Assembly (NCBI GenBank): GCA_037305845.1
Contig: CP147778.1
Span: 1,888,001 to 1,952,000, forward strand
DNA from: Candidatus Freyarchaeum deiterrae
GTDB lineage: Archaea > Asgardarchaeota > Jordiarchaeia > Jordiarchaeales > Jordiarchaeaceae
Reading direction: 5' to 3'
DNA: 64,000 nucleotides
Below the pieces are notes generated by a model. That model saw only the letters and a program-made list of their open reading frames with translations, had not been told where the DNA came from and did no database searches. This document shows, piece after piece, positions 1-64,000 of this stretch. How positions within the stretch are numbered: the stretch's first letter is position 1; each line of letters starts with the position of its first letter. The translations under genes were made by a program, and so were the position numbers.

Positions 1-20
1 ATGGATTTCTTTTCTACCAC

Positions 21-36
21 AGAAACTTATAAAAAG
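21..36 (+). promoter_or_regulatory. BRE/TATA promoter of tRNA-Leu
   Basis: AGAAAC followed by TTATAAAA about 40 nt upstream of the tRNA 5' end. Confidence 0.55.
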
Positions 37-73
37 TGGTTAGCATAATCCTATTTTTGGCAATAAATTTGGC

Positions 74-267
74 GCAGAGATATCCCAGTCTGGTCAATGT
101 ATACGACTAAAGGAGTAGGACTGAGGTTACTCGGGTTCGAACCACTCGAGAATCAGAGCTCCTATGGCGCAGAAACTCTCTAGCCTTCTAGGGGTTTACG
201 TAGGCCTTCGGGAGTTCAATCAGTAGCAGAGTTCCTGTTGCTGGAATATATCTCCCTCTCTGCACCA
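74..267 (+). tRNA. tRNA-Leu(GAG) with four introns (98-110, 127-158, ~173-203, 220-249); CCA encoded
   Basis: Spliced 88-nt product GCAGAGATATCCCAGTCTGGTCAA/AGGAGTAGGACTGAGG/CTCCTATGGCGCAG/GCCTTCGGGAGTTCAA/ATCTCCCTCTCTGCACCA. Acceptor GCAGAGA:TCTCTGC, anticodon stem TAGGA:TCCTA, variable arm GGC:GCC, T stem GGGAG:CTCCC. BHB-type junctions; intron 3 is relaxed and its boundary ambiguous. Confidence 0.93.
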
Positions 268-372
268 TTTACATCTACTTTTTCAATGAAAAGGAGCGGA
301 ACGTGTAAAATAAGATTGTTGCAAAATCATATAGAGCATTGTTCAATATGGAAATCAAGGAGGTTTCTAGTC

Positions 373-648
373 ATGTTATTTTTAGTGATAAGCAGCCCAT
401 ATTCCTCAAAACCTGAAGATGTCAAAAACGCAAGATTGGAATTTAGGTCTTGGATTAAAGATTTGAAGTCAAAGAGCAAAGTGACCTGCTTCTATCCCAA
501 AGTAGGAAGGGGCTCCGTTGTAATTTTCGATGTCTCCTCAAATGATGAACTTCATAAACTGCTGACCCACTGGCTAAACATTGTACCCGTAAGTTTCGAC
601 ATTTACCCTTTGGCAACCCCATCGGAGGCGGAGGAGCTTTTAAAATAG
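373..648 (+). CDS. Small DUF3303/muconolactone-isomerase-like protein (91 aa)
   Basis: ATG at 373 (MLFLVIS...GRGSVVIFDVSSNDELHKLL...FDIYPL). The ORF-track extension to 238 overlaps the tRNA and is rejected. Confidence 0.65.
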   Translation: MLFLVISSPYSSKPEDVKNARLEFRSWIKDLKSKSKVTCFYPKVGRGSVVIFDVSSNDELHKLLTHWLNIVPVSFDIYPLATPSEAEELLK

Positions 649-681
649 GAATAGATAACATGGGATTGCTCGCACTATCGC

Positions 682-695
682 CGCGCGTACGCGCG
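682..695. repeat. Perfect 14-bp GC-rich palindrome CGCGCGTACGCGCG
   Basis: Self reverse-complementary sequence in an AT-rich intergenic region. Confidence 0.8.
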
Positions 696-903
696 CAGAA
701 CCATGAGCCAACATTTGACACTCACATCGTTCTTTTGTTCTGTATTTTGACAAAGTGCCGATACTTTCTTTTTGAGTTAAAAAAAAGCGAGAACGCACAG
801 TATTAAGACTTATAGGTATGTCCCGACTTGCACCGTAAGATGATCCAGAAAGCTCAAGTCCCTAAGACGCACCAGAGCCCTGAGCTTTTACTCAGAATTT
901 GAT

Positions 904-1092
904 TATCCTAGCCTGGTCAAAGTTTAACGACTAAAGGAGCAGGACTGAGGTTACTCAGGTTCGAACAACTCGAGAATCAGAGCTCCTGTGGCGCAGAAAC
1001 TCTCTAGTCCTTTTAGGGGTTTACGTAGGCCTTCACGAGTTCAATCAGTAACAGAATCCCTGTTGCTGGAATACATCTCGTCCTCCGCACCA
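904..1092 (+). tRNA. Second four-intron tRNA-Leu(GAG) copy lacking nt 1-7 (pseudogene or split-tRNA 3' piece); introns 921-934, 951-982, ~997-1028, 1045-1074
   Basis: Colinear with 81-267. Anticodon stem CAGGA:TCCTG, T stem ACGAG:CTCGT, 3' end CCTCCGC-ACCA. The complementary GCGGAGG is not immediately upstream. Confidence 0.8.
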
Positions 1093-1196
1093 TTCATTAT
1101 CTCCTATTTCTATCTACATCATTATACTTCTTCTTAAGAAAACTACAATATCGCAGCGGTTTTTTGGAAGGATAAAAAATGAGGGAGAAGACTTCT

Positions 1197-4100
1197 TTAC
1201 TGTCTTCGTAATAATGTTTCATGTATTCTGGTCAGGGTGTCTGGGTAGAAGACTCTCATGAGAATTAGGACTACTACCAGTAACCCGAATATAATAGTAA
1301 CTATTCTGCTCAGGGTGTCCATGTCAAATTGACCGCTAGCTGCATTTGCTGTGAGCAGTGACAAGATTGGAATGGGTGACGGTGGCGTTGGGGTAACTAC
1401 TTGGACTGTGAAACTTTCATTAAAGCTTCTACCAGCGTTGTCGGTCACATTTAGGGTGATATTTAGATTGCCGAGAGAACTCGGAGTTATCGGAAGCTCC
1501 GCAATCCCCGTATTATTGTTGTAGAATACTGTTGCATCATGGGATTCGCCATTTAAAAACACTGTTAGATTGGTTAAGTTAACCTGTGGAGTACTTGAAG
1601 CGTTGAAAGGTAGATATCTTACCCATATCTGCAAATTAAACGGTATTCCTAGAGTTAATGTTTCGTTAAGTGTAACATCTGGTTCTATTAGTCCCGCTTC
1701 TAATTGGTACACGTTGAATATGTAATAGTTCTGTGCTAGTGCCTGGTTGCCTATCCCCCTTATCATAATGTTATTACTTGAGTTCGTTGTAACTGATGCA
1801 ATGTATTCCCCAATATCTTGGGGGGTGAAATTTACGTTCCAGTTCTGGAAATCGGTTGTGTTTCCTGAATAATTAAACATCGTGCCGTTGGGGTTGATTA
1901 TGGTTACGGTCAAATTACTTGGGTTATCCAGTACATTTGTAATATTTAACGTGACTGATGTGCCCTTATAGGGCACGATGGTTGATGTAACATTCACTTG
2001 GGAGTAGAAGGTTATTGTAGTGTTCATTGTTTCTCCATTAGAAAGTTCTTGTCCTATGCTTGTAGAGTTGAAGGCGTTTTTGAGTATTGTTATCGTCTTG
2101 GTTATCGAATTTGTAAATGCCTCAGTCCAATTATCTGAAAGAAGGGTGCTGTTGAGAAATATTGTGTTAGCAGCGCTTTGGTTCGCTGCTGGATTATAGC
2201 TGACATACTCAGATTCCTGCGATAAGGAAATAGTCGCATTACTATGCGTATATATACTGGTGAATGTAGAGCCCGAGAATGTGGATGTGTTTGTATAAAC
2301 CATTTGAGCATTAATGGATGCGTTTAAACTGGTGCTGTTCCAATCCTGACTGGTTTGGTTCCAAGCCTTAAAAATTAGCGTAGCTACACCTGTGCTACTG
2401 TTGTATCCCACTTGACTGCTGGTGAAGATTTGACTCCAGTAACCTTGAGTACTGTTAACCATAGAGATATCGTTAATATAAAATAATGTATGGTTACTCA
2501 AGCCGTCACTGTAGTTATAGTAAAATAAATTGTAAGTTAGACTGTATTGGATATCCTTACTACTCGCCAGATTAAAGGTAACGATGCTTCCTGAGGCGTT
2601 TTGTATCGGGGTCCAAACAGTATCATTCCATACCCGATTACCGCCAACGAGTTTATTATTAACGGAGATATTGATACCACTCGTATCTGTCGAATTATAA
2701 GATGTAATCTGCATACACTGCCAGTATCTGTGACCGAACGGGTCTCGGACATCCTTCCAGTTCCAATTGCTAGAATTATCAGGGGTGGTCCATATTCCAT
2801 AGCCCTCTGGCGGAGGAATCTCAAATGCACTAGTATGGCTCGCCCAATCATAAAACTGACCGCTACTCGGATCTCCCGTCCAGTTTTTTGTATGAATTAC
2901 TAGGAAGTAATTTCCTTGTGAGAAATGACCTGTAAAGTTAAGAGTAAGCAAATTATAAGTTGAATTTACGTTCTGGTAAGGCACTTCCAAAGCGACACCA
3001 GTAACATTGCTGCTTAAATTATAAGCCCCAATTGATGAATCGAATGTAGCATTCCAAATCTCGGCAGTGAGGTTTTGCGTTAAACCTGTGGTGCGTAGTA
3101 TCAGTATCTGAATTGTGAGATTGTTCGAGTCATCCGGCAATGTGAACCTTTGAGCTTGGCTCACATTTCCAACGGTGTGTGCGAAGCCGTCTGAATTAGT
3201 TACGTTCTCAATAACGTGTAACTGTGAAACCGGAGTTATACTAGTAAAGTTGATGACGGCAAGATACATCCGATCCCCGTTAGGAATGATGACGTTGAAG
3301 CTACCTGTACCCCCTGTAATATTTCCAGTGGTGCTGCCTGCAATATTATAGTTAATATTACCTGTGTTATTAAAGACATCCACTGAGAGCTGATTCAAAG
3401 TCCAATTCGCTGGGAGCTGCAATGTCAATGTATACTGAAGCTTTGTTAAATTCATTATCATCCAGCAATTGAATGCAACTGAACTTTGAGACCAAAGATT
3501 GGTATCATTTATTTGTTCTATATCTGTGAAATTTTTCAGGTTGAGTGCTAATCCTCCGCTATTAGGAGTACATCCCCAAGTATAATATGTAGTATTGTCG
3601 CTTGAAGTACTAGTATTTAATCTTACCAATATGAAATAAGTCTGGCTTGGGTTCAGCTTAATGGTAGTTTCATTAAGTAGAGTAACCCAATTTCCACTGG
3701 CATTAAAACTGCTATTTGAGTACGTTTGACTTAGCAGAATAGCATCTGATGCGTTACTTGGCACCCACATCGAACCAATCAGGGTTCCATTCCTCAGCTC
3801 TACCCTAAAATCTGGAGGAGACGTATTATTATAGCCTATCCATAGTTGAACACCATTAAAGTATGTTGTAACATTTGAGGTGCTAAATGGCATGGCTACA
3901 GAACTGTTCAAGTTATCGTTCCAAGATATATTGAGATTATTTTCTGGCGGCCCGGTGAGATTACCTTCTATAGTATCCGAGGCCGTTTTATTTGTGATTT
4001 GAAACCATGTTACATTGTAATATGCTCCATTTATTTGGATTGTGGGGTCATTTGTAGTGCCTTTCAGTTGAGGGGGATTCATTTTTTGGCCTGCGGTTAG

Positions 4101-4211
4101 TGGAGATGCTACTGGCGTGTTGGTGGTTAATATGAATAGCATAGCGCATAGAAACAATACGCAAAGTACAAGCGCAATAGCCGCCTTTTTTCTGCTCTTC
4201 ATTTCAACCAC
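1197..4211 (-). CDS. Large membrane-anchored cell-surface glycoprotein (1004 aa)
   Basis: N-terminal signal/TM segment, N/T/S-rich beta-type sequence with very many N-x-S/T sequons, Pro-rich linker, C-terminal TM helix and basic tail. Confidence 0.8.
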   Translation of the reverse strand: MVEMKSRKKAAIALVLCVLFLCAMLFILTTNTPVASPLTAGQKMNPPQLKGTTNDPTIQINGAYYNVTWFQITNKTASDTIEGNLTGPPENNLNISWNDNLNSSVAMPFSTSNVTTYFNGVQLWIGYNNTSPPDFRVELRNGTLIGSMWVPSNASDAILLSQTYSNSSFNASGNWVTLLNETTIKLNPSQTYFILVRLNTSTSSDNTTYYTWGCTPNSGGLALNLKNFTDIEQINDTNLWSQSSVAFNCWMIMNLTKLQYTLTLQLPANWTLNQLSVDVFNNTGNINYNIAGSTTGNITGGTGSFNVIIPNGDRMYLAVINFTSITPVSQLHVIENVTNSDGFAHTVGNVSQAQRFTLPDDSNNLTIQILILRTTGLTQNLTAEIWNATFDSSIGAYNLSSNVTGVALEVPYQNVNSTYNLLTLNFTGHFSQGNYFLVIHTKNWTGDPSSGQFYDWASHTSAFEIPPPEGYGIWTTPDNSSNWNWKDVRDPFGHRYWQCMQITSYNSTDTSGINISVNNKLVGGNRVWNDTVWTPIQNASGSIVTFNLASSKDIQYSLTYNLFYYNYSDGLSNHTLFYINDISMVNSTQGYWSQIFTSSQVGYNSSTGVATLIFKAWNQTSQDWNSTSLNASINAQMVYTNTSTFSGSTFTSIYTHSNATISLSQESEYVSYNPAANQSAANTIFLNSTLLSDNWTEAFTNSITKTITILKNAFNSTSIGQELSNGETMNTTITFYSQVNVTSTIVPYKGTSVTLNITNVLDNPSNLTVTIINPNGTMFNYSGNTTDFQNWNVNFTPQDIGEYIASVTTNSSNNIMIRGIGNQALAQNYYIFNVYQLEAGLIEPDVTLNETLTLGIPFNLQIWVRYLPFNASSTPQVNLTNLTVFLNGESHDATVFYNNNTGIAELPITPSSLGNLNITLNVTDNAGRSFNESFTVQVVTPTPPSPIPILSLLTANAASGQFDMDTLSRIVTIIFGLLVVVLILMRVFYPDTLTRIHETLLRRQ

Positions 4212-4794
4212 TATTTTCTGTTAATTTATAACGTCATCATGAAATAGCCCATGTGATAGTTTTATTTGGGCGCTTTTCATTTTAAAGTCTTTGGATATTT
4301 TAAGAGGTTTATATTCGGTTTTGCTTTTATTTTTTTAGGTTTAATTAAGGGGTTTTTTGCTTATTATGGCTTGGTACTTTTACCAATTTTAGTTGGTTAC
4401 CCTCGTCATTTCCTATATGGTTCATTTCATGAAAGTTAATCCGTCTTGTTATCTCCTCTTTCCTGTTTTTGGGTCTTTCGATGAGTGCATTTTAATATTT
4501 TACATATAGTTGGTTTTTGGGATCGATAAAATTTTTTATTATGTTTATTTATATTTGTGTTTTTTAAATTTAAAATTTATTTTTTAAATATTTACGGCTT
4601 TGAAGCTCTAATCTCATACTCTTCGTTAAAAAGCTTTTATGGCCTTAAAAACAAAGCTATAATGCCCGAATTTCTTAATTTTCTTAACTACGCAAAGTGA
4701 AAATTTCATCCCTTCGTTTTTTATTACTTCGGCATTTAACGTGGGATTATAAATTGTAAAACGATAATTTTAAATAATTGAAACCAAATTCTTA

Positions 4795-5270
4795 GAAAGT
4801 CCAAAACTGGATAGAGGACTTGAGAGAAAAAAGGTAGCCTTCGCGTGAACAGCACAGATCAAGTATGCTAAATCTGATGGTTTACTGCTATTGTCCGCTG
4901 TTCTAAAATATATGGGCTAACATCGTATCGTGTCGTACATAGAGGTAGATAAGTGACAGTGTACCTATGCCTCTGTAAATCGAAATTCTTATCCCTGGTG
5001 TTTTTCAACATCATTGGCGGGGAAACGAAAGATATTCAGTAAAACCCCGCCACGCTCCCATTATCCAACATGCGGCTAATATTAACAGGGGCGTCATGTC
5101 TACATATTTTCTACAATAATATTTGCTCAGTTCTGTGTATCAATACTCTCACTGGGCGGAACGCATATTCTAGTTTTCGCCGTTATGCGGTTCTTGGTAT
5201 CAAAGAATTCTCAACTATTATGTTTAGCATTGGCCTATAATCTTAGGTGCACTATGCCTCAATAGTAAAA
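4795..5270 (+). ncRNA. Candidate large structured non-coding RNA (unclassified)
   Basis: No long ORF. Series of stems: TAGCCT/GGGCTA, GAACAGC/GCTGTTC, AGAGGTA/TGCCTCT, TGGCGGGG/CCCCGCCA, GCTCAGT/ACTGGGC, CGCATA/TATGCG. G-U pairs favour the + strand. TATA-like TTTTAAATA near 4768. Confidence 0.4.
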
Positions 5271-5496
5271 TTATTTGATATAGATATGATTTACCTCAAA
5301 ATATCGCCAGAATAGGACGCAAAAAATCCGCTCTTTTTATTTTTAATTCTTAGCCGTTAATTTAAAAACATTTCATAATGAGAAAAATGGGTTGAAATTA
5401 CAATAATTTGGGTAGTGAATTTTTGGAGAGTTTTTCAAAAAATAGAAAAATAAGGGTTAAATTATATGAACTCGGAGCCCTCGGCTAGTTGGGTTT

Positions 5497-6231
5497 TTAG
5501 TGCGTGAGTCCCGGGAAGTAGTATCTTTCTCCGTGGGCGTAGCTTTCGTCTTTTCTGGTTATACCTTCCTGCTCTAAGGCTTGGAGTGCGTTCTGTGCTC
5601 TGACCTTTGTCCAACCTGATTTTAGCATTACTTCTTCGAGGGTTGTAAATCCGTCTCTGCTCGCTATGCTTAGCACTTCATTTTGGTCTTCGGTGAATTC
5701 TACTGGGAAGAAGCTTATTATTTTCACGCCGGATTTCAGTTCGTGTACTCCGGGTATGAGTTTGTTTTTCTTGAGTATTTTTACTGCGTTTTCTATGTCA
5801 TGGGTTTCCAGTTTCTGGGCGAGTTTTCCGGTGTTTGCTAGTAGGTATGCTTCACTGTAGGTCATTATTCCGCCGTTTTCCTTGCGTTTGAGCATTGCTC
5901 TCTGGTAGAGTAGCATTCCTAGTTTTTCGTGGTCTATTTTTGTCCCTATCCCCATGGTTCCTTTTTTGAGTACTTCTTCTTCCGACATTACGTGGGTTAT
6001 TATCGCTTCTTTCGGTATTCCATATTGTTTTCTTATTCTTTCAACCTCATCTTGAAGCTGGGGACTGGTGGCGATAATGACTCCGTATTTTCTAGCAAGC
6101 TCTTCTAGCTTCTCTTTTGTTTCGGTTGCGGTTTCCAAGTCGTTTCTGATTTCCTCTAGTTTAAACTCAGTGGCCTTTTTTTGTACGTATCTTTTTTTTT
6201 CCATTTTATCGCGTAATTCATGTATTCCCAT
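5497..6231 (-). CDS. vps22/36: ESCRT-II Vps22/Vps36-like EAP30-domain protein
   Basis: N-terminal helix, NGGIMTYSEAY motif, tandem winged helices ending RYYFPGL. Downstream of vps28. Confidence 0.85.
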   Translation of the reverse strand: MGIHELRDKMEKKRYVQKKATEFKLEEIRNDLETATETKEKLEELARKYGVIIATSPQLQDEVERIRKQYGIPKEAIITHVMSEEEVLKKGTMGIGTKIDHEKLGMLLYQRAMLKRKENGGIMTYSEAYLLANTGKLAQKLETHDIENAVKILKKNKLIPGVHELKSGVKIISFFPVEFTEDQNEVLSIASRDGFTTLEEVMLKSGWTKVRAQNALQALEQEGITRKDESYAHGERYYFPGLTH

Positions 6232-6253
6232 TTTTCCGACTCCCTTTATCTAT

Positions 6254-6928
6254 CTATAACTGCCTTAGTCTTTGACGGAAGTCTTTGAACCACCTTACAG
6301 AATCATACTCTATTTTTTTAGCATCTTCCGAATCGATTACTAGATCTGGGGGTTCGTCTTTGAGTTTGTCACGCCAAGCGGTTATTTCCTGATAAACCCA
6401 GTAGTTTTTGTCATGAAGTCCTGTAAAATTTTCTAGGAGAAGTATTACATCGTCCATTATTGGCACTATGTTATCGACCCTAGCATAGTCCCCTAACTGT
6501 ACACAGTCAATTAGAGTAATGAAATTTGATACCAGGTCAGCAGTTTCGGTGGCGAGCTTTGCTGGAGAGAATTTGAGGATTTCTAAAGGTATCTCTTCCT
6601 CCGGCCTCATGGCCGTTTCGTCCAATTTTATAATTCTTAACTTCACCGCTGCATCGGGATAATTCTCTATGATTTTTTCTTTCTCTATAAACTGGGCGAG
6701 GTCAAACCCTCTCTCCTCAAGATTTTTGCGTACCTCGAGAATTTTTTGGATGTACGCTCTCATTTGGAGACTGTAGGTGGCGGCGTCAATTAAACCGCCA
6801 TTGTAATTTTTGCCCAACATATCCAGCGTTGCAATACAAGAATATAGCTCCGCTTCTAATTCCAATTGTTTATCCACGTCACTTTCTGATTGCTTTGCAC
6901 TAGGTTTCGGTTTTTCTGCTATCTTCAT
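6254..6928 (-). CDS. vps28: ESCRT-I Vps28
   Basis: AELYSCIATLDMLGKNY N-terminal motif and NFITLIDCVQL C-terminal bundle typical of Vps28. Confidence 0.85.
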   Translation of the reverse strand: MKIAEKPKPSAKQSESDVDKQLELEAELYSCIATLDMLGKNYNGGLIDAATYSLQMRAYIQKILEVRKNLEERGFDLAQFIEKEKIIENYPDAAVKLRIIKLDETAMRPEEEIPLEILKFSPAKLATETADLVSNFITLIDCVQLGDYARVDNIVPIMDDVILLLENFTGLHDKNYWVYQEITAWRDKLKDEPPDLVIDSEDAKKIEYDSVRWFKDFRQRLRQL

Positions 6929-6956
6929 TTTTTTATCCTCCTGTCCCTTGGACTAC

Positions 6957-7754
6957 TTACTTTGCCTGAAGTTTCTCCAGCTTCTTGTTTACTATGTATA
7001 ATTGTTTCTTATACCTCTTATACAGCTTAGTATAATCAGTTGGGCCTACTTCTCCACCTTCAAACTTCTCTTCCAGTGTTCTGATCAAATCCTCAATAGC
7101 TATCTTTTCACTTTCAACATCCAAAACTTCTCGATATACGGGATCCTCCGGGAGCAGGTCGGATTGCGGATGCTCGTCCGCCGCTTCTGGTACATTGTGA
7201 GCGGATAATCTGCCACGGAGCATTGCTATTTCCTCATCACGCTCTTGAAGCGTGCTTTTAAGTTTCTTAGTTTCACTTTCCATACCCGAAAGTTGCGAGG
7301 ATGCCTCTGAACCAACCTCTTCTCCTTCTTGTGTCTTCTCCTCTTTGTCTACTATTGTTACCGTTACTCTAGGCGCCTCTTTCTCCACTTTAACCCGTCT
7401 TGTGGCTGGGCTTGGAGGTATCCTTGCAAAAGCGCCCTTTAGTGTATTTACTACGTGGTACAAGTGGTACTCTGGTCTCCACTGGTCTAGGATGTTCAAC
7501 TTCACTCTTCCGGTTTCAATGTCTACGTTAGGATGCTCGGTAGGAGAAATCATACGAACTTGAGGGGGGTCAATAGGAAATGTGGGTGGGATTTTGATTT
7601 CCACCTCGAATTTGAGTCCTCTAAATTCGCCTCTACCCGCTATTTCACCTATCCAACGGGTTAGATCGCCTTTAACAGGTTCAAAGCCTCGGGTCCTCTG
7701 ATACATTAATTGAGTTTCCCGTGCAAGAGTTAATTCAAAATTGCTGCTGGACAA
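6957..7754 (-). CDS. vps23: ESCRT-I Vps23/TSG101-like: UEV domain, coiled coil, steadiness box
   Basis: UBC fold (FPIDPPQV...HPNVD..GRVKLNIL..W.P) with the catalytic Cys replaced by Lys. C-terminal AIEDLIRTLEEKFEGGEV...YLKRYK-like steadiness-box helices. Confidence 0.85.
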   Translation of the reverse strand: MSSSNFELTLARETQLMYQRTRGFEPVKGDLTRWIGEIAGRGEFRGLKFEVEIKIPPTFPIDPPQVRMISPTEHPNVDIETGRVKLNILDQWRPEYHLYHVVNTLKGAFARIPPSPATRRVKVEKEAPRVTVTIVDKEEKTQEGEEVGSEASSQLSGMESETKKLKSTLQERDEEIAMLRGRLSAHNVPEAADEHPQSDLLPEDPVYREVLDVESEKIAIEDLIRTLEEKFEGGEVGPTDYTKLYKRYKKQLYIVNKKLEKLQAK

Positions 7755-8039
7755 AGCTTATAACAGCCCCTTTCACTTTTTTCTCTACAAAATATCCCCG
7801 AATATGACATATTAAAACTTTTGATATAGGCATAAAAAACCCCCTTTTTTTCTGTTTTAAACAAATTCCCAAACATTTTTAGTTAATTCAACCCTGAAAC
7901 ATTCTAGAAAAACAGAAAAGATTAAAGCGATTTCATAATAAATATTTTAAATATAACAATTTTGAGAATTAATATCTAGATGCATTGATAAGCATTTACC
8001 AGTTCTTTTAATACAAGGGTTAAATTTGGGTGAATATTA

Positions 8040-8564
8040 TTGAGTAATCTAATATTTCAAGCATTAATAAACGGTTTAAATCAAACAATTTTCCAGAAAT
8101 TCATTTCAGAATTGGCTTTTAATATAAGAGACAGAAACATAACACAAGGTAGCATCGAACATCAAGGGCGGAGAATAGACATAACTATTATTCGAGAAGG
8201 AGAAAAGCTTAGCATCATAATTCCCGATAATCGTATTCCTAAAGATGAGTGCGAACAAATCGCCAAGAAAATTCTAATTAACCTATACGCCATTCTAGGT
8301 AAGAGTACAAAACCTGAAGAAATTATGGTAACACGCCTTGGCTATGCTAGCGGAATTTGCAATTACTGTTTAATTGTAGCTCCTCTCACTTACAAATGTC
8401 ACCGTTGCGGTGGATACTATTGCGCCGAACATAGGCTCCCAGAAAAACACAATTGCCCAAAAGAAAGAGAGGAGGAAACAACTAATAAAAATATAGATAA
8501 AAATAAGAAACCTAATAAAGAAAAGGGAAGAAAAATTATCCTCTCTGAGGCTCCCTGTGGATAA
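8040..8564 (+). CDS. AN1-type zinc finger protein
   Basis: CNYC...YKCHRCGGYYCAEHRLPEKHNC AN1 motif. Confidence 0.8.
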   Translation: MSNLIFQALINGLNQTIFQKFISELAFNIRDRNITQGSIEHQGRRIDITIIREGEKLSIIIPDNRIPKDECEQIAKKILINLYAILGKSTKPEEIMVTRLGYASGICNYCLIVAPLTYKCHRCGGYYCAEHRLPEKHNCPKEREEETTNKNIDKNKKPNKEKGRKIILSEAPCG

Positions 8565-8753
8565 AGCCCCTAAACTCTAGAAACCAATTCTAACCAAATT
8601 AACTATTACGTGGAAAACATCCACAATTATTAATATGAATGTCAAAATTTATTTTAAGAACTTAATAATTTGTTTTTAAATATAAAGGACAAGACTAATA
8701 TCGTTGAAAACGGCTTATTTCATTAATTAACTGAATTACTTGGTGGATATAAG

Positions 8754-9455
8754 ATGGAGAAGGCTCCTAAAGCTGAGGGGTTTGTTGTAATCGGTGGCAG
8801 AGTTTACGCTGCAAACCAAGTTATCCCCGCCCTAATGGCCGAAGGCTTTGCAGATATAAAATTAGAGCCTGGAGGCGTCTTAATAATTGGTGGGGTACGT
8901 ATACCCCCAATTTTCAAAAGTCCACAAGAACAAGCAATGGTAATTACCTGCTATGGCAGCCTAGCCTACTGCTGCAGCTTAGAGAAGGCTTGTGAAAATA
9001 GGGATAAAGCACTAGAACTACTAGGCTTATCAAAGGAAGATTATTTACGATTAAAAAATTATTTACATAACAAATTTATAGAATACTCAAAAGGCTTGGT
9101 TTCAAGTGAACCGGAATCAAGATACTTTACACCAGAGGATACCTACAATTCATACTCATACCGCAACAAACCAATCAACGCACCCGAAATTTTCGAGAAT
9201 GTTGAGAACACAAAGCCTCATCCCCTAATGAACTCTAATAAAACAAAACAAGAAGGAAACATCGCAGAACCAATAGCCGATCTTTTCAATCCTTCAGAAG
9301 AATCGAAAGCAGGCGAGTTGAATTCCTCGCAAAGCTACAGAGGCCGCGTATTATTTTCTGATCAAAATGATGAATTCTCTTTCTGCATTTATTGCGGGTC
9401 AACACTGCAACCGATGGCAAGATACTGCAAAAGGTGTGGAAAACCTGCACTCTGA
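8754..9455 (+). CDS. Cys-rich protein with methanogenesis-marker-9-like domain and C-terminal zinc ribbon
   Basis: CYGSLAYCCSLEKACENRD...LGLSKEDYLRLK, plus CIYC...CKRC. Confidence 0.6.
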   Translation: MEKAPKAEGFVVIGGRVYAANQVIPALMAEGFADIKLEPGGVLIIGGVRIPPIFKSPQEQAMVITCYGSLAYCCSLEKACENRDKALELLGLSKEDYLRLKNYLHNKFIEYSKGLVSSEPESRYFTPEDTYNSYSYRNKPINAPEIFENVENTKPHPLMNSNKTKQEGNIAEPIADLFNPSEESKAGELNSSQSYRGRVLFSDQNDEFSFCIYCGSTLQPMARYCKRCGKPAL

Positions 9456-9715
9456 ACCAACACCCCGCTTCCATCCTCCCTCAAAATCACGCATCCGAGT
9501 ATAATTCCGCATAAAGAGGGAGGACTCCATGCTCCGAATCCACAATACTGCACAAGAGGATTTCTCCCAGAGCTAGAGCTTGTTCACATAATTTTCTGAC
9601 ACAAACTACTAAAGCGAAATATTATAAACGAAAATATATTATTATTAAAGTGAAGAAGTGTCAGATGCTCTAAACTTGAAAATAAATCAGTTAAGACATC
9701 AGAAGGCGAAACAGA

Positions 9716-10231
9716 TTGGATGAAGAACCAAGAGTAATGAAAATTCTGGTAACAGGACCCTATTCCTCTGGAAAAAGTACTGTAGTAAGCAAACTATGCA
9801 AAAACGCTGTAAGCATTGATGCATTACATACAACTGTGGGTTTTGATTTTGGTTCTAGATATGAGGAAGTTAATTTTTTGGATTTGAAAATTTTTGGGAC
9901 ACCAGGCCAGGTGAGATTCAAATTTTTGCAGGAGATTCTGGCTCAGGGTAGTGCAGGTATTTTGCTGGTTGTAGATAGTACAGCTCCTGAAACTCTAGAA
10001 GTGGCAAAGGATGTCCTCATAAGGATGCAGAATGAACTTTCAGGAAGAGTATCCGTAGTGATTCTTGCAAACAAACAGGACTTAGTTGGAGCTCTAAGTC
10101 CAGAAGAAGTCAGAGAAAAATTAGGTGTTTCTAAAGATATTCCAGTGATAGGGACAGTGGCTACAGAAGCCATTGGGCTAAAAGAAGCCATTACAAAATT
10201 AATTAAACTGATGCTAAAAGCAGAAAAATAA
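9716..10231 (+). CDS. Small GTPase (MglA/ATP_bind_1-like)
   Basis: GPYSSGKST, TTVGFDFG, GTPGQ.RF, NKQD. Confidence 0.9.
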   Translation: MDEEPRVMKILVTGPYSSGKSTVVSKLCKNAVSIDALHTTVGFDFGSRYEEVNFLDLKIFGTPGQVRFKFLQEILAQGSAGILLVVDSTAPETLEVAKDVLIRMQNELSGRVSVVILANKQDLVGALSPEEVREKLGVSKDIPVIGTVATEAIGLKEAITKLIKLMLKAEK

Positions 10232-10305
10232 CACGATTTCAATCCTAAAGCATTATCCGAGCTGGTAATTTTGACAGAGAACAAAAAAGGAGGCTAAGGC
10301 AGACA

Positions 10306-11997
10306 TTGGATAGAATAGTTTTAGTTTCTATTAAGCTTCTCAGCGAGTTACTTAGCGCAGTAGAAACTGTGGACACGCTTAACACCAGCTCTAAATATAA
10401 ATCATGTGTTGAAAAGGTAATCAACGAACATCCTCAAATTTTAGAAGGATTTGATTTCAAATGGTTAGGGCTTAACGCTTACATCATATTGAATAATCTT
10501 TCTAAGACAGAGGAGGGGGCAAGACGTGAAAAATTCGTAGCCGCTCTTTTCGATTTGCTCCAAACCGCCTTTATTTGTGGAGAAACTCTAGGAGTAAACT
10601 TTGAGCAACTAGACAAAGCGGCACTAATTTACAATTCCCATCATCCCTTATTTGAGCAATACGAGCTAGCTAAAGGAAAAATTCATGAAAAACTGATTTG
10701 GTTTAAAAAAGAGAAAATCAAAAAAGAAGAAAATAAAAACAAAATAACCGTTTCACTGAGATGCGGGAGCAGGTTGGAGTCAACAAAAATTCCAGAACAA
10801 ATTTTGAATGGTGTGCTCGAACCCCAAAAAACTATACATAAAAAATTATCAATAAATTCTGTTAGCACTATTTTGAATGAACCAATAGGAAACGAACCTT
10901 TATTAAGGGAAGTTTCTGGCGCAAAAAGAGTGGCTATAATATTAGACTATAATTTTAATTCCCTTACGAGTGACATTCTAAAACTAGTCCTCAGCGAATT
11001 AAAAAAAGCAGGAATACCCAAGATCGAGATAGTACTGGCTTGCGGCTTGAATGAACCGAATTCAAGTGAAGTCATGAAGGAATTATCCTATGGTAACATT
11101 TCGGACAAATACGATATCAGTTTCCACAATCCATTGGACGAAGATAGCCTTACAGAAGTTGGAAGAACACTATCCGGAGCAAAGCTGAAGATAAACACGA
11201 AGATAACAGAAGCCGATTATCGAATAGCTATAGGATCCATACACCCCAATCCCTATTCAGGATTTACAGGAGGTTATCAATCCATACTTCCTGGAGTGGC
11301 AGGAGCAGAAGCAATTGTGTGTAATCAACTTAGAGGAATACTTTCAGGCAGCAGAATAGGGCACACATCTGATAATCCAGTGTTTAAAGACACACAAAGC
11401 GTAGCTTCACTTTGCAGCATTGACTTCCTCCTAAACACAGTTGTTGATAACAATGGCATAGCGGTAGACTTGGTCGCGGGCAACCCCGAAAACGCCTACG
11501 CTAAGGGAATAGACATATCCGGAAAGCTTTTCACAACAGAAGTAGATGAACGAGCAGAAGTAGTAATACTAGCACCAGGAAAACCGTATGACCAAGAACT
11601 TTACAAAAGCCTACAATCACTAGGAACTACAAAACAACTTCTAAAGCCTAACGGCCTAACAATAATGATTTTAGACCTGAGTCATGAAGATCTCACCAAA
11701 CTCGAAAAGGCTATGTCAATCAAATACAGCGAATTTCTAAATAATATAGACAAAGACCCCACGGCTATTCTGATAAGAAATATAATGGAGGTCGAAAGTA
11801 GGAACCTTATACTCGTCCCGGGAAGGTCTCTAAAAAATATCGGCAGACTTCCCATCATTAACGTAGATAACTTAAAAGAAGCAATAGACCAAGCAACACG
11901 GATAACTAAGCCATCTTCAATTCTGGTAGTTCGTGAAGCTTGGAATATAATTCCAGAATTTAAAAATGGTGAACACCCTTTTTCAAGCGACTTTTAA
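10306..11997 (+). CDS. LarA (lactate racemase)-fold protein with ~150-aa N-terminal extension, catalytic residues degenerate
   Basis: L.EPIG..PL, FHNP.D, G.T..G..L.IN, GFTGG..SILPG, DFLLN.V motifs of LarA/DUF2088. Confidence 0.75.
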   Translation: MDRIVLVSIKLLSELLSAVETVDTLNTSSKYKSCVEKVINEHPQILEGFDFKWLGLNAYIILNNLSKTEEGARREKFVAALFDLLQTAFICGETLGVNFEQLDKAALIYNSHHPLFEQYELAKGKIHEKLIWFKKEKIKKEENKNKITVSLRCGSRLESTKIPEQILNGVLEPQKTIHKKLSINSVSTILNEPIGNEPLLREVSGAKRVAIILDYNFNSLTSDILKLVLSELKKAGIPKIEIVLACGLNEPNSSEVMKELSYGNISDKYDISFHNPLDEDSLTEVGRTLSGAKLKINTKITEADYRIAIGSIHPNPYSGFTGGYQSILPGVAGAEAIVCNQLRGILSGSRIGHTSDNPVFKDTQSVASLCSIDFLLNTVVDNNGIAVDLVAGNPENAYAKGIDISGKLFTTEVDERAEVVILAPGKPYDQELYKSLQSLGTTKQLLKPNGLTIMILDLSHEDLTKLEKAMSIKYSEFLNNIDKDPTAILIRNIMEVESRNLILVPGRSLKNIGRLPIINVDNLKEAIDQATRITKPSSILVVREAWNIIPEFKNGEHPFSSDF

Positions 11998-12169
11998 ATA
12001 ACGCTCCCTTTAAAAAATTTCAGCACTTCTATCGTAATTCCACTCCAGCAGCAATGAAATACATGATGGAGGAAAGTACGACCTTCAGGGCAGGTAGTTT
12101 TACTGAATTCGAAAGGAATTAATACTTTATTTTTGTGACTCTTGAATATGTCCGTGTTATTGAAGTTTG

Positions 12170-13180
12170 TTATTGTTCACATTTGATTGTTTTTCCTTTC
12201 AATATTGCTTCATAAAGGGCTTGATCGATTGCGGTTTCAGAAATGTCTGAACAGTAATCAATAATTCTCTCGAGATGTATAATAATTACTTTACTTTCTG
12301 GAAATTCAGTTTCCAAGATCCTTATTTCTTTTTTGAGGATATTTCTCTGATCCAAAATATCAAACGCCTTACTTAAGTCTCTGCTGAAAAGCACACTAAT
12401 AAGCGAACTGTATAAATTGTTCGCCTTTTCCGCAAGCTTGGATAACTCCTCGTTAGCTGTTCCGTTGGCTAAAATCTGCTCTGCGATACCCACTGCGTGA
12501 TCCGCTATTCTTTCTATGTATCGAGTTATGTGACTATAATGCAGGCCTTCTATAGGTAGAATGTTCAATTCTTTAGCTAAAGTTGGATTCTCGAGTGTTA
12601 AGTGAACCATTCTCTGTACAAGCCAGTGATAACGATCAACATCATCATCCCGGTTGATGATTACCTGAGACTCCTTGGGATCCCCGTTTCCAATAATCCG
12701 GACTACACTATTTAGTATATAACCTGTTGTATTTAGTAATCTCTGAATTATAGGTTTTATAGATGACACTTCACTGATATCCTTAATTGAAATAGATTTA
12801 TCGGTCTCATCAACAACTTCAATCCCAATCATGGCCCTAACAGCGCTTTCAATATACTCTCTAAATTCGAGGGATATCTCCTTTGTAGATACTAAATTCA
12901 TTTGGTCTAGCCCTACCATATATCCCGCGACCAACATTACATGGGCCATATGCGGTTCACAATTCTCTATGTTCAGTGTGCCATTCAACTTTCGCTTATA
13001 TTCTTCTTTACTTGAAAATATCACTAGGCTTCCATCTTTCAACTCTTGAAAGTTAACTTGACTTCCGCCTTTTATCTTAGCTTTCACACACCATTCCTTT
13101 GGTAAATAAACGTAGAAAGACCCCTTTACCTCTTGGACTTTTCTAGATTCCATAATCCTAACACCTACATAAGGATTCAC
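12170..13180 (-). CDS. AbrB/PhoU phosphate uptake regulator
   Basis: RKVQ..GS.YVYLPKEW AbrB N-terminus, DDDVDR and ERIADH PhoU motifs. Divergent from pstS. Confidence 0.9.
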   Translation of the reverse strand: MNPYVGVRIMESRKVQEVKGSFYVYLPKEWCVKAKIKGGSQVNFQELKDGSLVIFSSKEEYKRKLNGTLNIENCEPHMAHVMLVAGYMVGLDQMNLVSTKEISLEFREYIESAVRAMIGIEVVDETDKSISIKDISEVSSIKPIIQRLLNTTGYILNSVVRIIGNGDPKESQVIINRDDDVDRYHWLVQRMVHLTLENPTLAKELNILPIEGLHYSHITRYIERIADHAVGIAEQILANGTANEELSKLAEKANNLYSSLISVLFSRDLSKAFDILDQRNILKKEIRILETEFPESKVIIIHLERIIDYCSDISETAIDQALYEAILKGKTIKCEQ

Positions 13181-13265
13181 ATGTATCCTTAAGAATCTTT
13201 AGGAAAATCTTAGTATAGCAAAAGATTAGAAGTCATCTCGAAATAAGTGTATAAGATTGAGAAGT

Positions 13266-14189
13266 ATGAAAGCAATACTAAGCCTGACACCCAAAAAAAC
13301 TTCATTGATTATACTTGGCCTACTAGGAATAGCAGCAATCTTCGCATTTGTAATCTATCCATATATATATGTCAAACCTCAAGCGGATTTACAGATGACT
13401 CTGGGGTACTACACTGGACAATCCTCTGATACAATAAATGTCGGGGGATCAACGACAGTACTGCCGATATCACTTGCTATCGCCCCGCTTTTTCACGCAT
13501 TTAGTGGAGTTAATGTTCAAGTATCTGCTGGAGGCTCAGGCCTAGGATACAGCAATGTTATTGATAGAATTTCGCCTATAGGCGCTGTTTCTAGAACTCC
13601 CACGAGTGATGAACTTAGTAGCGCTGCCTTAAAAGGGATAACACTTACATTAAATCCCATAGCACGTGACGCCATCTGCATAATTTGGAATATTCCTGAA
13701 GCGTCTAACTTAGAGCTAACAAAACAGCAAGTAGCAAATATATACAACGGACTTTATACCAACTGGAACCAAGTGAATCCGAGTTTCTCCCCTGTGACTA
13801 TATGGGTTGTTGGTAGGGAGCCCAACTCTGGGACGCGCCAAACTTTCGAAAGCACTTTTGGAGTTAGTAACGCTAAGGTTACCCAACAAGTAACCAATAA
13901 TCAGGACATGGTTTCTTCCGTTTTAAGCACACCTTACTCAATTGGGTATTGTAGCATCGCTTACGCTACTAATGTTAACACCGCTGAAATCGCCGGAGCT
14001 AATGGTACGTTCTACGCTCCAACAAGAGAAAACGTTAGAAATGGACTCTACCCTGCTTCAAGGGTGCTATACTATTTAACAGACGGAATTCCTTTCACAG
14101 GTTCCCTTATCAGTATGTTCCTTAACTTTGTGAATAGCACTATTGGTCAAGAGGCTGTTGAATTGTCGGGCTACGTGTCAATTATATAA
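13266..14189 (+). CDS. pstS: Phosphate ABC transporter substrate-binding protein
   Basis: N-terminal TM, GGSTTV.P, GGSGLG, RE.NSGTR motifs. Confidence 0.92.
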   Translation: MKAILSLTPKKTSLIILGLLGIAAIFAFVIYPYIYVKPQADLQMTLGYYTGQSSDTINVGGSTTVLPISLAIAPLFHAFSGVNVQVSAGGSGLGYSNVIDRISPIGAVSRTPTSDELSSAALKGITLTLNPIARDAICIIWNIPEASNLELTKQQVANIYNGLYTNWNQVNPSFSPVTIWVVGREPNSGTRQTFESTFGVSNAKVTQQVTNNQDMVSSVLSTPYSIGYCSIAYATNVNTAEIAGANGTFYAPTRENVRNGLYPASRVLYYLTDGIPFTGSLISMFLNFVNSTIGQEAVELSGYVSII

Positions 14190-14219
14190 AAGTAAAGTTT
14201 TTAGAATATAAGCTTCAAG

Positions 14220-15311
14220 GTGGTGAAGATGGATCGGATAGAACATTTACGGAAAGTTATGAGGAATCTTTGGCCTGTTAACTTTCTCATCCGACCGGCT
14301 CCTAGTGCTGATGTATTGCAATTGAAAGGAAGAGAGTACTTTAGGAGGTTTTTCTCACCTGAGGGGTTAACCGGCATATGCGCTCTTTCAAGCTTTATCA
14401 TAACCATGCTTATTCTATTTTTCCTCTTACAACAGAGTTTTCCCATACTTCAAGAGATGGGCTACGGGCAATATGCTCTTTTCCTCCTCAACAAGCTGGG
14501 TTACTCCGATTACGCCTCGATTCTGGCTAACGGAAACATTGTTACAGGTCTCATAAACTTGGTTACGGGTTCAACATGGGATCCAACTAATTTCAATTTC
14601 GGAATTCTTCCGCTAATAGCTGGAACTCTTGTGGTTGTCGGTGGGGCTCTGCTTATAGCAATTCCTATTGGAATATTTTCAGCGGTCCACCTATCAGAGT
14701 ACTGTCCTAGGAGAGTTAAGAATATAATAAAGCCGGTTATTGAACTTCTGGCGGGTATTCCGTCTGTAGTTTACGGGTTTGTTGGACTTACTATTCTAGT
14801 TCCCTGGATCGCTAGTGTTTTTAGTCTTAGGTCTGGTCAGTCGGCTCTTGCTGGATCAATCATTCTCTCAATCATGATTCTTCCCACAATCGTCACTATA
14901 AGCGAAGATGCAATAAGCGCCGTTCCTAGAGATTATAAAGAAGCTTCACTTGCCCTTGGAGCAACTCACTTCCAGACGGTTTGGAAAGTTCTTCTACCCG
15001 CTGCTGTTTCGGGCATTACGGCGAGCATTATTCTGGCAATTGGCAGAGCGCTTGGAGAAACTATGGCAGTACTTATGGTTGCCGGCGGAGTAGCAAACAT
15101 ACCTCCCCTTTCTTTACAAATGTTCTTCACATCCGTCCAACCTATGACCGCTGCGATAGCGGCAGAAATGGGAGAAACTGCTGTGGGCAGCGCGCACTAC
15201 AGTGCGCTTTTCGGTGTTGCGCTAGTGCTTTTTGGAATCACATACTTTGTCAATTTTATTGCTGATATTATTAACTCTAGGTTTAAAAAGAAGTTTGGGA
15301 GAGCTAAATAA
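14220..15311 (+). CDS. pstC: Phosphate ABC transporter permease
   Basis: [30 protein letters not shown]. Confidence 0.95.
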   Translation: MVKMDRIEHLRKVMRNLWPVNFLIRPAPSADVLQLKGREYFRRFFSPEGLTGICALSSFIITMLILFFLLQQSFPILQEMGYGQYALFLLNKLGYSDYASILANGNIVTGLINLVTGSTWDPTNFNFGILPLIAGTLVVVGGALLIAIPIGIFSAVHLSEYCPRRVKNIIKPVIELLAGIPSVVYGFVGLTILVPWIASVFSLRSGQSALAGSIILSIMILPTIVTISEDAISAVPRDYKEASLALGATHFQTVWKVLLPAAVSGITASIILAIGRALGETMAVLMVAGGVANIPPLSLQMFFTSVQPMTAAIAAEMGETAVGSAHYSALFGVALVLFGITYFVNFIADIINSRFKKKFGRAK

Positions 15312-16210
15312 TGGAAATTAAAAGAGAGTTGCCTATCGTCAAGAAGCGAGTTGGCATCGGAGAGATACTCTTCAGTATTCCCACCCTACTTATTTTAGCT
15401 TCATTCTTCATAATTATGGGTGCTATTGTTTATAATGGCGCGCCAGCAATTAGCTGGGATTTTCTAACTGGTACACCAGGATACAGAATGCTCTATGGTG
15501 GAGCGTTTATGCCCTACGGCGGAATACTACCCATGATATTTGGAACCCTTGCGCTTGTATCTGGAGCTATTGGCATAGCTGTGCCGCTCGGGGTTTTTTC
15601 AGCTGTGTACCTAAACGAATACTTGCATGAAGGTCGGTTAAAATCCTTCATAGACCAGTTTATAAGCAATCTAGCTGGAGTTCCTTCAATAGTGTTTGGT
15701 CTCTTCGCATTCTCCTTCTTCTCTAAACAGTTGGACTTGGGTGTTTCACTTATCACCGGATGGTTCGTCCTAGGATTCATGGCTCTTCCCATAATAGTCA
15801 AGTCAACAGAAGAAACCCTAAAGACTATACCTAGAGGCTTCCGGGAGGCAAGCTTAGCCCTTGGGGCGACCAAATGGGAGACCATAACCTCAGTTGTTCT
15901 ACCTGTAGCAGCCCCTGGAATCTCAACTGGTGTAATACTAGGGATTGGACGTGTTGCGGGTGAGACAGCAGCTATACTTTTTGCGGCAGCAATCTTTTAC
16001 CAGAGCAGTCTATACCCTGCAAATGTCTTTCAGCCAGTCATGGCTCTAACCTACCACTTGTACTACGAGGCAACCTCAAGTCCTTTTGCAGGAATAAACA
16101 GACCATACGAGTTTGGAACCGCTCTTGTGCTCGTCGGATTAGTTCTTCTCTTCAGCATGATTGCAATCTATATCAGAGCTAGAGGTCAGAAAAAAAGAAA
16201 AGGATGGTGA
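15311..16210 (+). CDS. pstA: Phosphate ABC transporter permease
   Basis: [31 protein letters not shown]. Confidence 0.95.
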
Positions 16211-17052
16211 ACTTAATGGTATCCGTGTTAAACAAATTTACTTTGTCTAACCATCCGGAGGACGAAACCGGTAAAGAAAAAGAAAAAAGGCGCACCAGTA
16301 AAGATGTTAAGATAGAGACTAAAAATCTAAATCTATGGTTTAGTAAACATCAAGTCTTAAAAAACATAAATCTGAAAATTTCAGATAAAAAAGTCACTGC
16401 AATTATTGGGCCGTCAGGCTGTGGAAAAACTACTCTCATAAGATCTTTTAACAGAATGGTCGATCTGGATGGAGCTAGGGTTGAAGGGGAAGTACTTCTT
16501 GATGATGAAAACGTTTACGATTATGGAACCAATGTAGTAGCGCTCAGAGAAAGAGTAGGAATGGTTTTCCAAAGGCCTAACCCATTCCCTATGTCAATAT
16601 ATGACAACATTGCCTACGGTCCCAAACTTCATGGAATAAGTAATGATACGAACTTGGATAAAATTGTGATAGAAAGTTTGAAGAGCGCTGCATTATGGGA
16701 AGAGGTCGAGGATAGATTAAATGCGAATGCATATGAACTTTCTGGAGGTCAACAGCAAAGACTCTGTATTGCCCGAGCATTAGCTATAAATCCTGAGGTC
16801 CTGTTAATGGATGAACCATGTTCCTCCCTTGATCCTATAGCCACAGCGAAAATAGAAGACCTTGTGTGGGACCTCAAGGAAAAAATCGCGGTTATTATAG
16901 TAACTCACAATATGCAGCAAGCTGCAAGAGTTTCCCAGTTCACAGCCTTCATGTACCTAGGTGAACTCATAGAGTGTGACAAGACCAAAAAGATTTTTGA
17001 AACCCCACAGGAAGAACGCACAAGAGACTACGTTACAGGAAAGTTCGGATAA
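16204..17052 (+). CDS. pstB: Phosphate ABC transporter ATPase
   Basis: [31 protein letters not shown]-terminal GKFG. Confidence 0.96.
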
Positions 17053-17069
17053 AGGAAGGAAGGAGTAAA

Positions 17070-17753
17070 TTGAAAGACGCATTAAAAGTTGAGAAGAAGA
17101 AAGTAAGAATACGCTACCAGGAACAATTAAAACAATTAGAAAATCTCGTTGCTAAGATGGGTGAGACAGCAATTGAGACAGTTCGGGATTCTGTTGAATC
17201 ACTGAAAAAACAAGACATCGAACTAGCTAAAAAAGTTCTGGAAAAATGCAAGACTGTTGATGAACTGGAATTTGAAATAGAAAAATTCTGCATGGATCTA
17301 TTAGCACTCCAACAGCCTATGGGAGACGATCTACGCTTTATTGCAACCTGCTTGAAAATCATAACAGACATAGACCGGATAAGCGACTACGGAGGCGACA
17401 TTGCAGAAATCACCTTAAAAACTGCAGGCAAACCTTTCTTCAAGCCCCTCATAGATATTCCCCGAATGGCTGAAATCACACAGGGAATGATTAGAAAAGC
17501 CTTAGATGCGTTTGTCACAAGAAAGGTTGACAACCTAACGAAACTCGGCGAGGAAGACGACCTAGTAGATGGTCTCTTCGACCAAATATGGAGAGAACTC
17601 ATCGCCTTAATAAAAGAAAAACCAAGCGGATTTTCTGACGCTGCGTACCTCCTTTTTGTAGCAAGATACCTTGAGAGAATAGGAGATCATTCTTGTAATC
17701 TCGCATCCAGAGTTATTTACATGGTCACTGGCAAAAGAGTAAAGATAGATTAA
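17070..17753 (+). CDS. phoU: Phosphate signalling protein PhoU
   Basis: QQPMGDDLR, DRISD, LERIGDH. Confidence 0.95.
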   Translation: MKDALKVEKKKVRIRYQEQLKQLENLVAKMGETAIETVRDSVESLKKQDIELAKKVLEKCKTVDELEFEIEKFCMDLLALQQPMGDDLRFIATCLKIITDIDRISDYGGDIAEITLKTAGKPFFKPLIDIPRMAEITQGMIRKALDAFVTRKVDNLTKLGEEDDLVDGLFDQIWRELIALIKEKPSGFSDAAYLLFVARYLERIGDHSCNLASRVIYMVTGKRVKID

Positions 17754-18013
17754 AAAATTAATTAAAAATCTAAATTAACACAAAACAAATTTTACAATTT
17801 CTTTAATTTTGAATTTCTCATTATCAACCTATTCATAAAATCATTTTTGGCCAAGCTTATCTGTTCTAAACGCTTTCAAAAGCATTAAAAGTAAATATCA
17901 TTACAAGACAGAATTCTGAAAACCTTGACAAACTCAAAATAAATTTAAGTATCGGTGAATTTACGTCTCAATAATCACTGAACCTTAAGTATCTTAACAG
18001 GTGGGCGTTAAAC

Positions 18014-18973
18014 ATGACCATAATCGACCTACTAAATGAGAAACAAGTAAAGTTCATGCTGTTTGGTGGCAAAGGCGGCGTTGGTAAAACATCCTGTGCA
18101 GCAGCGGCGTCTATATGGGCGGCCGGGCATGGCAGGAAGACTCTGATTATCAGTACAGACCCCGCTCACAGCCTAGGTGATAGTTTAGACCAGCAGATAG
18201 GTCCGGAAATAAAGAAAATTAAGGGAGTTAAAAATCTTTACGGGTTAGAGCTAGACCCTCATAAGGCTTTTGAGAATTATCAGAATAACTTGGAGCAGGG
18301 AGAGCTTCCCGAATCTCAGGCCCAGTCCTTACTTGGAGGATTAGGCGGCATAACAGGAATGACTCCGCCGGGAGCAGATGAAGCGTTGGCATTTGCCAAG
18401 GTGCTTGAGTACATTGAAAATCCGGAATACGATCTTGTAATCTTCGACACCGCACCCACAGGGCATACACTGAGGCTCCTATCCTTACCCGATGTACTTA
18501 GCGGCTGGGTTGTAAACCTACTTAAAATGAGAGAGTATTTCGGGAAATTCTCTGGAATGTTTAAACGATTAGTAGGAAAAGGCGGTGGGGAAGACCATAG
18601 TATGGAGGTTTTGGAGAAACTTAAGGACACCATTGATATTGCTCGGGGTGAGCTTTCGAATCCCGATAGCACGGCTTTCGTAATTGTTATGATACCTGAA
18701 GCAATGGCTGTGTTTGAAACCGAAAGATTACTTACTGCTCTCAATGAATACGAAATTCCCTCCGACCATATACTCGTTAACATGGTCTATCCGGAAATAC
18801 CAGATTGCGCATTTTGTAGGGCGCGGCGGACTATGCAGTTGGAAAACCTTAAGGAGATACACGAAATCTATGATGACTTCAACATCACAGAGATTCCACT
18901 ATACGAAAACGAAGTCAGAGGCATAGAACAACTAAAAAAGCTATCCAAAATATTATTCGGTGAAGCTGAGTAG
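18014..18973 (+). CDS. ArsA/GET3(TRC40)-family ATPase
   Basis: GGKGGVGKT, STDPAHSL, DTAPTGHT, CxxC (CAFC). Single ATPase domain. Confidence 0.9.
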   Translation: MTIIDLLNEKQVKFMLFGGKGGVGKTSCAAAASIWAAGHGRKTLIISTDPAHSLGDSLDQQIGPEIKKIKGVKNLYGLELDPHKAFENYQNNLEQGELPESQAQSLLGGLGGITGMTPPGADEALAFAKVLEYIENPEYDLVIFDTAPTGHTLRLLSLPDVLSGWVVNLLKMREYFGKFSGMFKRLVGKGGGEDHSMEVLEKLKDTIDIARGELSNPDSTAFVIVMIPEAMAVFETERLLTALNEYEIPSDHILVNMVYPEIPDCAFCRARRTMQLENLKEIHEIYDDFNITEIPLYENEVRGIEQLKKLSKILFGEAE

Positions 18974-19007
18974 AGTTCTCAAAGTTGAGGCCTATTCCCC
19001 AAATCTA

Positions 19008-19346
19008 CTATTGCAGGAATTGAAATGGATTAACTGGCGTGGATAAAAGAACATAACTTAATAGTATCAGTATCACCAGTCCGACTATTACTGTTAGAAT
19101 GATGCCCCACCGAGGATACCGGGCTCGAATCATTCCTCCAACTAGACTTAAAAAGGCTAAAAAACTCAAAATGATTAGAGTGATTGGTGACTTAAGATAG
19201 ACCTCTCCTACCGAATTAACTGTAAATGGATATATGCCGAGCAAATAGTCTCCAAAAATGAATGCTGCAACCAGTAAAGAAACCAGAAACAGAAAAGTCG
19301 CGAGTGCGTCTGTTTTCTCTTCTTTTGGTGGCTCTTTATCTTCCAT
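19008..19346 (-). CDS. Small three-TM membrane protein
   Basis: Three hydrophobic helices. Confidence 0.7.
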   Translation of the reverse strand: MEDKEPPKEEKTDALATFLFLVSLLVAAFIFGDYLLGIYPFTVNSVGEVYLKSPITLIILSFLAFLSLVGGMIRARYPRWGIILTVIVGLVILILLSYVLLSTPVNPFQFLQ

Positions 19347-19466
19347 GGCAACTCTTCCAGCACTATATTTTTAAGTGAAATATTTTAATAAGGTTATTTT
19401 TATAACATTCTTTACATAATCTCAATGTATGACCTTAACCCTTAGAATAAAAGGTGGAGAGCGTTC

Positions 19467-20180
19467 ATGAGTGGAATAACTGCGTTCCAAGGGCGTATGA
19501 ATCAATTGCCGGCTACCTTATTAAGCCTTTTAGACCTCCAAGCTCCTAGCAGAATACCGCCAAAAATTGAGGGACTTCCTAAAAATCTTCAATCAAAGCA
19601 TATAATTTTCGCTATTTTCGACAACTTTGGTCTGCTGGAGTGCACTTATTACCAGCCAAAATTCCTAATAGGAAAATCAGAAGCAATATTAATGCTGGAC
19701 ACACCGAACCCCTACACGCGAAACATTATAAAAGAAATTGTTCGTGGGAATCCTAACGCCGATTTCAATCTTTTAAACTACATATCAGAACACGGACGCA
19801 AAGTAACACTAATCGCTAGACCCGATGATATTAAAGAAGTAGACGTGAAAGTGGAAACAAAACCAAGTGACTCCGACAATAGAACATACATTGAAACCGT
19901 TAAGATTCTTAACAGAACCGACTTTATCTGGATTCACTTTCTAGATTTTGAAACCCTCTACAAACAGTACAGCTTCAGACCCCCAGAAGAAATAACTCAA
20001 AAGCTAATCTCCCGCACAGACAGCTGGCTAAAAGTACTACACAAACAAGCCGCCCCAGGCAGTCTCTTAGCCGTTTTAGGCACACATGGGAGAGAGGAGG
20101 CGCCTAAAATAGAATACGAAGGAAAATACGCCGATTGGAAAAGAGCAAGTCTACCAATATGTATCATGATCAAAAAATAA
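19467..20180 (+). CDS. Alkaline-phosphatase/nucleotide-pyrophosphatase-fold protein (divergent)
   Basis: IIFAIFDNFG, WIHFLDFE, LGTHG motifs. SD-like GGTGGAG upstream. Confidence 0.55.
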   Translation: MSGITAFQGRMNQLPATLLSLLDLQAPSRIPPKIEGLPKNLQSKHIIFAIFDNFGLLECTYYQPKFLIGKSEAILMLDTPNPYTRNIIKEIVRGNPNADFNLLNYISEHGRKVTLIARPDDIKEVDVKVETKPSDSDNRTYIETVKILNRTDFIWIHFLDFETLYKQYSFRPPEEITQKLISRTDSWLKVLHKQAAPGSLLAVLGTHGREEAPKIEYEGKYADWKRASLPICIMIKK

Positions 20181-20208
20181 ACCTATAACTTATTACAGAA
20201 CACGCATA

Positions 20209-20883
20209 TTATTCATCAATCGGTTGCTTATTATCCGGTTTTATGATATTAGAAATGCTTTTAAGTTCTTCACGAATTTGTTCAATCTCTTCAGTTACAA
20301 AATTGATTTTTTCCTCTAATTTCCTATTCCACTCATAAACCTCTAATCCGATTCTATCTAAAGCAGTTGAATACGGCTCTTCGCCCCATTCCAAGTAATC
20401 AATAAAATTTTTAATTATCTTATCCTTCTCTAACAAAAGTTCGTACTCTAACGAGACAACCTCATCATCTTGAACTTGGAATATTTTAACTTCCGCATCG
20501 CCCGGACGCCCCGACATAATGAAATCATGTGGATCGACGACCAACGCTATACCCTGAGGGAACATTCCCTGAAGCCCAACTTGGGTTTCCACATCAATCG
20601 AAGAAAGAAAACAGCCGAACCCAGGATGGGAATGATACCAGCCTACAAGGTACTCACTTCTTCCCTGTCTCTCAATTTTCTCAGCAATAAGGGGCGCAAC
20701 AGTTGGCGCTAACTTCACGTGGCCTGGCGTACCAATCTGAGGCCCAGTGTCTGAATCAGTAACTTCAACCACATCACCTGTCAACTTTCCAATTAATACC
20801 CCTGCCACCTCTATTCCAGAGAATGATACACTATGCCTGAGAATCTTAGCGAGGGCTAAAGGATAAACCCTAACACTAACCAT
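20209..20883 (-). CDS. JAMM/MPN+ metallo-isopeptidase (Rpn11-like)
   Basis: EVAGVLIG ... VGWYHSHPGFGCFLSSIDVETQ ... ALVVDP. Confidence 0.93.
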   Translation of the reverse strand: MVSVRVYPLALAKILRHSVSFSGIEVAGVLIGKLTGDVVEVTDSDTGPQIGTPGHVKLAPTVAPLIAEKIERQGRSEYLVGWYHSHPGFGCFLSSIDVETQVGLQGMFPQGIALVVDPHDFIMSGRPGDAEVKIFQVQDDEVVSLEYELLLEKDKIIKNFIDYLEWGEEPYSTALDRIGLEVYEWNRKLEEKINFVTEEIEQIREELKSISNIIKPDNKQPIDE

Positions 20884-21090
20884 ATTAATTCACCACAAAA
20901 CAATCGAAGAATCAAGCACTAAACTTTACACTTAATTAGTTCGCGTATCAAAAGAAATTATCCCTTCCTATATCTGAGTTATCCGTCTATTTATTTCTCC
21001 CTCTTAAGAAGATTTTTTATTTCTCCCTTAATATAAAACTATGGTATTGATTGATACAAATAAGCTACCAAATCAAATGTTACATAAAAA

Positions 21091-21798
21091 ATGAGGAGAA
21101 ATCAGTTGTCTGGGAAGAACGTTTTACATGTATATTCCTGCTGTGATGTTGCCACCCCTGCAAAAATATCTAGTAAAATGTTTCAGGAAAAATACGATGC
21201 TGAAGTTGAATTCACAATTGGAATGCCCAATGAAATAATTCCCAAACTCGCAAGCACGCATGAAAGTGATGTCTTCACCTGCGGAGCGGCATACATAATG
21301 GATGAAGTGGAAAAAAGTGGTTTAATAACTAGACAGAACAGAAGAGTCCTAGGCTACAGAAGGTCATTAATATTAACACAAAAAAATAACCCCAAAAAAA
21401 TAAAATCTCTCACAGATCTGACAAAAAAGGACATAAAAATCGCTGTGTCAACTACAGGAAGCCTAAAGGGAGTTTGGGACGAAATCACCAGCAAAACTGG
21501 ACTAACAGAAAAAATACAGAAAAACATCACCCTATTCGCCGACGGATGCGGAGAACTATTAGGCTCAATTGTGCAAAAAAAAGTAGACGCTGCCTTCGGC
21601 TGGAATACCTATAAAGTTTTACACACAAAAGCTATTGATGCAGTTGAACTTTCCAAAGAAATACAAGTCTATAGAAGCACTCTAATAACAATTACCTCCT
21701 TCACGGAAAACAAAGAAACGGCGAACAAATTCATCAAATTTCTATTATCAAAAGAAGGAAAAAAAATATACACAAAATACGGATGGATAACCCCGTAA
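21091..21798 (+). CDS. ModA-like solute-binding-fold protein without evident signal peptide
   Basis: NPKKIKSLTDL, VDAAFGW, ANKFIKFLLSKEGKKIY.KYG. Confidence 0.75.
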   Translation: MRRNQLSGKNVLHVYSCCDVATPAKISSKMFQEKYDAEVEFTIGMPNEIIPKLASTHESDVFTCGAAYIMDEVEKSGLITRQNRRVLGYRRSLILTQKNNPKKIKSLTDLTKKDIKIAVSTTGSLKGVWDEITSKTGLTEKIQKNITLFADGCGELLGSIVQKKVDAAFGWNTYKVLHTKAIDAVELSKEIQVYRSTLITITSFTENKETANKFIKFLLSKEGKKIYTKYGWITP

Positions 21799-21945
21799 CT
21801 GAAACAAGCCCTCAAATAATATTAAAACAAGAAATCAAGTTACCTCTACTTAAGTCCTCTCCTTATGAGAAGACTTTAAATTGTTTATTCTCCCTTGATT
21901 ACATAATAAGTCAGAAATAAACTAACACCACGGGAGGTTCAACCT

Positions 21946-22191
21946 TTGATAGTGAGAGTGGTCCCGGCAATAGGCAATAGTACGCCGTTTGAGATGGAAG
22001 TTGGCATAGATGAGAAGGTAAAGTCGTTTAAGGAGAGAGTAGCTAAATCGATTTCGCTTCCTTCAAATGCGTTGACGCTTACGTGTAGAGGTATTGAATT
22101 ACAGAACGAGAACGCCACCTTGGGAAGCATAGGAATCCAGGATGGTGATAAAATATTCTATGTAAGTTCTGACATCGAAGGTGGTTTCTAA
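21946..22191 (+). CDS. Ubiquitin-like protein (ends GG-F)
   Basis: Beta-grasp pattern (GIELQ...TLGSIGIQDGD...IEGGF). SD GGGAGGT upstream. First gene of a Ub-E2-E1 run. Confidence 0.9.
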   Translation: MIVRVVPAIGNSTPFEMEVGIDEKVKSFKERVAKSISLPSNALTLTCRGIELQNENATLGSIGIQDGDKIFYVSSDIEGGF

Positions 22192-22299
22192 AAATACTTA
22201 ACTTGTCCTATTTCTCTGATTAAAAATTCTCTAGCGGCTTTTGATGAGTCGCAAGAACTTATTTTAACTATTACTAATGTTTCTCTGGGAGGTTCGTAA

Positions 22300-22779
22300 A
22301 CGTCTGCTCAACTTGATTCGGAGCGTTATTGGGCTAGACTCGCCTTGGAAGCGCAGCGAATGAGGAAGGAGGAGCCTAATTTTCATCCAGTGGATGGTAA
22401 GCTAACCCATTGGCGTGGAATAATATACGGCTTCGCTGGTGCACCCTATGAGGGTGGAATGTTTAAGGTAGAGATTAAAATTACTCGTGGCTTTCCTTTT
22501 GAACCGCCTCAGGTTTTGTGGCAAACTAGAATATGGCACCCTAACATTGCTTTCGGAGACCGGGCTCCGTTCTCGGTTTGTATAGCGATACTGGGGAGGG
22601 AGTGGAGACCTCAAACGAATATAGTTGGAATCATTGAATCTCTGAAGACCTTATTAACGAATCCCAATCCCGATAGTCCTCTTAACGCAGAAGCAGCTTA
22701 TCAGCAGCGACGCGAGCCGATGAAATTTCTTGAGAAAGCTAAAGAGTTTGTTTCAAATTACGCTAATAAGGGTTGGTAG
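22300..22779 (+). CDS. Ubiquitin-conjugating enzyme E2 (start probably ACG at 22300; ORF track uses TTG 22345)
   Basis: PYEGG.F, FPFEPPQV, HPNI, active-site VCIAIL, W.P, PNPDSPLN. Confidence 0.93.
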   Translation, partial: TSAQLDSERYWARLALEAQRMRKEEPNFHPVDGKLTHWRGIIYGFAGAPYEGGMFKVEIKITRGFPFEPPQVLWQTRIWHPNIAFGDRAPFSVCIAILGREWRPQTNIVGIIESLKTLLTNPNPDSPLNAEAAYQQRREPMKFLEKAKEFVSNYANKGW

Positions 22780-22830
22780 AAAATTAGCTTTCAATAAATT
22801 TTTGGATAAAAATTCGATTGGGGTTTTGAT

Positions 22831-23982
22831 ATGGAGGATCGTTACCATAGACAAAAACTTGTGAACGTTATGGGTGTTGCCTGGGATCAGGATAAGCTAC
22901 TGAATTCTACTGCTTTGATTGCGGGTATGGGCGCCTTGGGTTGTGAGTCCGCCAAAAACCTAGCTTTGATGGGACTTAAAAAACTGATTATAATTGATAA
23001 CGATGTTGTGGAACTCTCCAACCTAAGTAGACAAATGTTATTCCGAGATGGGGATATCGGTTCACCGAAAGTTGCGGCCGCTGAGCGTAATTTGATGGAG
23101 ATGAATCCAAATATAGAAGTGGAAAAATATTACGAAAGCATAGAGAACATTCCCATAGAAAAATATCAGGAGGCAGACATTTTTCTGAGTGGTCTGGATA
23201 ATTTTGAGGGTCGCCGCTACCTAAACTCGATAGCGATTACTCTAAACAAACCATTTGTCGACGCGGGAACACATGTTTTCTTTGGCCATGTGCGGGTAAT
23301 CATTCCCCGTGTAACGCCCTGTTATGAGTGCTATCCCCCTAAAGAGAAGCAGAGGGTTTGGTGTTCCCTTCGAAGACGCAAACCCAGCGATTTACTCAAT
23401 GAATTGAAGGAATACAGGATAAAAGGTTTAACAACTGGAATTGTAGACGAACTATTTTCAAGGGGCTACAAAACCGAACTTGATTTAAAATATGCCAAGC
23501 TGAAAGACTTAACCTCCATTCCAGGGATTTCTGAGAATCTGGCAAAAAAGATCCAAGAGAAGATAGCTCCAAAATTACCCGCCATTCTAACCACAAATGC
23601 CATAATTGCGGGAATTCAATCCCAAGAAGCAATAAAAGTTCTGCTCGGCTTCCCCAGAACCGCGGAGATGTTCAGATACAACGGACTCAGCGGGGGCCTC
23701 GACTACCTAAACAGAGAGCGAAGAGCTGACTGCTGGCTCTGCGGGACGGGAGAAGAAGCTACACAAATCAATGTTGATTCAAACTCCACAGTCTACGACC
23801 TCAAGGTACAGATATCCCAAAGATACGCAATACCCGACCCCGAAATAGCGTACAAGGAATACTTTCCCCTAGGCGAAGAACTCAGACTCAAAGATGTCGG
23901 AGCGAAATCTGGCGAAAACATATTCATAATATCGAGACATATAGCAACACCTAAAACGCTTAAGTTAAACCTCATAAAATAG
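22831..23982 (+). CDS. Ubiquitin-activating enzyme E1 (ThiF/UBA) with HhH insertion and C-terminal ubiquitin-fold domain
   Basis: GMGALG, D.VELSNLSRQ, LDNFEGR, PCYEC and CWLC zinc sites, candidate catalytic Cys in VWCSLR. Confidence 0.92.
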   Translation: MEDRYHRQKLVNVMGVAWDQDKLLNSTALIAGMGALGCESAKNLALMGLKKLIIIDNDVVELSNLSRQMLFRDGDIGSPKVAAAERNLMEMNPNIEVEKYYESIENIPIEKYQEADIFLSGLDNFEGRRYLNSIAITLNKPFVDAGTHVFFGHVRVIIPRVTPCYECYPPKEKQRVWCSLRRRKPSDLLNELKEYRIKGLTTGIVDELFSRGYKTELDLKYAKLKDLTSIPGISENLAKKIQEKIAPKLPAILTTNAIIAGIQSQEAIKVLLGFPRTAEMFRYNGLSGGLDYLNRERRADCWLCGTGEEATQINVDSNSTVYDLKVQISQRYAIPDPEIAYKEYFPLGEELRLKDVGAKSGENIFIISRHIATPKTLKLNLIK

Positions 23983-24020
23983 ATGAGTTCTAGTGAAGCT
24001 TAATGCTTCAATTTCTAAAT

Positions 24021-24593
24021 CTAAATTGGCGTATCACAAAGCACACAGGTTCTTTTATACCCTCGACTTATCCAGTTTTCAAAACAGTTTCTGTGATAAA
24101 GGCTCAGACATCTAGGATTTCTACACCGAATAGTGTTTTCATAATCTTGTACAGTAATTTTGTCCAAACATATAACACAAGTAGGTGGGGCAAAATTATT
24201 GAAAAATTCTAAAATAGATAAAGCGACTTCAAAAAGATGTCTATCAGGGTTCCAATTCCTGAGAGAAGGAAGATTTCCTAAATAGTTTTCCAGATTTAAA
24301 TCCATGTCCTCCCCACCGCTAGATATTTCTATTCTCGGTTTCATCTTTGGAAACTCTTCGGGAAGAGTTAGTTTAATAACTAAAACTTTTCCATAAAGTC
24401 TGGGTTTCGAGTATCTTGAGAAGGCAACCATTAGTTTGTATTCTCTGAGACTGGGAGTGTCCCTTAGAATTCTAATCGACACATACTCCGATCCGCTCAG
24501 AAGTACAGGTGAATTTTCCTTCATTCTTTGGAGTTCTTCAGCAAGTCTTTTTGAAACACTCTTATCCTTATCAATATCTCCCCTTTTTTCCAA
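24021..24593 (-). CDS. UBC/RWD-like domain plus C4HC3 RING (FANCL-like) candidate E3 ligase
   Basis: LPEEFPKMKPRI and LRNWNP (UBC-like, no Cys). CVIC...CRNPRC..YHRNC..W...CVLC. Confidence 0.75.
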   Translation of the reverse strand: MEKRGDIDKDKSVSKRLAEELQRMKENSPVLLSGSEYVSIRILRDTPSLREYKLMVAFSRYSKPRLYGKVLVIKLTLPEEFPKMKPRIEISSGGEDMDLNLENYLGNLPSLRNWNPDRHLFEVALSILEFFNNFAPPTCVICLDKITVQDYENTIRCRNPRCLSLYHRNCFENWISRGYKRTCVLCDTPI

Positions 24594-24871
24594 GACTGAC
24601 GCCCGCCTTGAATACGTTCATTAAATGATTCATCTTCATCGGGCTTACGTGCAAAAGCCTTTCTTTAAATGATTCCTCACAACCGAAAAAGTTGATTAAG
24701 AGGCTCCTCAGAAATCTCCAGGTTTAATGCCTTTGAGTTCACGTTCTAGTTTTTTGAAGAAAGGCTCAGGCTCGTTCATACCTCTATTGTTTTCATTAAT
24801 TTTAATGATAATGGATATAATCTTAAACCAAGACTATTCTACGCTTTTCAATTTTTTTAGCTTAAATGTTT

Positions 24872-25177
24872 TTACCTCATTGCATGTCTTGTGTATGCGA
24901 CTCCTATAGGTGTCAGGTCTACTGTGTTTCCTTCTGCGGCAATAAAGAAGATGCCTTTGAGGAATTGAAGATGGAAACCTAATGTTTTTTCATCTAGATT
25001 CAAACGGTTTGCTATTTCCTCTATTGTTAGAGCTTGATCCTTGAGCATTGTCAGAATTTCTCGCCTAATTGGATTTTGCAAGGCATGAAGAGCTCTCCTG
25101 TGCGCCTCGGTTGGGTCTCCTACCACTCCGCTCTCATCTAATTTTTGCTTCCAAGCATCAAGTTCCCCGTCACTCAT
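24872..25177 (-). CDS. ArsR-type winged-helix protein
   Basis: ALQNPIRREIL...TIEEIA...LGFHLQFL. Start taken at the Met at 25177. Confidence 0.8.
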   Translation of the reverse strand: MSDGELDAWKQKLDESGVVGDPTEAHRRALHALQNPIRREILTMLKDQALTIEEIANRLNLDEKTLGFHLQFLKGIFFIAAEGNTVDLTPIGVAYTRHAMR

Positions 25178-25608
25178 TTCTCTATAATTTTTCTTTCCCA
25201 AACAAATCACCATGTTCCTGATATTATCCAAAATACATGAACCAATTATTCAAGTAATTCCTCCAAAGATGTTACAATGTTTATCCAATTTCCCACTCAA
25301 AAAGCCCAAAGCCCATCGAAACTAACGAATTTACGTCTTCTTATCTTACATATTAATTTATTGAATTTACTATATTTTCTTACAGTACTACAGCAGAATA
25401 TAGTATTTCAGATTATTGACATATGCGCAGCATAAATGACTAGTCACGGAAATCGATGAAAGATTGGACGAATAATCACGAGTACTAATTTATAATATAA
25501 TCTCAGAAGAGGCGAGTGCAGACGTTAATTTTTTCTTATGAAACTGGAAGTATTTTTAAACTCTGTTTTTATCTTTTTTATTAGCATTTTATATGGTGTT
25601 TTTTAGGA

Positions 25609-26349
25609 GTGGTTCTAATGAGTGAGCACTATCTGGGATGGATTCTGAGAAATTTGGTCTTACCTGCGTTTCTTGAATTGAAAAATGAAAAATTCGATAC
25701 TCAGTTTGGTGAAATACCCAAAGATATGCTCGCGAATGTTAAAACCGTAGAGCTCAGAAAAGGTAGCAAAAGCGTTGCGAGAAAACATTTTATCACTATA
25801 AGTGAGAGACTGAGAGGATGGAGTGAAGACGAGGTTGCCGCGGTTATGGCTCACGAATTGGGACATCTGGTAAATCGAGGTTCTCTATTCAGAAATTTTC
25901 GTGACGAAGAACTGGGGGCATCAACGCAAGCTATCTCTAGAGGATTCCTAAATGGCTACAAAAAGATTTTTTCAAGATTTTGTAAAGAACCTTGTTGGGT
26001 TATTACTAGGACTGGAAACGGGTTTGAGCTTAGGAGTGAATGGAAACAACTAGGAGGAATTGGTTGTCAAGCGGGTTCTGGCGTTTTCCACACATATTGC
26101 CCCTTCGCTGAAGGTTTAAATCTCACCTCTATTGCTTATCTTCATCCTTTACTGTTTCCAACAAGCGGAATTTGTGGACTATGTAAAACAGTTCTAAATG
26201 ATGAAGTAACAACTTGGAAGTGTGAAACTTGTTCGGTTCTTTTTCATGAGGGTTGTATAAATGTTTATGTTCGGCTAAATGGTAAATGTCCCACTTGTGG
26301 AAAATTCGCTATTTTTCAAAAATCCGATCTAAATAACCGCTCCGTCTAG
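25609..26349 (+). CDS. HExxH zinc-metallopeptidase domain fused to C-terminal RING finger
   Basis: VMAHELGH, plus CGLC...CETC..FHEGC...CPTC. Confidence 0.7.
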   Translation: MVLMSEHYLGWILRNLVLPAFLELKNEKFDTQFGEIPKDMLANVKTVELRKGSKSVARKHFITISERLRGWSEDEVAAVMAHELGHLVNRGSLFRNFRDEELGASTQAISRGFLNGYKKIFSRFCKEPCWVITRTGNGFELRSEWKQLGGIGCQAGSGVFHTYCPFAEGLNLTSIAYLHPLLFPTSGICGLCKTVLNDEVTTWKCETCSVLFHEGCINVYVRLNGKCPTCGKFAIFQKSDLNNRSV

Positions 26350-26353
26350 GTCG

Positions 26354-26578
26354 CTAATCTCTTATTTTAACTTCACGTCCACACAGGGGGCATTTTTTAG
26401 AGTTTCTGGAACTCATCCAGTTTTTGAGTTCTTCCATGTGCATCATTTGGCGGCATTGCGTGCACTGATACACTTTTCCGCGGTCTTTAACTGGGTCGAT
26501 TTCTAGGGAGCAGATTAAGCAGTTCCATTTCCATTCTCCTAGGAAACGCTTAGTTAAAGTAATGTATCTTTCGCTCAT
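26354..26578 (-). CDS. Small RING-finger-like protein
   Basis: CLIC...CTQC...HMEE..W...CPLC, with one zinc ligand replaced by Glu. Confidence 0.7.
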   Translation of the reverse strand: MSERYITLTKRFLGEWKWNCLICSLEIDPVKDRGKVYQCTQCRQMMHMEELKNWMSSRNSKKCPLCGREVKIRD

Positions 26579-26692
26579 TTTTCTTTCTCCGAGAGCCTTA
26601 GAAATATTTTAGTATCTCCAATGTATAGTTTTCAACGAATGTTATTTAAAGTGTTTTCTGGGAGACAGTGTCCTCTATAAGGGGTTTGTATT

Positions 26693-28072
26693 ATGCCAAA
26701 GAGTAGACGAATAGGAGTAGATTACATCTCGACTCCCTTAGCTGATGTTCCCACAGTGGATGCTCTAGAAGATGTTGTGAACAGTATTAACAGCTTGAAG
26801 GATGAATTGGACTCTATTAAGGGGAACACCCCAGGTTTGAGTGGGGAACTCATAGAAAATGTTAAACAAAGCATTAGTGCCCTTACCCAAAGAATCAGTT
26901 CACTCGAAGGGGAAGGAAAAGAATCCTCCGGGAAACTGGATTCAATTAGTAGCGCACTTGCTGCATCCATCCTTCTAACACAAAGAGCTCAGCGTAAAGA
27001 AGAACCCGACTTTCAGGTTGTAATAAGGAAACCTGAAGAATTGGTGTTTACCTTTGACCATCTAGGAAACTATGACGATATAAAAACGCAGTTAGAAAAT
27101 TATGCTTCTTTGCTGAGAAAGATTCAAGATCTTAAATCCCAGGGAGCGAAACCGAATGGTAAATTACTCATACAAGGCAGGTCGGGAACTGGAAAAACCA
27201 CGCTGGTTTACGCTCTTGCTAAAGAATCTAAAGTCCCAATAATTGATTTTCAAAAGAGCTTAGCATCTGGATCACCGAATGATCTTATTCCCGGTATCCA
27301 TGCAATTTTCAAATTTATTCGTGAAAACCCAGATAATAAACCGCTCATTCTTTTTATTGATAATTTTGATGTTCTAACACAGAGCAGAGATTTATCCCAA
27401 CCTTCTACCCTTTCTGCCATGTTAGATGAACTGGATGCTACTAATTTATGCGACCACTCGGTACTGGTTATAGCAGCCACTAGTAGGCCTGACCTATTAG
27501 ACACCGCGGTCTGGACTAGATTCGACGATATAATTCGCGTTCCTCTCCCTGATAATAGGGCGAGAACAGAAATTCTACACGTACTACTATCCAGCCTTTT
27601 GTATGAGAAGAACATTGACTTTCCACAAATTTCCGAAGCCACAGAAAACTTTTCTGGAGCTGATCTTGAAAATCTCATTTTTCGTGCAGTGGTTTCACTT
27701 GAGAAGGGACGTAAAAAAGTATTGACAACGGATATTCTTCTAGAAATCGCTCATTCCATGAGAACAGAAATACTACAGAGAATAAGTGAAAAACCCAAAT
27801 TCCAAAAAAAGGACTTGCAAAGAGAAGAGAATTTTCAACAATATCTAGTTCAAGATATAATTACTAATGATAAGCAATACGAAAAACTGCTAACCGCTCT
27901 TACAAAACTCAAAGGCGGGGATCCTTTATCAAGCGATGAGGTAGCTATTGTGAAAAATTTTGAATTTTTAACCTCAAATCCCGAGAAAGGTATTGCTGTT
28001 TTAAAGGAGAAGCGAGATAGGCTCCAGAAGGTTCAGGGAACAATGCAGAAGATGCGGGGTGCAAGAACTTGA
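26693..28072 (+). CDS. AAA+ ATPase with N-terminal coiled coil and degenerate Walker B
   Basis: GRSGTGKT, LFIDNFD, AATSRPDLLDTA..RFD, FSGADL. Stop overlaps the smc start (TTGA). Confidence 0.85.
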   Translation: MPKSRRIGVDYISTPLADVPTVDALEDVVNSINSLKDELDSIKGNTPGLSGELIENVKQSISALTQRISSLEGEGKESSGKLDSISSALAASILLTQRAQRKEEPDFQVVIRKPEELVFTFDHLGNYDDIKTQLENYASLLRKIQDLKSQGAKPNGKLLIQGRSGTGKTTLVYALAKESKVPIIDFQKSLASGSPNDLIPGIHAIFKFIRENPDNKPLILFIDNFDVLTQSRDLSQPSTLSAMLDELDATNLCDHSVLVIAATSRPDLLDTAVWTRFDDIIRVPLPDNRARTEILHVLLSSLLYEKNIDFPQISEATENFSGADLENLIFRAVVSLEKGRKKVLTTDILLEIAHSMRTEILQRISEKPKFQKKDLQREENFQQYLVQDIITNDKQYEKLLTALTKLKGGDPLSSDEVAIVKNFEFLTSNPEKGIAVLKEKRDRLQKVQGTMQKMRGART

Positions 28073-30576
28073 TAACTGAAGTAAAACTGAATAACTTTAT
28101 GTCCTACGCCAGCACTTCAGTACCTCTTTCCCCTAATTTTAATGTGATATTGGGCAGAAATGGAGCAGGAAAAACCACTATCATATCCGCGATCAAAATT
28201 GCTCTAGGCTCCTTAGCAAGAGAAAGACATAGGCTGCTGGACCAATATATACGTCATGGACAGAAGGTTGCCAGAATATCTATCGCAATAGAAAACAAAA
28301 ATAGCGATGGTGAACGAATATTCCCAGATTTGGAGGACAATAAAGTTGAAATTACACGTATCCTTCGTAAGGGTAAGCAATCACTCTTCAGATTAAACGA
28401 CAAACCCATTCAATTACATAACTTAAAGTCATTACTCTATAATGCTGGAATAAATCCTGACAATCCACTAGTAACCATTCCTCAAGGTCAAGTAAACGAC
28501 CTAATCAAAGCAAAACCAAACGAAAGAGCGCACTTCATGATAGAGGCATTAGGGTTGGGTTCAGCTCTAAACAGAATCGAAGAAAGTAAAGAAAAACTTG
28601 AGGAGAATAAGGTTAATCTCAAGGGTTTGAGCACCAAATTGGTGGACGCCAGAAAGGAACTCAAGCTCCGAAAGAATAGAAAAGAAAAATACTTGGAAAA
28701 AATCGAACTGGAGAAAACAAAGATTAAATTAGAAGCCATGTACGTTTTCTCCCAAAAATTTCAGAAAGATAGAGAGCTTTCCGATGCGGTTGAAAAGTTT
28801 GAGAAATTAAATATTGAAACTCATGATCTCACTTTGTCTCTTGAAAAAAATGAAAATGAATATCCTTCTATTGCTAAAAATATTTCAGAGCTTGACTTAA
28901 TGGAGGAAAATTCATCAAGTGAGAGGGAGGAAATCTACAGAAAAAAATTACAACTTTCCGAGGAAAAATTAAGATTACAGCCCGACGTAAATGTCTTAAA
29001 AGATGATTACAAAACCTCAACGTCGAAAACATATTCTAACCTCACCAAAGTGAAGCGGATAATACAATCACTCGACATTAAAGGCGAAATAATCGGACCT
29101 ATAGCCGAACAATTGAAAATCAAAGATTCAAGATACAACTTGGCAATAGAATCCGCTCTCGGAAGAAGAGTTATGGAAGGCTTTGTTACCACTAACCGTC
29201 AGGATTGCATTCTCCTACACGATAAACTAATTTCAAAGGGAATTAGATCCCGCATTTATTGCATAACGGATGAGTACCAAAAACCATCCATAAAGAAACC
29301 CGTTTTTCAAGGCTCGGGCATAATCGACTGGGCTGCAAATATGGTAACGGTTCCTGAAGTACTACGCCCAATAGTCGAGGAAACTCTTTCAAGATATCTC
29401 ATAGTAGATAATCTAGAAAACGGAATGGTTCACGCTAAAATGTACAAAATACCCGTGGTAACCCTCAATGGCACGAGAATCACCTATTCCTCAGCAGGAT
29501 ACTTCGACATCGACATCCCCCCGCAGTTTTCCATTATCGAATCCATTAAGCGCTATACCCCTGAAACAGAAGGAAACCGAGCACAAGGGGAGTTGGAAAA
29601 ATCAACAAAAAAATTAAAGGAACTGACTGAGAAAATACAAGAATTAGAACAGAGAGAGAAGGAAATCATTAAAAACCGCTTAGATTTAAAACACGAAAGA
29701 GATTCCCTAACCGACAAGCGTGAATCTCTAACCAAAAAGATCACGGAGGCGAAGGTTCGCCTTAAAACCCTGAACGAAAATTTGCAATTCTACCGAAGCC
29801 TTTCAAATTCGCTGCGTGAGGAAGTAAAAGAGCTAGAACCCAAAATCGAATTAATAGATCCGACACTTCGCCCCTCGGAAGAAGAAATTTTGCCTTTACC
29901 CAAACTAAATCAGAAAATTACACGAATTGAAGCAAAATTAGAGGTGCTTACAGATTACTCGGAGGAGGATCTGAAATCCTTCGAGGAGTATGAGAAGATA
30001 GTAAAAGGCATAGAAGAGCAAAGAAAAAAATTGGGAGAGGAACAGGAGATTCTACTTGATACTCTAAACAAGGAGCAATCAAAACTTTTCGAAGAGCTTC
30101 AGACCCTAATGATCAAATTCAATGAAAACTTCGAAAAACTTCTTGGTGAAGTAGGCGGAAAGGGATTCGTAGAACTGAAACAAGAGAATGAACAGACGAA
30201 CCTTTATCTCTTCTCCAGCTTTAGAGAAGATAAACCCTCTTCAGTTGATATGGGGGAACACTCCGGTGGGGAGAAAAACGTGACCACGATGGCCTTCTTA
30301 CTAGCTCTTCAGAGAGTTCATCCCTCACCATTTTACCTTTTTGACGAATTCTCAATTCATTTTGATCCTGCAAATAAAGAGGCGGTATCCAAGATGATCA
30401 GATCCTGCTCCACCCGTTCCCAGTACATTGTTGTTACTCCCCTCCGATTAGGTATAGCAGAACAAGCAGACCACGTGATAGGAGTTTTTCGAGATGTTGA
30501 AGGAAAATCCAGAATAGAGGTCCTGCGAAAACAAGACTTTGAAAAAGAGTTGGAACTTCATGAAGAAAACTTCTGA
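28069..30576 (+). CDS. smc: SMC-family ATPase, SMC5/6-related, short arms (835 aa)
   Basis: NFMSY, GRNGAGKT, PQG Q-loop, hinge IIGPIA...YNLAIESALG, HSGGE signature, LLALQ...PFYLFDEF..HFDP. Confidence 0.9.
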   Translation: MITEVKLNNFMSYASTSVPLSPNFNVILGRNGAGKTTIISAIKIALGSLARERHRLLDQYIRHGQKVARISIAIENKNSDGERIFPDLEDNKVEITRILRKGKQSLFRLNDKPIQLHNLKSLLYNAGINPDNPLVTIPQGQVNDLIKAKPNERAHFMIEALGLGSALNRIEESKEKLEENKVNLKGLSTKLVDARKELKLRKNRKEKYLEKIELEKTKIKLEAMYVFSQKFQKDRELSDAVEKFEKLNIETHDLTLSLEKNENEYPSIAKNISELDLMEENSSSEREEIYRKKLQLSEEKLRLQPDVNVLKDDYKTSTSKTYSNLTKVKRIIQSLDIKGEIIGPIAEQLKIKDSRYNLAIESALGRRVMEGFVTTNRQDCILLHDKLISKGIRSRIYCITDEYQKPSIKKPVFQGSGIIDWAANMVTVPEVLRPIVEETLSRYLIVDNLENGMVHAKMYKIPVVTLNGTRITYSSAGYFDIDIPPQFSIIESIKRYTPETEGNRAQGELEKSTKKLKELTEKIQELEQREKEIIKNRLDLKHERDSLTDKRESLTKKITEAKVRLKTLNENLQFYRSLSNSLREEVKELEPKIELIDPTLRPSEEEILPLPKLNQKITRIEAKLEVLTDYSEEDLKSFEEYEKIVKGIEEQRKKLGEEQEILLDTLNKEQSKLFEELQTLMIKFNENFEKLLGEVGGKGFVELKQENEQTNLYLFSSFREDKPSSVDMGEHSGGEKNVTTMAFLLALQRVHPSPFYLFDEFSIHFDPANKEAVSKMIRSCSTRSQYIVVTPLRLGIAEQADHVIGVFRDVEGKSRIEVLRKQDFEKELELHEENF

Positions 30577-31195
30577 AATCATTAAAGAGTGTATGCAGGC
30601 GCTAAGAGGCGACACCAATCCCTTCAATATCCCTATTTACGAATATGCGGTCGATCTTCAAGAAAATCTTTCCCAAGTGAATTTAAATAACATAACAGAA
30701 CACTCTGAGGCATTGCATAACTTAGTCATGGTTCATGAAAAAAAGATTAGCGAAGCATACAGACTACTATCCCCCGATTTTCCAACCAATAAAAACCTCA
30801 AAGATAAGTTCCAAAAACTCGACATAAACTCTCTCTCAAACCTCATTAACCTGCATCCTATAGTAAAATTAAACATCATTACTACGGCTGGACTGCTTTA
30901 CTCACTTGCCTTTCTACAGGGACGTGAATACGCTCCCTTAGTTTTTCCACAAGAGGAAAAGGTTGAGGTGAAAGCAGACGTATCAAACTTTTATGATGAA
31001 CCACCTTTTATGAATATTGTGAAAAATTTCCTAAACACCCTGCAAAATTCAAACAAAACTGAAATGTTCAAGATTATTCGCGGCAATACCTGGGAAGAAA
31101 CCGTTCGAAAATTTATGGCCTTCACCTTCCTCCTCGACGGAAAAAAAATTAAGATTATATCCGAAGGGGACAAAAAATTCATTGAGGCGATTTAA
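30560..31195 (+). CDS. Kleisin (ScpA/Nse4-like) candidate
   Basis: NPFNIPI N-terminal motif, C-terminal winged-helix VRKFMAFTFLL..KKI. Overlaps the smc end. Confidence 0.6.
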   Translation: MKKTSEIIKECMQALRGDTNPFNIPIYEYAVDLQENLSQVNLNNITEHSEALHNLVMVHEKKISEAYRLLSPDFPTNKNLKDKFQKLDINSLSNLINLHPIVKLNIITTAGLLYSLAFLQGREYAPLVFPQEEKVEVKADVSNFYDEPPFMNIVKNFLNTLQNSNKTEMFKIIRGNTWEETVRKFMAFTFLLDGKKIKIISEGDKKFIEAI

Positions 31196-31196
31196 C

Positions 31197-31700
31197 ATGT
31201 CAACGGAACTCCAATTACTATCCCTACTACTAATTCTAACCCATGGAAAAAAGCCAGGAATCACCTCAGAAGAACTACGAGCAATCTTCCTAACCGAAGA
31301 GGAAGACGAATCCAACCTGCACAACCTGATGAATACACTACAGGATAAACTAAACGAAATAGGTCTACAATTAAAATACGTTCCAACAGAGAAAAGATGG
31401 ATAATAACAGTAAACGATTTAGGCTCCACCCTAGTACCCAGCTTTCTAATCGACAGATCCGTAACAGCCACCCTAGCAGTAATCCTCTCTTTAATTCTAG
31501 AAAAAGGCGCCCCCATAGAAAAGGAAGAACTAAAATTTCTTAAAGAGAAAATGAGTGAAGAACAACTCCAAAAAAACCTCAAAACACTAGAAGAAAATGG
31601 TTACATAGGAATTGAAAAAAACATAATAACACTGAAAAACCGTATAATATACGAAGTAGATTTAGACGAGTTCAGGAAAAAAATATCAGAAATAAAATAA
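31197..31700 (+). CDS. Kite (ScpB/Nse1/3-like) tandem winged-helix candidate
   Basis: Two winged-helix-like halves (GITSEEL...LQDKLNEIGLQL; ATLAVIL...LKTLEENGYI). Follows the kleisin gene. Confidence 0.6.
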   Translation: MSTELQLLSLLLILTHGKKPGITSEELRAIFLTEEEDESNLHNLMNTLQDKLNEIGLQLKYVPTEKRWIITVNDLGSTLVPSFLIDRSVTATLAVILSLILEKGAPIEKEELKFLKEKMSEEQLQKNLKTLEENGYIGIEKNIITLKNRIIYEVDLDEFRKKISEIK

Positions 31701-32026
31701 AATTAATCAGTCACTCAATACGCTCTTCTTTTACAGGTTTTTGAGCAAGCTCCAATCCCTTATTATGGAATTCTTTTAAACTAGCCATAATCACAAGTAA
31801 AAACTAAAATAAAATTTGAAATTGAAAAACTCCTAAAATTTTTGATTCTCCGAAAAAGCATACACCCATCATAAAACTACTCAAATATAATTAAATAGGC
31901 AATCAATCTATATAACATGACACTTGATTCTTAATTTCAACATCAAATTTTAATTCTCAAAAATAGGAATTTATTTAAATTCGTTTAGTTAAAAATTAAA
32001 ACACGCATAATAAGAGGAAAGATGCC

Positions 32027-32677
32027 ATGAGTATTGACCTAAATGAAAGCAAGGAGAGGATGGTCCTAGAAATAATACAAGACCACATAAGAAAAATACT
32101 ATCCGCAGTAAAAGAACTAGCCCCCTTCCTAGAAGCATGGCTAAACGAGAACGAAAACGAAATGGATGAACTACTATCAAAAATCTCACAATCAGAAAAA
32201 GAAGCCGACGAAATAAAACTAACACTACTAGACGAACTCTCCGTAGCGGCAACACTAATCCAGAGAGAAGACATGATGCGACTAGTCCTAACAGCAGACG
32301 AAATCGCCGACTACGCTGAAGGAACAGCCTTCAGACTAAAAGGACTAAAAAACTGGAAACCCGAAGGCTACCTAACCGAAGACCTAAGAAACCTCGTGAA
32401 CACCATGATAAACGCCGTAGAAACTCTCCGAGAATCCATATTCACCATAGTAGAAGACGCGCAAAGAGCCCAGAAAGTCGCCGAAGAAGTCGACAAAATA
32501 GAAAGATTTATGGATCAAATCCACAGAGCCACCGAACAATCCCTATTCGAACTAGATATAGATTATAAAACACTAATACGCCTACTAAACATAGTGACCA
32601 GTCTGGAAGATGCAGTGGACACCGCAGGAAAGGCTGCGGATGCAGTACGCATAATCGCCGTAGCAAGACTAGGCTAG
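32027..32677 (+). CDS. DUF47/PhoU-like phosphate transport regulator
   Basis: EKEADEIK, REDMMRL, DEIAD.AE motifs. Confidence 0.85.
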   Translation: MSIDLNESKERMVLEIIQDHIRKILSAVKELAPFLEAWLNENENEMDELLSKISQSEKEADEIKLTLLDELSVAATLIQREDMMRLVLTADEIADYAEGTAFRLKGLKNWKPEGYLTEDLRNLVNTMINAVETLRESIFTIVEDAQRAQKVAEEVDKIERFMDQIHRATEQSLFELDIDYKTLIRLLNIVTSLEDAVDTAGKAADAVRIIAVARLG

Positions 32678-32678
32678 A

Positions 32679-33314
32679 TTGGATAGATTAGACAAAAACA
32701 CGCAAGCAAACAAAAAAAACGAGGATGAGTTAGTGGAAACCACAGAAGAAACTCCAACTCCGAGAAAAAAAAGAGCGGAACTAATACCCGGAAACAGAGT
32801 AATCGTATGGAACCCAGAAGAAGGTTCCCAACTCTACGCCGAAAAATTCTACGGGCAGCCCCTAGGCATAAGAAAACCAAAATCTCCCCAATTCACACGC
32901 CCACTTGAACTATCCCTACAGGAAGCTCTATACCTACTTGAAAAAGAAAAAATCGAACTCACAGATGCCGCAGATGGCCACGCAGTAACCAGAGACGAAC
33001 TGGAAAAAAGGGCAGAACAAAACTACATAGACTTCAAAACAAAATATACCGTATATAGAGACCTTCGAGAAAGAGGAAAAATAGTCAGACCAGGACTCAA
33101 ATTCGGAGCAGACTTCTCAATCTACGAACACGGACCGGGAATAGACCACGCCCCACTTATAGTGTCAGTAGTACCCCAAGGCACCCAACTCAGCGCAATA
33201 GAAACAGTAAGAGCAGGACGACTCGCAACAAGCGTCAGAAAAAAATTCGTAGTTGCAACAGTAGGACCGACAGGAGAACCAAGATACTACATGTTCGCAT
33301 GGCATAAACCCTAA
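32679..33314 (+). CDS. endA: tRNA-splicing endonuclease catalytic subunit with crenarchaea-type specificity loop
   Basis: LSLQEALYL, VYRDLRERG.IVRPGLKFGADF..Y, GPGIDHA, RLATSVRKK (Y/H/K triad). FYGQPLGIRKPK loop. Confidence 0.95.
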   Translation: MDRLDKNTQANKKNEDELVETTEETPTPRKKRAELIPGNRVIVWNPEEGSQLYAEKFYGQPLGIRKPKSPQFTRPLELSLQEALYLLEKEKIELTDAADGHAVTRDELEKRAEQNYIDFKTKYTVYRDLRERGKIVRPGLKFGADFSIYEHGPGIDHAPLIVSVVPQGTQLSAIETVRAGRLATSVRKKFVVATVGPTGEPRYYMFAWHKP

Positions 33315-33543
33315 ACAAATACATAATTAACTGATAACGAAAATTTTAAAATGTTTTTAAATTAAGCCAGCCTGATACATACTCAAAACCAGAACTTTTT
33401 AAACACCAAAAGCCCACAAGAGGCATTCAAGCAAAGCAGTCCTGAACTATTTTTTTCCGAAATATTTCTCCACTCTTTTATCCCAAAAATATCAAATAAC
33501 CTAAATCACTTTTTATCATAATTGATATAATAACCGAATTCTC

Positions 33544-33558
33544 CGAAAAAATTTTATA
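33544..33558 (+). promoter_or_regulatory. BRE/TATA promoter of tRNA-His
   Basis: CGAAAAAA followed by TTTTATA about 37 nt upstream of the tRNA. Confidence 0.55.
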
Positions 33559-33593
33559 CCCTACATACACGATGTTTTACTCAACAAAAACGT

Positions 33594-33790
33594 GGCCCAA
33601 GTGGGGTAGACACAGTGTGCAATCACACTCTGCCCATTGGTTATCCTAGGGGACTGTGGTTATCTTGAAGCTACTGCTCAACGATAATAGTCATCCCTTG
33701 ACCCGGGCTCGTTAGCCGCTTTGGCTTCGTTTGGGAATTCAATTTGAGGATGATGCTTCGGCAGTTCTCATGAAACTCCCGGCTTGGGCC
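33594..33790 (+). tRNA. tRNA-His(GUG) with four introns (~33610-33637, 33660-33692, 33708-33737, 33744-33776); G-1 encoded, CCA not encoded
   Basis: Spliced product G-GCCCAAGTGGGGTAG/TGGTTATCCTAGGGGACTGTGG/ATCCCTTGACCCGGG/TTCAAT/TCCCGGCTTGGGCC. Acceptor GCCCAAG:CTTGGGC, G-1:C73, anticodon stem GGGGA:TCCCT, T stem CCGGG:CCCGG. BHB-type junctions; intron 1 is relaxed. Confidence 0.93.
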
Positions 33791-33994
33791 CTCAATTTCT
33801 TTTTGGTTAGGCGTTCAGTTTGTTTTTATTGGTTAATTACGGGGGCATTTTAGCTGTAGTTTTTATTGTGAATTTGTTAGGAGAAGAGGTTTTGATGGGT
33901 AAATTTTTGACTGCAGAGATAAAAGGATATTTATAGCGAATTTGTTCATGTTTTATTCAATTTGATTAAACTCAAAGGCGTTTGAGAGGTTTGA

Positions 33995-34762
33995 ATGTTG
34001 CCGTTTTTACTTGTTAGAGATAAGGAGACTTATTATGAGTCGGTGGGTAGGGGTTCGCCGCTGGTTTTTATTCATGGTTCTATGAATAGTCACGTTTCTT
34101 GGGATTCTCAGAAGCCTCTTTCCAAAAAGAACCGTTTAATTTTGTTGGATTTGCCTGGACACGGGAAATCCGACCCACTTGATGAGGATATCTCCGTGGA
34201 GCTTTTAGCGGATTATGTAGCAGAGTTCTTCGGTGGCTTGAATCTTGAGAAAATTGTTGCTGTAGGTCATTCCTTGGGAGGCGCCATTTGTATTCAGCTG
34301 GCTTTAAATTATCCTGAACTTTTGAAAGCGTTGGTTTTGGTAGGTACGGGTGCCAAGTTAGGTGTACTTCCTGACATCCTTAAGGCTTTGAAAACTAATT
34401 TCAAGCAGAGTGTAGAGATGACTATTAGTGGAATGGCTTTTGCTGAGAAGACTGACCCAGAAATTGTTGAGAGGGCGAAGAAAGAGTGTTTGAAGTGTAG
34501 ACCAGAAGTTGCTTACTCGGATTTTGCCGCTTGTAACATCTTTGATGTTAGAGGAAAAATTTCGGAGATTAGTTTTCCAACATTGATTATCGTTGGTATT
34601 GAGGATAAATTAACTCCGGTAAAATGGTCTCTGTATTTGAATGAGAAGATTTCGCATTCCTCACTTAAAATAATTGAGAGCGCTGGTCATTTGGTTATGA
34701 TGGAACAACCGGAAGAACTTAACCAATCTATCCAAGATTTTCTGAGAGCTTTGCAGTACTAG
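33995..34762 (+). CDS. Alpha/beta hydrolase
   Basis: FIHGS, DLPGHG, GHSLGG nucleophile elbow, catalytic D and AGH. Confidence 0.92.
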   Translation: MLPFLLVRDKETYYESVGRGSPLVFIHGSMNSHVSWDSQKPLSKKNRLILLDLPGHGKSDPLDEDISVELLADYVAEFFGGLNLEKIVAVGHSLGGAICIQLALNYPELLKALVLVGTGAKLGVLPDILKALKTNFKQSVEMTISGMAFAEKTDPEIVERAKKECLKCRPEVAYSDFAACNIFDVRGKISEISFPTLIIVGIEDKLTPVKWSLYLNEKISHSSLKIIESAGHLVMMEQPEELNQSIQDFLRALQY

Positions 34763-34890
34763 TTTATTTTACCATATTTTTTCTACTTTTTATAATTCTT
34801 ACATCCTCATCTATTGATATAACTTCCATAAATAAAAAAAGGGTCAGCGGCTTAGTTTAAATAGAAGAATTCGGAAAAGAAGGAGTAACA

Positions 34891-35454
34891 TTGGCTTCAG
34901 ATCTGCGAGATTTCTATAAAAAGGCGGTAAGTGATTTTTTTGGGATGATGACGTCTGAAGATTTTAGTTCAGAGTTTAACACCTTTTTTCAGGAAGCAGA
35001 AAAGAGTATGCACCTTCTTATAAATTCAGCTCCCGATGTAAGCATTCTTAACGAAATTTTGGAGGACGCGTACTCTCTAGCAGAAAGAGTTGCCGTAATG
35101 AATCCTTCGATTGAGAAGAAATTGAAACACATCAAAGATAAACATGAAGAACTGATAAACAATGCCGTAAATAAAACCTTAATTCAAAGCGAGGAAAAAA
35201 GACTTGACAAAAAGGCTACAACTGAAGATTTAGTATGCCCAGGGTGCAATAAGCCGGTGTCTAGAGATGCAGAGTTTTGCCCTTACTGCGGAACAGAGTT
35301 GGTTAGATGCATGGTTTGTAACTCAGTTATCGGCTTAAACCAAGAACTTATAATATGTCCAAAATGTGGGGGATCAGCGCACTTGAGCTGCATATCAAAA
35401 GATAATGAAAAATGTCCTAAATGCGGAAACCCACTTAATGAGTACAAAATATAA
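34891..35454 (+). CDS. Helical domain plus zinc ribbon and RING-like Cys/His cluster
   Basis: CPGC...CPYC; CMVC...CPKC..AHLSC...CPKC. Confidence 0.7.
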   Translation: MASDLRDFYKKAVSDFFGMMTSEDFSSEFNTFFQEAEKSMHLLINSAPDVSILNEILEDAYSLAERVAVMNPSIEKKLKHIKDKHEELINNAVNKTLIQSEEKRLDKKATTEDLVCPGCNKPVSRDAEFCPYCGTELVRCMVCNSVIGLNQELIICPKCGGSAHLSCISKDNEKCPKCGNPLNEYKI

Positions 35455-35549
35455 TCACTCGACAATTCTCCAAAAATTTTCTTTCTCATCAATTAATCAT
35501 ATTACTAAATTAATACTTAGCAACTTTTTTAAATTAAGACCCCTATGAA

Positions 35550-35735
35550 TTGCTAGACTATTTCCAAGGAAGTTTAAGCGCTATGCAGAACGGCTATGTT
35601 AACCTTAACTGTTGTGATGAATGCTTCATGATTGAAACCTGCTATGACCACGAGGCATGTTGTTCCCTTTGTGAATTTTATGTGACAGGAGAATGTGCTT
35701 TAGCCGAAGAACTCCTATGGGTGGAACTTGAGTAA
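35550..35735 (+). CDS. Small acidic Cys-rich protein
   Basis: CCDEC...C...CCSLC...C. Short; start uncertain. Confidence 0.45.
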   Translation: MLDYFQGSLSAMQNGYVNLNCCDECFMIETCYDHEACCSLCEFYVTGECALAEELLWVELE

Positions 35736-35999
35736 ATTCTCTCCAATCTCTAAAAAAAAGAGACATTTAAAATTTACATCTTTTGTATCAAACTGTAGCT
35801 TCTAGGTCTTCAGGCTAATTTCTATAAAATAGAAAAAATTGGTATCTAAATACAGATGTCAAACTCCCGCAATTTGCAACCTAGTCTGCTTCTTATTCAT
35901 TACCGACTACAGCTACGTGAAATAATTTATCTATTTTTCAACTAACGAGGATTAGTGTAGTGTTGTAAAACTACTTTTTAGTATGTTTCATCTAGTTCT

Positions 36000-36677
36000 C
36001 TATATCCTTTCTTCCTGAGTTTTTTTCCCCTCTTTGGTGCCTGGGACCTTAATCATATCTTCCAATCCCAGAGCTCTGAGTGCTTCAAAAATGGCTCCCT
36101 TCTCATCACCCGAAATTTCTTCTTGGGTTTCTTGCTGGGATGACGCTTGAATTTCAGAACCTCGAGGTCTAGCAGCAACTTCTGATGTTGCGGCAGGCCT
36201 TTGCGGTCGAACAGCGGTAGTTGCAGTAACCGGTTTCGGTTGCGGTGTTGGCATAGTTGTTGCTGCAGGTATTCTAGGTGCAGGTGGAACTTCGGGTGTA
36301 ACTCCTAATATCTCTGAAATCAATTTAGCATATCTTCGCAGAACACCTAGGTGAAGGCCTAGTTGTGTGGTATCCTTACTGGCGGCTACCAACATGTGAT
36401 TCGGACCAGCTCTAGTAAGTAAAATATGCCCAAAGTCTCCCCTAATGATTATGTCCGACAAATTTCCATAATTTAACTGCATGGAAGCCATCTCACCAGT
36501 ACTAATCATAGCCGCTGAGGCAGCGGACAGCATGTCCGCATCAACTGAAGCTGAAGCTGAACTGGCAATCCTTACTCCGTCACGAGTTATTACAGCGAGT
36601 CCTTCAAGTTTTGTGGTATCCTCTATTTTTTGTAGCATTATTCTGATTTTTTCAGATTTTTGTTCACTAATGGTCAT
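36000..36677 (-). CDS. Roadblock/LC7-domain protein with Pro/Thr-rich linker and acidic tail
   Basis: AVITRDGVRIAS...LSAASAAM...GNLSDIIIRG..G.ILL. Confidence 0.9.
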   Translation of the reverse strand: MTISEQKSEKIRIMLQKIEDTTKLEGLAVITRDGVRIASSASASVDADMLSAASAAMISTGEMASMQLNYGNLSDIIIRGDFGHILLTRAGPNHMLVAASKDTTQLGLHLGVLRRYAKLISEILGVTPEVPPAPRIPAATTMPTPQPKPVTATTAVRPQRPAATSEVAARPRGSEIQASSQQETQEEISGDEKGAIFEALRALGLEDMIKVPGTKEGKKTQEERI

Positions 36678-37079
36678 TTTTCTGCACCATGAATTGTAAT
36701 TCGCTATTTAACTTATTTGAGTGTAAGGTATTAAATATTCTTTTTGCAATATGCAATTAGCTATTTATATTATTTATTTATAATCATATTGAATTCATTT
36801 TTATTAACTTCTTTTGAAAAAATAGGTCTTGAGAGGAGACTCACCCCTTTCTACACAAAATATACAAAGCAAAAGCCGAGCCAAGCAACCAAACCGCAAC
36901 TCCAATCTGAGGCTCTACGCTTGCAATCAGAGAAGTTTAAAGATCCTGTCAAACAATTTTTGTTGATTAGTTTCGGTTGGGTGTCCCCCCTTTTCATTTG
37001 TGTTTTTAAAAGTATATTTTTTGTGGGGTTTAAATACTCAAAATAGTAAAGAAAAATAAACGACTAGGAATGGTTTAAA

Positions 37080-38189
37080 ATGATAAACCCAAAAGCAGAT
37101 GCAATATTTGACCCTCTGTATATACCACCAAAACTTTACCACCGCGAAAAAGAACTCAATGAACTTCTAAAATTGATTACCGATAATGAAACAAGTAATC
37201 TTCTACTTTATGGGCCTTCTGGATTAGGAAAAACATTGCTCGCTAGATATGCTTTGGTGACATTTTCCCAAAGCATGGGGAATGAAGTCACCCCTATTTT
37301 TGTTAACTTTTCCTATAAGAGCTTAGGAGAAATAATGTATCAGGTTAATGCATCCATATGTGATAATAAAGTATTATACTCGATTCCGATAAACGCTTCC
37401 GTAACAGAATTGTGGAACACATTCCGTAGGTTGAGAAGGGGAATAGAAAACAAAGTAGTAATTATAATGGACGACGTTGATGAGAATAATCGTAATATTC
37501 ACAAAAAATTTCTCCAGGAATCTAAGGAACTCGGAATAACAACAATTGCTACAGCTAAAACAGGTTATGCTAGGCAAATTAGAAAAGAACAGGAATTCCG
37601 CTCACAACTAGATTCCAGTATTTTCTTGGATTTATACTCGGAAAATGAGCTGATGGATATAACCTATCAGCGGGTGACGATAGCCTTTCCCTCATTTATA
37701 CGTCCATCTATAATACGCTTTCTGACTGACATCGTTTTGGAATTCGATATTGGAAAACCGAGCACAATTATTGAGATATTAAAAAGAATATATCCAGTTT
37801 CTGTGGGGGGCGCAGATATACTGCCTATTCATATCCAAGAAGCGAGTTCAAATATTTTCACCGTACAGGATGAAGTTACCATTATTGACTCCCTCACTCA
37901 GACAAGCTTAATGACACATCTGCTTTTTCAAAAAATTGCGCGGGTCTTTCAAAAGTATCTTTATGAGCCTTACATATCCCTTAACGAAATAAAAAAAGAG
38001 TATAATTTGCTTTACGAGGAATTAAAAGTGGATATCAACCTGGATGAGTTAATAGAATCTATAGACGATTTGCTTAGAACTGGATTAATATACCAATCAC
38101 ATTTCGATGCAGATTTATTTTATATAATAGTTCCTCCCAAAAAAATAACCGAGATATTGGATTTAACCCTTGACGGAAAATACGATTAA
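37080..38189 (+). CDS. cdc6: Orc1/Cdc6-family protein (divergent)
   Basis: FDPLYIPPKLYHREKEL, YGPSGLGKT, IIMDDVD, YSENELMDI..QR, C-terminal winged helix. Confidence 0.85.
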   Translation: MINPKADAIFDPLYIPPKLYHREKELNELLKLITDNETSNLLLYGPSGLGKTLLARYALVTFSQSMGNEVTPIFVNFSYKSLGEIMYQVNASICDNKVLYSIPINASVTELWNTFRRLRRGIENKVVIIMDDVDENNRNIHKKFLQESKELGITTIATAKTGYARQIRKEQEFRSQLDSSIFLDLYSENELMDITYQRVTIAFPSFIRPSIIRFLTDIVLEFDIGKPSTIIEILKRIYPVSVGGADILPIHIQEASSNIFTVQDEVTIIDSLTQTSLMTHLLFQKIARVFQKYLYEPYISLNEIKKEYNLLYEELKVDINLDELIESIDDLLRTGLIYQSHFDADLFYIIVPPKKITEILDLTLDGKYD

Positions 38190-38260
38190 ACATCTTCCAT
38201 CTTTTTAAAAGATTACTGAATTCCTTATTATTTGGTTAAAGCTGAAAATTATGCCCGGCT

Positions 38261-39187
38261 TCAAGTAACCACTTGATACTTATTGTCCTTCTTTTCTAGT
38301 AAACCGTAATCCACCAGTAAATCTAGGCTTTTTTGGGTAACATCGTTCAGAGAATTTGTTGCGCCTCCACGGAGATATCTGACAATATCGAATAGAGTAA
38401 AACTTGTAACGCCTTTCTCCCTTGAGAGGTCAATTATTAGTTCATATAACTGCATAGACTGAATATCAAGAAGGGCTAATTTTAAAGGAAGTTTTTCAAT
38501 TTTATCCGAAACGTTTTGACCCTTTATTGAAAGGATAGGAATTATATTGTAGGTTCGAATTTCCTTTAATATCTCTTTGAATTCCTCAAGCTTACTAGAA
38601 TAATCGGGTAGATTCAGATCGATATAGTACTCCAGAATAATTGTGCTAACCTGATCCTTTGTAAAAAGTTCCATAATCTGATCAAAGTATCTTTTCCATT
38701 CCTTAATGATAATACCTAAGCGTTTGTCCGGTTTTAGATTTGAAATTTCTTTACCTAATATGGATTCCAGTCTTTCTACCTTTAGTGTCGATTCCTCTAA
38801 TTCATGAAAATTAGAAGCATTATTTAGAAGAATAGCCGCCGAGAGAGTTTTGAAGTCACTCAAAAACTCGCGTAGGGAAGTATAAGAGCGAAATTTGTTA
38901 AAACCTTGTTTCTGATTTTCCTGTGCTAAATTGTATATATGAGGCATAAGCGACCCAATGACCTCTGTAAAACCTCTGTAAAGCATTCGCTTATCAAAAA
39001 ATCTATCAAAATTATCCATCCGAATCCGCATTTTCTTGCCCATCAGGTGAACGTCCCACGAAAACTTGAATGGTATAATTCCACCATTTTTCTCCCCCCG
39101 GAGTTCTTCCACACACTTATCAATCTTAACTTCCGTTTCATTTTTAAGGGCTGTGCATGAACAGGGGAAAGCAACTCCATCGAACAA
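38261..39187 (-). CDS. Hypothetical protein with C-terminal winged-helix-like end
   Basis: 308-aa ORF with SD GGAGGG; LDLLVDYGLL..Y terminus. Confidence 0.6.
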   Translation of the reverse strand: MFDGVAFPCSCTALKNETEVKIDKCVEELRGEKNGGIIPFKFSWDVHLMGKKMRIRMDNFDRFFDKRMLYRGFTEVIGSLMPHIYNLAQENQKQGFNKFRSYTSLREFLSDFKTLSAAILLNNASNFHELEESTLKVERLESILGKEISNLKPDKRLGIIIKEWKRYFDQIMELFTKDQVSTIILEYYIDLNLPDYSSKLEEFKEILKEIRTYNIIPILSIKGQNVSDKIEKLPLKLALLDIQSMQLYELIIDLSREKGVTSFTLFDIVRYLRGGATNSLNDVTQKSLDLLVDYGLLEKKDNKYQVVT

Positions 39188-39457
39188 GTGAAACCCTCCA
39201 AAAAGGAAAGACTCCTAAATCAAAAAATTCCAAACAAGTATATAAAACTCACTACCAACTTTTAAAACAAAACATATTAACTTGTTATATAAATTTAAAA
39301 AAAAGAAAAGTTTCACTAAATTGAATCTACTTATAAATATAAATAAATTACACATAAAACGCTTTGCCTCCCAACTCCACAGGCTTAAAAAGTCTTAATA
39401 TTAAAAAAGATAAAATATTATTACACGGTACTCAATTGTAATCGAGGCGGAGTTTAA

Positions 39458-40096
39458 ATGTCACTATCCGAGAGCCAAAAAAAAGTTTTAGAACGACTCA
39501 ATAACCAAGTCCAAGAACTAAGCGACAAGCTAAGGAATAAGGAAGAAAAAATAGAAGAAAAAGAGCATAAAATAAATGAACTTCAAGAGAAGATAAACGA
39601 AGAAAACCAAGTAAAACAAGATTTAAAATCAAAAATAGAAGAAAAAACACGAACCCTAGAGGAAAAAGATAAAGAATTAGATGAACTGAAAATCAAAATT
39701 CAAGAACTAGAAGCCCAAAACAAGGAGTTAGCAGCAAAAATCGAGAGTCTAAGCGAACAGAACCAGAAGAGAATAGAAGAACTGAAAATTAAGGAAGGAA
39801 GATCAAGAAGTCTTGAAGAAGTAATATCCGAAAACGAAGTGAGAATAAAGGAATTGGAAACAGAACTAAATCACTTTGAGGAGAGAGAAAAAAGGACAAG
39901 AGAAATTTTTGAAAAAGACCCAAAATACAAAATCTTCTTCATTCTAAGAGACTCTGGCGGTAGAAGCTTCGAAGAACTAAGTAAAACACTCGGAATCACA
40001 ATGGTTCAGCTTAAAACATATGCATCAGAGCTAAAATCTAACGGCTTGGTTAATATAAAGGCGGAAAAGCTAGAAGTAGCCGAGGATTTTAGGTAA
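39458..40096 (+). CDS. Coiled-coil protein with C-terminal winged helix
   Basis: E/K-rich heptads followed by FEELSKTLGIT...ELKSNGLV. Confidence 0.75.
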   Translation: MSLSESQKKVLERLNNQVQELSDKLRNKEEKIEEKEHKINELQEKINEENQVKQDLKSKIEEKTRTLEEKDKELDELKIKIQELEAQNKELAAKIESLSEQNQKRIEELKIKEGRSRSLEEVISENEVRIKELETELNHFEEREKRTREIFEKDPKYKIFFILRDSGGRSFEELSKTLGITMVQLKTYASELKSNGLVNIKAEKLEVAEDFR

Positions 40097-40243
40097 AAAT
40101 ACACAAGAGGTATATCACCTAAATCCAAGTCCCTAAAATTTGAATTTATTCCTTAGTCACCCTGATTAAACAGTTTTTTGAGTAAATTTGAAATTTAAAA
40201 AAGATTTGGGTTTGTTGAGCTGGACTTGTCATATATTGAATAG

Positions 40244-41086
40244 CTAAGTGTAGTAAGAGTCTACTTGGTCCGATCCTAAGTGGGGCTCTGCGGCTCCCAT
40301 TTGTTCGGTGGGCAATCTTAATTTGAGTTTGTCTATCTCCTTTTCTAGTTTCTCGCTGTAAACATCTAGAGCGCCTGTGTCTACGTTTAGGTCATATTGT
40401 GCATTTAAGACTTCAATTAGAGCTTTTGAAGAACGCGGATTAAAACTTATTCGTGCTAAACCCTCTGCAAGAAGAGAAACTCCCAGAATATCATAATAAG
40501 GCGCCATTAGCGGCATTACTCCGTTTAACCCAGATATTCTTCCATCCTTAAGCGGAACCACGTTAGATATCTTCTCAAAACCGCTTAACGAATTCTTACT
40601 CGTGGTAGACACATACACTTTGGGTTCCTTAACATAGTTGTTGGTTCCGAAGCAACCTAAAGAAACTAACTCCTTCACATTCATGTCACTCAGATTCTTG
40701 AGAACTACATGTGAAATTATGTTACTACCCATAGGTGTTAACGGTTGAGTGTAAGAGCATGCGAAAAGGACATCCCTGCCAACATTAGATCTCTTCCACA
40801 AATATACCATAACCGAAAAAATGTTAGACCAATCCGTAAACATGCCATCCTGAACAAAGGCCACCGAAGGCATATCCAAATTCATAACTTCGAAAAGAGG
40901 ACGCGCCTTAGCCACAGTCAACATATGGCGAACCGCAATAAGGCCGACATTCCCTATGCCACTGAATCCTTGAATTAATATTGGATCCTTCAAATCCAGA
41001 CTTTTCAGGTCTAGGCCCTTTTTGTAAAGTTTTACCTTTATTATGTCTGCGATGTCCCAGCTTGTTTCATTATCTTTCAAAAACAT
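40244..41086 (-). CDS. PAC2-family proteasome assembly chaperone
   Basis: LIQGFSGIGNVGLIA, GRISGLNG, P.SSKALIEVL; C-terminal YYT. Confidence 0.88.
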   Translation of the reverse strand: MFLKDNETSWDIADIIKVKLYKKGLDLKSLDLKDPILIQGFSGIGNVGLIAVRHMLTVAKARPLFEVMNLDMPSVAFVQDGMFTDWSNIFSVMVYLWKRSNVGRDVLFACSYTQPLTPMGSNIISHVVLKNLSDMNVKELVSLGCFGTNNYVKEPKVYVSTTSKNSLSGFEKISNVVPLKDGRISGLNGVMPLMAPYYDILGVSLLAEGLARISFNPRSSKALIEVLNAQYDLNVDTGALDVYSEKLEKEIDKLKLRLPTEQMGAAEPHLGSDQVDSYYT

Positions 41087-41251
41087 ACACCATCTATAAT
41101 ATTATTTGGTTTTAGTTAACATTAGATAGGGAAGGAATTTCAATTTTTCCCCCAAAATCTTTGAATTGCGGCTTCATTTGAAGTTTCAATTGATTAATAA
41201 TTATTTGATTACGCTTAGTAAAAATTGATAATGAAATGAGTTGAAAATAAG

Positions 41252-42019
41252 TTATTTTTTGAAGAGAGTGCCAAAATACATGCACTCTTCACGTGGGATG
41301 ATCATCTGAGATCCATCCACATACTCCTCAGTAGTTTCCACAGGTGCACCCTTTATGATTACAACTGGAATTTGTTCACTTCCCTCGCCCATTAGTATCT
41401 CCGCAGCGCATGCAAGGTTATCCGCTACGGCTCTCCTTGTAATTCTTAAAGTGTTTCCGTAAAGATCTTTTTTTCCCCGCTCGTCTACCACAGGTTTGAA
41501 ACCTGCTACGCCAAGGGCGAATCCGGTGTTTCCAAGTCTTAACGGTTGTGTTCTGCTGTCAGCTATTATTACTCCTACCTTATGCCCCGTTTTTTCATAA
41601 ATCTGGTTTCTAATCTTGTGAGCGCTTCTTGTAGGGTTCTCTGGAAGAAGTACGGCGTAGCCACTGGGAACATTTGATTTGTCGATGCCCGCATTAGCCT
41701 GAAGGATGTTATCCTTTAGAGTAAGCAGTGCTCTGAACACCCCTCCATACACTATTTCCGATTCTCTAATTACGAGTTCAACAAAGCCTGGTTCTAATTC
41801 TATTTCTTTAGCAATTCTGTATGCTTCTTCTGAAGGTTTAACCTCGCTGAGTTTCACTATTCTGCCATCAGAGCTGGCAACAGCTTTGGAGGTGATGACA
41901 ATAATATCCTCGTCTTCGAGAGGTACATTTTGTTCTTCAATCTCTCTTATAATTATAGATATTAAATCGTCACCCGGAACTAGAATTTTTGTATGCAGCG
42001 GGTAAAGGGTCATAACCAT
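41252..42019 (-). CDS. cofE: CofE-family gamma-glutamyl ligase
   Basis: PGDDL, ITSKAV, ANAGIDKSN, IIADS...LRLG, DLYG..L..T.RAVAD. Confidence 0.9.
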   Translation of the reverse strand: MVMTLYPLHTKILVPGDDLISIIIREIEEQNVPLEDEDIIVITSKAVASSDGRIVKLSEVKPSEEAYRIAKEIELEPGFVELVIRESEIVYGGVFRALLTLKDNILQANAGIDKSNVPSGYAVLLPENPTRSAHKIRNQIYEKTGHKVGVIIADSRTQPLRLGNTGFALGVAGFKPVVDERGKKDLYGNTLRITRRAVADNLACAAEILMGEGSEQIPVVIIKGAPVETTEEYVDGSQMIIPREECMYFGTLFKK

Positions 42020-42105
42020 GGGCACTTCATCTCCATCTGAGTATGGATAAAAATAAGAGGAAGTATTAAAGTTGTTTGTTTTCAAATAAATCTGGAGGAA
42101 AATTT

Positions 42106-43314
42106 ATGGGGGTAGCGAATTTCGGAAATGTGAAAATCGGCGACGGTTTCCCAGTTAGAATCTTTGCCGCACTAAACGTAAGTCCAGAATCTTTCTATAA
42201 AGACTCGGTTCGTACATCTCCAAAGGAAATAATGGAGTATGCCCTTAAACTAATAGAAGAAGGAGCGGATTATATTGACCTTGGAGCGGCTTCAACTGCG
42301 CCTCCCCAAATTTACAATACCCAATTTGTTTCAGAAGAGGCGGAGCTTAAAAGAATCGTTGAAGCTGTGAACGCCATACGAGAGGTAACGGATTTTCCGA
42401 TATCAGTAGATACGCAGAGAGCAAAAGTGGCAGAGGCGGCTCTGAATAAAGGCGCCAATGCTGTTAACGATGTGAGCGGTTTCAAAACAGATCCCAAGCT
42501 ACCTAAAGTCGTTGCGGAATACAATGCTCCCGCAATACTTATGGCGGCTATGGAAAAACCGGGAGACGCTCAGAAAATTAGCGAGGTTAGGGAGTCCCTC
42601 AAAAGTAGTCTTCAAATCTCAAGTGAGGCTGGAATAGACCAAATGAAAATTATCATAGATCCAGGAATAGGATTTGGGAAACCCTACGAGTCTGACCTAG
42701 CATTAGTAAGAGATCTAATTCGGCTAAAAACTCTTCAAAAACCTATAATGGTCGCGGTGTCTCGAAAATCCTTTATTGGGCGGGTGCTAAATCTTAAAAA
42801 TCCTGAGGAGAGATTGAATGGTTCTCTAGCAGCAACAGCCATAGCAGTCTTTAATGGAGCCAACGCAATTCGAACGCATGACGTTAAACAAACAAAGGAA
42901 ACCGTTAAAGTAGCTGAAGCAATAGCCAAAACCACTAAAATCGCAGAGAAGGGCGCCTACAACGGGATGGAAATAGACTTTATCCGAGATTCAGAAGATG
43001 GTTCGGAAATTATGAAAGGCATCGGGGTAAGTGTGCCCGGAATTCAGATGATGAAAGAAAAGACAGTTAATCACAATATAATTCTAAGCAATATTAGTAG
43101 CCCTGCAGCGCTATCACTCAAACAACACATGCTATCCGTTGGAGGAGATTTAGCTATTCCCGAGGGGGTGATCGACTTCCAAATAGAAAGGTGCACAGTG
43201 CTTTTAACAGGCACCACAAAACAAATTAAAGAAATTATTCCAAAGCTTAAAATGAACTTCTTCGACCTTCCACAAATAGCGGAAATTTTGCTCGACTTAA
43301 TAAAAAAACCCTAA
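42106..43314 (+). CDS. folP: Dihydropteroate synthase with C-terminal accessory domain
   Basis: LNVSPESF, ISVDT, NDVSG, IDPGIGFGK, SRKSFIG, IRTHDV. SD GGAGG before ATG 42106. Confidence 0.92.
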   Translation: MGVANFGNVKIGDGFPVRIFAALNVSPESFYKDSVRTSPKEIMEYALKLIEEGADYIDLGAASTAPPQIYNTQFVSEEAELKRIVEAVNAIREVTDFPISVDTQRAKVAEAALNKGANAVNDVSGFKTDPKLPKVVAEYNAPAILMAAMEKPGDAQKISEVRESLKSSLQISSEAGIDQMKIIIDPGIGFGKPYESDLALVRDLIRLKTLQKPIMVAVSRKSFIGRVLNLKNPEERLNGSLAATAIAVFNGANAIRTHDVKQTKETVKVAEAIAKTTKIAEKGAYNGMEIDFIRDSEDGSEIMKGIGVSVPGIQMMKEKTVNHNIILSNISSPAALSLKQHMLSVGGDLAIPEGVIDFQIERCTVLLTGTTKQIKEIIPKLKMNFFDLPQIAEILLDLIKKP

Positions 43315-43374
43315 TTCTAACTAGTTTTTTTAGACTAGGCATTTCCCTTCTTTTTATAGTAAATTGGTATTTCC

Positions 43375-43926
43375 TTATGAGGTCTCACTAAAAGACTTTA
43401 CACGATCCCTTCGTGAGCCAATGAACTTTTTGGAATCCGAAAAATCTCGCTCCGCTGTTTGTGTGGAACTAGGTTTCTTTTTAAAAACATCAAATAACTT
43501 ACCAATCTCTGTAAAATTCAAACGGCCTGTTTCTCCGGACTTCCCAACTATCCCGTCTAATATGGTATCGAATCCGTCCACCCCGCATGAATCCTCATTC
43601 CAACTATTCGTTTCACCATAGTTTTTAATGAATTCTTCCTTTATCTTAGAAAGTACCTTCTTTACCTTATCACCACTATCACTGTAGGCAGCAAAAATTA
43701 AATTCTCAGAAGATATTGAAACAAACTGCTTGTCGCCAAGCACAATCGTGTTAAATTCTTCACCGCTGATACTCTTTCCCAAGGATGCGATTGCGCTCAA
43801 AAACCCCGTAACTAACACTTCATCATACTCCTGACCACTGTATTTACGGTGATGAACGCACAAACCATCCTTAGTCAAAATGTACACATTATATATCAAC
43901 GCCAACTCCTCACAAAAATCAAACAC
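43375..43926 (-). CDS. Longin-like domain protein
   Basis: IYNVYIL..DGLCV..RKY...LVTGFLSAI pattern typical of Asgard longins. True start probably near 43905. Confidence 0.75.
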   Translation of the reverse strand: MFDFCEELALIYNVYILTKDGLCVHHRKYSGQEYDEVLVTGFLSAIASLGKSISGEEFNTIVLGDKQFVSISSENLIFAAYSDSGDKVKKVLSKIKEEFIKNYGETNSWNEDSCGVDGFDTILDGIVGKSGETGRLNFTEIGKLFDVFKKKPSSTQTAERDFSDSKKFIGSRRDRVKSFSETS

Positions 43927-44096
43927 ATTACTCTAAAAGATACGTTTACATGGAAGAATAAAAGTTTTCCCTGCATGCAAAATTTAGTCTAATAACCCAT
44001 TTCTTTAAAACTAGACCCTTCACTGTAAAAATTAGATTCCTGCTTAATGTAAAAAAATAAAAAAATAATTTTTTAAATAAAGCTCAAAGGAGTTTC

Positions 44097-45395
44097 TCAC
44101 TTACTTGTCCATGAATCTACCATTACCTTCGGCCAATCAATACTCAAAAGCTTTTTGCCAGTTTCCTTCGAAACAAAACCATTTTCCATCTTCTCGTGGA
44201 CTACATCGATGGGAACCATGAAGTGCTTTCTGTCAACCCAATTCCATCCGATGAACATCTCATCTTCATCGTCAATATAAAGACTTGTTCCACGAAGTTT
44301 CTGTCTGTGCTTCTCTGTATAATCCTTAACCCAGCTCGGAATATTAAGAGCAGTGAGCTTTACTTCCTCTCCCTTACTCTTAGCTGCGCTCAGTTCATCA
44401 GATTCAATAACATCGATAAGATGGGTATGCCCATAAACTATTCTCAAATTCTTACTCTTCGTTTCTCTGTTTTTAGCGAATCTGTTCCACCAACTAAGGA
44501 TACCGCTGACAGAAGCCTTACGATTATACCTTGTGCCAACCAATTTGTTCCAAATCTTCCTTGCATAAAGATAGAAGAAACGCGGACCACCTAAAAGCAG
44601 CCAAAGAACAACCAGCCCCAAATTACCTACAACCCCTAAATAGGGATAAAGCAGACTCCAGAAACTCTGACTCAAACCGAGAAAACCAGGCATTGCAAAC
44701 TGCAAAAGTGGAAACATCAAATTCACGATACTTGTAATTGTGCTTGGAAGAGAGAGAGGAGACAACAGCAAAAGGGCGTAGTTAAAAATTGCAACTGCTA
44801 TACTGAGAATAAGTAATCCTACAAAAATGTCTCCATAGTCTCCAAACGCGGTAGCACCCGAACGAATGCCGCCCAATTTCTTCCAGGGTTGAAACGTGAA
44901 AAGCTTGTCAAATTGATAACCATGAACAAATATATAATCTCTATCGCCCATTTTAACTGTAAAAGTGCTTTTTTTGTCTGCCTGTATGGGATAATAGTCT
45001 TCCATAATGGTCAGTGTATTATTGCCTGATGGATAAGTGCCAATCAATGGCTTCAAGTCGTAATCATGATTACCCAAAAGATAAACTTTAGGACAATCCA
45101 ACTTTTGAAGCAGTTCGAAAATTGGTCTACTGCAATACTCAATTCCACGGTCAGGAGCGTCCCAAAGCTCCAGAATATCCCCGATCAAAAGCAACCTTTC
45201 CGGTGGCTTCAAAACTTTCTCTTTACGCCCATTTCCCCAAGGGCCCAACTTAATTTTAACAGTCTCGCCTTCCTTTAAACGAATAAGCCAATTGAGAAAC
45301 TGGCCCACATGCTCTGGTTCACTTACTATACCCTTACTCTTACCAATCAATCCTAAATGGCAGTCAGAAATCACAAATATACTGCCTTCGCCCAT
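44097..45395 (-). CDS. Membrane-embedded metallophosphoesterase
   Basis: SDCHLG, GDILELW, GNHD, HG and GHTH motifs with TM helices inserted. Confidence 0.85.
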   Translation of the reverse strand: MGEGSIFVISDCHLGLIGKSKGIVSEPEHVGQFLNWLIRLKEGETVKIKLGPWGNGRKEKVLKPPERLLLIGDILELWDAPDRGIEYCSRPIFELLQKLDCPKVYLLGNHDYDLKPLIGTYPSGNNTLTIMEDYYPIQADKKSTFTVKMGDRDYIFVHGYQFDKLFTFQPWKKLGGIRSGATAFGDYGDIFVGLLILSIAVAIFNYALLLLSPLSLPSTITSIVNLMFPLLQFAMPGFLGLSQSFWSLLYPYLGVVGNLGLVVLWLLLGGPRFFYLYARKIWNKLVGTRYNRKASVSGILSWWNRFAKNRETKSKNLRIVYGHTHLIDVIESDELSAAKSKGEEVKLTALNIPSWVKDYTEKHRQKLRGTSLYIDDEDEMFIGWNWVDRKHFMVPIDVVHEKMENGFVSKETGKKLLSIDWPKVMVDSWTSK

Positions 45396-45801
45396 TCAAA
45401 CACGCCTCCTACAAAAATACATAAACTGCGAAAATAGCGAAAATTTCGATTAATTCACTCTCAGAAAATCCTATTAAACTTTTCTAACTTAAAATAAAAA
45501 CTTCTAAACAATAAAAGCCAGACGTAGAATCAAACCAAATTCGAAAGACTTTTTGTCCCAACAATAATTTATCTTACTTCCATTTTAAGAACTCCTATTT
45601 TCAAATCTCCGAAATTTTGAATTCAAAAAGAAATTCAGCACCTGTACCAGATTTGATTTATGCCAATATCTCTCCCATTAGAACATTCAAATCTTTATCA
45701 AGTTTTATTATTAAATTTTCTAAATATACAATTCTTGATAGACAATAACTTTATAATTTAAAAGGTAACACCGTTACAAAGAATTTTCGGAGGATATTAA
45801 A

Positions 45802-46821
45802 ATGACAATCAAAACCCCATTAAACGACATGCTAGGAATAAAATACCCCATAATACAAGCCGCAATGGGACCATTCTACACCACAAAACTATGCTGCGCC
45901 GTAGTAAACGCCGGAGGATTCGGAATAGTCTCCCACACCAACCTAGTCGGCGTTGACCCAATAAAAGACATGGAAGAAAACATAAAATACGTCATGAAAA
46001 ACTGCAAAGGAAACTTCGGAGTAAACATAAGAGTCGCAAGAATACAAATCGACGCTCCCGGCATAATGGAACTGATAATGAAAATGAGAAAAGAAAACCC
46101 TGAAGTGAAAAAAAGACTAAAAATGGTAGTAACCTCGGCAGGCAACCCCAAACCCCCCGCTCAATTATTCAAAGAAAAAGACAAAGACCTTCTAGTTTTC
46201 CACGTAGCACCAACCCTATACCACGCAATGAAAGTAGACGGTCTATGCGATGGCATAGTATGCACCGGATACGAGGGAGGCGGACATCAAAGCTATGAGC
46301 GTGTAAACACCACAGTACTGGTTAGTGAGGCTGTTAAAAACTGCAAGAAGCCGATCATAGCCTGTGGCGGTTTCTCGGACGGCCGCGGCATCGCTGCTGC
46401 ACTCGCTATGGGTGCTGTCGGTGTTCAAATGGGTACCCGCTTCATCGCCACAAAAGAGAGTGAATTCCACCAGAACTACAAGGACTTCATTATTAGGTCT
46501 AAAGATTCTGACACGATGGTCTGCCAAGGTGCCTTCGGCCCAATTCGTTTACTCAAGAACAAATATGCTGAACACCACGGTGAGATCGTGTCCAGAGAAG
46601 AGAAATTGGCTGCGGAATCGGAGCTAGACGTTAAAGCGATACAGGAAGACAACGAAAAATACGCACTCGTCTACAAAGGAGACATCGAAAATGGACCGGT
46701 CCTTTGTGGTCAGTCATGTGGTAATACTAAGGATATTCCCACGGTTAAGGAGCTTATTGATCGGATGATGAAGGAAGCTGAAGAGGCTATTAAGAAGACC
46801 AGCAAATTCGTAGTGGCCTAG
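45802..46821 (+). CDS. Nitronate monooxygenase/FabK-family flavoenzyme
   Basis: KYPIIQAAMG, GYEGGGH, PIIACGG, GVQMGTRF, GQSCG. Confidence 0.9.
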   Translation: MTIKTPLNDMLGIKYPIIQAAMGPFYTTKLCCAVVNAGGFGIVSHTNLVGVDPIKDMEENIKYVMKNCKGNFGVNIRVARIQIDAPGIMELIMKMRKENPEVKKRLKMVVTSAGNPKPPAQLFKEKDKDLLVFHVAPTLYHAMKVDGLCDGIVCTGYEGGGHQSYERVNTTVLVSEAVKNCKKPIIACGGFSDGRGIAAALAMGAVGVQMGTRFIATKESEFHQNYKDFIIRSKDSDTMVCQGAFGPIRLLKNKYAEHHGEIVSREEKLAAESELDVKAIQEDNEKYALVYKGDIENGPVLCGQSCGNTKDIPTVKELIDRMMKEAEEAIKKTSKFVVA

Positions 46822-46983
46822 ACGCTTCTACTAAATTCTTTTTCTTTTTTAAGCGGGATTTTGATTCTTTTTGGTTGTTCTTTTGGTGGGGTTTTCCATT
46901 ATTTTTAAATAACTGTTAACTTTATTATTAGTAGGGAATATTTAACAATAGTTAAGTGTGCCTTTTTATTAAGGCTAAAACAA

Positions 46984-47376
46984 GTGTTTGTGGTGTTATG
47001 CTTGAAATCGCCTTGTGAACTTGTTATTTGGTATTTGCTTCCTACTGTTAGGTCTGAATTGGCTAAGGAACTAATTAAGCTTGGTTTATCTCAGAAGGAA
47101 GCTGCAAGCAGGCTTGGAATATCTGAGGCTGCTATCTCTCATTATACGAAGGGTAAACGCGGCAAAAAAATTGATTTAGATAAGGAAACAAAGAATGAAA
47201 TCAGAAAACTTGCAAATGAGATGGTTTCCTCCGGTGATGAAGCGAACTCGATTCTGAAAACGTGTGAAATATGTATTAAAGTGAGAAAGACTGAACTTCT
47301 TTGTAAATTACACAAAAGTTTAGGTTCAGTTCCTGATGATTGCAAAGCTTGCTCGGAGCTTTTTAAAGAAACATAA
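46984..47376 (+). CDS. Cro/C1-type HTH regulator with Cys-rich C-terminus
   Basis: PCE...LP.VRSELA...SQKEAASRLGISEAAISHY.KGKRG; CEIC, C..H, C..C. True start probably near 47002. Confidence 0.85.
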   Translation: MFVVLCLKSPCELVIWYLLPTVRSELAKELIKLGLSQKEAASRLGISEAAISHYTKGKRGKKIDLDKETKNEIRKLANEMVSSGDEANSILKTCEICIKVRKTELLCKLHKSLGSVPDDCKACSELFKET

Positions 47377-47628
47377 TTATAGTGTTCATTGGTATTATCG
47401 CTTGGATTATTGGTTAGGCGAGGGTAATTTATGGAGGACGCGTATCTTGACCGAATCCGTTTTGTTTAGGTTTAATTAATAATTTCCATAAATTTTTAAA
47501 ATTGCTAAATAATCAAGTGAGATAACAAAAAACAATTGAGCTCTCCATTTTAGTAAAAAAAATTAATGCAAGAAAATTGGCTAAAATAATCTAACTTATG
47601 AAACCAAAGAAATTGGGAGGTGCCGTGA

Positions 47629-48774
47629 ATGAAAAGAATATATATGGATCATGCCGCAACAACATATGTCGATCCTAGAGTGGTTCAAGCAATGCTTCCC
47701 TACTTTACGGAAATTTTCGGGAATGCTTCAAGTTTACACTTTTTCGGTAGGGAGGCCAAAGAAGCTCTTGAAAATTCTCGGGAAGTTGTTGCTAAGGCTC
47801 TGGGAGCCAGTCCGGATGAAGTATATTTTACTTCGGGAGGAACCGAGTCCGATAATACAGCTATCAAGGGTGTTATGTACGCAAACAGAAACAAAAACCA
47901 TGTGATCACAAGCATCATTGAACACCACGCTGTATTAGAAACATGTAACTATCTCCAAGAACAGGGCTTTGAGGCTACGTATTTACCGGTAGATAAGCAA
48001 GGTTTCGTCAGCCTAAATCATCTAGAGGATTCTATTACGGATAAAACTGGACTCGTTACAGTAATGCATGCTAATAATGAGATTGGAACAATAGAACCCA
48101 TAAAAGAGATAGGAAAGATAACAAAGGAAAACGATATCTACCTACATACCGATGCTGTTCAAAGTTTTGGTAAAATTCCAACAAATGTAGATGATTTGAA
48201 TGTAGATTTGCTTTCAATTTCTGGTCACAAGATATACGGTCCAAAAGGAGTAGGAGTTCTCTATATACGGGAAGGAGTGAAAATAGAGCCAGTACAGCAT
48301 GGGGGTGGACATGAGAGAGGAATGAGGTCTGGTACAGAGAATGTACCCGGCATTGTGGGTTTAGCGAAAGCGGTGGAAATTTTTCAGGCGGAAATGAAAA
48401 AAGAGTCTGAGCGCCTAAACGGTCTTAGAGATAAACTAATCAAGGGAGTTTCGGAAATTGATGATTCTTGGCTTAATGGGCATCCTACCAAGCGGTTGCC
48501 CAACAATGCTAACTTTAGTTTCGGCCGATTAGAGGGTGAGTCGTTGATACTTCGTTTAGATGCAAAGGGCATAGCTGCTTCAACTGGTTCAGCATGTTCC
48601 TCTGGTTCAGAATCCCCTTCTCATGTTCTAACCGCTATTGGTTTGACTCCGGAACAAGCTAATGGTTCACTTAGACTGACGCTTGGAAAACGTAATACGC
48701 AAGAAGATGTTGATTATGTTTTGGAAGTTCTGCCAGAAACAATTTCGGATTTGAGAAAACTATCTGCAGTATGA
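47629..48774 (+). CDS. iscS: Cysteine desulfurase
   Basis: YMDHAATT, TSGGTESDN, SGHKIYGPKG, STGSACSS. Confidence 0.96.
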   Translation: MKRIYMDHAATTYVDPRVVQAMLPYFTEIFGNASSLHFFGREAKEALENSREVVAKALGASPDEVYFTSGGTESDNTAIKGVMYANRNKNHVITSIIEHHAVLETCNYLQEQGFEATYLPVDKQGFVSLNHLEDSITDKTGLVTVMHANNEIGTIEPIKEIGKITKENDIYLHTDAVQSFGKIPTNVDDLNVDLLSISGHKIYGPKGVGVLYIREGVKIEPVQHGGGHERGMRSGTENVPGIVGLAKAVEIFQAEMKKESERLNGLRDKLIKGVSEIDDSWLNGHPTKRLPNNANFSFGRLEGESLILRLDAKGIAASTGSACSSGSESPSHVLTAIGLTPEQANGSLRLTLGKRNTQEDVDYVLEVLPETISDLRKLSAV

Positions 48775-48784
48775 GGTTATATGT

Positions 48785-49153
48785 ATGTACAGTAAAAAGG
48801 TGATGGATCACTTCGCAAATCCTCGAAACGTTGGTGAAATTAAAAGTGCCGACGGGATAGGATCAGTTGGAAATCCCGCAGATGGCGATGTTGTTACTAT
48901 GTATGTCAAAATTGAAAACAATATCATTAAAGATGTCAAGTTTAAAGTTAAAGGATGCCCAGCTGCTATTGCTACGGGTAGTATGACAACGGAGCTTGCG
49001 AGAGGGAAGACTCTAGAAGAGGGCCTAAAAATCACCAAGGAGGATGTTGCTAGAGAATTGGGTGGACTACCTGCCAAAAAGAACGAGTGTTCCAATTTAG
49101 GAGCTGATGCCCTACACGCTGCAATTAAAGACTATCTCAACAAACAATCATAA
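48785..49153 (+). CDS. iscU: IscU/NifU-type Fe-S scaffold (first Cys replaced)
   Basis: YSKKVMDHF.NPRNVG, GNPADGD, GCPAAIA, LGGLP..K.ECSNL. Confidence 0.9.
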   Translation: MYSKKVMDHFANPRNVGEIKSADGIGSVGNPADGDVVTMYVKIENNIIKDVKFKVKGCPAAIATGSMTTELARGKTLEEGLKITKEDVARELGGLPAKKNECSNLGADALHAAIKDYLNKQS

Positions 49154-49303
49154 AAAATGCATTACTCTTTCTTAGCTAATCATAATTTAAAGAGCGTGCG
49201 GCTGAGGTTGCTGGTTCCACAGGAATTCATAACAATTCTGTCTAATGGAGTTGAGGATTGTTCTCGTTCTATTTTTTCGCCCATGGTTCTTACTATTAGA
49301 TTT

Positions 49304-52300
49304 TTATCGCGGAAAGGCTGATAATTCCTTCACCAAGTCAGCCAGCGTTTTTTCCGGTGTGATAGTTGTTCCACTTCCAAATGCTCCTGAAATTGAAGCT
49401 TTTTTGTGAGCTTTGAAATTGTTTGAAATAAGTCGAGAGCGTTCTTCAGATTCTCCGCTACGCGCCCAATAAAATAGCACGAATTCTGTTCCTTCTGTTA
49501 TGGATCCTTCGATTTCAGGAAACTTCGCTTCTCTTATAAATCTCAACTTTTTATTCAGCCTTTTATTCTCAATTTCGGTAATTGAGCTAGGGTCTTCTGT
49601 CAATTTCTTTTGGGAAACTCCGAAAACTCTCGTGACTGCTCCAAGGGATTTTGAGGCTGCATTATGAACTCTAACATCTTCTAACAGTTTGATTAGAGGT
49701 CTAACCGCTTTTCCATCTACTACTCCCTCTTCGGCATACCGCGTGATGGCGATTGTTGAAAATAAAGCAACATCCTTATTCTCATTGCCAAGTAAATCAA
49801 TCAATTTATCCAAAGCATTCTCATCAATCTTGTCTTTTTCTGCATAGAAGGTTAGCGCAAGAGCGGTATTAATTAAAGTTATAGCAGTCTTGTCTTTGAG
49901 TAATTCAACCAAGTTTTTCAGAGCGGTTTCGCTAATTATATTATTTTCTGCGTAAAAAGCTAAGGCAAGCGCGGCGCTTGAGCGTACATAATCACTTTCG
50001 TCCTTAAGTAAACCTGCTAGTAGTTCCGCCGCCTTCTCCTCCACTATGCCGTTTTCCGCATATCTCGCCAGTGCCAGAGAAGCGTTGGATCTTATAAAAT
50101 TGTTCTCATCGCCTAACAGCATAATTAGTGGTTCAATACATTCAGGATTAACTATACTATTTTCAGCGTACCAAGCAAGTGCCAGCGAGGAGTTAATTCT
50201 AGTAACAAAACTAGCGTCACCAAGCAAACCAACTAAATGATCCAAAGCGTCCTCACTTACAATACCTTTCCCCGCGTAACTTGCAATAGTGTATGAGGCG
50301 TTCATTCTGACAATTATATTCTCATCACCAAGCATAGGTATTAAGGGCTCTAAAGCAATTTTATTAACCATACCCTTCTTTTCGGAAAAACTTGCTATAG
50401 AATATGCGGCATTTTCCCGTATTATCTCTCCCTCACTCTTAAGTAGTTCAATAAGCTTGTCCAAAGCTCTTGAGTCTACCAAACCGTTCATAGCATATCT
50501 TCCTACAGCGAAAGTAGTATTTTGAACAATTTCCGAATTCTCATCGCTGAGTAATCCTAGCAACGATTCTAAAGCCGCACCATTAACTAATCTATTTTCT
50601 GCGTATGCTCCAATAGCTGTTAATGCGTTTTTCTTAACATAAAAATCTTCATCGCTAATTAGGTTTATCAGTGGTAGGAGAGCATTCTCACTAACCAGAT
50701 TATTATCCGCGTAAAATCCTAAAGCTAGTGCGGTGTTGGACCTAATACGAGCATCTGTGTCACTGAGGAGATTCGTTAAGCCATCTAAAGCCTTTTTATC
50801 TACTTGCTTCTTTTCTCCGTAGGTTGCTATTGCTAGTGTGGCGTTCATTCTGGTTGTTGGGTTTTCGTCCGTTAGGAGTTTTACTAATGGCTTTAGAGCC
50901 TCTTTCTCAATCAGATCTTTTTCTCCGTAGGTTGCTATTGCTAGTGTGGCGTTCATTCTGGTTGTTGGGTTTTCGTCCGTTAGGAGTTTTACTAATGGGT
51001 TTAGAGCTTCTTCAGAAAAGATTTCTTTTCTTGTATATCTGGCTATTGCTAACGCAGCGTTTCCTCGAACATTATTGTTTTTATCCTCGAGCGCTTTCAC
51101 AATGGGTTCAACCGCATCTGGGTTCAACAACTCTTTTTCGGCGTAACTCGCCATAATTGCAGAAGCTAAAGTTCTAGAATCGACAAGTTCATCATTAAGC
51201 AGAGCAGTCAAAGCCCTTAAGGCCTCTTCCGATGTTAGATCTTTTCTAAGATACTCTTCGATTGCGTATAAAGTATTTAAACGGACTTGACTATCCCGAT
51301 CATCAAGAAGTATTGTAAGCCGTTTTGGCGCGTTTTCGGAAGTTAAACCTTTATTTGCATATTTTGCCAAAACTGCTGAAACTGCAGTACGAATACTAGT
51401 ATCACTATCTTCACATAATTCTAAGAGCGGTTCGAGAGCGGATTCGTCGACTAAATCATTTTCTGCATAAAATCCTAAAGCTATTGTCGCTTTCATACGA
51501 ATATCTTTATTATTATCCTTAAGAAGTATAATTAATGTTGTTAAGGCTTTACCATCAACGATGCTTCTTTGGGCATACAGACCAATAGCTGCGGTAGCCC
51601 TCAAACGAATTTCTTCATTATGATCATAAAGCAGCCCGATGAAAGGCTCCAACGCCTTCTGGTCTACCAAGCCATTCTCTGCGTAGTGCGCTAAAGCGAT
51701 TATACCCCCTTTACGAATATTTTCATCCTCATCTCCAAGCAATTTTACTAGAGGCTCTATTGCTTGCTCATCCACGAACCTATTTTGGGCGTAACTTGCA
51801 ATGGCGTATACTATATTTCCACGAATTTGATTATCCTCATCGCTTAATAATTTTATAAGAGGATTAACAGACTTCGAACCAACTAAACCCTTAGCCGCAT
51901 ACCATCTTATAGCAATGACAGCGTTTTTTCTAATAGCATCATTATCACTACCAAGCAATTTGACCAAAGCTTCTGTAGCTTCATTGGAAATAATCCCTTT
52001 TACAGCGTATCTTCCCACAGCGAAGGTCGCTGACCATAAAAGGTTAGAATCCTCCTCCTTAAACATCTCGACTAGAGGGCGCAAAGCTGCTTCGTTTAGA
52101 AACCCATTCTCAGCATAAAACCCTATTGCCGTCGCAGCTCTCATTCGAGTGTCCATTCGCCCTTCGTCGAGTAACTTAATCAAACCCTCCAAAACATTGC
52201 CGTCAACTAGACCTCTCTCTGAATAGCGAGCGGTAGCGTCCACCGCTCTCATTCTAACGTCATCATTCTCATCAGAAAGTAAGGTGGCTAGATACTCTAA

Positions 52301-55300
52301 GGCCTTCTTGTTCACAAGGGCGTTATCGGCGTACCTAGCAATAGCTGTAGCTGCGTTTCCACGGGTATACACATTCTCATCCTTAAGCAACTTCATTAGC
52401 AGTTCGACGGCCTTAACCTCAACTATTTCCTTCTCAGCGTAATTAGCGATAGCGGTTGCGGCGTTCCCCCGAACAAAGCTATCATCATCGCTGAGCAATG
52501 TTATTAAAGAATCCAAGGCCTTAATGTTAAAAACGCTTCCTTCAGCATACCTGGAAATAGCGGTTGCGGCGTTGCCCCGAATATCCGCTTCAGGGTCTGC
52601 AAGGAGCTTGGTTAATTTCACCAAAGCTCTCTCGCCAAATAAATTATTATCTGCATATCTTAGCAAAGTTATTACTGCATTTCCTCGGACACTTGTATCA
52701 CTGTCTCCTAGTAAAGCGATTAGGGGATCAAGGATATTAGAGTTAGTCGTACCGTTTTCCGCATATATTCCTAATGCGGTTATAGAATTGATGCGAATAT
52801 TCACATCTTTGTCATTCAGTAGAGATATTAAAGGCTCTATAGCTTCGTTGTAAAACATTTTGTTTTCGGCGTATTTTACCAATGCATAAACAGCATTTCT
52901 GCGAATATCGTCATTTTCATTTATTAACAATTTTGATAGTGGTTTCAAAGCCTTTTCTGAAAACAACTTTTTCTCTGAGTATACTACAATGGACTTGGTT
53001 GCGTTACCACAAGCAAGAGTATCCTTGTCTTCGAGGAGGATAATTATAGGCTCCAAAATATTTTCGTTTACAATATCATTTTTTGCATATTCACTTATAG
53101 CTTCAGCAGAATTGGAACGTATTTCTGCATTCTCATCACTGAGTAACCTAGATAGTGACTCTAGAGCTTTTTCGTCTAATAATCCCTTCTTCGAGTATTT
53201 GGTAATCGCTGCAGAGGATATTTTTCGGATTTCGGTTGCTTCGTCGTCGAGAAGTTTTGTTAGCGGTTTTAGAGCATCTGGGGAGACCATATTCTTATCC
53301 GCATAAATATTAATTGCAGTTGAAGCATTGAAACGGTTTTCAGGATTATTATCCGTTAATAAACCTACCAGTGATTTCAAGACGACTACATTAACTTTTC
53401 CCTTCTCAGCGTATCGGACAACTGCGCTGGAAGCTTTTGTTGAAACTCTTTCGTTCTCTTTATCTAGCAACTTTATTAAATGTTCTAAAGCTTCCTCATG
53501 AGTTAATCCCCTACTTGCATACTGAGCAATGGCCGAAGAGGCGTTAGCAAGAATATCTGGGTCTTCTTCTTCGAGCAGCTTGACTAACGGCGCTAACGCT
53601 TTCTTCTCTACAATATCCCTCTCAGCATAAAGAGATACAGCTAACGCAGACATGTTACGGATAGCATCATATTCATCGCTAAGTAACTTTATTAAAAAAC
53701 TGACCGCCTTTTCATTAACCACTTGTTTTTCAGCGTATTGTACTATCGAAATTGCAGAACTTAATCTTGTGTCACTACTTGCATCGGTTAAAAGTGTTGA
53801 TAATGGCTCTAAAGCTGCCTCATCTATAATCCCATTCATTGCATACAGACCTATTATTGCCGAAGCATTTGTACGTACGCTGGTTTCTCTTTCTCTTAGC
53901 AAACCAATGATCGGCTTCAGGGATTTTTCATAAATAAGATTATTCTCCGCATAGATTCTAAGTACATTCGATACGCTAGACAAAATAGTAGCATCTTTTA
54001 CTCCCAATAATTTTGTTAGAGGTTCAAGCAACCCCTCATCTAGTAATTTATTTTCAGCGTATAATTCAATCACTCTAACTACTCTTATGCGAAGGCCTAG
54101 GTTTTCATCGGCGAGCAGCTTAACCAAATATGGAAATATCTTCTCATCAAAGAGATTTTTCTCTGCGTAGACACCTATTGCATCAATAGACCTGATAATT
54201 ATATCCAAATCATTGTCTTCAAGCTGAGCTATGAGCGGTTCTAAGGCTTTCTCATCTATAAAGTCCTTTTGTCCGTATAATCCTATTGCAAGGGCGGCTT
54301 TTACACGTACGCTTGCGTTCTCATCTAGCAGTGCTTTCATCAGTGATTCCAACGCCGGCTCTTCAAAGAGATTATTCTCAGCATAGCTAACTATAGAATT
54401 AACGGCTCCTAGTCTAATTTCCGTATTTTTGTCTGAGAGAAGTTTTGTTAAATATTTCAATGCCTCTTTGTTAAATAGTTTCTTTTCTGAGTACCGCTCC
54501 AGTGCTTTTATGACGCTCATCTGTATGTCACTGTTCTCCTCGTTGAGGAGTCCTGTAAGTGGTTTCAATGCTTCCTCGTAGTAAAGTCCATTAACAGTGT
54601 ACAACATAATAGCGGTTAAGGCATTTCTTCTGGTATTCACATTTTCCTCAAGAAGCATTTCAGAAAGTGGTTTCAAAGCCTTGTCGGTAACCAACCCCTT
54701 CTCCGCATACCTTATAATTCCAATAACTGCTCTAGTCCTTAGCTCTATGTCCTCGTCGCTGAGAAGTTCTGTAAGAGGATTAATCGCCGCCTCATTTTGC
54801 AATCCTTTCTCCGCATAAATTCCGATTGCGAGTGCGCCGTTTCCTCGAATATTGCTGTCCTTGTCTCTTAAAAGTCCAATCAGGGGCTGCAGAGCAGAAT
54901 TATAAATTAATCCTTTCAACGCGTACAAAACTAATGTGATTGCTGCTGTGGTAAGAGTTGTTTTATTCTCGTCTGAGAGCAGTTTGGTTAGGGGTTTAAG
55001 AGCTTCGTTACTTAGTAGGTTTTTCTCGGCGTAGAGGCCTATCGCTGCTGCGGCTCTCATTCTTACATCGCTGACCTTATCTGAGAGCAGTTTGGTTAAG
55101 GGTTCAAGAGCTTCATTACTTAGTAGGTTTTTCTCGGCGTATTGGGCCAGCGCACCTGCGGCTCCTGCCCGTATTGCGTAATTTTTGTCATTAAGAAGTG
55201 AAATTAGGGCCTTTAAGGCTTTTATGTCAACGTAATCTTTCACCGCATATAATCCTACAGCGGCCACCGCGCTCATTCGTATTTCGTCATCACTATCGCT

Positions 55301-57889
55301 GAGCGAACTAATCAGAGGTTCTAACCCTTTTTTATCAACTAATCCTTTCTCCAAGTATCGGCCAATTGCATCAATAGCTTCTAGTCTTATATTTATATTC
55401 TTGTCTTCTAGGAGTGTTATAAAATGTTCTAAAATTGATTCATCAATGACATTATTTAGAGCATAGTATCCAATAGCATGTATTGCGTTTCTTTGAACGT
55501 TTGTGTCCTGATCATTTAAGAGCTTAATTAGTTGTGGGAGAGCGCTCTTTATCACTAAACCTCTTTCCGCATACAATCCCAAGGCTAGGGCAGCATTTCC
55601 ACGAACCTCTACGTTTTCATCAACCAAGAGTCTGTTTAGATGTTCTAATCCTCTTTCATTAACTTTGTCTTTTTCCGCGTATCGTGCGATTGCGAATGCA
55701 GCGTTTGTACGTGTGGCGCTGTCTTTATCATCTAACAGGCCTATCAAGGGGTTAATTAATTGTTCATCCACAATACCCTTACTCGCAAAGTCACCGATTG
55801 CAATGGCGGCGTTTCTTCGAACATTACCATTATTATCGCTTAAAAGTTTAGTTAATTCAAGTAGTACTTTCTCATCCATCAATCCCTTTTCGACATATCT
55901 CGCTATTGCGGCTGAGGCAGCTTCACGAATTTCATCATTTTTATCTTCTATTAGTTTGAGTAGAGGCTCAACTGCATTTTTATCAGTAATTTCATTTTCT
56001 GCATATCTAGCAATCGCGAGTGAAGCTCTGGCTTTAACGTTAAAATCTTCGTCTTTTAGAAGCTTTATAAGTTGGTTTAAGGCATTTTCGTTCACCAACT
56101 TATTTTCTGCATAATATATTAAAGCTGATAACACATTTGCAACAATCATTTTATCCTTATCAGAAAGTAATTTGATTAAAGGAACTACCGCTTCCAAATC
56201 AACTATTCCTTTCTCAGAGTATAATGCAATTACCGCAGTTGAGTTACCACGTGTTGTAGCATTATCCTCGTTGAGGAGCGTTATCACGTTCTTTAAAGCC
56301 TTACTCTCAATCATGCCTTTTTCAGCATAATGAGCTAGTGCGGCTGAGGTGGCTCCACGAATATCCACATTGCTATCTGTAAGCAAAGTAGTAATTAAGT
56401 CCAAAGCCCTTCTATTTAGCCAATCCTTTTTCGCATATAACCCGACAGCTATCGCAGCGTTCAAACGTATATTCGTTTCTTCTTTGCCCAGCAGGTCGAT
56501 CAGAGGTTCCAATGCTCTCTCATCAACCAGTTCTTTCTGAGCGTATAATGCAATCGCAATTACGGCATTAGTTTGAACTTCATAGTCCGGGTTACTGACA
56601 AGTGTTATTAAAGGATCCAGAGCGGAAAAATCAAAAATATCATTTCTTGCATAGTTTACTAAAATAGCTGAAGCGTTAAGATAAATCTCTGTGTCTTTTT
56701 CGTATAACAAATTGATCAAGAAGTTTAAGGCTTCTTTATTCACAACTCCCTTCTCTGTGTATTTAGCAACTGCTTCAAGAGCTCTCTTCCGTATTTCCTT
56801 ATTCTTATCTCTAAGAAGATTTGAAAGAGGCTCCAAAGCATCTTCTTCAACCAAATCTCTATCCGCGTATCGAACCAGTGCTAGAGTTGCATTTAATCGT
56901 ATGTTTTCATCCTTCTCGAGAAGAAGTGAGGTTAATGGTTTTAGGGCCCCTTCTTCTACCAAACCCTTTTCCGCGTAGCCAGCTATAATATGAGAAGAAG
57001 CTAGACGCGTTTCACTATCCTCATATTCTAATAATTCAATAAGGGGGTCTAGTACGTCGCTAGAGAAAATGCCTTTTTCTAAGTAGATATCTATTCCCCA
57101 TGCAGCAATACGCTGGATTTCGGTTTTACTATCGCTCAACAAGCTCATCATGAATTTTAGGGCGATAGCATTTACCATATTTTTCTCGGCGTATTTTGTA
57201 ACAGCATAGACCGCATTTTTACAAATTTCTTTATCCTCAGAACTCATCAGATTAATCATGGGGTTTAAAACTCTTTCATCTATTATTCCCCGTTCTAAAT
57301 ATTTCACAATAGCTTGAATTACGCGTAATCTTACATCCCGATCCTGATCCTCAAGAAGCGTAATTAATGAACCTATTCCGCTTTCGTCCACCAGATTTTT
57401 CTCAGCGTAGCGCAATACTGCTATCGCAGCGTTTTTCCTAACATTAGTTTCATCATCTGCCAGAAGTTTAATCAGGAGCTTCACTGCCCGTAAATCTGTC
57501 ATACCAACTTCTGCATAGTCCGCTATTGCTAAAGCTGCGTAAGATTTTGTTTTACTACTCACTTCTTCCAGAAGTGAGATAAGGGGTTCAACCGCCTGGC
57601 CTTCAAATTTTCCTTTTTCCGCGTAATTTGCTATCGTATACGCGGCGTTCATTTTAACCGTACTATCTGAATCGTAAAGAAGCTTAATTAACGGTTCCAA
57701 AACGTTTGGATCATATACCCCTTCTCCTGCCAGGTTTCCAAGAACTAGGGCAGCGTTCGCTCTAACATTAGGCTCTTTGTCAATAAGTAAACGCTCTAGT
57801 TTATCAACTGCCCTTTTGATCTTTCCTTCCTTGTATAATTTCAATGCCTCTTCTACTGGTTTGGGGTACTCATTGGAACTGTTTTCCAT
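49304..57889 (-). CDS. Giant HEAT-repeat solenoid protein (2861 aa, roughly 75 repeats of 36 aa)
   Basis: Consensus ALEPLIxLLxDxxxxVRxNAAxAIxxYAEKGLVDEK repeated almost end to end; short unique C-terminus. Confidence 0.93.
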   Translation of the reverse strand: MENSSNEYPKPVEEALKLYKEGKIKRAVDKLERLLIDKEPNVRANAALVLGNLAGEGVYDPNVLEPLIKLLYDSDSTVKMNAAYTIANYAEKGKFEGQAVEPLISLLEEVSSKTKSYAALAIADYAEVGMTDLRAVKLLIKLLADDETNVRKNAAIAVLRYAEKNLVDESGIGSLITLLEDQDRDVRLRVIQAIVKYLERGIIDERVLNPMINLMSSEDKEICKNAVYAVTKYAEKNMVNAIALKFMMSLLSDSKTEIQRIAAWGIDIYLEKGIFSSDVLDPLIELLEYEDSETRLASSHIIAGYAEKGLVEEGALKPLTSLLLEKDENIRLNATLALVRYADRDLVEEDALEPLSNLLRDKNKEIRKRALEAVAKYTEKGVVNKEALNFLINLLYEKDTEIYLNASAILVNYARNDIFDFSALDPLITLVSNPDYEVQTNAVIAIALYAQKELVDERALEPLIDLLGKEETNIRLNAAIAVGLYAKKDWLNRRALDLITTLLTDSNVDIRGATSAALAHYAEKGMIESKALKNVITLLNEDNATTRGNSTAVIALYSEKGIVDLEAVVPLIKLLSDKDKMIVANVLSALIYYAENKLVNENALNQLIKLLKDEDFNVKARASLAIARYAENEITDKNAVEPLLKLIEDKNDEIREAASAAIARYVEKGLMDEKVLLELTKLLSDNNGNVRRNAAIAIGDFASKGIVDEQLINPLIGLLDDKDSATRTNAAFAIARYAEKDKVNERGLEHLNRLLVDENVEVRGNAALALGLYAERGLVIKSALPQLIKLLNDQDTNVQRNAIHAIGYYALNNVIDESILEHFITLLEDKNINIRLEAIDAIGRYLEKGLVDKKGLEPLISSLSDSDDEIRMSAVAAVGLYAVKDYVDIKALKALISLLNDKNYAIRAGAAGALAQYAEKNLLSNEALEPLTKLLSDKVSDVRMRAAAAIGLYAEKNLLSNEALKPLTKLLSDENKTTLTTAAITLVLYALKGLIYNSALQPLIGLLRDKDSNIRGNGALAIGIYAEKGLQNEAAINPLTELLSDEDIELRTRAVIGIIRYAEKGLVTDKALKPLSEMLLEENVNTRRNALTAIMLYTVNGLYYEEALKPLTGLLNEENSDIQMSVIKALERYSEKKLFNKEALKYLTKLLSDKNTEIRLGAVNSIVSYAENNLFEEPALESLMKALLDENASVRVKAALAIGLYGQKDFIDEKALEPLIAQLEDNDLDIIIRSIDAIGVYAEKNLFDEKIFPYLVKLLADENLGLRIRVVRVIELYAENKLLDEGLLEPLTKLLGVKDATILSSVSNVLRIYAENNLIYEKSLKPIIGLLRERETSVRTNASAIIGLYAMNGIIDEAALEPLSTLLTDASSDTRLSSAISIVQYAEKQVVNEKAVSFLIKLLSDEYDAIRNMSALAVSLYAERDIVEKKALAPLVKLLEEEDPDILANASSAIAQYASRGLTHEEALEHLIKLLDKENERVSTKASSAVVRYAEKGKVNVVVLKSLVGLLTDNNPENRFNASTAINIYADKNMVSPDALKPLTKLLDDEATEIRKISSAAITKYSKKGLLDEKALESLSRLLSDENAEIRSNSAEAISEYAKNDIVNENILEPIIILLEDKDTLACGNATKSIVVYSEKKLFSEKALKPLSKLLINENDDIRRNAVYALVKYAENKMFYNEAIEPLISLLNDKDVNIRINSITALGIYAENGTTNSNILDPLIALLGDSDTSVRGNAVITLLRYADNNLFGERALVKLTKLLADPEADIRGNAATAISRYAEGSVFNIKALDSLITLLSDDDSFVRGNAATAIANYAEKEIVEVKAVELLMKLLKDENVYTRGNAATAIARYADNALVNKKALEYLATLLSDENDDVRMRAVDATARYSERGLVDGNVLEGLIKLLDEGRMDTRMRAATAIGFYAENGFLNEAALRPLVEMFKEEDSNLLWSATFAVGRYAVKGIISNEATEALVKLLGSDNDAIRKNAVIAIRWYAAKGLVGSKSVNPLIKLLSDEDNQIRGNIVYAIASYAQNRFVDEQAIEPLVKLLGDEDENIRKGGIIALAHYAENGLVDQKALEPFIGLLYDHNEEIRLRATAAIGLYAQRSIVDGKALTTLIILLKDNNKDIRMKATIALGFYAENDLVDESALEPLLELCEDSDTSIRTAVSAVLAKYANKGLTSENAPKRLTILLDDRDSQVRLNTLYAIEEYLRKDLTSEEALRALTALLNDELVDSRTLASAIMASYAEKELLNPDAVEPIVKALEDKNNNVRGNAALAIARYTRKEIFSEEALNPLVKLLTDENPTTRMNATLAIATYGEKDLIEKEALKPLVKLLTDENPTTRMNATLAIATYGEKKQVDKKALDGLTNLLSDTDARIRSNTALALGFYADNNLVSENALLPLINLISDEDFYVKKNALTAIGAYAENRLVNGAALESLLGLLSDENSEIVQNTTFAVGRYAMNGLVDSRALDKLIELLKSEGEIIRENAAYSIASFSEKKGMVNKIALEPLIPMLGDENIIVRMNASYTIASYAGKGIVSEDALDHLVGLLGDASFVTRINSSLALAWYAENSIVNPECIEPLIMLLGDENNFIRSNASLALARYAENGIVEEKAAELLAGLLKDESDYVRSSAALALAFYAENNIISETALKNLVELLKDKTAITLINTALALTFYAEKDKIDENALDKLIDLLGNENKDVALFSTIAITRYAEEGVVDGKAVRPLIKLLEDVRVHNAASKSLGAVTRVFGVSQKKLTEDPSSITEIENKRLNKKLRFIREAKFPEIEGSITEGTEFVLFYWARSGESEERSRLISNNFKAHKKASISGAFGSGTTITPEKTLADLVKELSAFPR
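50811..50998. repeat. Recent intragenic duplication: 80 identical nt at 108-nt period
   Basis: 50811-50890 is identical to 50919-50998. A second near-identical pair starts at 54973 and 55081. Confidence 0.9.
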
Positions 57890-58016
57890 TCAACCCCCTT
57901 CATAGGATTGGATTTTTAAATGAAGTGGTCTCTCTCTTCTTCGCGAGAAATAATACTTGAAAATGGTTATAATTTTAACGGTTACTAATAATGTTCAATA
58001 ATGGTGTTATACGAAT

Positions 58017-59225
58017 TTAGCATACGGGAATACGACCGAACGCTAACTCTTTAATAAATTTTTGCAAGTTATCGAGTTCTGATAGAACAACCTCCTTAAT
58101 CTCCTTGGATACAGCTTGTAGACTCAACCCTGGATCAAGAATCGCCTGGACCGAGGTTATCATGGGTTCGTTAATCGGTTTTCCTATCTGACTGAGAAGC
58201 CAAACATAGACTTCCTTTAATCCAGAAACCTTTTCATGAATCTCGTTTGCAATTCTATAACTTAGCAAATTGTATATTTTACCTACATGGCTTACAGGAT
58301 TTTTTCCAGCAGCGGCTTCTGATGACGTCGGCCTATTTAATGGAATAATTCCATTAACTCTATTTCCTCTACCCACTTGACCGCAATCCGCGCCATCAGC
58401 CGAAGTTCCTAAAACCGTTAAATAAACTCCGTCAATTCCCCTACCTCTCATATCCAAAGCGTTTATAGTTAGATCAACCTTTTCAAGGTTCACTCTAGAA
58501 ATAACGAACTGCTTAACTTCTTCTAGAACCTCATCCTTCTTTCTAAAATAATCTTCCTCGGAGTCTATGAACTGATCTACAAAGGCTGTGGCTACAATAA
58601 TTTTGAGATTTTTCTCTTGTCTCAGCCCCATAATTTTAACATCTTCCCCCGTTTCGGGAAAGGACTTTTTGAACTCTTTGGAATTGATAAATCTCTCAGT
58701 GTCAAAAACTATTTGCTCTGTTTCACTCATGGGTGCGAATCCTACAGCGGCCGATGTATCATTAGCACCCAGATATTTACCCTTCCTTTCAAATATATCA
58801 ACAAGAGCCTGTGATCCTCTCTTAAGCTCAATTTGATATTTCAGATGTTTTTCAGGGTCCACGAACCTCATATTATCCCTAAACCATTTTTTGGTAGTAT
58901 CAACTGTAATCTCCTCAACAGGAATCTCCGTACCTCCTACCTCAAATGTAGCTCTGTCTCCAAACACCATCAACATTGGTTTTTTAACCTCGCCTCCACC
59001 GAACTTCGTTTCCGTTTCACCTGCAGCAAGTAAACTCTTGTCAACATTGTGATGCATAATCGCTCCAAATTTCTCCATATACACTTTTGAAAGAGCTATG
59101 GAGATCTCGTTCATCACAGAATCGCAGATAGTATCCGGATGACCCAAACCTTTACGCTCACAGATCTCCATTCTCTGCTCCATTAGAGGAACTTGCTTCA
59201 ATTCATCTATCATTATGTTTACCAA
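58017..59225 (-). CDS. mat: Archaeal-type S-adenosylmethionine synthetase
   Basis: ERKGLGHPDTICD, HHNVDK, ANDTS, GEDVKIMG, GQVGRGNR, GKNPVSHVGKIYN. TTG start after SD GGAGG. Confidence 0.95.
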   Translation of the reverse strand: MVNIMIDELKQVPLMEQRMEICERKGLGHPDTICDSVMNEISIALSKVYMEKFGAIMHHNVDKSLLAAGETETKFGGGEVKKPMLMVFGDRATFEVGGTEIPVEEITVDTTKKWFRDNMRFVDPEKHLKYQIELKRGSQALVDIFERKGKYLGANDTSAAVGFAPMSETEQIVFDTERFINSKEFKKSFPETGEDVKIMGLRQEKNLKIIVATAFVDQFIDSEEDYFRKKDEVLEEVKQFVISRVNLEKVDLTINALDMRGRGIDGVYLTVLGTSADGADCGQVGRGNRVNGIIPLNRPTSSEAAAGKNPVSHVGKIYNLLSYRIANEIHEKVSGLKEVYVWLLSQIGKPINEPMITSVQAILDPGLSLQAVSKEIKEVVLSELDNLQKFIKELAFGRIPVC

Positions 59226-59574
59226 ACTTCCATCCTCCAAAACCGACTGTGAAAAGATAACCCTTAACATTCCAAAATAACTATTATATTATATTTAATA
59301 TTCCTGCGTAAAAAAATATCTTACTTTTCCAGTTTTGAAAAAGTATTTACGATTTTTAATCCTTAAACAAAACACCTTCCACGAAAGAAAGCAAAGAACA
59401 TAGTTAAAACTCAAACAATCACCGATATAAAAAACTTTGACTTCATAAGTATATCAAGGATAATCACATATACCTCAACTCAAACATCCGAAATACATTA
59501 TATGCCTAAAAAATAAATACTTGCAAGTGTTTTAGATTATTAGAACATTTTTAAGGGGATTATTATTTTTCGAG

Positions 59575-61035
59575 GTGATTTCTTTGATAGGAAGGGGCGA
59601 ATTACTAAACTATGTGGAGTATACCATAGACGCAGATATTGCACCTGAAAACCTGAATCATCTACCAGACTTTTTAAAAAAGTATTATCTTTCTCAGTAC
59701 AAAGGGTACCGTAACTTCAAAGACATAAACTCGTACATTCAAGACGGAAAAAACTACCTGAGTTACAAGGTTTTAATACCAAAAACGGAACAGTACGTAG
59801 AGGTCACAGTTGAGGCCAGTATTCCCATAAAGTTAATCATGAGACCCAGCAGTACAGACTTTTCTAAACGTTTTCTAGATGAACTATATGAAGACACTGT
59901 AATAATGATGCAAGCATTTAAAGAACAAGTTGCGTCCATGACCCTGTACTTCGCATACGTACATGGCGAAAAAATGGTTCCCGAATCCACTAAAGGTAAC
60001 AGAACGGTTGATATTCTTTTCTCAAGAAGCATGTATGGACTCTTTTTCGTTTTTATGCTGCTCAGCTATTTCTTTGTCTTAGTTTTCCAAAACTATGGAC
60101 CAATATTTTTCGGTGTTGCTTTACTGCTATTCGCAATTTTTTCTGGCAGGCTGGCCGCAAGGGGCGACTGGGTAATTACGAAAGACAGACCGGAAGTGAT
60201 TCTCCTACAGTACACTCTCACGTTGAAAGAGTACAAACAGTTTTTGAAAACTAACGCGAAAAAGATTCCCGAAATTAGGAGAAAAATTTTTAATAGTATT
60301 GTTTTGCAGGGTAAGAAAGTTACTTGTGAACTTGCGGAGAAAATATTCGCAGATTATGGTATAAACTGCCAACCTGACAGACTCTCAGTGAAAACTGTAA
60401 ACGTTTGGAAACTTGTAAATAAAGCAGCAGAAAAGTACAGACTACGTACGCCCAGAGTAGTCATAGCAAACACCGAGATAGCCAATGCGGCGGCAATGGG
60501 GCCGTCTCCACGACTTGGCGCCATGATCATAACAACAGGTATCCTACAACAACTTGAGGACAAGGAACTGCTGAGTGTCGTAGGTCACGAGATGAGCCAC
60601 TTGAAAGCACACGATCCCATATCCCTGTACAGTTTAGTTATTGCGGAATACCTAGTACAATTCTACATTTTACCCTATTACTTGGGTTATTTTGGAAATA
60701 TTGGCTTTTTGGCATTTCTTCTTGTTTCTTTTGCGCTCATTATTGGCTTAGCTAAAATTTTCGAAGGTCGTTGTGACCTAGACTCAGTAAAGTACATTGG
60801 AAATCCTGAAGATTTTGCTCAAGGATTGAGAAAAATAGCCTTCAAAAAGTTGCTTCCTATTTACAAACGTGAACCATCATACAGAAGATATAGGCGGTTA
60901 GAATGGTTATCGTTCGACACTCATCCACCAGCTTACTTCAGAATAAACCGAATTGAAAACCACAGCCAACCAATATCAAAACACACTTTCTGGGCGTCAC
61001 TTCGAGACAATATTAAGGGCTTTTGGAAACCATAA
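59575..61035 (+). CDS. M48/HtpX-like membrane zinc protease with long N-terminal extension
   Basis: IANAAAMG, VVGHEMSH, FE.RCD, THPP...RI. Confidence 0.88.
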   Translation: MISLIGRGELLNYVEYTIDADIAPENLNHLPDFLKKYYLSQYKGYRNFKDINSYIQDGKNYLSYKVLIPKTEQYVEVTVEASIPIKLIMRPSSTDFSKRFLDELYEDTVIMMQAFKEQVASMTLYFAYVHGEKMVPESTKGNRTVDILFSRSMYGLFFVFMLLSYFFVLVFQNYGPIFFGVALLLFAIFSGRLAARGDWVITKDRPEVILLQYTLTLKEYKQFLKTNAKKIPEIRRKIFNSIVLQGKKVTCELAEKIFADYGINCQPDRLSVKTVNVWKLVNKAAEKYRLRTPRVVIANTEIANAAAMGPSPRLGAMIITTGILQQLEDKELLSVVGHEMSHLKAHDPISLYSLVIAEYLVQFYILPYYLGYFGNIGFLAFLLVSFALIIGLAKIFEGRCDLDSVKYIGNPEDFAQGLRKIAFKKLLPIYKREPSYRRYRRLEWLSFDTHPPAYFRINRIENHSQPISKHTFWASLRDNIKGFWKP

Positions 61036-61313
61036 ATATGCTATTCACTAAATTTGAGAAACCCGTCGGTAAAATGGTAAACTCAATAGTTATTCGAAAT
61101 AAAAAAATAGAATTGAAACTGGAAGGAGAATAATACCTTCCATACTTTTTGTCAAAGCAATGATTAAACGAGTGAAAGAGAAATTCTTCAATCCTTTCTA
61201 CTTATGCCATAAGAAAAATAGGATTGGTAGCAAATACTTTGCTACCTTTCACGAATCTTTAACTCTAATTAATATACTCAAATGATCTATATCTAGACTA
61301 TTCTATTTTGTCG

Positions 61314-62369
61314 CTAGATGGGGAGCAAGTTTGCGAGATTAAAGGATAATGCAGTAAGGTAGCCGGGGAATATTAGTAAGACTAGAACAAAAATCACCGC
61401 TGTAGTAATCATTGGTACAAAAATGTTGTCTAACTCTCTTTGAGAGATTCCTTCGATTACTGTTGCCACTATTCCTGCAATTATTCCTATAACCAGTATC
61501 AGATTGATAGTTGGAATAAATGGGGGCATCGATATGAATGCCCAAAGGGCAGAATAAATGGCAAAAACAGGACTGGAACTGCTTAGCACCCAGAACATTA
61601 CGAAATCACTTGATGGAAAGCTTGGAATCAAGTTGATAATTGGAACCATTGAGGGTAGCGATGTGAACAAGTTTAGAGCTAGATAATTGGCTAAAATTGA
61701 AGTTGGACTGTAACTGTTTAGTAACCAGATCATTAAGAATTGCTTTAATGAAAGGCTGGGCCAGAATCCAAAGTACCTGAAGTAGTATATAACTATAAAG
61801 GTTGAGAGAACGGTCATTAGGAACACCGTTATCGAGCCCTCGACGCTACGTGTGCTTTTTCCTACGGTGTACTTGTGTTTTCCCCATCTCATTCCTATAA
61901 TGGTAGCAAGTCCGTCGCCATAGTACATTGCGAATAGACCTATACCTGCTAGAGTGAATAATGGCCAGTAGGCAGTTACTGCTGGAAAAGCAAATATGGC
62001 TACAAGGACACCAATCGAAATAATGTAGTATAACGGTCCGTAAATGTGACCCGCTTTGTAGTCGTCTGTTCTAGCCATAACTTCAAACATTGATCTCATA
62101 CTTGTGATTGGTGATTTGGGGGATGAGAGAAAGATTACTATTCCCATTACCAGAGGTACTATCACTATTATTTGTGGATTTTTAAATAAGGGGCAGAATA
62201 GTATTGCGTCTCCTGCAAAGAAGTGAATCATTTTCCTTGTGAAGCTAGGGTCGAGTCCTTTCCGCTTTCTTAGAACCTCTCCTACTCCTATAACTGAGAA
62301 AACGAAGACGAAAACGATGACTAGGACTATGATGTCGTAGATTAGATCCCACGAGGATGTATACGCCAT
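61314..62369 (-). CDS. SEC59/DGK1/VTE5-family (dolichol/phytol) kinase
   Basis: TRKMIH, GDGLATIIG..WG, RSVEGS, DNIFVP. Confidence 0.88.
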   Translation of the reverse strand: MAYTSSWDLIYDIIVLVIVFVFVFSVIGVGEVLRKRKGLDPSFTRKMIHFFAGDAILFCPLFKNPQIIVIVPLVMGIVIFLSSPKSPITSMRSMFEVMARTDDYKAGHIYGPLYYIISIGVLVAIFAFPAVTAYWPLFTLAGIGLFAMYYGDGLATIIGMRWGKHKYTVGKSTRSVEGSITVFLMTVLSTFIVIYYFRYFGFWPSLSLKQFLMIWLLNSYSPTSILANYLALNLFTSLPSMVPIINLIPSFPSSDFVMFWVLSSSSPVFAIYSALWAFISMPPFIPTINLILVIGIIAGIVATVIEGISQRELDNIFVPMITTAVIFVLVLLIFPGYLTALSFNLANLLPI

Positions 62370-62542
62370 AGTTTTTCCTCCATTTTCTTGCGGATGTATT
62401 GTGTGAACTTAAAACGATTCTTTGTTTCTGGCGCCTTAAAATAATTTCTGTTACTAATTCTTGCGTTTTTTGATTTTATTTATCTAATTATTTCTTTCGC
62501 TTTTATAAAAAAAGAATTTTTTAACACTTCTTATATATATTT

Positions 62543-63502
62543 TTAAAATCTTTGAGGTTCTACGCCGCGGTAGGCTTCTTCGTATTTCGGGTCTTTTTCC
62601 GCTTCTTCTTCTTTCTGGGAGCGTAGACTCAGTTTTTGCTTTAGCTGTTGGTTTTCCTTTTTTAGGTTTTCAAGTTGGTTTCGTAGGTCGTAAATTATTT
62701 CCTCTATGTTGTGCACCGTCTTCTCCAAGGCTTTAGTTCGCCATTCATCACGTTCCTGAAGCAGCTGTTTAAACCGGCTTTCATTCCGCGTTCTAGTAAT
62801 CTTGAGCGCTTCGGTTAATCGAGCGGTTCTTTCTCTAAATTCATTGTTTTCTTTTAATAGGCTCTGATATGCTTGGGATTTTTCTCCCTCTCTAAATTCG
62901 TTTAATTGTTGCTCCAGTAACGCTTTTTCAGTCCTAAGTTTTTCTACTTCTTGAAGACTATCAGAATGCATTATACGCGATGTTTGAAATATAGGCGTTT
63001 CCAAAATTGGCTCTTCTCCCCCTTTTATCCTGCGAAGTTCGACTAGTAATTGATATCTTTCAGCTTCTAAATCCTCCACTCTCTGCCTTAGTTCTAAAAC
63101 CTTTAAAATCAAAGGATTTTCGTCAACGGATTTAACAAGCCGAACAAACTCGGATACACTACTCAACATTTGGGTTAATTTATCCTGGCTTAAGTGAAAA
63201 GCTCTGGCAGCGTTTAATTCGTTATCGCTAATTATTTTACTAAAAGCTTCGAGAGATTTAACGGCAGAGCTATAATTCTCTTCTGTTTCCAAAACATTTT
63301 CAGGAAATCTATCCGTTGAGTTATCTTTTATAAACGAAATTAATTGAGCCATTTGATTAATATAACTCACAGCACGCTTTCTCTGCTCAATTGGGCCTCC
63401 ATCACTGCTGAGCGCCTTATCAATATTCGCCTCTGTTTCAAACCATTTCAGCAATCTCTGAATCTTGAAGGCCGCTTCTTCAAGATTACCGATTTCAATC
63501 AT
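62543..63502 (-). CDS. Coiled-coil protein of unknown function
   Basis: Long heptad-rich ORF. Confidence 0.7.
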   Translation of the reverse strand: MIEIGNLEEAAFKIQRLLKWFETEANIDKALSSDGGPIEQRKRAVSYINQMAQLISFIKDNSTDRFPENVLETEENYSSAVKSLEAFSKIISDNELNAARAFHLSQDKLTQMLSSVSEFVRLVKSVDENPLILKVLELRQRVEDLEAERYQLLVELRRIKGGEEPILETPIFQTSRIMHSDSLQEVEKLRTEKALLEQQLNEFREGEKSQAYQSLLKENNEFRERTARLTEALKITRTRNESRFKQLLQERDEWRTKALEKTVHNIEEIIYDLRNQLENLKKENQQLKQKLSLRSQKEEEAEKDPKYEEAYRGVEPQRF

Positions 63503-63641
63503 TGCTTCTACCCCACATATTATAATTTTGACTAAGCAAGCACCCCTAATAAAAGTTATTTAATTCCTGCCACTATTCACCTTAAATATTAATATGTTTG
63601 TTGCTGTTTTTATCTTTACGTAATACCTAATGAGTTCTAAA

Positions 63642-64000
63642 TCAATTTTCTTCAAATTCCCCCGTTGAAGTTCTATGCATTTTTCCAAATTCTTCCCGAA
63701 CCTCTCTTAAATTCTGACTGGTGAGCACCGGGCCGTCCTTACAGACAAGAAAAGAGCCTATGCAACAGCTTCCGCAGAGGCCAAATCCACACTTCATGTA
63801 TCTTTCAAGTGCCGCCTGTAAAGGAATACCATTCCTCTCTGTTGCTTCAAATATTTTGTACATCATTTTTTCTGGACCGCATGTATAAACTTGGTCAAAG
63901 TCGTTTTTTTCAATCATTTCAGAAGCCTGATCGCCGGCCATCTTTTTTAGGCCAGTGCTGCCATCATCCGTGCATGTGATGAGATGATTTCTACCAACTT
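63642..64000 (-). CDS. pyrK: Dihydroorotate dehydrogenase electron-transfer subunit (5'-truncated by window edge)
   Basis: TDDGS, YTCGPE.MM, ERYMKCGFGLCGSC...CKDGPV. Confidence 0.88.
   Translation of the reverse strand, partial: VGRNHLITCTDDGSTGLKKMAGDQASEMIEKNDFDQVYTCGPEKMMYKIFEATERNGIPLQAALERYMKCGFGLCGSCCIGSFLVCKDGPVLTSQNLREVREEFGKMHRTSTGEFEEN

Follow-up and report, generated by a model that had tools for sequence, protein, structure and literature searches.

A four-intron tRNA-Leu(GAG) gene and its putative relic copy in Candidatus Freyarchaeum deiterrae

Organization of the tRNA-Leu(GAG) locus

The window, i.e. the whole stretch of DNA analysed here, comprises 64,000 nucleotides of the Candidatus Freyarchaeum deiterrae genome (contig CP147778.1, positions 1,888,001 to 1,952,000). 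This genome is referred to as G000, and all other G- and L-numbers denote compared genomes and loci. Near its start, the window holds a tRNA-Leu(GAG) gene interrupted by four introns (copy 1), which is followed by a short stretch of DNA with a small open reading frame and by a second, truncated version of the same gene (copy 2). The features of the locus are compiled in Table 1.

Table 1 Features of the tRNA-Leu(GAG) locus and the EndA gene in the window.
Feature	Position	Strand	Remarks
BRE/TATA-like archaeal promoter element (inferred)	21..34	+	Conserved in the alignment at the orthologous loci L002, L080, L081, L083
tRNA-Leu(GAG) gene, copy 1	74..267	+	194 nt (88 nt exon, 106 nt intron); CCA encoded
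Copy 1 exons	74-97, 111-126, 159-172, 204-219, 250-267	+	
Intron 1, 13 nt	98..110	+	D-loop 21/22; central helix GGTC:GACT (4/4); exon helix 3 bp, intron helix 1 bp
Intron 2, 32 nt	127..158	+	Canonical 37/38; central helix CTGA:TCAG (4/4); exon helix 6 bp
Intron 3, 31 nt	173..203	+	Variable loop 47d/47e; relaxed; central helix GCGC:ACGT (3/4); intron helix 2 bp, exon helix 1 bp
Intron 4, 30 nt	220..249	+	T-loop 58/59; strict hBHBh'; central helix GTTC:GAAT (4/4); outer helices 9 bp and 4 bp
Insert between the copies, about 610 bp	268..881	.	Not found in relatives searched; no integrase
DUF3303-family ORF, 91 aa	373..648	+	80-89% identity to Anaerolineae and Desulfobacterota proteins
tRNA-Leu(GAG) relic, copy 2 (putative)	882..1092	+	Without positions 1-12; no acceptor stem possible
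Fifth-intron relic (putative), D-loop 17/17a	887..913	+	882-907 compared with L081/L083
Copy 2 introns (the same four)	921-934, 951-982, 997-1028, 1045-1074	+	
EndA catalytic (alpha) subunit	32679..33314	+	Best PDB match 3P1Z, E 8e-43; 33 kb from the tRNA

The four-intron gene as such is already known. It corresponds to tRNA 24, Leu(GAG), at 1888074-1888267 of SRVP_Freyarchaeota_curated_circular in Supplementary Data 4 of Valentin-Alvarado et al. 2024 (PMC11291895), where introns are given at 1888127-1888158, 1888173-1888203 and 1888220-1888249, with three introns called by tRNAscan and four by R2DT. The boundaries of introns 2 to 4 are identical to ours to the base, and both the exact gene and its intron count have thus been in print since 2024. 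The published table counts the fourth intron, located in the D-loop, without coordinates, reports an Infernal score of 58.7 with three introns removed and the D intron left in, and includes neither a BHB analysis nor copy 2. It also lists four introns in the Arg(TCT) and Ile2(CAT) genes of the same genome. What appears to be new are the coordinates of the D-loop intron, the decayed copy 2, and a five-intron orthologue together with a relic of the fifth intron in copy 2.

Removal of the four introns from copy 1 yields an 88-nt sequence with the 3' end ACCA, which ARAGORN identifies as tRNA-Leu(GAG) with a score of 115.0 without any intron modelling, above the score of 110 for the spliced orthologues. 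The product folds into a full cloverleaf with a long variable arm and the anticodon GAG, and every stem is paired. If the D intron or the variable-arm intron is retained, the score drops to 72.1 or 91.8, respectively, and the tRNA is mis-called; the unspliced gene was detected neither by ARAGORN nor by Rfam searches in gathering and E-value modes. The spliced sequence contains A73, the discriminator and an identity base of archaeal tRNA-Leu, as well as A47c and G47d. The latter two belong to the identity bases by which LeuRS recognizes archaeal tRNA-Leu (PMC4005665).

A genome-wide pattern search for Leu(GAG) genes gave none other than copy 2, and according to a rough count over long ORFs, CTT and CTC together account for about one third of the Leu codons. 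Six independent Logan assemblies contain copy 1 and its duplicate with zero differences; we can therefore rule out an assembly artefact as the source of the locus.

Introns 1, 2 and 4 each display a 4-bp central helix between two 3-nt bulges, accompanied by at least one outer helix. Intron 3 falls outside the canonical motif and, with three of four pairs, belongs to the relaxed class only. Based on 20,000 shuffles of each intron, the chance of obtaining such helices is 0.021, 0.014, 0.15 (3/4 or better) and 0.030 for introns 1 to 4, which corresponds to a joint chance of about 1e-6 and places the four helices far above the shuffled controls. In ViennaRNA predictions the BHB fold is not favoured for introns 2 to 4, and forcing it costs 3.2, 7.4 and 3.1 kcal/mol, respectively. 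Both G000 copies carry a derived T-to-C change at 47b, by which one pair in the helix of intron 3 is lost and not compensated.

A preliminary description of this DNA had read the gene as a four-intron tRNA-Leu(GAG) spliced by EndA. This reading held on every test run, splicing itself being a prediction, and we could reproduce the coordinates, the lengths of 13, 32, 31 and 30 nt, the central helices, the bulges and the four insertion positions (the variable-loop site being 47d/47e), as well as the strict motif of intron 4, the relaxed 3/4 helix of intron 3 and the 88-nt product. Its wording that all four arms are interrupted is correct if these are the D arm, the anticodon arm, the variable arm and the T arm; no intron interrupts the acceptor stem. 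Copy 2 had been overlooked.

Related tRNA-Leu genes and the integrity of copy 1

Related genes support the positions of the introns. An intron-less Asgard Leu(GAG) orthologue from another family (G016, L022) is 88 nt long and colinear with spliced copy 1, all four introns being absent from G016. The congener G002 precisely lacks intron 2, and the variable-arm and T introns are absent from L023, L024 and L026. The orthologues in G001, G003 and G005 possess four introns as well, with the D-loop intron at 22/23 instead of 21/22. In the congeneric loci L002-L005 this D-loop intron is a different one of 28-29 nt, located one base off the site of intron 1, of which a 14-nt homologue is found in L081. 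This offset may reflect either independent gain or sliding.

The variable-arm intron, which the preliminary description considered unusual, turned out to recur and had already been called by tRNAscan in 2024. An intron at the same site, directly following A47c-G47d, was observed in 16/16 related Leu genes scored, with central helices ranging from 4/4 to 1/4; this number stands for recurrence and not for frequency, since part of the genes came from a pattern search permitting such an insert. The carriers belong to three Asgard families and have the anticodons GAG, TAG or CAG; the neighbouring Leu(TAG) of G000 is among them.

Of the 88 exon sites of copy 1, 16 differ from the orthologues. Ten of these differences form five fully compensated pairs (3:70, 7:66, 27:43, 49:65 and 50:64), in which both sides changed and Watson-Crick pairing was kept throughout; no pair is broken. 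These two-sided changes therefore indicate selection for the fold of the spliced tRNA. Copy 1 is not alone in its fast exon change, since several stem pairs have changed in the neighbouring Leu(TAG) gene as well.

In a metagenome scan, the exact junction pattern of G000 intron 2 gave 0 matches and a looser pattern retrieved six orthologues; two pattern matches on viral contigs were rejected, as they are not tRNAs. The absence of a Leu(GAG) match from G004 is due to its contig, which stops about 320 bp upstream of Leu(TAG), in the region expected to hold Leu(GAG). In G000 the tRNA-Leu(TAG) gene is located about 240 bp upstream in divergent orientation (L021 9665-9836 (-), genome 1887836-1887665) and carries introns in the D-loop, variable arm and T-loop; this tRNA is already published, and a RIO1 kinase gene comes after it. 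Outside the window, at C1:1631535 (+), we noted what appears to be the beginning of an intron-rich tRNA-Leu(CAG) gene, which is similar to L076 of G004; Leu(CAG) is not listed in the published Freyarchaeia tRNA table.

Two other readings of copy 1 have to be weighed. The gene might be a decaying pseudogene, or the variable-arm insert might never be removed, in which case tRNA-Leu(UAG) would read the Leu codons CUU and CUC. The weak intron-3 motif, with its incomplete central helix, outer helices of 2 and 1 bp and the highest forcing cost, speaks for this reading, and so does the number of exon sites at which copy 1 departs from its orthologues. However, the majority of these differences are the compensated pairs described above, the promoter is intact, the six assemblies are free of variation, and a 3/4 helix at this intron also exists in three other species; we consider this reading very unlikely. 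The second reading concerns the cut itself: if intron 3 were excised 3-5 nt off register, the variable loop would be GTAG, as in relatives, instead of GCAG. The terminal repeats of the intron allow such a shift, and both products score 115.0 in ARAGORN; the preliminary description had called this boundary ambiguous. The geometry is not equivalent, however, because the shifted registers retain a central helix of only 2/4 or 1/4 compared to 3/4. Moreover, the homologous site shows a 4/4 helix in G002, L081 and the family-f2 genes, and the loop GCAG occurs uninterrupted in L024. The modelled geometry thus decides for GCAG, and we regard a shifted cut as even less probable than a decayed gene. Considering the evidence as a whole, we conclude with high confidence from the sequence comparisons that window 74-267 is a functional gene and the only complete tRNA-Leu(GAG) gene of Candidatus Freyarchaeum deiterrae.

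Copy 2 and the DNA inserted between the copies

In copy 2, positions 18-76 are retained along with each of the four BHB motifs; its exons are close to the ancestral sequence, whereas those of copy 1 have diverged. Spliced as a four-intron or as a five-intron gene, it gave no tRNA call. An explanation for its leader is provided by the closest relatives found, the metagenome contigs L081 and L083, whose genes harbour an extra 26-nt intron with a 4/4 central helix at 17/17a. Window 882-907 matches this intron and its flank at 22/26 positions without gaps, a value reached by 0/5000 random 300-mers of the genome. Because of this match, copy 2 is likely to derive from a five-intron gene, the working copy being without that intron. 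L081 holds one complete five-intron Leu(GAG) (Ga0315314_1000043, 7688-7907 (-)), which splices to 88 nt with an ARAGORN score of 112.2; the L083 orthologue is cut off by the contig end. We rejected a fifth intron at 7/8 with GCGGAGG of the DUF3303 ORF as 5' exon, as this 7-mer is coding and the L081 intron accounts for the leader.

As a side observation, the T-loop intron of the L081 Leu(GAG) gene is located at 59/60 and is nearer to T-loop introns of Leu(TAG) genes (z 3.8-5.8) than to those of its own orthologues (z <=2.9), these shuffle z-scores being rough. A T-arm exchange between neighbouring Leu genes is possible in view of this similarity.

The sequence between the copies appears foreign. 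The ORF that it contains gave no match when used as a query against 40 relatives, and it is likely to be a horizontally acquired gene of bacterial type. The orthologous flanks are distributed over both copies, the upstream one adjoining copy 1 and the downstream one adjoining copy 2. Copy 2 would be a non-functional remnant of an ancestral gene with five introns that underwent duplication or tRNA-targeted insertion, and the same event would have brought the DUF3303 gene.

The alternative that copy 2 encodes the 3' part of a tRNA assembled by trans-splicing from split genes could draw on its intact positions 18-76 and four BHB motifs with their near-orthologous sequence. Genome searches, however, gave no separate 5' half whose trailer could pair with the leader of copy 2; decay of a fifth intron accounts for this leader, and copy 2 has no promoter of its own in register. 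Of the readings dismissed here we consider this the least probable. For the duplicate taken as a relic, two origins compete. A mobile element with a four-intron allele of its own might have integrated near the 5' end of a resident five-intron gene, leaving copy 2 behind, and might since have decayed to about 610 bp. The split of the orthologous flanks around a foreign insert points to such an event, as do the ancestral exons of copy 2 next to the diverged ones of copy 1. An intact gene and a partial direct repeat around foreign DNA are also what is seen in tRNA-integrated elements of the SSV or pNOB8 type, and a gene with a fragment around an insert has been described for Caldiarchaeum subterraneum (PMC3293823). 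In that organism foreign DNA likewise lies between a complete tRNA-Thr gene and a partial copy that differs from it in intron content; the insert there measures 1.8 kb, with a 5' fragment and a putative recombinase, compared to a 3' part with all introns and a DUF3303 cargo here. However, neither a whole or split integrase gene nor an integrase remnant was found in the insert (the genome's sole tyrosine-integrase-family match lies at 3.475 Mb), and at about 210 bp the repeat would make a long att site, that of SSV1 being 44 bp. Besides, no tRNA was detected beside bacterial DUF3303 homologues, no viral copy of this variable/T-arm pattern was found, and the altered stem pairs of the neighbouring Leu(TAG) gene lessen the weight of the exon divergence. 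We regard this origin as quite possible, although somewhat short of probable. The competing origin is a local duplication, after which copy 1 would have lost an intron, copy 2 would have decayed at its 5' end and a gene would have been inserted separately. That the copy 1 allele replaced a five-intron tRNA-Leu(GAG) when foreign DNA with a bacterial-type gene inserted at the tRNA is accordingly a tentative proposal, about which we are rather more doubtful than hopeful.

Splicing machinery and implications

The EndA alpha subunit encoded in the window is closest to Aeropyrum EndA, and the region of the catalytic Tyr/His/Lys motif and a CSL-like loop align. For Asgard EndA, the CSL loop permits the cleavage of relaxed motifs (PMC5829648). 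The genome contains two PF01974 (EndA) genes, the second paralogue being located at genome 1733162-1733422, as well as RtcB, so that a broad-specificity endonuclease and a ligase are predicted for the host. We propose that copy 1 is transcribed as one precursor, in which EndA would make eight cuts, each after the second bulge base, before ligation by RtcB. End trimming by RNase P and a 3' nuclease would follow, and finally leucylation. Removal of intron 3 would be needed because it rebuilds the four-base loop G-C-A47c-G47d read by archaeal LeuRS; owing to its weak motif, this intron would also be the likeliest slow step.

Comparable gene structures are known from the Thermoproteales (Sugahara 2008, in PMC4033280), whose multi-intron tRNAs likewise contain non-canonical BHB introns and are processed by an (alpha-beta)2 EndA with a specificity loop. 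The maximum reported there is three introns per gene according to the review (PMC4033280), compared to four here, and cross-isotype intron copying, which is common in Thermoproteales, is rare in Asgard archaea. A 2026 bioRxiv preprint (10.64898/2026.10.13.758758) gives about 2.2 introns per tRNA gene, and up to five, for Freyrarchaeaceae, Jordiarchaeaceae and Atabeyarchaeaceae; D-arm introns are described there as most often missed by tRNAscan, variable-region insertions as having weaker motifs, and none of the newly identified Asgard intervening sequences as shown to be spliced. In its main text, this locus, the LeuRS identity site and a duplicate are not discussed.

Other genes in the window, at 5497-7754 (-) and 9716-10231 (+), include ESCRT-like genes (EAP30/Vps36 family and E2/UEV with a weak Vps23 core match) and an Arf/Ras-like small GTPase gene, as expected for Asgard archaea. 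At 1197-4211 (-), a 1004-aa protein rich in Asn, Thr and Ser, with hydrophobic ends and no Pfam match, is encoded, which is probably a surface glycoprotein.

The four-intron finding itself changes nothing, since the gene, three boundaries and the intron count are in print. Copy 1 could serve as a compact test substrate for the predicted Asgard EndA, because a single 194-nt RNA holds strict, one-sided and mismatched BHB motifs. The relic with its fifth intron, the D-loop introns at 21/22 and 22/23 and the possible T-arm exchange bear on intron gain and loss. If the proposed replacement is true, it would represent a dated and precise loss of a tRNA intron through DNA recombination, and it would mean that even a five-intron gene is not safe from integration.

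Follow-up and report, generated by a model that had tools for sequence, protein, structure and literature searches.

Both partial tRNA genes beside insertions and tRNAs encoded in separate pieces have been described in archaea. In Caldiarchaeum subterraneum, tRNA-Thr(GGU) is associated with a tRNA fragment and a 1.8-kb insertion (Sugahara et al. 2012, PMC3293823). Known split tRNAs carry a promoter on both pieces, possess long complementary arms (13 nt in Staphylothermus), and are divided between 25/26 and 37/38 (PMC3218864, PMC4090602). For Freyarchaeum deiterrae, an Asgard archaeon with a genome in a single contig of 3,576,204 bp, read coverage was even across the genome and revealed no integrated elements (PMC11529989). 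Thirty-eight tRNAs have been tabulated for this genome, with the gene at 1888074-1888267 listed in the supplement as the sole Leu(GAG) (PMC11291895). We analyzed a window of 64,000 nucleotides (contig CP147778.1, positions 1,888,001 to 1,952,000 of the forward strand) in which this gene (copy 1) is followed by a partial Leu(GAG) copy (copy 2) that is missing from the published table. We consider it probable that copy 2 is the relic of the native Leu(GAG) gene, displaced by about 0.8 kb of DNA that brought a working replacement tRNA, and we are nearly certain that copy 2 is non-functional. The features of the locus are collected in Table 1.

Table 1. Features at the Leu(GAG) locus (positions are those of the window)
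Feature	Position	Strand	Basis or remark
BRE/TATA-like promoter element native to the Leu(GAG) gene, now preceding copy 1	20..36	+	Kept upstream of the single gene in orthologues; top promoter-matrix site in 1-1000
Copy 1, intact tRNA-Leu(GAG), derived allele, acceptor GCAGAGA:TCTCTGC	74..267	+	Introns 98-110, 127-158, 173-203, 220-249
Ribosome-binding region, apparently gained along with the DUF3303 gene	347..372	+	Match to the sequence upstream of the closest homologue, L027
91-aa DUF3303/muconolactone-isomerase-like gene, apparent lateral cargo	373..648	+	Pfam PF11746, E 8e-6
GCGGAGG within DUF3303 codons E-A-E-E, judged chance	628..634	+	GCAGAGG or GCAGATG in homologues; BHB register without an inner stem
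Non-coding spacer, missing from relatives	649..879	.	14-bp palindrome 682-695; weak truncated IS605/TnpB-type left-end match 837-863
Remnant of native exon positions 11-17 and most of the 17/17a intron	880..903	+	Match to L016/L019, also in L098 and L099
Copy 2, tRNA-Leu(GAG) positions 8-76, lacking the 5' acceptor strand, probable pseudogene	904..1092	+	Ancestral stems; introns 921-934 (21/22), 951-982 (37/38), 997-1028 (variable arm), 1045-1074 (58/59)
Native downstream flank, leading to a syntenic 1004-aa gene (1197-4211, minus strand)	1093..1200	+	L016 continuous over window 882-3975

The first-pass annotation of this DNA had recognized copy 2 as a second gene with the four introns of copy 1, and this description is correct. 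Window 904-1092 aligns with 81-267 from tRNA position 8 onward at 89% identity, and all four introns show BHB geometry in both copies; the variable-arm intron is relaxed, with a C.A mismatch in its helix. The mature copies differ at 10 of 81 positions. Both strands are changed at pairs 27:43, 49:65, and 50:64; the remaining differences are at bases 66 and 70, in the 3' strand of the acceptor, and at the single positions 13 and 16. The proposed co-variation of the stems thus stands for the three pairs, but not for C13/U13, which is one-sided, all orthologues having G13 there. As had been noted, GCGGAGG is absent immediately upstream of copy 2, and the nearest occurrence lies in a coding region.

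Polarity was set with ten lineages, namely four congener genomes and six further lineages represented by metagenomes and assemblies. All ten carry a single intact Leu(GAG) between the Leu(TAG)/RIO1 region and a large downstream gene. The orthologous gene starts with GCGGAGG in 10 of 10 lineages and ends with CCTCCGC in all nine complete ones; C27-G43 is invariant, and A49 and C50 are each kept in all but one lineage. These are the states of copy 2. The DNA before copy 1 corresponds to the promoter and leader of the orthologues, and that after copy 2 to their 3' flank (72%-78% identity to L016/L098 over the first 60 nt), so that approximately 0.8 kb now parts the native promoter from the native gene body. 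Given these starts, stems, and flanks, copy 2 reads as the ancestral-type gene minus positions 1-10 and copy 1 (74-267) as the derived working gene, a polarity opposite to that of the first reading. The claim that copy 2 comes from a once-functional gene is likewise supported.

The position of the break can be placed more closely with the nearest relatives. A fifth intron at 17/17a is present in the closest lineages (L016/L106, L098, L099, and L019), and F. deiterrae nests among these five-intron lineages on the RIO1-KH tree (100/98). Window 882-907 reproduces 22 of 26 bases of their exon 13-17 and 17/17a intron, with the BLAST alignment starting at 882. Therefore, the native remnant starts at about position 11 (window 880) rather than at position 8, and the sharp onset of similarity at position 8 that had been described holds against copy 1 only; with the nearest orthologues as reference, the onset is at about 880-882. 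Past the motif TATC, the orthologue intron ends in TCGAAA, and copy 2 runs on with CTAGCCT as a normal exon.

In both copies, the central introns most resemble those of the nearest relatives L016 and L098 (80%-93%). The T-arm and 58/59 intron of copy 2 share 94% identity with J. madagascariense and do not resemble the clade that contains this genome, and the D-arm of copy 2 differs from every orthologue. Both copies share a D-arm and T-arm unlike those of the nearest relatives. By a parsimony count, copy 2 has at most one lineage-specific exon change versus about six intron changes (Fisher p 0.04-0.24), a pattern consistent with function until recently. In a close relative (L105:1-1660), synteny stops about 30 nt short of the Leu(GAG) promoter. 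Beyond this point comes a degraded HEAT-repeat gene, which in F. deiterrae is best matched by the HEAT gene of the Ser(TGA) island discussed below (70% over 810 nt); this may represent a related island or a chimeric contig.

The inserted segment contains a gene of apparent lateral origin. With the 91-aa DUF3303 gene as query, no counterpart was found in five congeners; relatives are numerous (85%-89%) and lie in unrelated gene contexts, including L027, which is identical at 248 of 276 nt (90% DNA identity). The gene was apparently acquired laterally and brought its own ribosome-binding region. Two 151-nt cargo pieces from another study (run X9) have a depth of 2, too little to use. Neither copy 1-type sequence nor the cargo was found in the viral contigs, plasmids, or species genomes searched, and four pattern matches in another Asgard genus are at control level. 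The IS605/TnpB-type left-end match in the spacer is truncated and reaches an E value of only 0.043. Left ends of this type occur at five other genome sites, one of which precedes a 423-codon frame that appears TnpB-like by eye. The GC palindrome in the spacer is perfect, and run X6 carries a substitution and a 2-nt deletion there. A 9-nt direct repeat at 634-642 and 882-890 links the 3' end of the DUF3303 gene with the fifth-intron remnant and is possibly a microhomology.

We hypothesize that about 0.8 kb of DNA landed between the native promoter and position 11 of the native Leu(GAG) gene. The native gene would have lost positions 1-10 and become inactive, and its remains would be copy 2, a recent relic. 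The new segment would comprise, in order, a complete Leu(GAG) allele (copy 1), the DUF3303 gene, and the spacer, with copy 1 taking over the old promoter and providing the essential tRNA. Copy 1 presumably entered as part of the insertion, its source being a close relative or a mobile element; because its central introns are closest to those of the nearest relatives, the donor would be a close relative or an element having captured the gene within this lineage. Recombination may have been anchored in the upstream homology, with an illegitimate right end. It is also possible that a crossover occurred near 7/8, leaving the host GCGGAGG opposite TCTCTGC; the two G.U pairs in such an acceptor would have been repaired afterwards by two G-to-A changes. 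G3.U70 is the alanine identity element and would be selected against. Since this pairing can still form, the objection that the differing acceptor strands fit poorly with a simple attL/attR duplication is weaker than had been claimed.

Among the origins initially offered for copy 2, that of a gene with a displaced 5' end gains support from the native promoter before copy 1 and the native flank after copy 2. The synteny, the polarity, the foreign cargo not found in congeners, the soundness of the assembly, and the displacement itself can be regarded as demonstrated. Some features fit this history less easily: no donor of copy 1 was found, neither an integrase nor a clear core repeat lies at the insertion, copy 1 has an excess of exon changes (10/81, with another 2 in the 5' strand) that this history leaves unaccounted for, and the shared D-arm and T-arm unlike those of the nearest relatives require extra conversion events. 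Allele classes with several compensated pair differences do exist among close relatives at Leu(TAG) (L006:15665-15836 and relatives), where there are two such classes, discordant with the RIO1 tree. The Leu(GAG) 59/60 intron of the five-intron clade (L098, L016, L099, and L019) resembles the Leu(TAG) T-loop intron of other congeners (L003; about 24 of 30 bases by eye), which suggests copying between the neighboring Leu(GAG) and Leu(TAG) genes.

A less likely explanation, to which we give about a one-in-five weight, is in-place tandem duplication, after which copy 1 diverged and a separate insertion or deletion brought the DUF3303 gene and removed the first 10 positions of copy 2. In this case, too, copy 2 would be a relic, and conversion by copy 1 may have rewritten it from TATC on. 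The common kinship of the central introns with L016 and L098, the derived features shared by both copies over their whole length, and the exchange between Leu paralogues that apparently happens at the Leu locus all argue in this direction. However, duplication requires about 12 exon changes in the living copy versus 0-1 in the dead one (Fisher p 0.01-0.07), and no recognizable duplicated promoter precedes copy 2.

It is improbable that copy 2 is an element-borne tRNA fragment, that is, an att arm left by serial integrations, rather than the native gene. As at att remnants, a partial tRNA direct repeat lies at the far end of the insertion and the intervening DNA is foreign and absent from relatives; the J. 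madagascariense-like T-arm and 58/59 intron and the D-arm unlike all orthologues would also suit an outside origin. The native downstream flank, the ancestral stems, and the native-clade central introns speak against this reading and mostly contradict the earlier suggestion of a foreign fragment, although the T-arm does lie outside the clade. The fifth-intron remnant of the clade itself also lies directly upstream of copy 2. No ORF within or beside the insertion encodes an integrase, and in a search for integrases of the tyrosine type the single PF00589 match of the genome is 1.6 Mb away. The repeats shared at the insertion ends are TATCC, CAGAG, and AATTTG only (5-6 nt), and CAGAG and AATTTG were rejected as a crossover core for being too short and out of register. 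Joints of an excised or empty site were absent from four runs, in contigs that drop rare variants. The disrupted host tRNA with a complement of the same isotype fits the architecture of tRNA-dependent lysogeny if copy 1 arrived with the insertion, but no prophage with a tyrosine integrase is found at the Leu(GAG) locus.

It is very improbable that copy 2 is a trans-spliced 3' piece whose 7-nt 5' partner, encoded elsewhere, is attached at 7/8, although a trans-spliced piece was among the options of the first-pass annotation. The 3' half of a BHB motif does lie in register before 904, and an intergenic site at genome 2,397,504 (minus strand) has 14 of 15 bases of the predicted partner with a TATA-like site 38 nt upstream. 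However, a genome search gave 337 GCGGAGG sites, none of which pairs with the leader above background: the best, at -32.3 kcal/mol, equals the background quantile that corresponds to it, and no in-register stem is longer than 4 bp. The candidate at 2,397,504 was rejected, as a 14/15 match occurs in 18% of shuffles and the site prefers its own hairpin (-10.2 kcal/mol versus -5.2 for the duplex). An intact Leu(GAG) is already present 640 nt upstream, and a former cis intron accounts for the leader. The best promoter site before copy 2 scores 2.3, the random-DNA median, against 6.1 for the copy 1 promoter; the matrix is weak and read-through is possible. Apparent 5' tRNA fragments at genome 1,790,195 and 1,690,305 are in fact complete separate genes.

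Completion of copy 2 in cis by the GCGGAGG at 628-634 through a 269-nt intron can be dismissed for practical purposes: the minimum-energy fold does pair 628-635 with the acceptor 3' strand, but at a z of merely -2.0 versus shuffles, without an inner BHB stem, from within DUF3303 coding sequence, and with an intron far longer than those tabulated for tRNAs of F. deiterrae. A permuted tRNA finds no GCGGAGG directly after 1092, the next on the same strand lying near 2809. An assembly chimera of two strains, for which region 600-1100 had been singled out, is equally remote: two alleles of 89% identity do lie close together, but the contigs of four sequencing runs (which may be source samples) are 100% identical over 1-1300, one run X6 contig covers the whole 3 kb at a depth of 50 with no joints listed, and the overall genome topology was validated by long reads (PMC11291895).

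If copy 2 is the displaced native gene, it may also record an earlier change. We consider it possible, though less likely than not, that before displacement the D-arm intron of the native gene had moved from 17/17a to 7/8. The old exon 8-17 would have become intron and the 3' end of the old intron new exon, with exon repair probably by conversion from the neighboring Leu(TAG), whose TATC-CGAGCC-GG fits the slot exactly and has the same length. Joining orthologue positions 1-10 to the window from 880 onward gives a full HBh' motif with a 27-nt cis intron at 7/8. The motif has a 7-bp inner stem and the bulges GG^U and AU^U, and two of the pairs in its helix, CGGA:UUUG, are G.U. This geometry is that of the reconstruction only, the 5' exon being absent today, with -8.0 kcal/mol versus +0.5 for L016, and the earlier motif at 17/17a is disrupted. 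Such a move would mean that A9 and pyrimidine 13 in both copies were inherited from the old intron end, and would explain the conserved exons of copy 2. The 59/60 introns shared by Leu paralogues in relatives, at about 24 of 30 bases by eye, illustrate such exchange. Against the idea, most of the stem-improving changes are already present in five-intron alleles, and later conversion of the dead copy 2 from copy 1 yields the same sequence. A simulation with L016 as ancestor had given p 0.002-0.017 for selection on the 7/8 stem; it was withdrawn because L099 already has the A-to-G change and L098/L099 carry T at 17a, which leaves one informative substitution.

The review text searched does not name 7/8 among its intron positions, and the preprint bioRxiv 10.64898/2026.10.13.758758 leaves the route of intron arrival open, with the word-part 'slid' absent from its text. 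If true, the 7/8 reading would make the relic a fossil of one route along which Asgard tRNA introns shift, and of an intron position that we did not find reported, and would offer a concrete, testable repositioning route on the question that the 2026 preprint leaves open. It expects a single gene starting GCGGAGGTTTCTGAG, then TATCCTAGCC, in close strains. Introns at 8/9 and 9/10 are present in the F. deiterrae genome. In L075:1700-1950 and 4080-4370, the leaders of tRNA-Thr(CGT) (8/9 intron) and tRNA-Phe (9/10 intron) each duplicate the acceptor 5' strand; the duplicate is kept in congeners and is possibly a decoy that frees the BHB.

A second locus resembles the Leu(GAG) locus. At Ser(TGA), 20 kb separate the intact gene from a 112-nt copy of the 3' part (L062:10246-10383, L061:2107-2218; genome 1,598,107-1,618,383). 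Five congeners have one Ser(TGA), with an upstream flank matching the intact copy and a downstream flank matching the fragment, and the 20-kb island is absent from all five. Ancestral bases persist in the fragment, among them the acceptor strand of G002, the most similar congener, and the copy at the promoter has a changed acceptor pair, so to judge by these bases the locus has the same polarity pattern as Leu(GAG). The island encodes HerA-like, SNF2, DUF1156 (over two ORFs), DUF499, HEAT, and 1696-aa proteins, and no recognized integrase was found within its 20 kb. Both breaks lie in or adjoin the D-arm.

Further observations concern the surroundings and the gene inventory. The 1004-aa protein encoded at 1197-4211 has no Pfam match, is Asn/Thr-rich with N- and C-terminal hydrophobic segments, is syntenic in relatives, and is probably a surface protein. 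Within the window, ARAGORN reported zero tRNAs and Rfam just two sub-threshold matches; multi-intron tRNAs escape both. Other tRNA-like genes outside the table of 38 lie at genome 1,501,690, 1,547,180, 1,547,620, 1,647,848, 1,690,305, and 1,790,195, and at window 33594, and include apparent Ala(GGC), Phe, His, and second Met-type genes.

As a relic, copy 2 is a case of ordinary gene turnover and an addition to the published F. deiterrae tRNA table. It indicates that insertion and replacement continue to befall Asgard tRNA genes with a heavy load of introns; F. deiterrae shows two cases, in a genome for which read coverage revealed no integrated elements (PMC11529989).

When compared with known systems, the locus comes near to several of them. 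As in C. subterraneum tRNA-Thr(GGU), which we considered alongside pNOB8/SSV-type att remnants, a short insertion lies between a complete archaeal tRNA with introns and a partial copy of another allele. However, the fragment there is the 5' part and a recombinase is encoded, whereas the Leu(GAG) remnant is nearly full length (11-76), broken in the D-arm, and without a recombinase. In tRNA-dependent lysogeny, a host tRNA is likewise destroyed and an isotype-matched tRNA on the incoming DNA substitutes for it (Guerrero-Bustamante and Hatfull 2024, PMC10865867); here, in contrast, there is neither phage nor tyrosine integrase, and the replacement sits at the host promoter with intron sequences in common with the host allele. 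The displacement of T6SS immunity arrays by homology-facilitated illegitimate recombination, as proposed by Kirchberger et al. (2017, PMC5361080), shares an upstream-homology anchor and an old 3' part shifted downstream, although those are protein genes in bacteria and offer an analogy alone. Half a BHB motif before a tRNA piece recalls the split tRNAs of Nanoarchaeum, Caldivirga, and the Desulfurococcales (PMC3218864, PMC4090602), but the paired promoters, long arms, and 25/26-37/38 split of these genes were not found for copy 2. The multiple introns, many in the D-arm, agree with the non-canonical BHB introns of Asgard tRNAs (PMC11291895; bioRxiv 10.64898/2026.10.13.758758). Copy 2 works like the known displaced tRNA remnants that are accompanied by a replacement gene; the integrase expected of those families was not found, and neither was the separately encoded partner with long pairing arms that marks a split tRNA.

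Follow-up and report, generated by a model that had tools for sequence, protein, structure and literature searches.

A tRNA-His(GUG) gene interrupted by four introns lies next to endA in the Asgard archaeon Candidatus Freyarchaeum deiterrae

Anatomy of the tRNA-His locus

We report that the window analysed here, a stretch of 64,000 nucleotides from the Candidatus Freyarchaeum deiterrae genome, contains at 33594-33790 (+) a tRNA-His gene in five exons. Removal of 33610-33637, 33660-33692, 33708-33737 and 33744-33776 leaves a 73-nt product with a full cloverleaf, which ARAGORN calls tRNA-His(gtg), the identity proposed in an earlier sequence-only reading. In the raw, unspliced window ARAGORN calls no tRNA and no Rfam match is obtained, and an RF00005 search over the whole genome also passes over the locus; relaxed ARAGORN settings gave 664 calls, mostly spurious, and these were discarded.

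All features of the gene are on the plus strand and intron positions are given in Sprinzl numbering. Exon 1 (33594-33609, 16 nt) runs from G-1 to G15 and is followed by intron 1 at 15/16 (33610-33637, 28 nt). Exon 2 (33638-33659, 22 nt) covers positions 16 to 37, with the anticodon GTG at 33656-33658, and ends at intron 2 in the canonical 37/38 position (33660-33692, 33 nt). Exon 3 (33693-33707, 15 nt, positions 38 to 53) precedes intron 3 at 53/54 (33708-33737, 30 nt), and a T-loop micro-exon of 6 nt (exon 4, 33738-33743, positions 54 to 59) separates the latter from intron 4 at 59/60 (33744-33776, 33 nt). Finally, exon 5 (33777-33790, 14 nt) extends from position 60 to C73; CCA is not encoded.

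Each intron has a bulge-helix-bulge (BHB) type boundary with a fully paired central helix (4/4), i.e. GGGT:GCCC, CTGT:ATAG, CCCG:TGGG and TTCA:TGAA for introns 1 to 4, such a helix being expected at 2.2% of random boundaries, and in all four both 3-nt bulges are predicted to be cut between their second and third bases. In this genome a directly stacked flanking helix is present for introns 2, 3 and 4, and none is in register for intron 1. Specifically, intron 2 is flanked by an exon helix of 7 bp and an intron helix of 4 bp (strict hBHBh'), and intron 1 lacks a directly stacked flanking helix (relaxed). Intron 3 (bulges GG^C/AA^T; hBH) has an outer helix that borrows T-loop bases 55-58, which pair with 43-46. 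For intron 4 (bulges AT^T/AC^T) the entire 5' half of the motif is provided by exon 4, and the motif class is HBh' in the full precursor and hBHBh' after removal of intron 3. The exon lengths, helices, the bulges of introns 3 and 4 and the classification of introns 1 and 2 had all been read from the letters beforehand; the exon set is exact to the base and the remainder stands as first read, including the intron numbering, which was rechecked.

The His identity pair had likewise been noted as genome-encoded, and G-1 (33594) and C73 (33790) are invariant in the six genomes compared below. In its acceptor stem and at positions 8-11 the gene does not differ from the tRNA-Asp(GTC) gene of the same genome (C1:1426998-1427129), and the two are therefore told apart by the anticodon and by G-1:C73 versus G73.

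Upstream of the gene, a BRE plus TATA-like element (33542-33558, +) comprises 17 consecutive columns that are invariant in six genomes and ends 35 nt 5' of G-1; judged from this pattern it is the probable promoter of the tRNA gene itself. A sigma-70 promoter scan returned nothing, and such a scan does not cover archaeal promoters. The 3' end is followed by a CTCAAT trailer and a T-rich tract (33791-33804, +). The trailer is invariant in the six genomes and nearly invariant in three Atabeya-type His genes as well, and the T-rich tract is a probable terminator. Farther upstream, at 26693-31700 (+), a PhoU-like gene and endA are preceded by overlapping genes that encode an AAA ATPase, an SMC-like protein of 835 aa and two small products with no Pfam match.

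Blind recovery and copy number

Both strands of the genome were searched with a script of our own that tolerates introns and takes pairing into account in its second stage, using a profile trained on 22 other tRNAs of the same genome, with His left out, and the reversed genome served as null. This search returned exactly the exon set given above and the same four introns (15/16, 37/38, 53/54 and 59/60). The locus scored 51.8 against a null maximum of 38.5, and the next GTG candidate scored 14.8; with the anticodon weighted to GTG the locus reached 63.5, compared with 37.6 for the best rival and 37.5 for the null. The score of 51.8 is below that of most tRNAs of the genome, because four intron penalties apply and His was absent from the training set.

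The sequence-only reading had argued from the usual single copy of tRNA-His and had named a second gene as the point to check. Genome-wide, on both strands and with a scope of genes that are neither split nor permuted, no second His gene scored above the null, and the His anticodon-arm pattern matches once in the genome, which is one contig and 100% complete by markers. The locus is thus the only histidine tRNA gene found in the Freyarchaeum genome, and it is real.

Further tRNA genes in the same genome

In their study of these lineages, Valentin-Alvarado et al. (2024) reported introns in 92-95% of the tRNA genes (PMC11291895), and their Supplementary Data 4 tabulates four-intron Arg-TCT, Ile2-CAT and Leu-GAG genes of the same genome; the published coordinates splice to clean tRNAs in the genome analysed here. 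Our search found about nine further tRNA genes that are missing from or mislabelled in that table, so the intron burden of the lineage is probably still underestimated. Absent from it are Phe(GAA) (C1:1547648-1547839, +; four introns), Ala(GGC) (C1:1547141-1547323, +; four introns at 33/34, 37/38, 53/54 and 59/60), Ser(GCT) (C1:1690305-1690133, -; four introns), Pro(TGG) (C1:1501840-1501693, -; three introns), Glu(TTC) (C1:1790195-1790049, -; three introns), Ser(CGA) (C1:1647848-1648026, +; three introns), Leu(CAG) (C1:1631535-1631717, +; about four introns, boundaries approximate) and a probable initiator Met (C1:about 1729300-1729443, +; boundaries approximate). Cys(GCA) (C1:1326639-1326818, +; four introns) was published as Ser(AGA) and Glu(CTC) (C1:1545739-1545584, -; three introns) as Met(CAT). 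ARAGORN accepts the spliced forms of the four-intron Phe(GAA), Ala(GGC), Cys(GCA) and Ser(GCT) genes. Moreover, Pro(GGG) (C1:1798836-1799050, +) is 215 nt long, of which insertions make up about 140 nt, and may hold four or five introns.

The pair of introns at 53/54 and 59/60 with a 6-nt exon between them occurs in Phe(GAA) and Ala(GGC), and the 6-nt exon is thus not unique to His. In Ala(GGC), the exon between the 33/34 and 37/38 introns is only 4 nt (the anticodon plus base 37), and by our reading of the sequence the central helix of the 37/38 intron would form only after removal of the 33/34 intron, which would make it a stronger case for obligatory order than His.

Partial copies of other tRNA genes were also seen. 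The published four-intron Leu(GAG) corresponds to positions 74-264 (+) of the window and has a near-copy 800 bp downstream (about 903-1089, +), in which the introns are kept and a matching 5' acceptor strand is lacking. Ser(TGA) (C1:1618383-1618249, -) has a 5'-truncated copy 20 kb away (about 1598200-1598110, -), a pattern typical of the attachment sites of an integrated element.

Conservation within the genus and in other Asgard families

The locus is present in all five other genomes of the genus, at 75-80% identity, and in each the four introns occupy the same positions and splice to a tRNA-His according to ARAGORN. For all 24 introns of the six genomes, which are close kin, a 4/4 helix is in register with a cut after the second bulge base. 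Pairing is kept in 126/126 cloverleaf cells and 96/96 central-helix cells, and in only 24-54% when the register is slid. Invariant columns amount to 60/73 in the exons, 11/16 in the intron strands of the central helices and 47/108 among the other intron bases. The acceptor stem shows one swap of G-C for A-T among the six genomes; six central-helix pairs vary on one side without breaking and none on both sides, which speaks for preservation and falls short of proven covariation. That the gene is retained with all four introns in six genomes argues for function, as the sequence-only reading had suspected.

The spliced product is identical at 53-61 of 72 positions to seven His genes of other Asgard families, which carry 1-3 introns. 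At the junctions inferred here these genes are mostly uninterrupted (15/16 in 6/7, 37/38 in 6/7, 53/54 in 7/7 and 59/60 in 4/7), and such empty sites fix the intron boundaries independently of the BHB motif. Two sequence patterns found no His gene in the sister family; the two matches obtained there were rejected as they are not tRNAs. The entry published as "His, possible pseudo" at 366350 of an Atabeya-1-like genome (positions 251-444 of the extracted piece, -) parses as Val(GAC), and the real His gene lies near 464350 (G021:C1, about 464250-464450) with introns at 13/14, 37/38 and 59/60.

Splicing enzymes and proposed maturation

The gene endA, which encodes the catalytic (alpha) subunit of the tRNA splicing endonuclease (32679-33314, +; 211 aa; Pfam PF02778 and PF01974), ends 279 bp upstream of the His gene. 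The best PDB match of the protein is 3p1z_B, the Aeropyrum pernix EndA (E 8e-43), and residues Y149, H157 and K188 together with the loop lysine K66 align with A. pernix Y125, H133, K164 and K44. A loop lysine of this kind confers broad specificity, with cleavage of relaxed motifs, and the L1 loop has been reported for Asgard archaea (PMC5829648). On the basis of the triad and the loop, we predict that the Freyarchaeum EndA is a broad-specificity enzyme. A second EndA paralogue (C1:1733162), without the His and without the loop, fits the structural subunit that an (alpha-beta)2 enzyme would have. The genome encodes RtcB, HisRS and the CCA-adding enzyme; Thg1 was looked for in it and not found, and hence the encoded G-1 matters.

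The gap between endA and the His gene is 158-279 bp in five genomes of the genus; in the sixth the two genes are on contig pieces with the break between them. At other Asgard loci no tRNA above threshold was present within about 1.5 kb of endA, so the adjacency looks to be a genus-level feature. Co-regulation is not claimed; the tRNA gene has a promoter-like element of its own.

Taken together, we regard it as very likely that Freyarchaeum obtains its tRNA-His(GUG) from this locus, a functional gene present in single copy, with EndA and RtcB as the predicted maturation enzymes. By analogy with established archaeal tRNA processing, the most likely route is four rounds of splicing followed by end-processing. 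Transcription from the gene's own BRE/TATA promoter would give a precursor of about 210 nt, in which (alpha-beta)2 EndA would cut each intron after the second base of both 3-nt bulges flanking the 4-bp helix, and RtcB would join the exons, giving four cut-and-join rounds. RNase P would have to leave the encoded G-1 in place, since Thg1 was not found; the 3' trailer would be taken off, CCA added and the product presumably charged with histidine. In folding models at 37°C, forming the motif of intron 1 costs 3 to 8.6 kcal/mol relative to the ensemble, and this motif, the weakest of the four, would depend on an enzyme of relaxed specificity.

Order of intron removal and alternative readings

Of the two T-arm introns, intron 3 would probably be the first to leave, as the T-stem completes the strict motif of intron 4 only in a precursor that has already lost intron 3; we consider this a likely preference and not a proven requirement. 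A stricter version holds that, because of the 6-nt exon, intron 4 must wait for the removal of intron 3, so that the T-arm acts as a processing checkpoint. In its favour, the outer helix of intron 3 (43-46 with 55-58) and the central helix of intron 4 (54-57) compete for exon 4, and a 5-bp exon helix becomes available to intron 4 only once intron 3 is gone. Folding of the full precursor makes the intron 4 motif cheaper after removal of intron 3 in four of the six genomes (here from 2.9 to 0.6 kcal/mol), and ordered removal is known for a three-intron tRNA of Cyanidioschyzon merolae (PMC3728597). However, the trend is reversed in the other two genomes, the central helices of introns 3 and 4 do not overlap and can coexist, and even before any intron has been removed intron 4 can form an intron helix of 7 bp (HBh'). 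Two relatives, moreover, keep just 2 or 3 pairs of the outer helix of intron 3, and EndA carries the loop that suits it to relaxed motifs. The idea that the motifs of introns 3 and 4 strictly exclude each other was rejected, since the folding and helix evidence is only partly in its favour, and obligatory order in His appears unlikely to us. A still broader and somewhat less probable proposal is that the 6-nt T-loop exon is a switch forcing intron 3 before intron 4 also in Phe(GAA) and Ala(GGC), with several core tRNAs made by obligatory ordered splicing that depends on the neighbouring EndA.

It is very improbable that the gene has decayed or become a pseudogene and that the cell's tRNA-His comes from a different gene, be it split, permuted or more fragmented. 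Such a reading could draw on the below-average score, on the absence of the locus from the published table and on split and permuted genes being outside the scope of the search. Yet the exons, the promoter and the four central helices have been kept over six genomes that are 75-80% identical at the locus, the mature sequence is close to other Asgard His tRNAs, and the complete single-contig genome offers no other candidate.

Equally remote is another division of the T-arm, with introns at 56/57 and a longer one at 59/60 that yield a different T-loop: the search favours it in four relatives, but it is impossible in the F. deiterrae genome and in one relative (G002), needs a helix in which three of the pairs are G-U and would disrupt an intron 4 of conserved length (33 nt), and it was rejected as the 53/54 plus 59/60 parse works in all six genomes.

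Comparison with known multi-intron tRNAs

The preferred reading, a functional tRNA-His gene with introns at 15/16, 37/38, 53/54 and 59/60, can be set beside several known systems. Multi-intron tRNAs of Thermoproteales were reportedly described by Sugahara in 2007 and 2008. The multi-intron tRNAs of Thermoproteales and C. merolae have BHB introns at D-loop, 37/38 and T-loop positions, as in the His gene. In C. merolae there are at most three introns per gene, and stepwise removal has been shown (Soma 2013, PMC3728597); Pyrobaculum calidifontis averages 1.54 introns per gene (10.64898/2026.10.13.758758). With regard to the enzyme, the A. pernix (alpha-beta)2 EndA with its crenarchaea-specific (L1) loop (PDB 3P1Z, 3AJV) has the triad and the loop lysine in common with the Freyarchaeum EndA.

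Closer relatives are the multi-intron tRNAs of Freyarchaeia and Atabeyarchaeia, which likewise have short non-canonical introns (PMC11291895); the published table holds 38 Freyarchaeia rows and no His gene among them, so that the locus reported here is absent from it. A census of hidden tRNA introns in Asgard archaea by Goswami, Ghosh and Sinha (bioRxiv 10.64898/2026.10.13.758758) covers the same families, with BHB boundaries and a two-subunit EndA, and gives an average of 2.2 insertions per gene and up to five. A record intron count is thereby rejected for the His gene, four-intron tRNAs being tabulated for the same genome. The census takes only genes detected by tRNAscan-SE, and genes disrupted beyond recognition are invisible to it (10.64898/2026.10.13.758758); the His locus is probably a gene of this kind. 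According to the same preprint, splicing in an Asgard cell has yet to be demonstrated for any insertion that it newly identifies, and a biochemical test of Asgard tRNA splicing is still lacking.

The novelty lies in a His gene that closes a gap in the annotation; its intron count and its mechanism are both already known. With it, a complete Asgard genome regains the histidine tRNA that its annotation lacked, and the locus illustrates in detail the blind spot of the census, namely genes too interrupted for annotators to see. Finally, with four motif classes in 197 bases and the endonuclease gene next door, the locus provides a compact substrate for a biochemical test of tRNA splicing in Asgard archaea.
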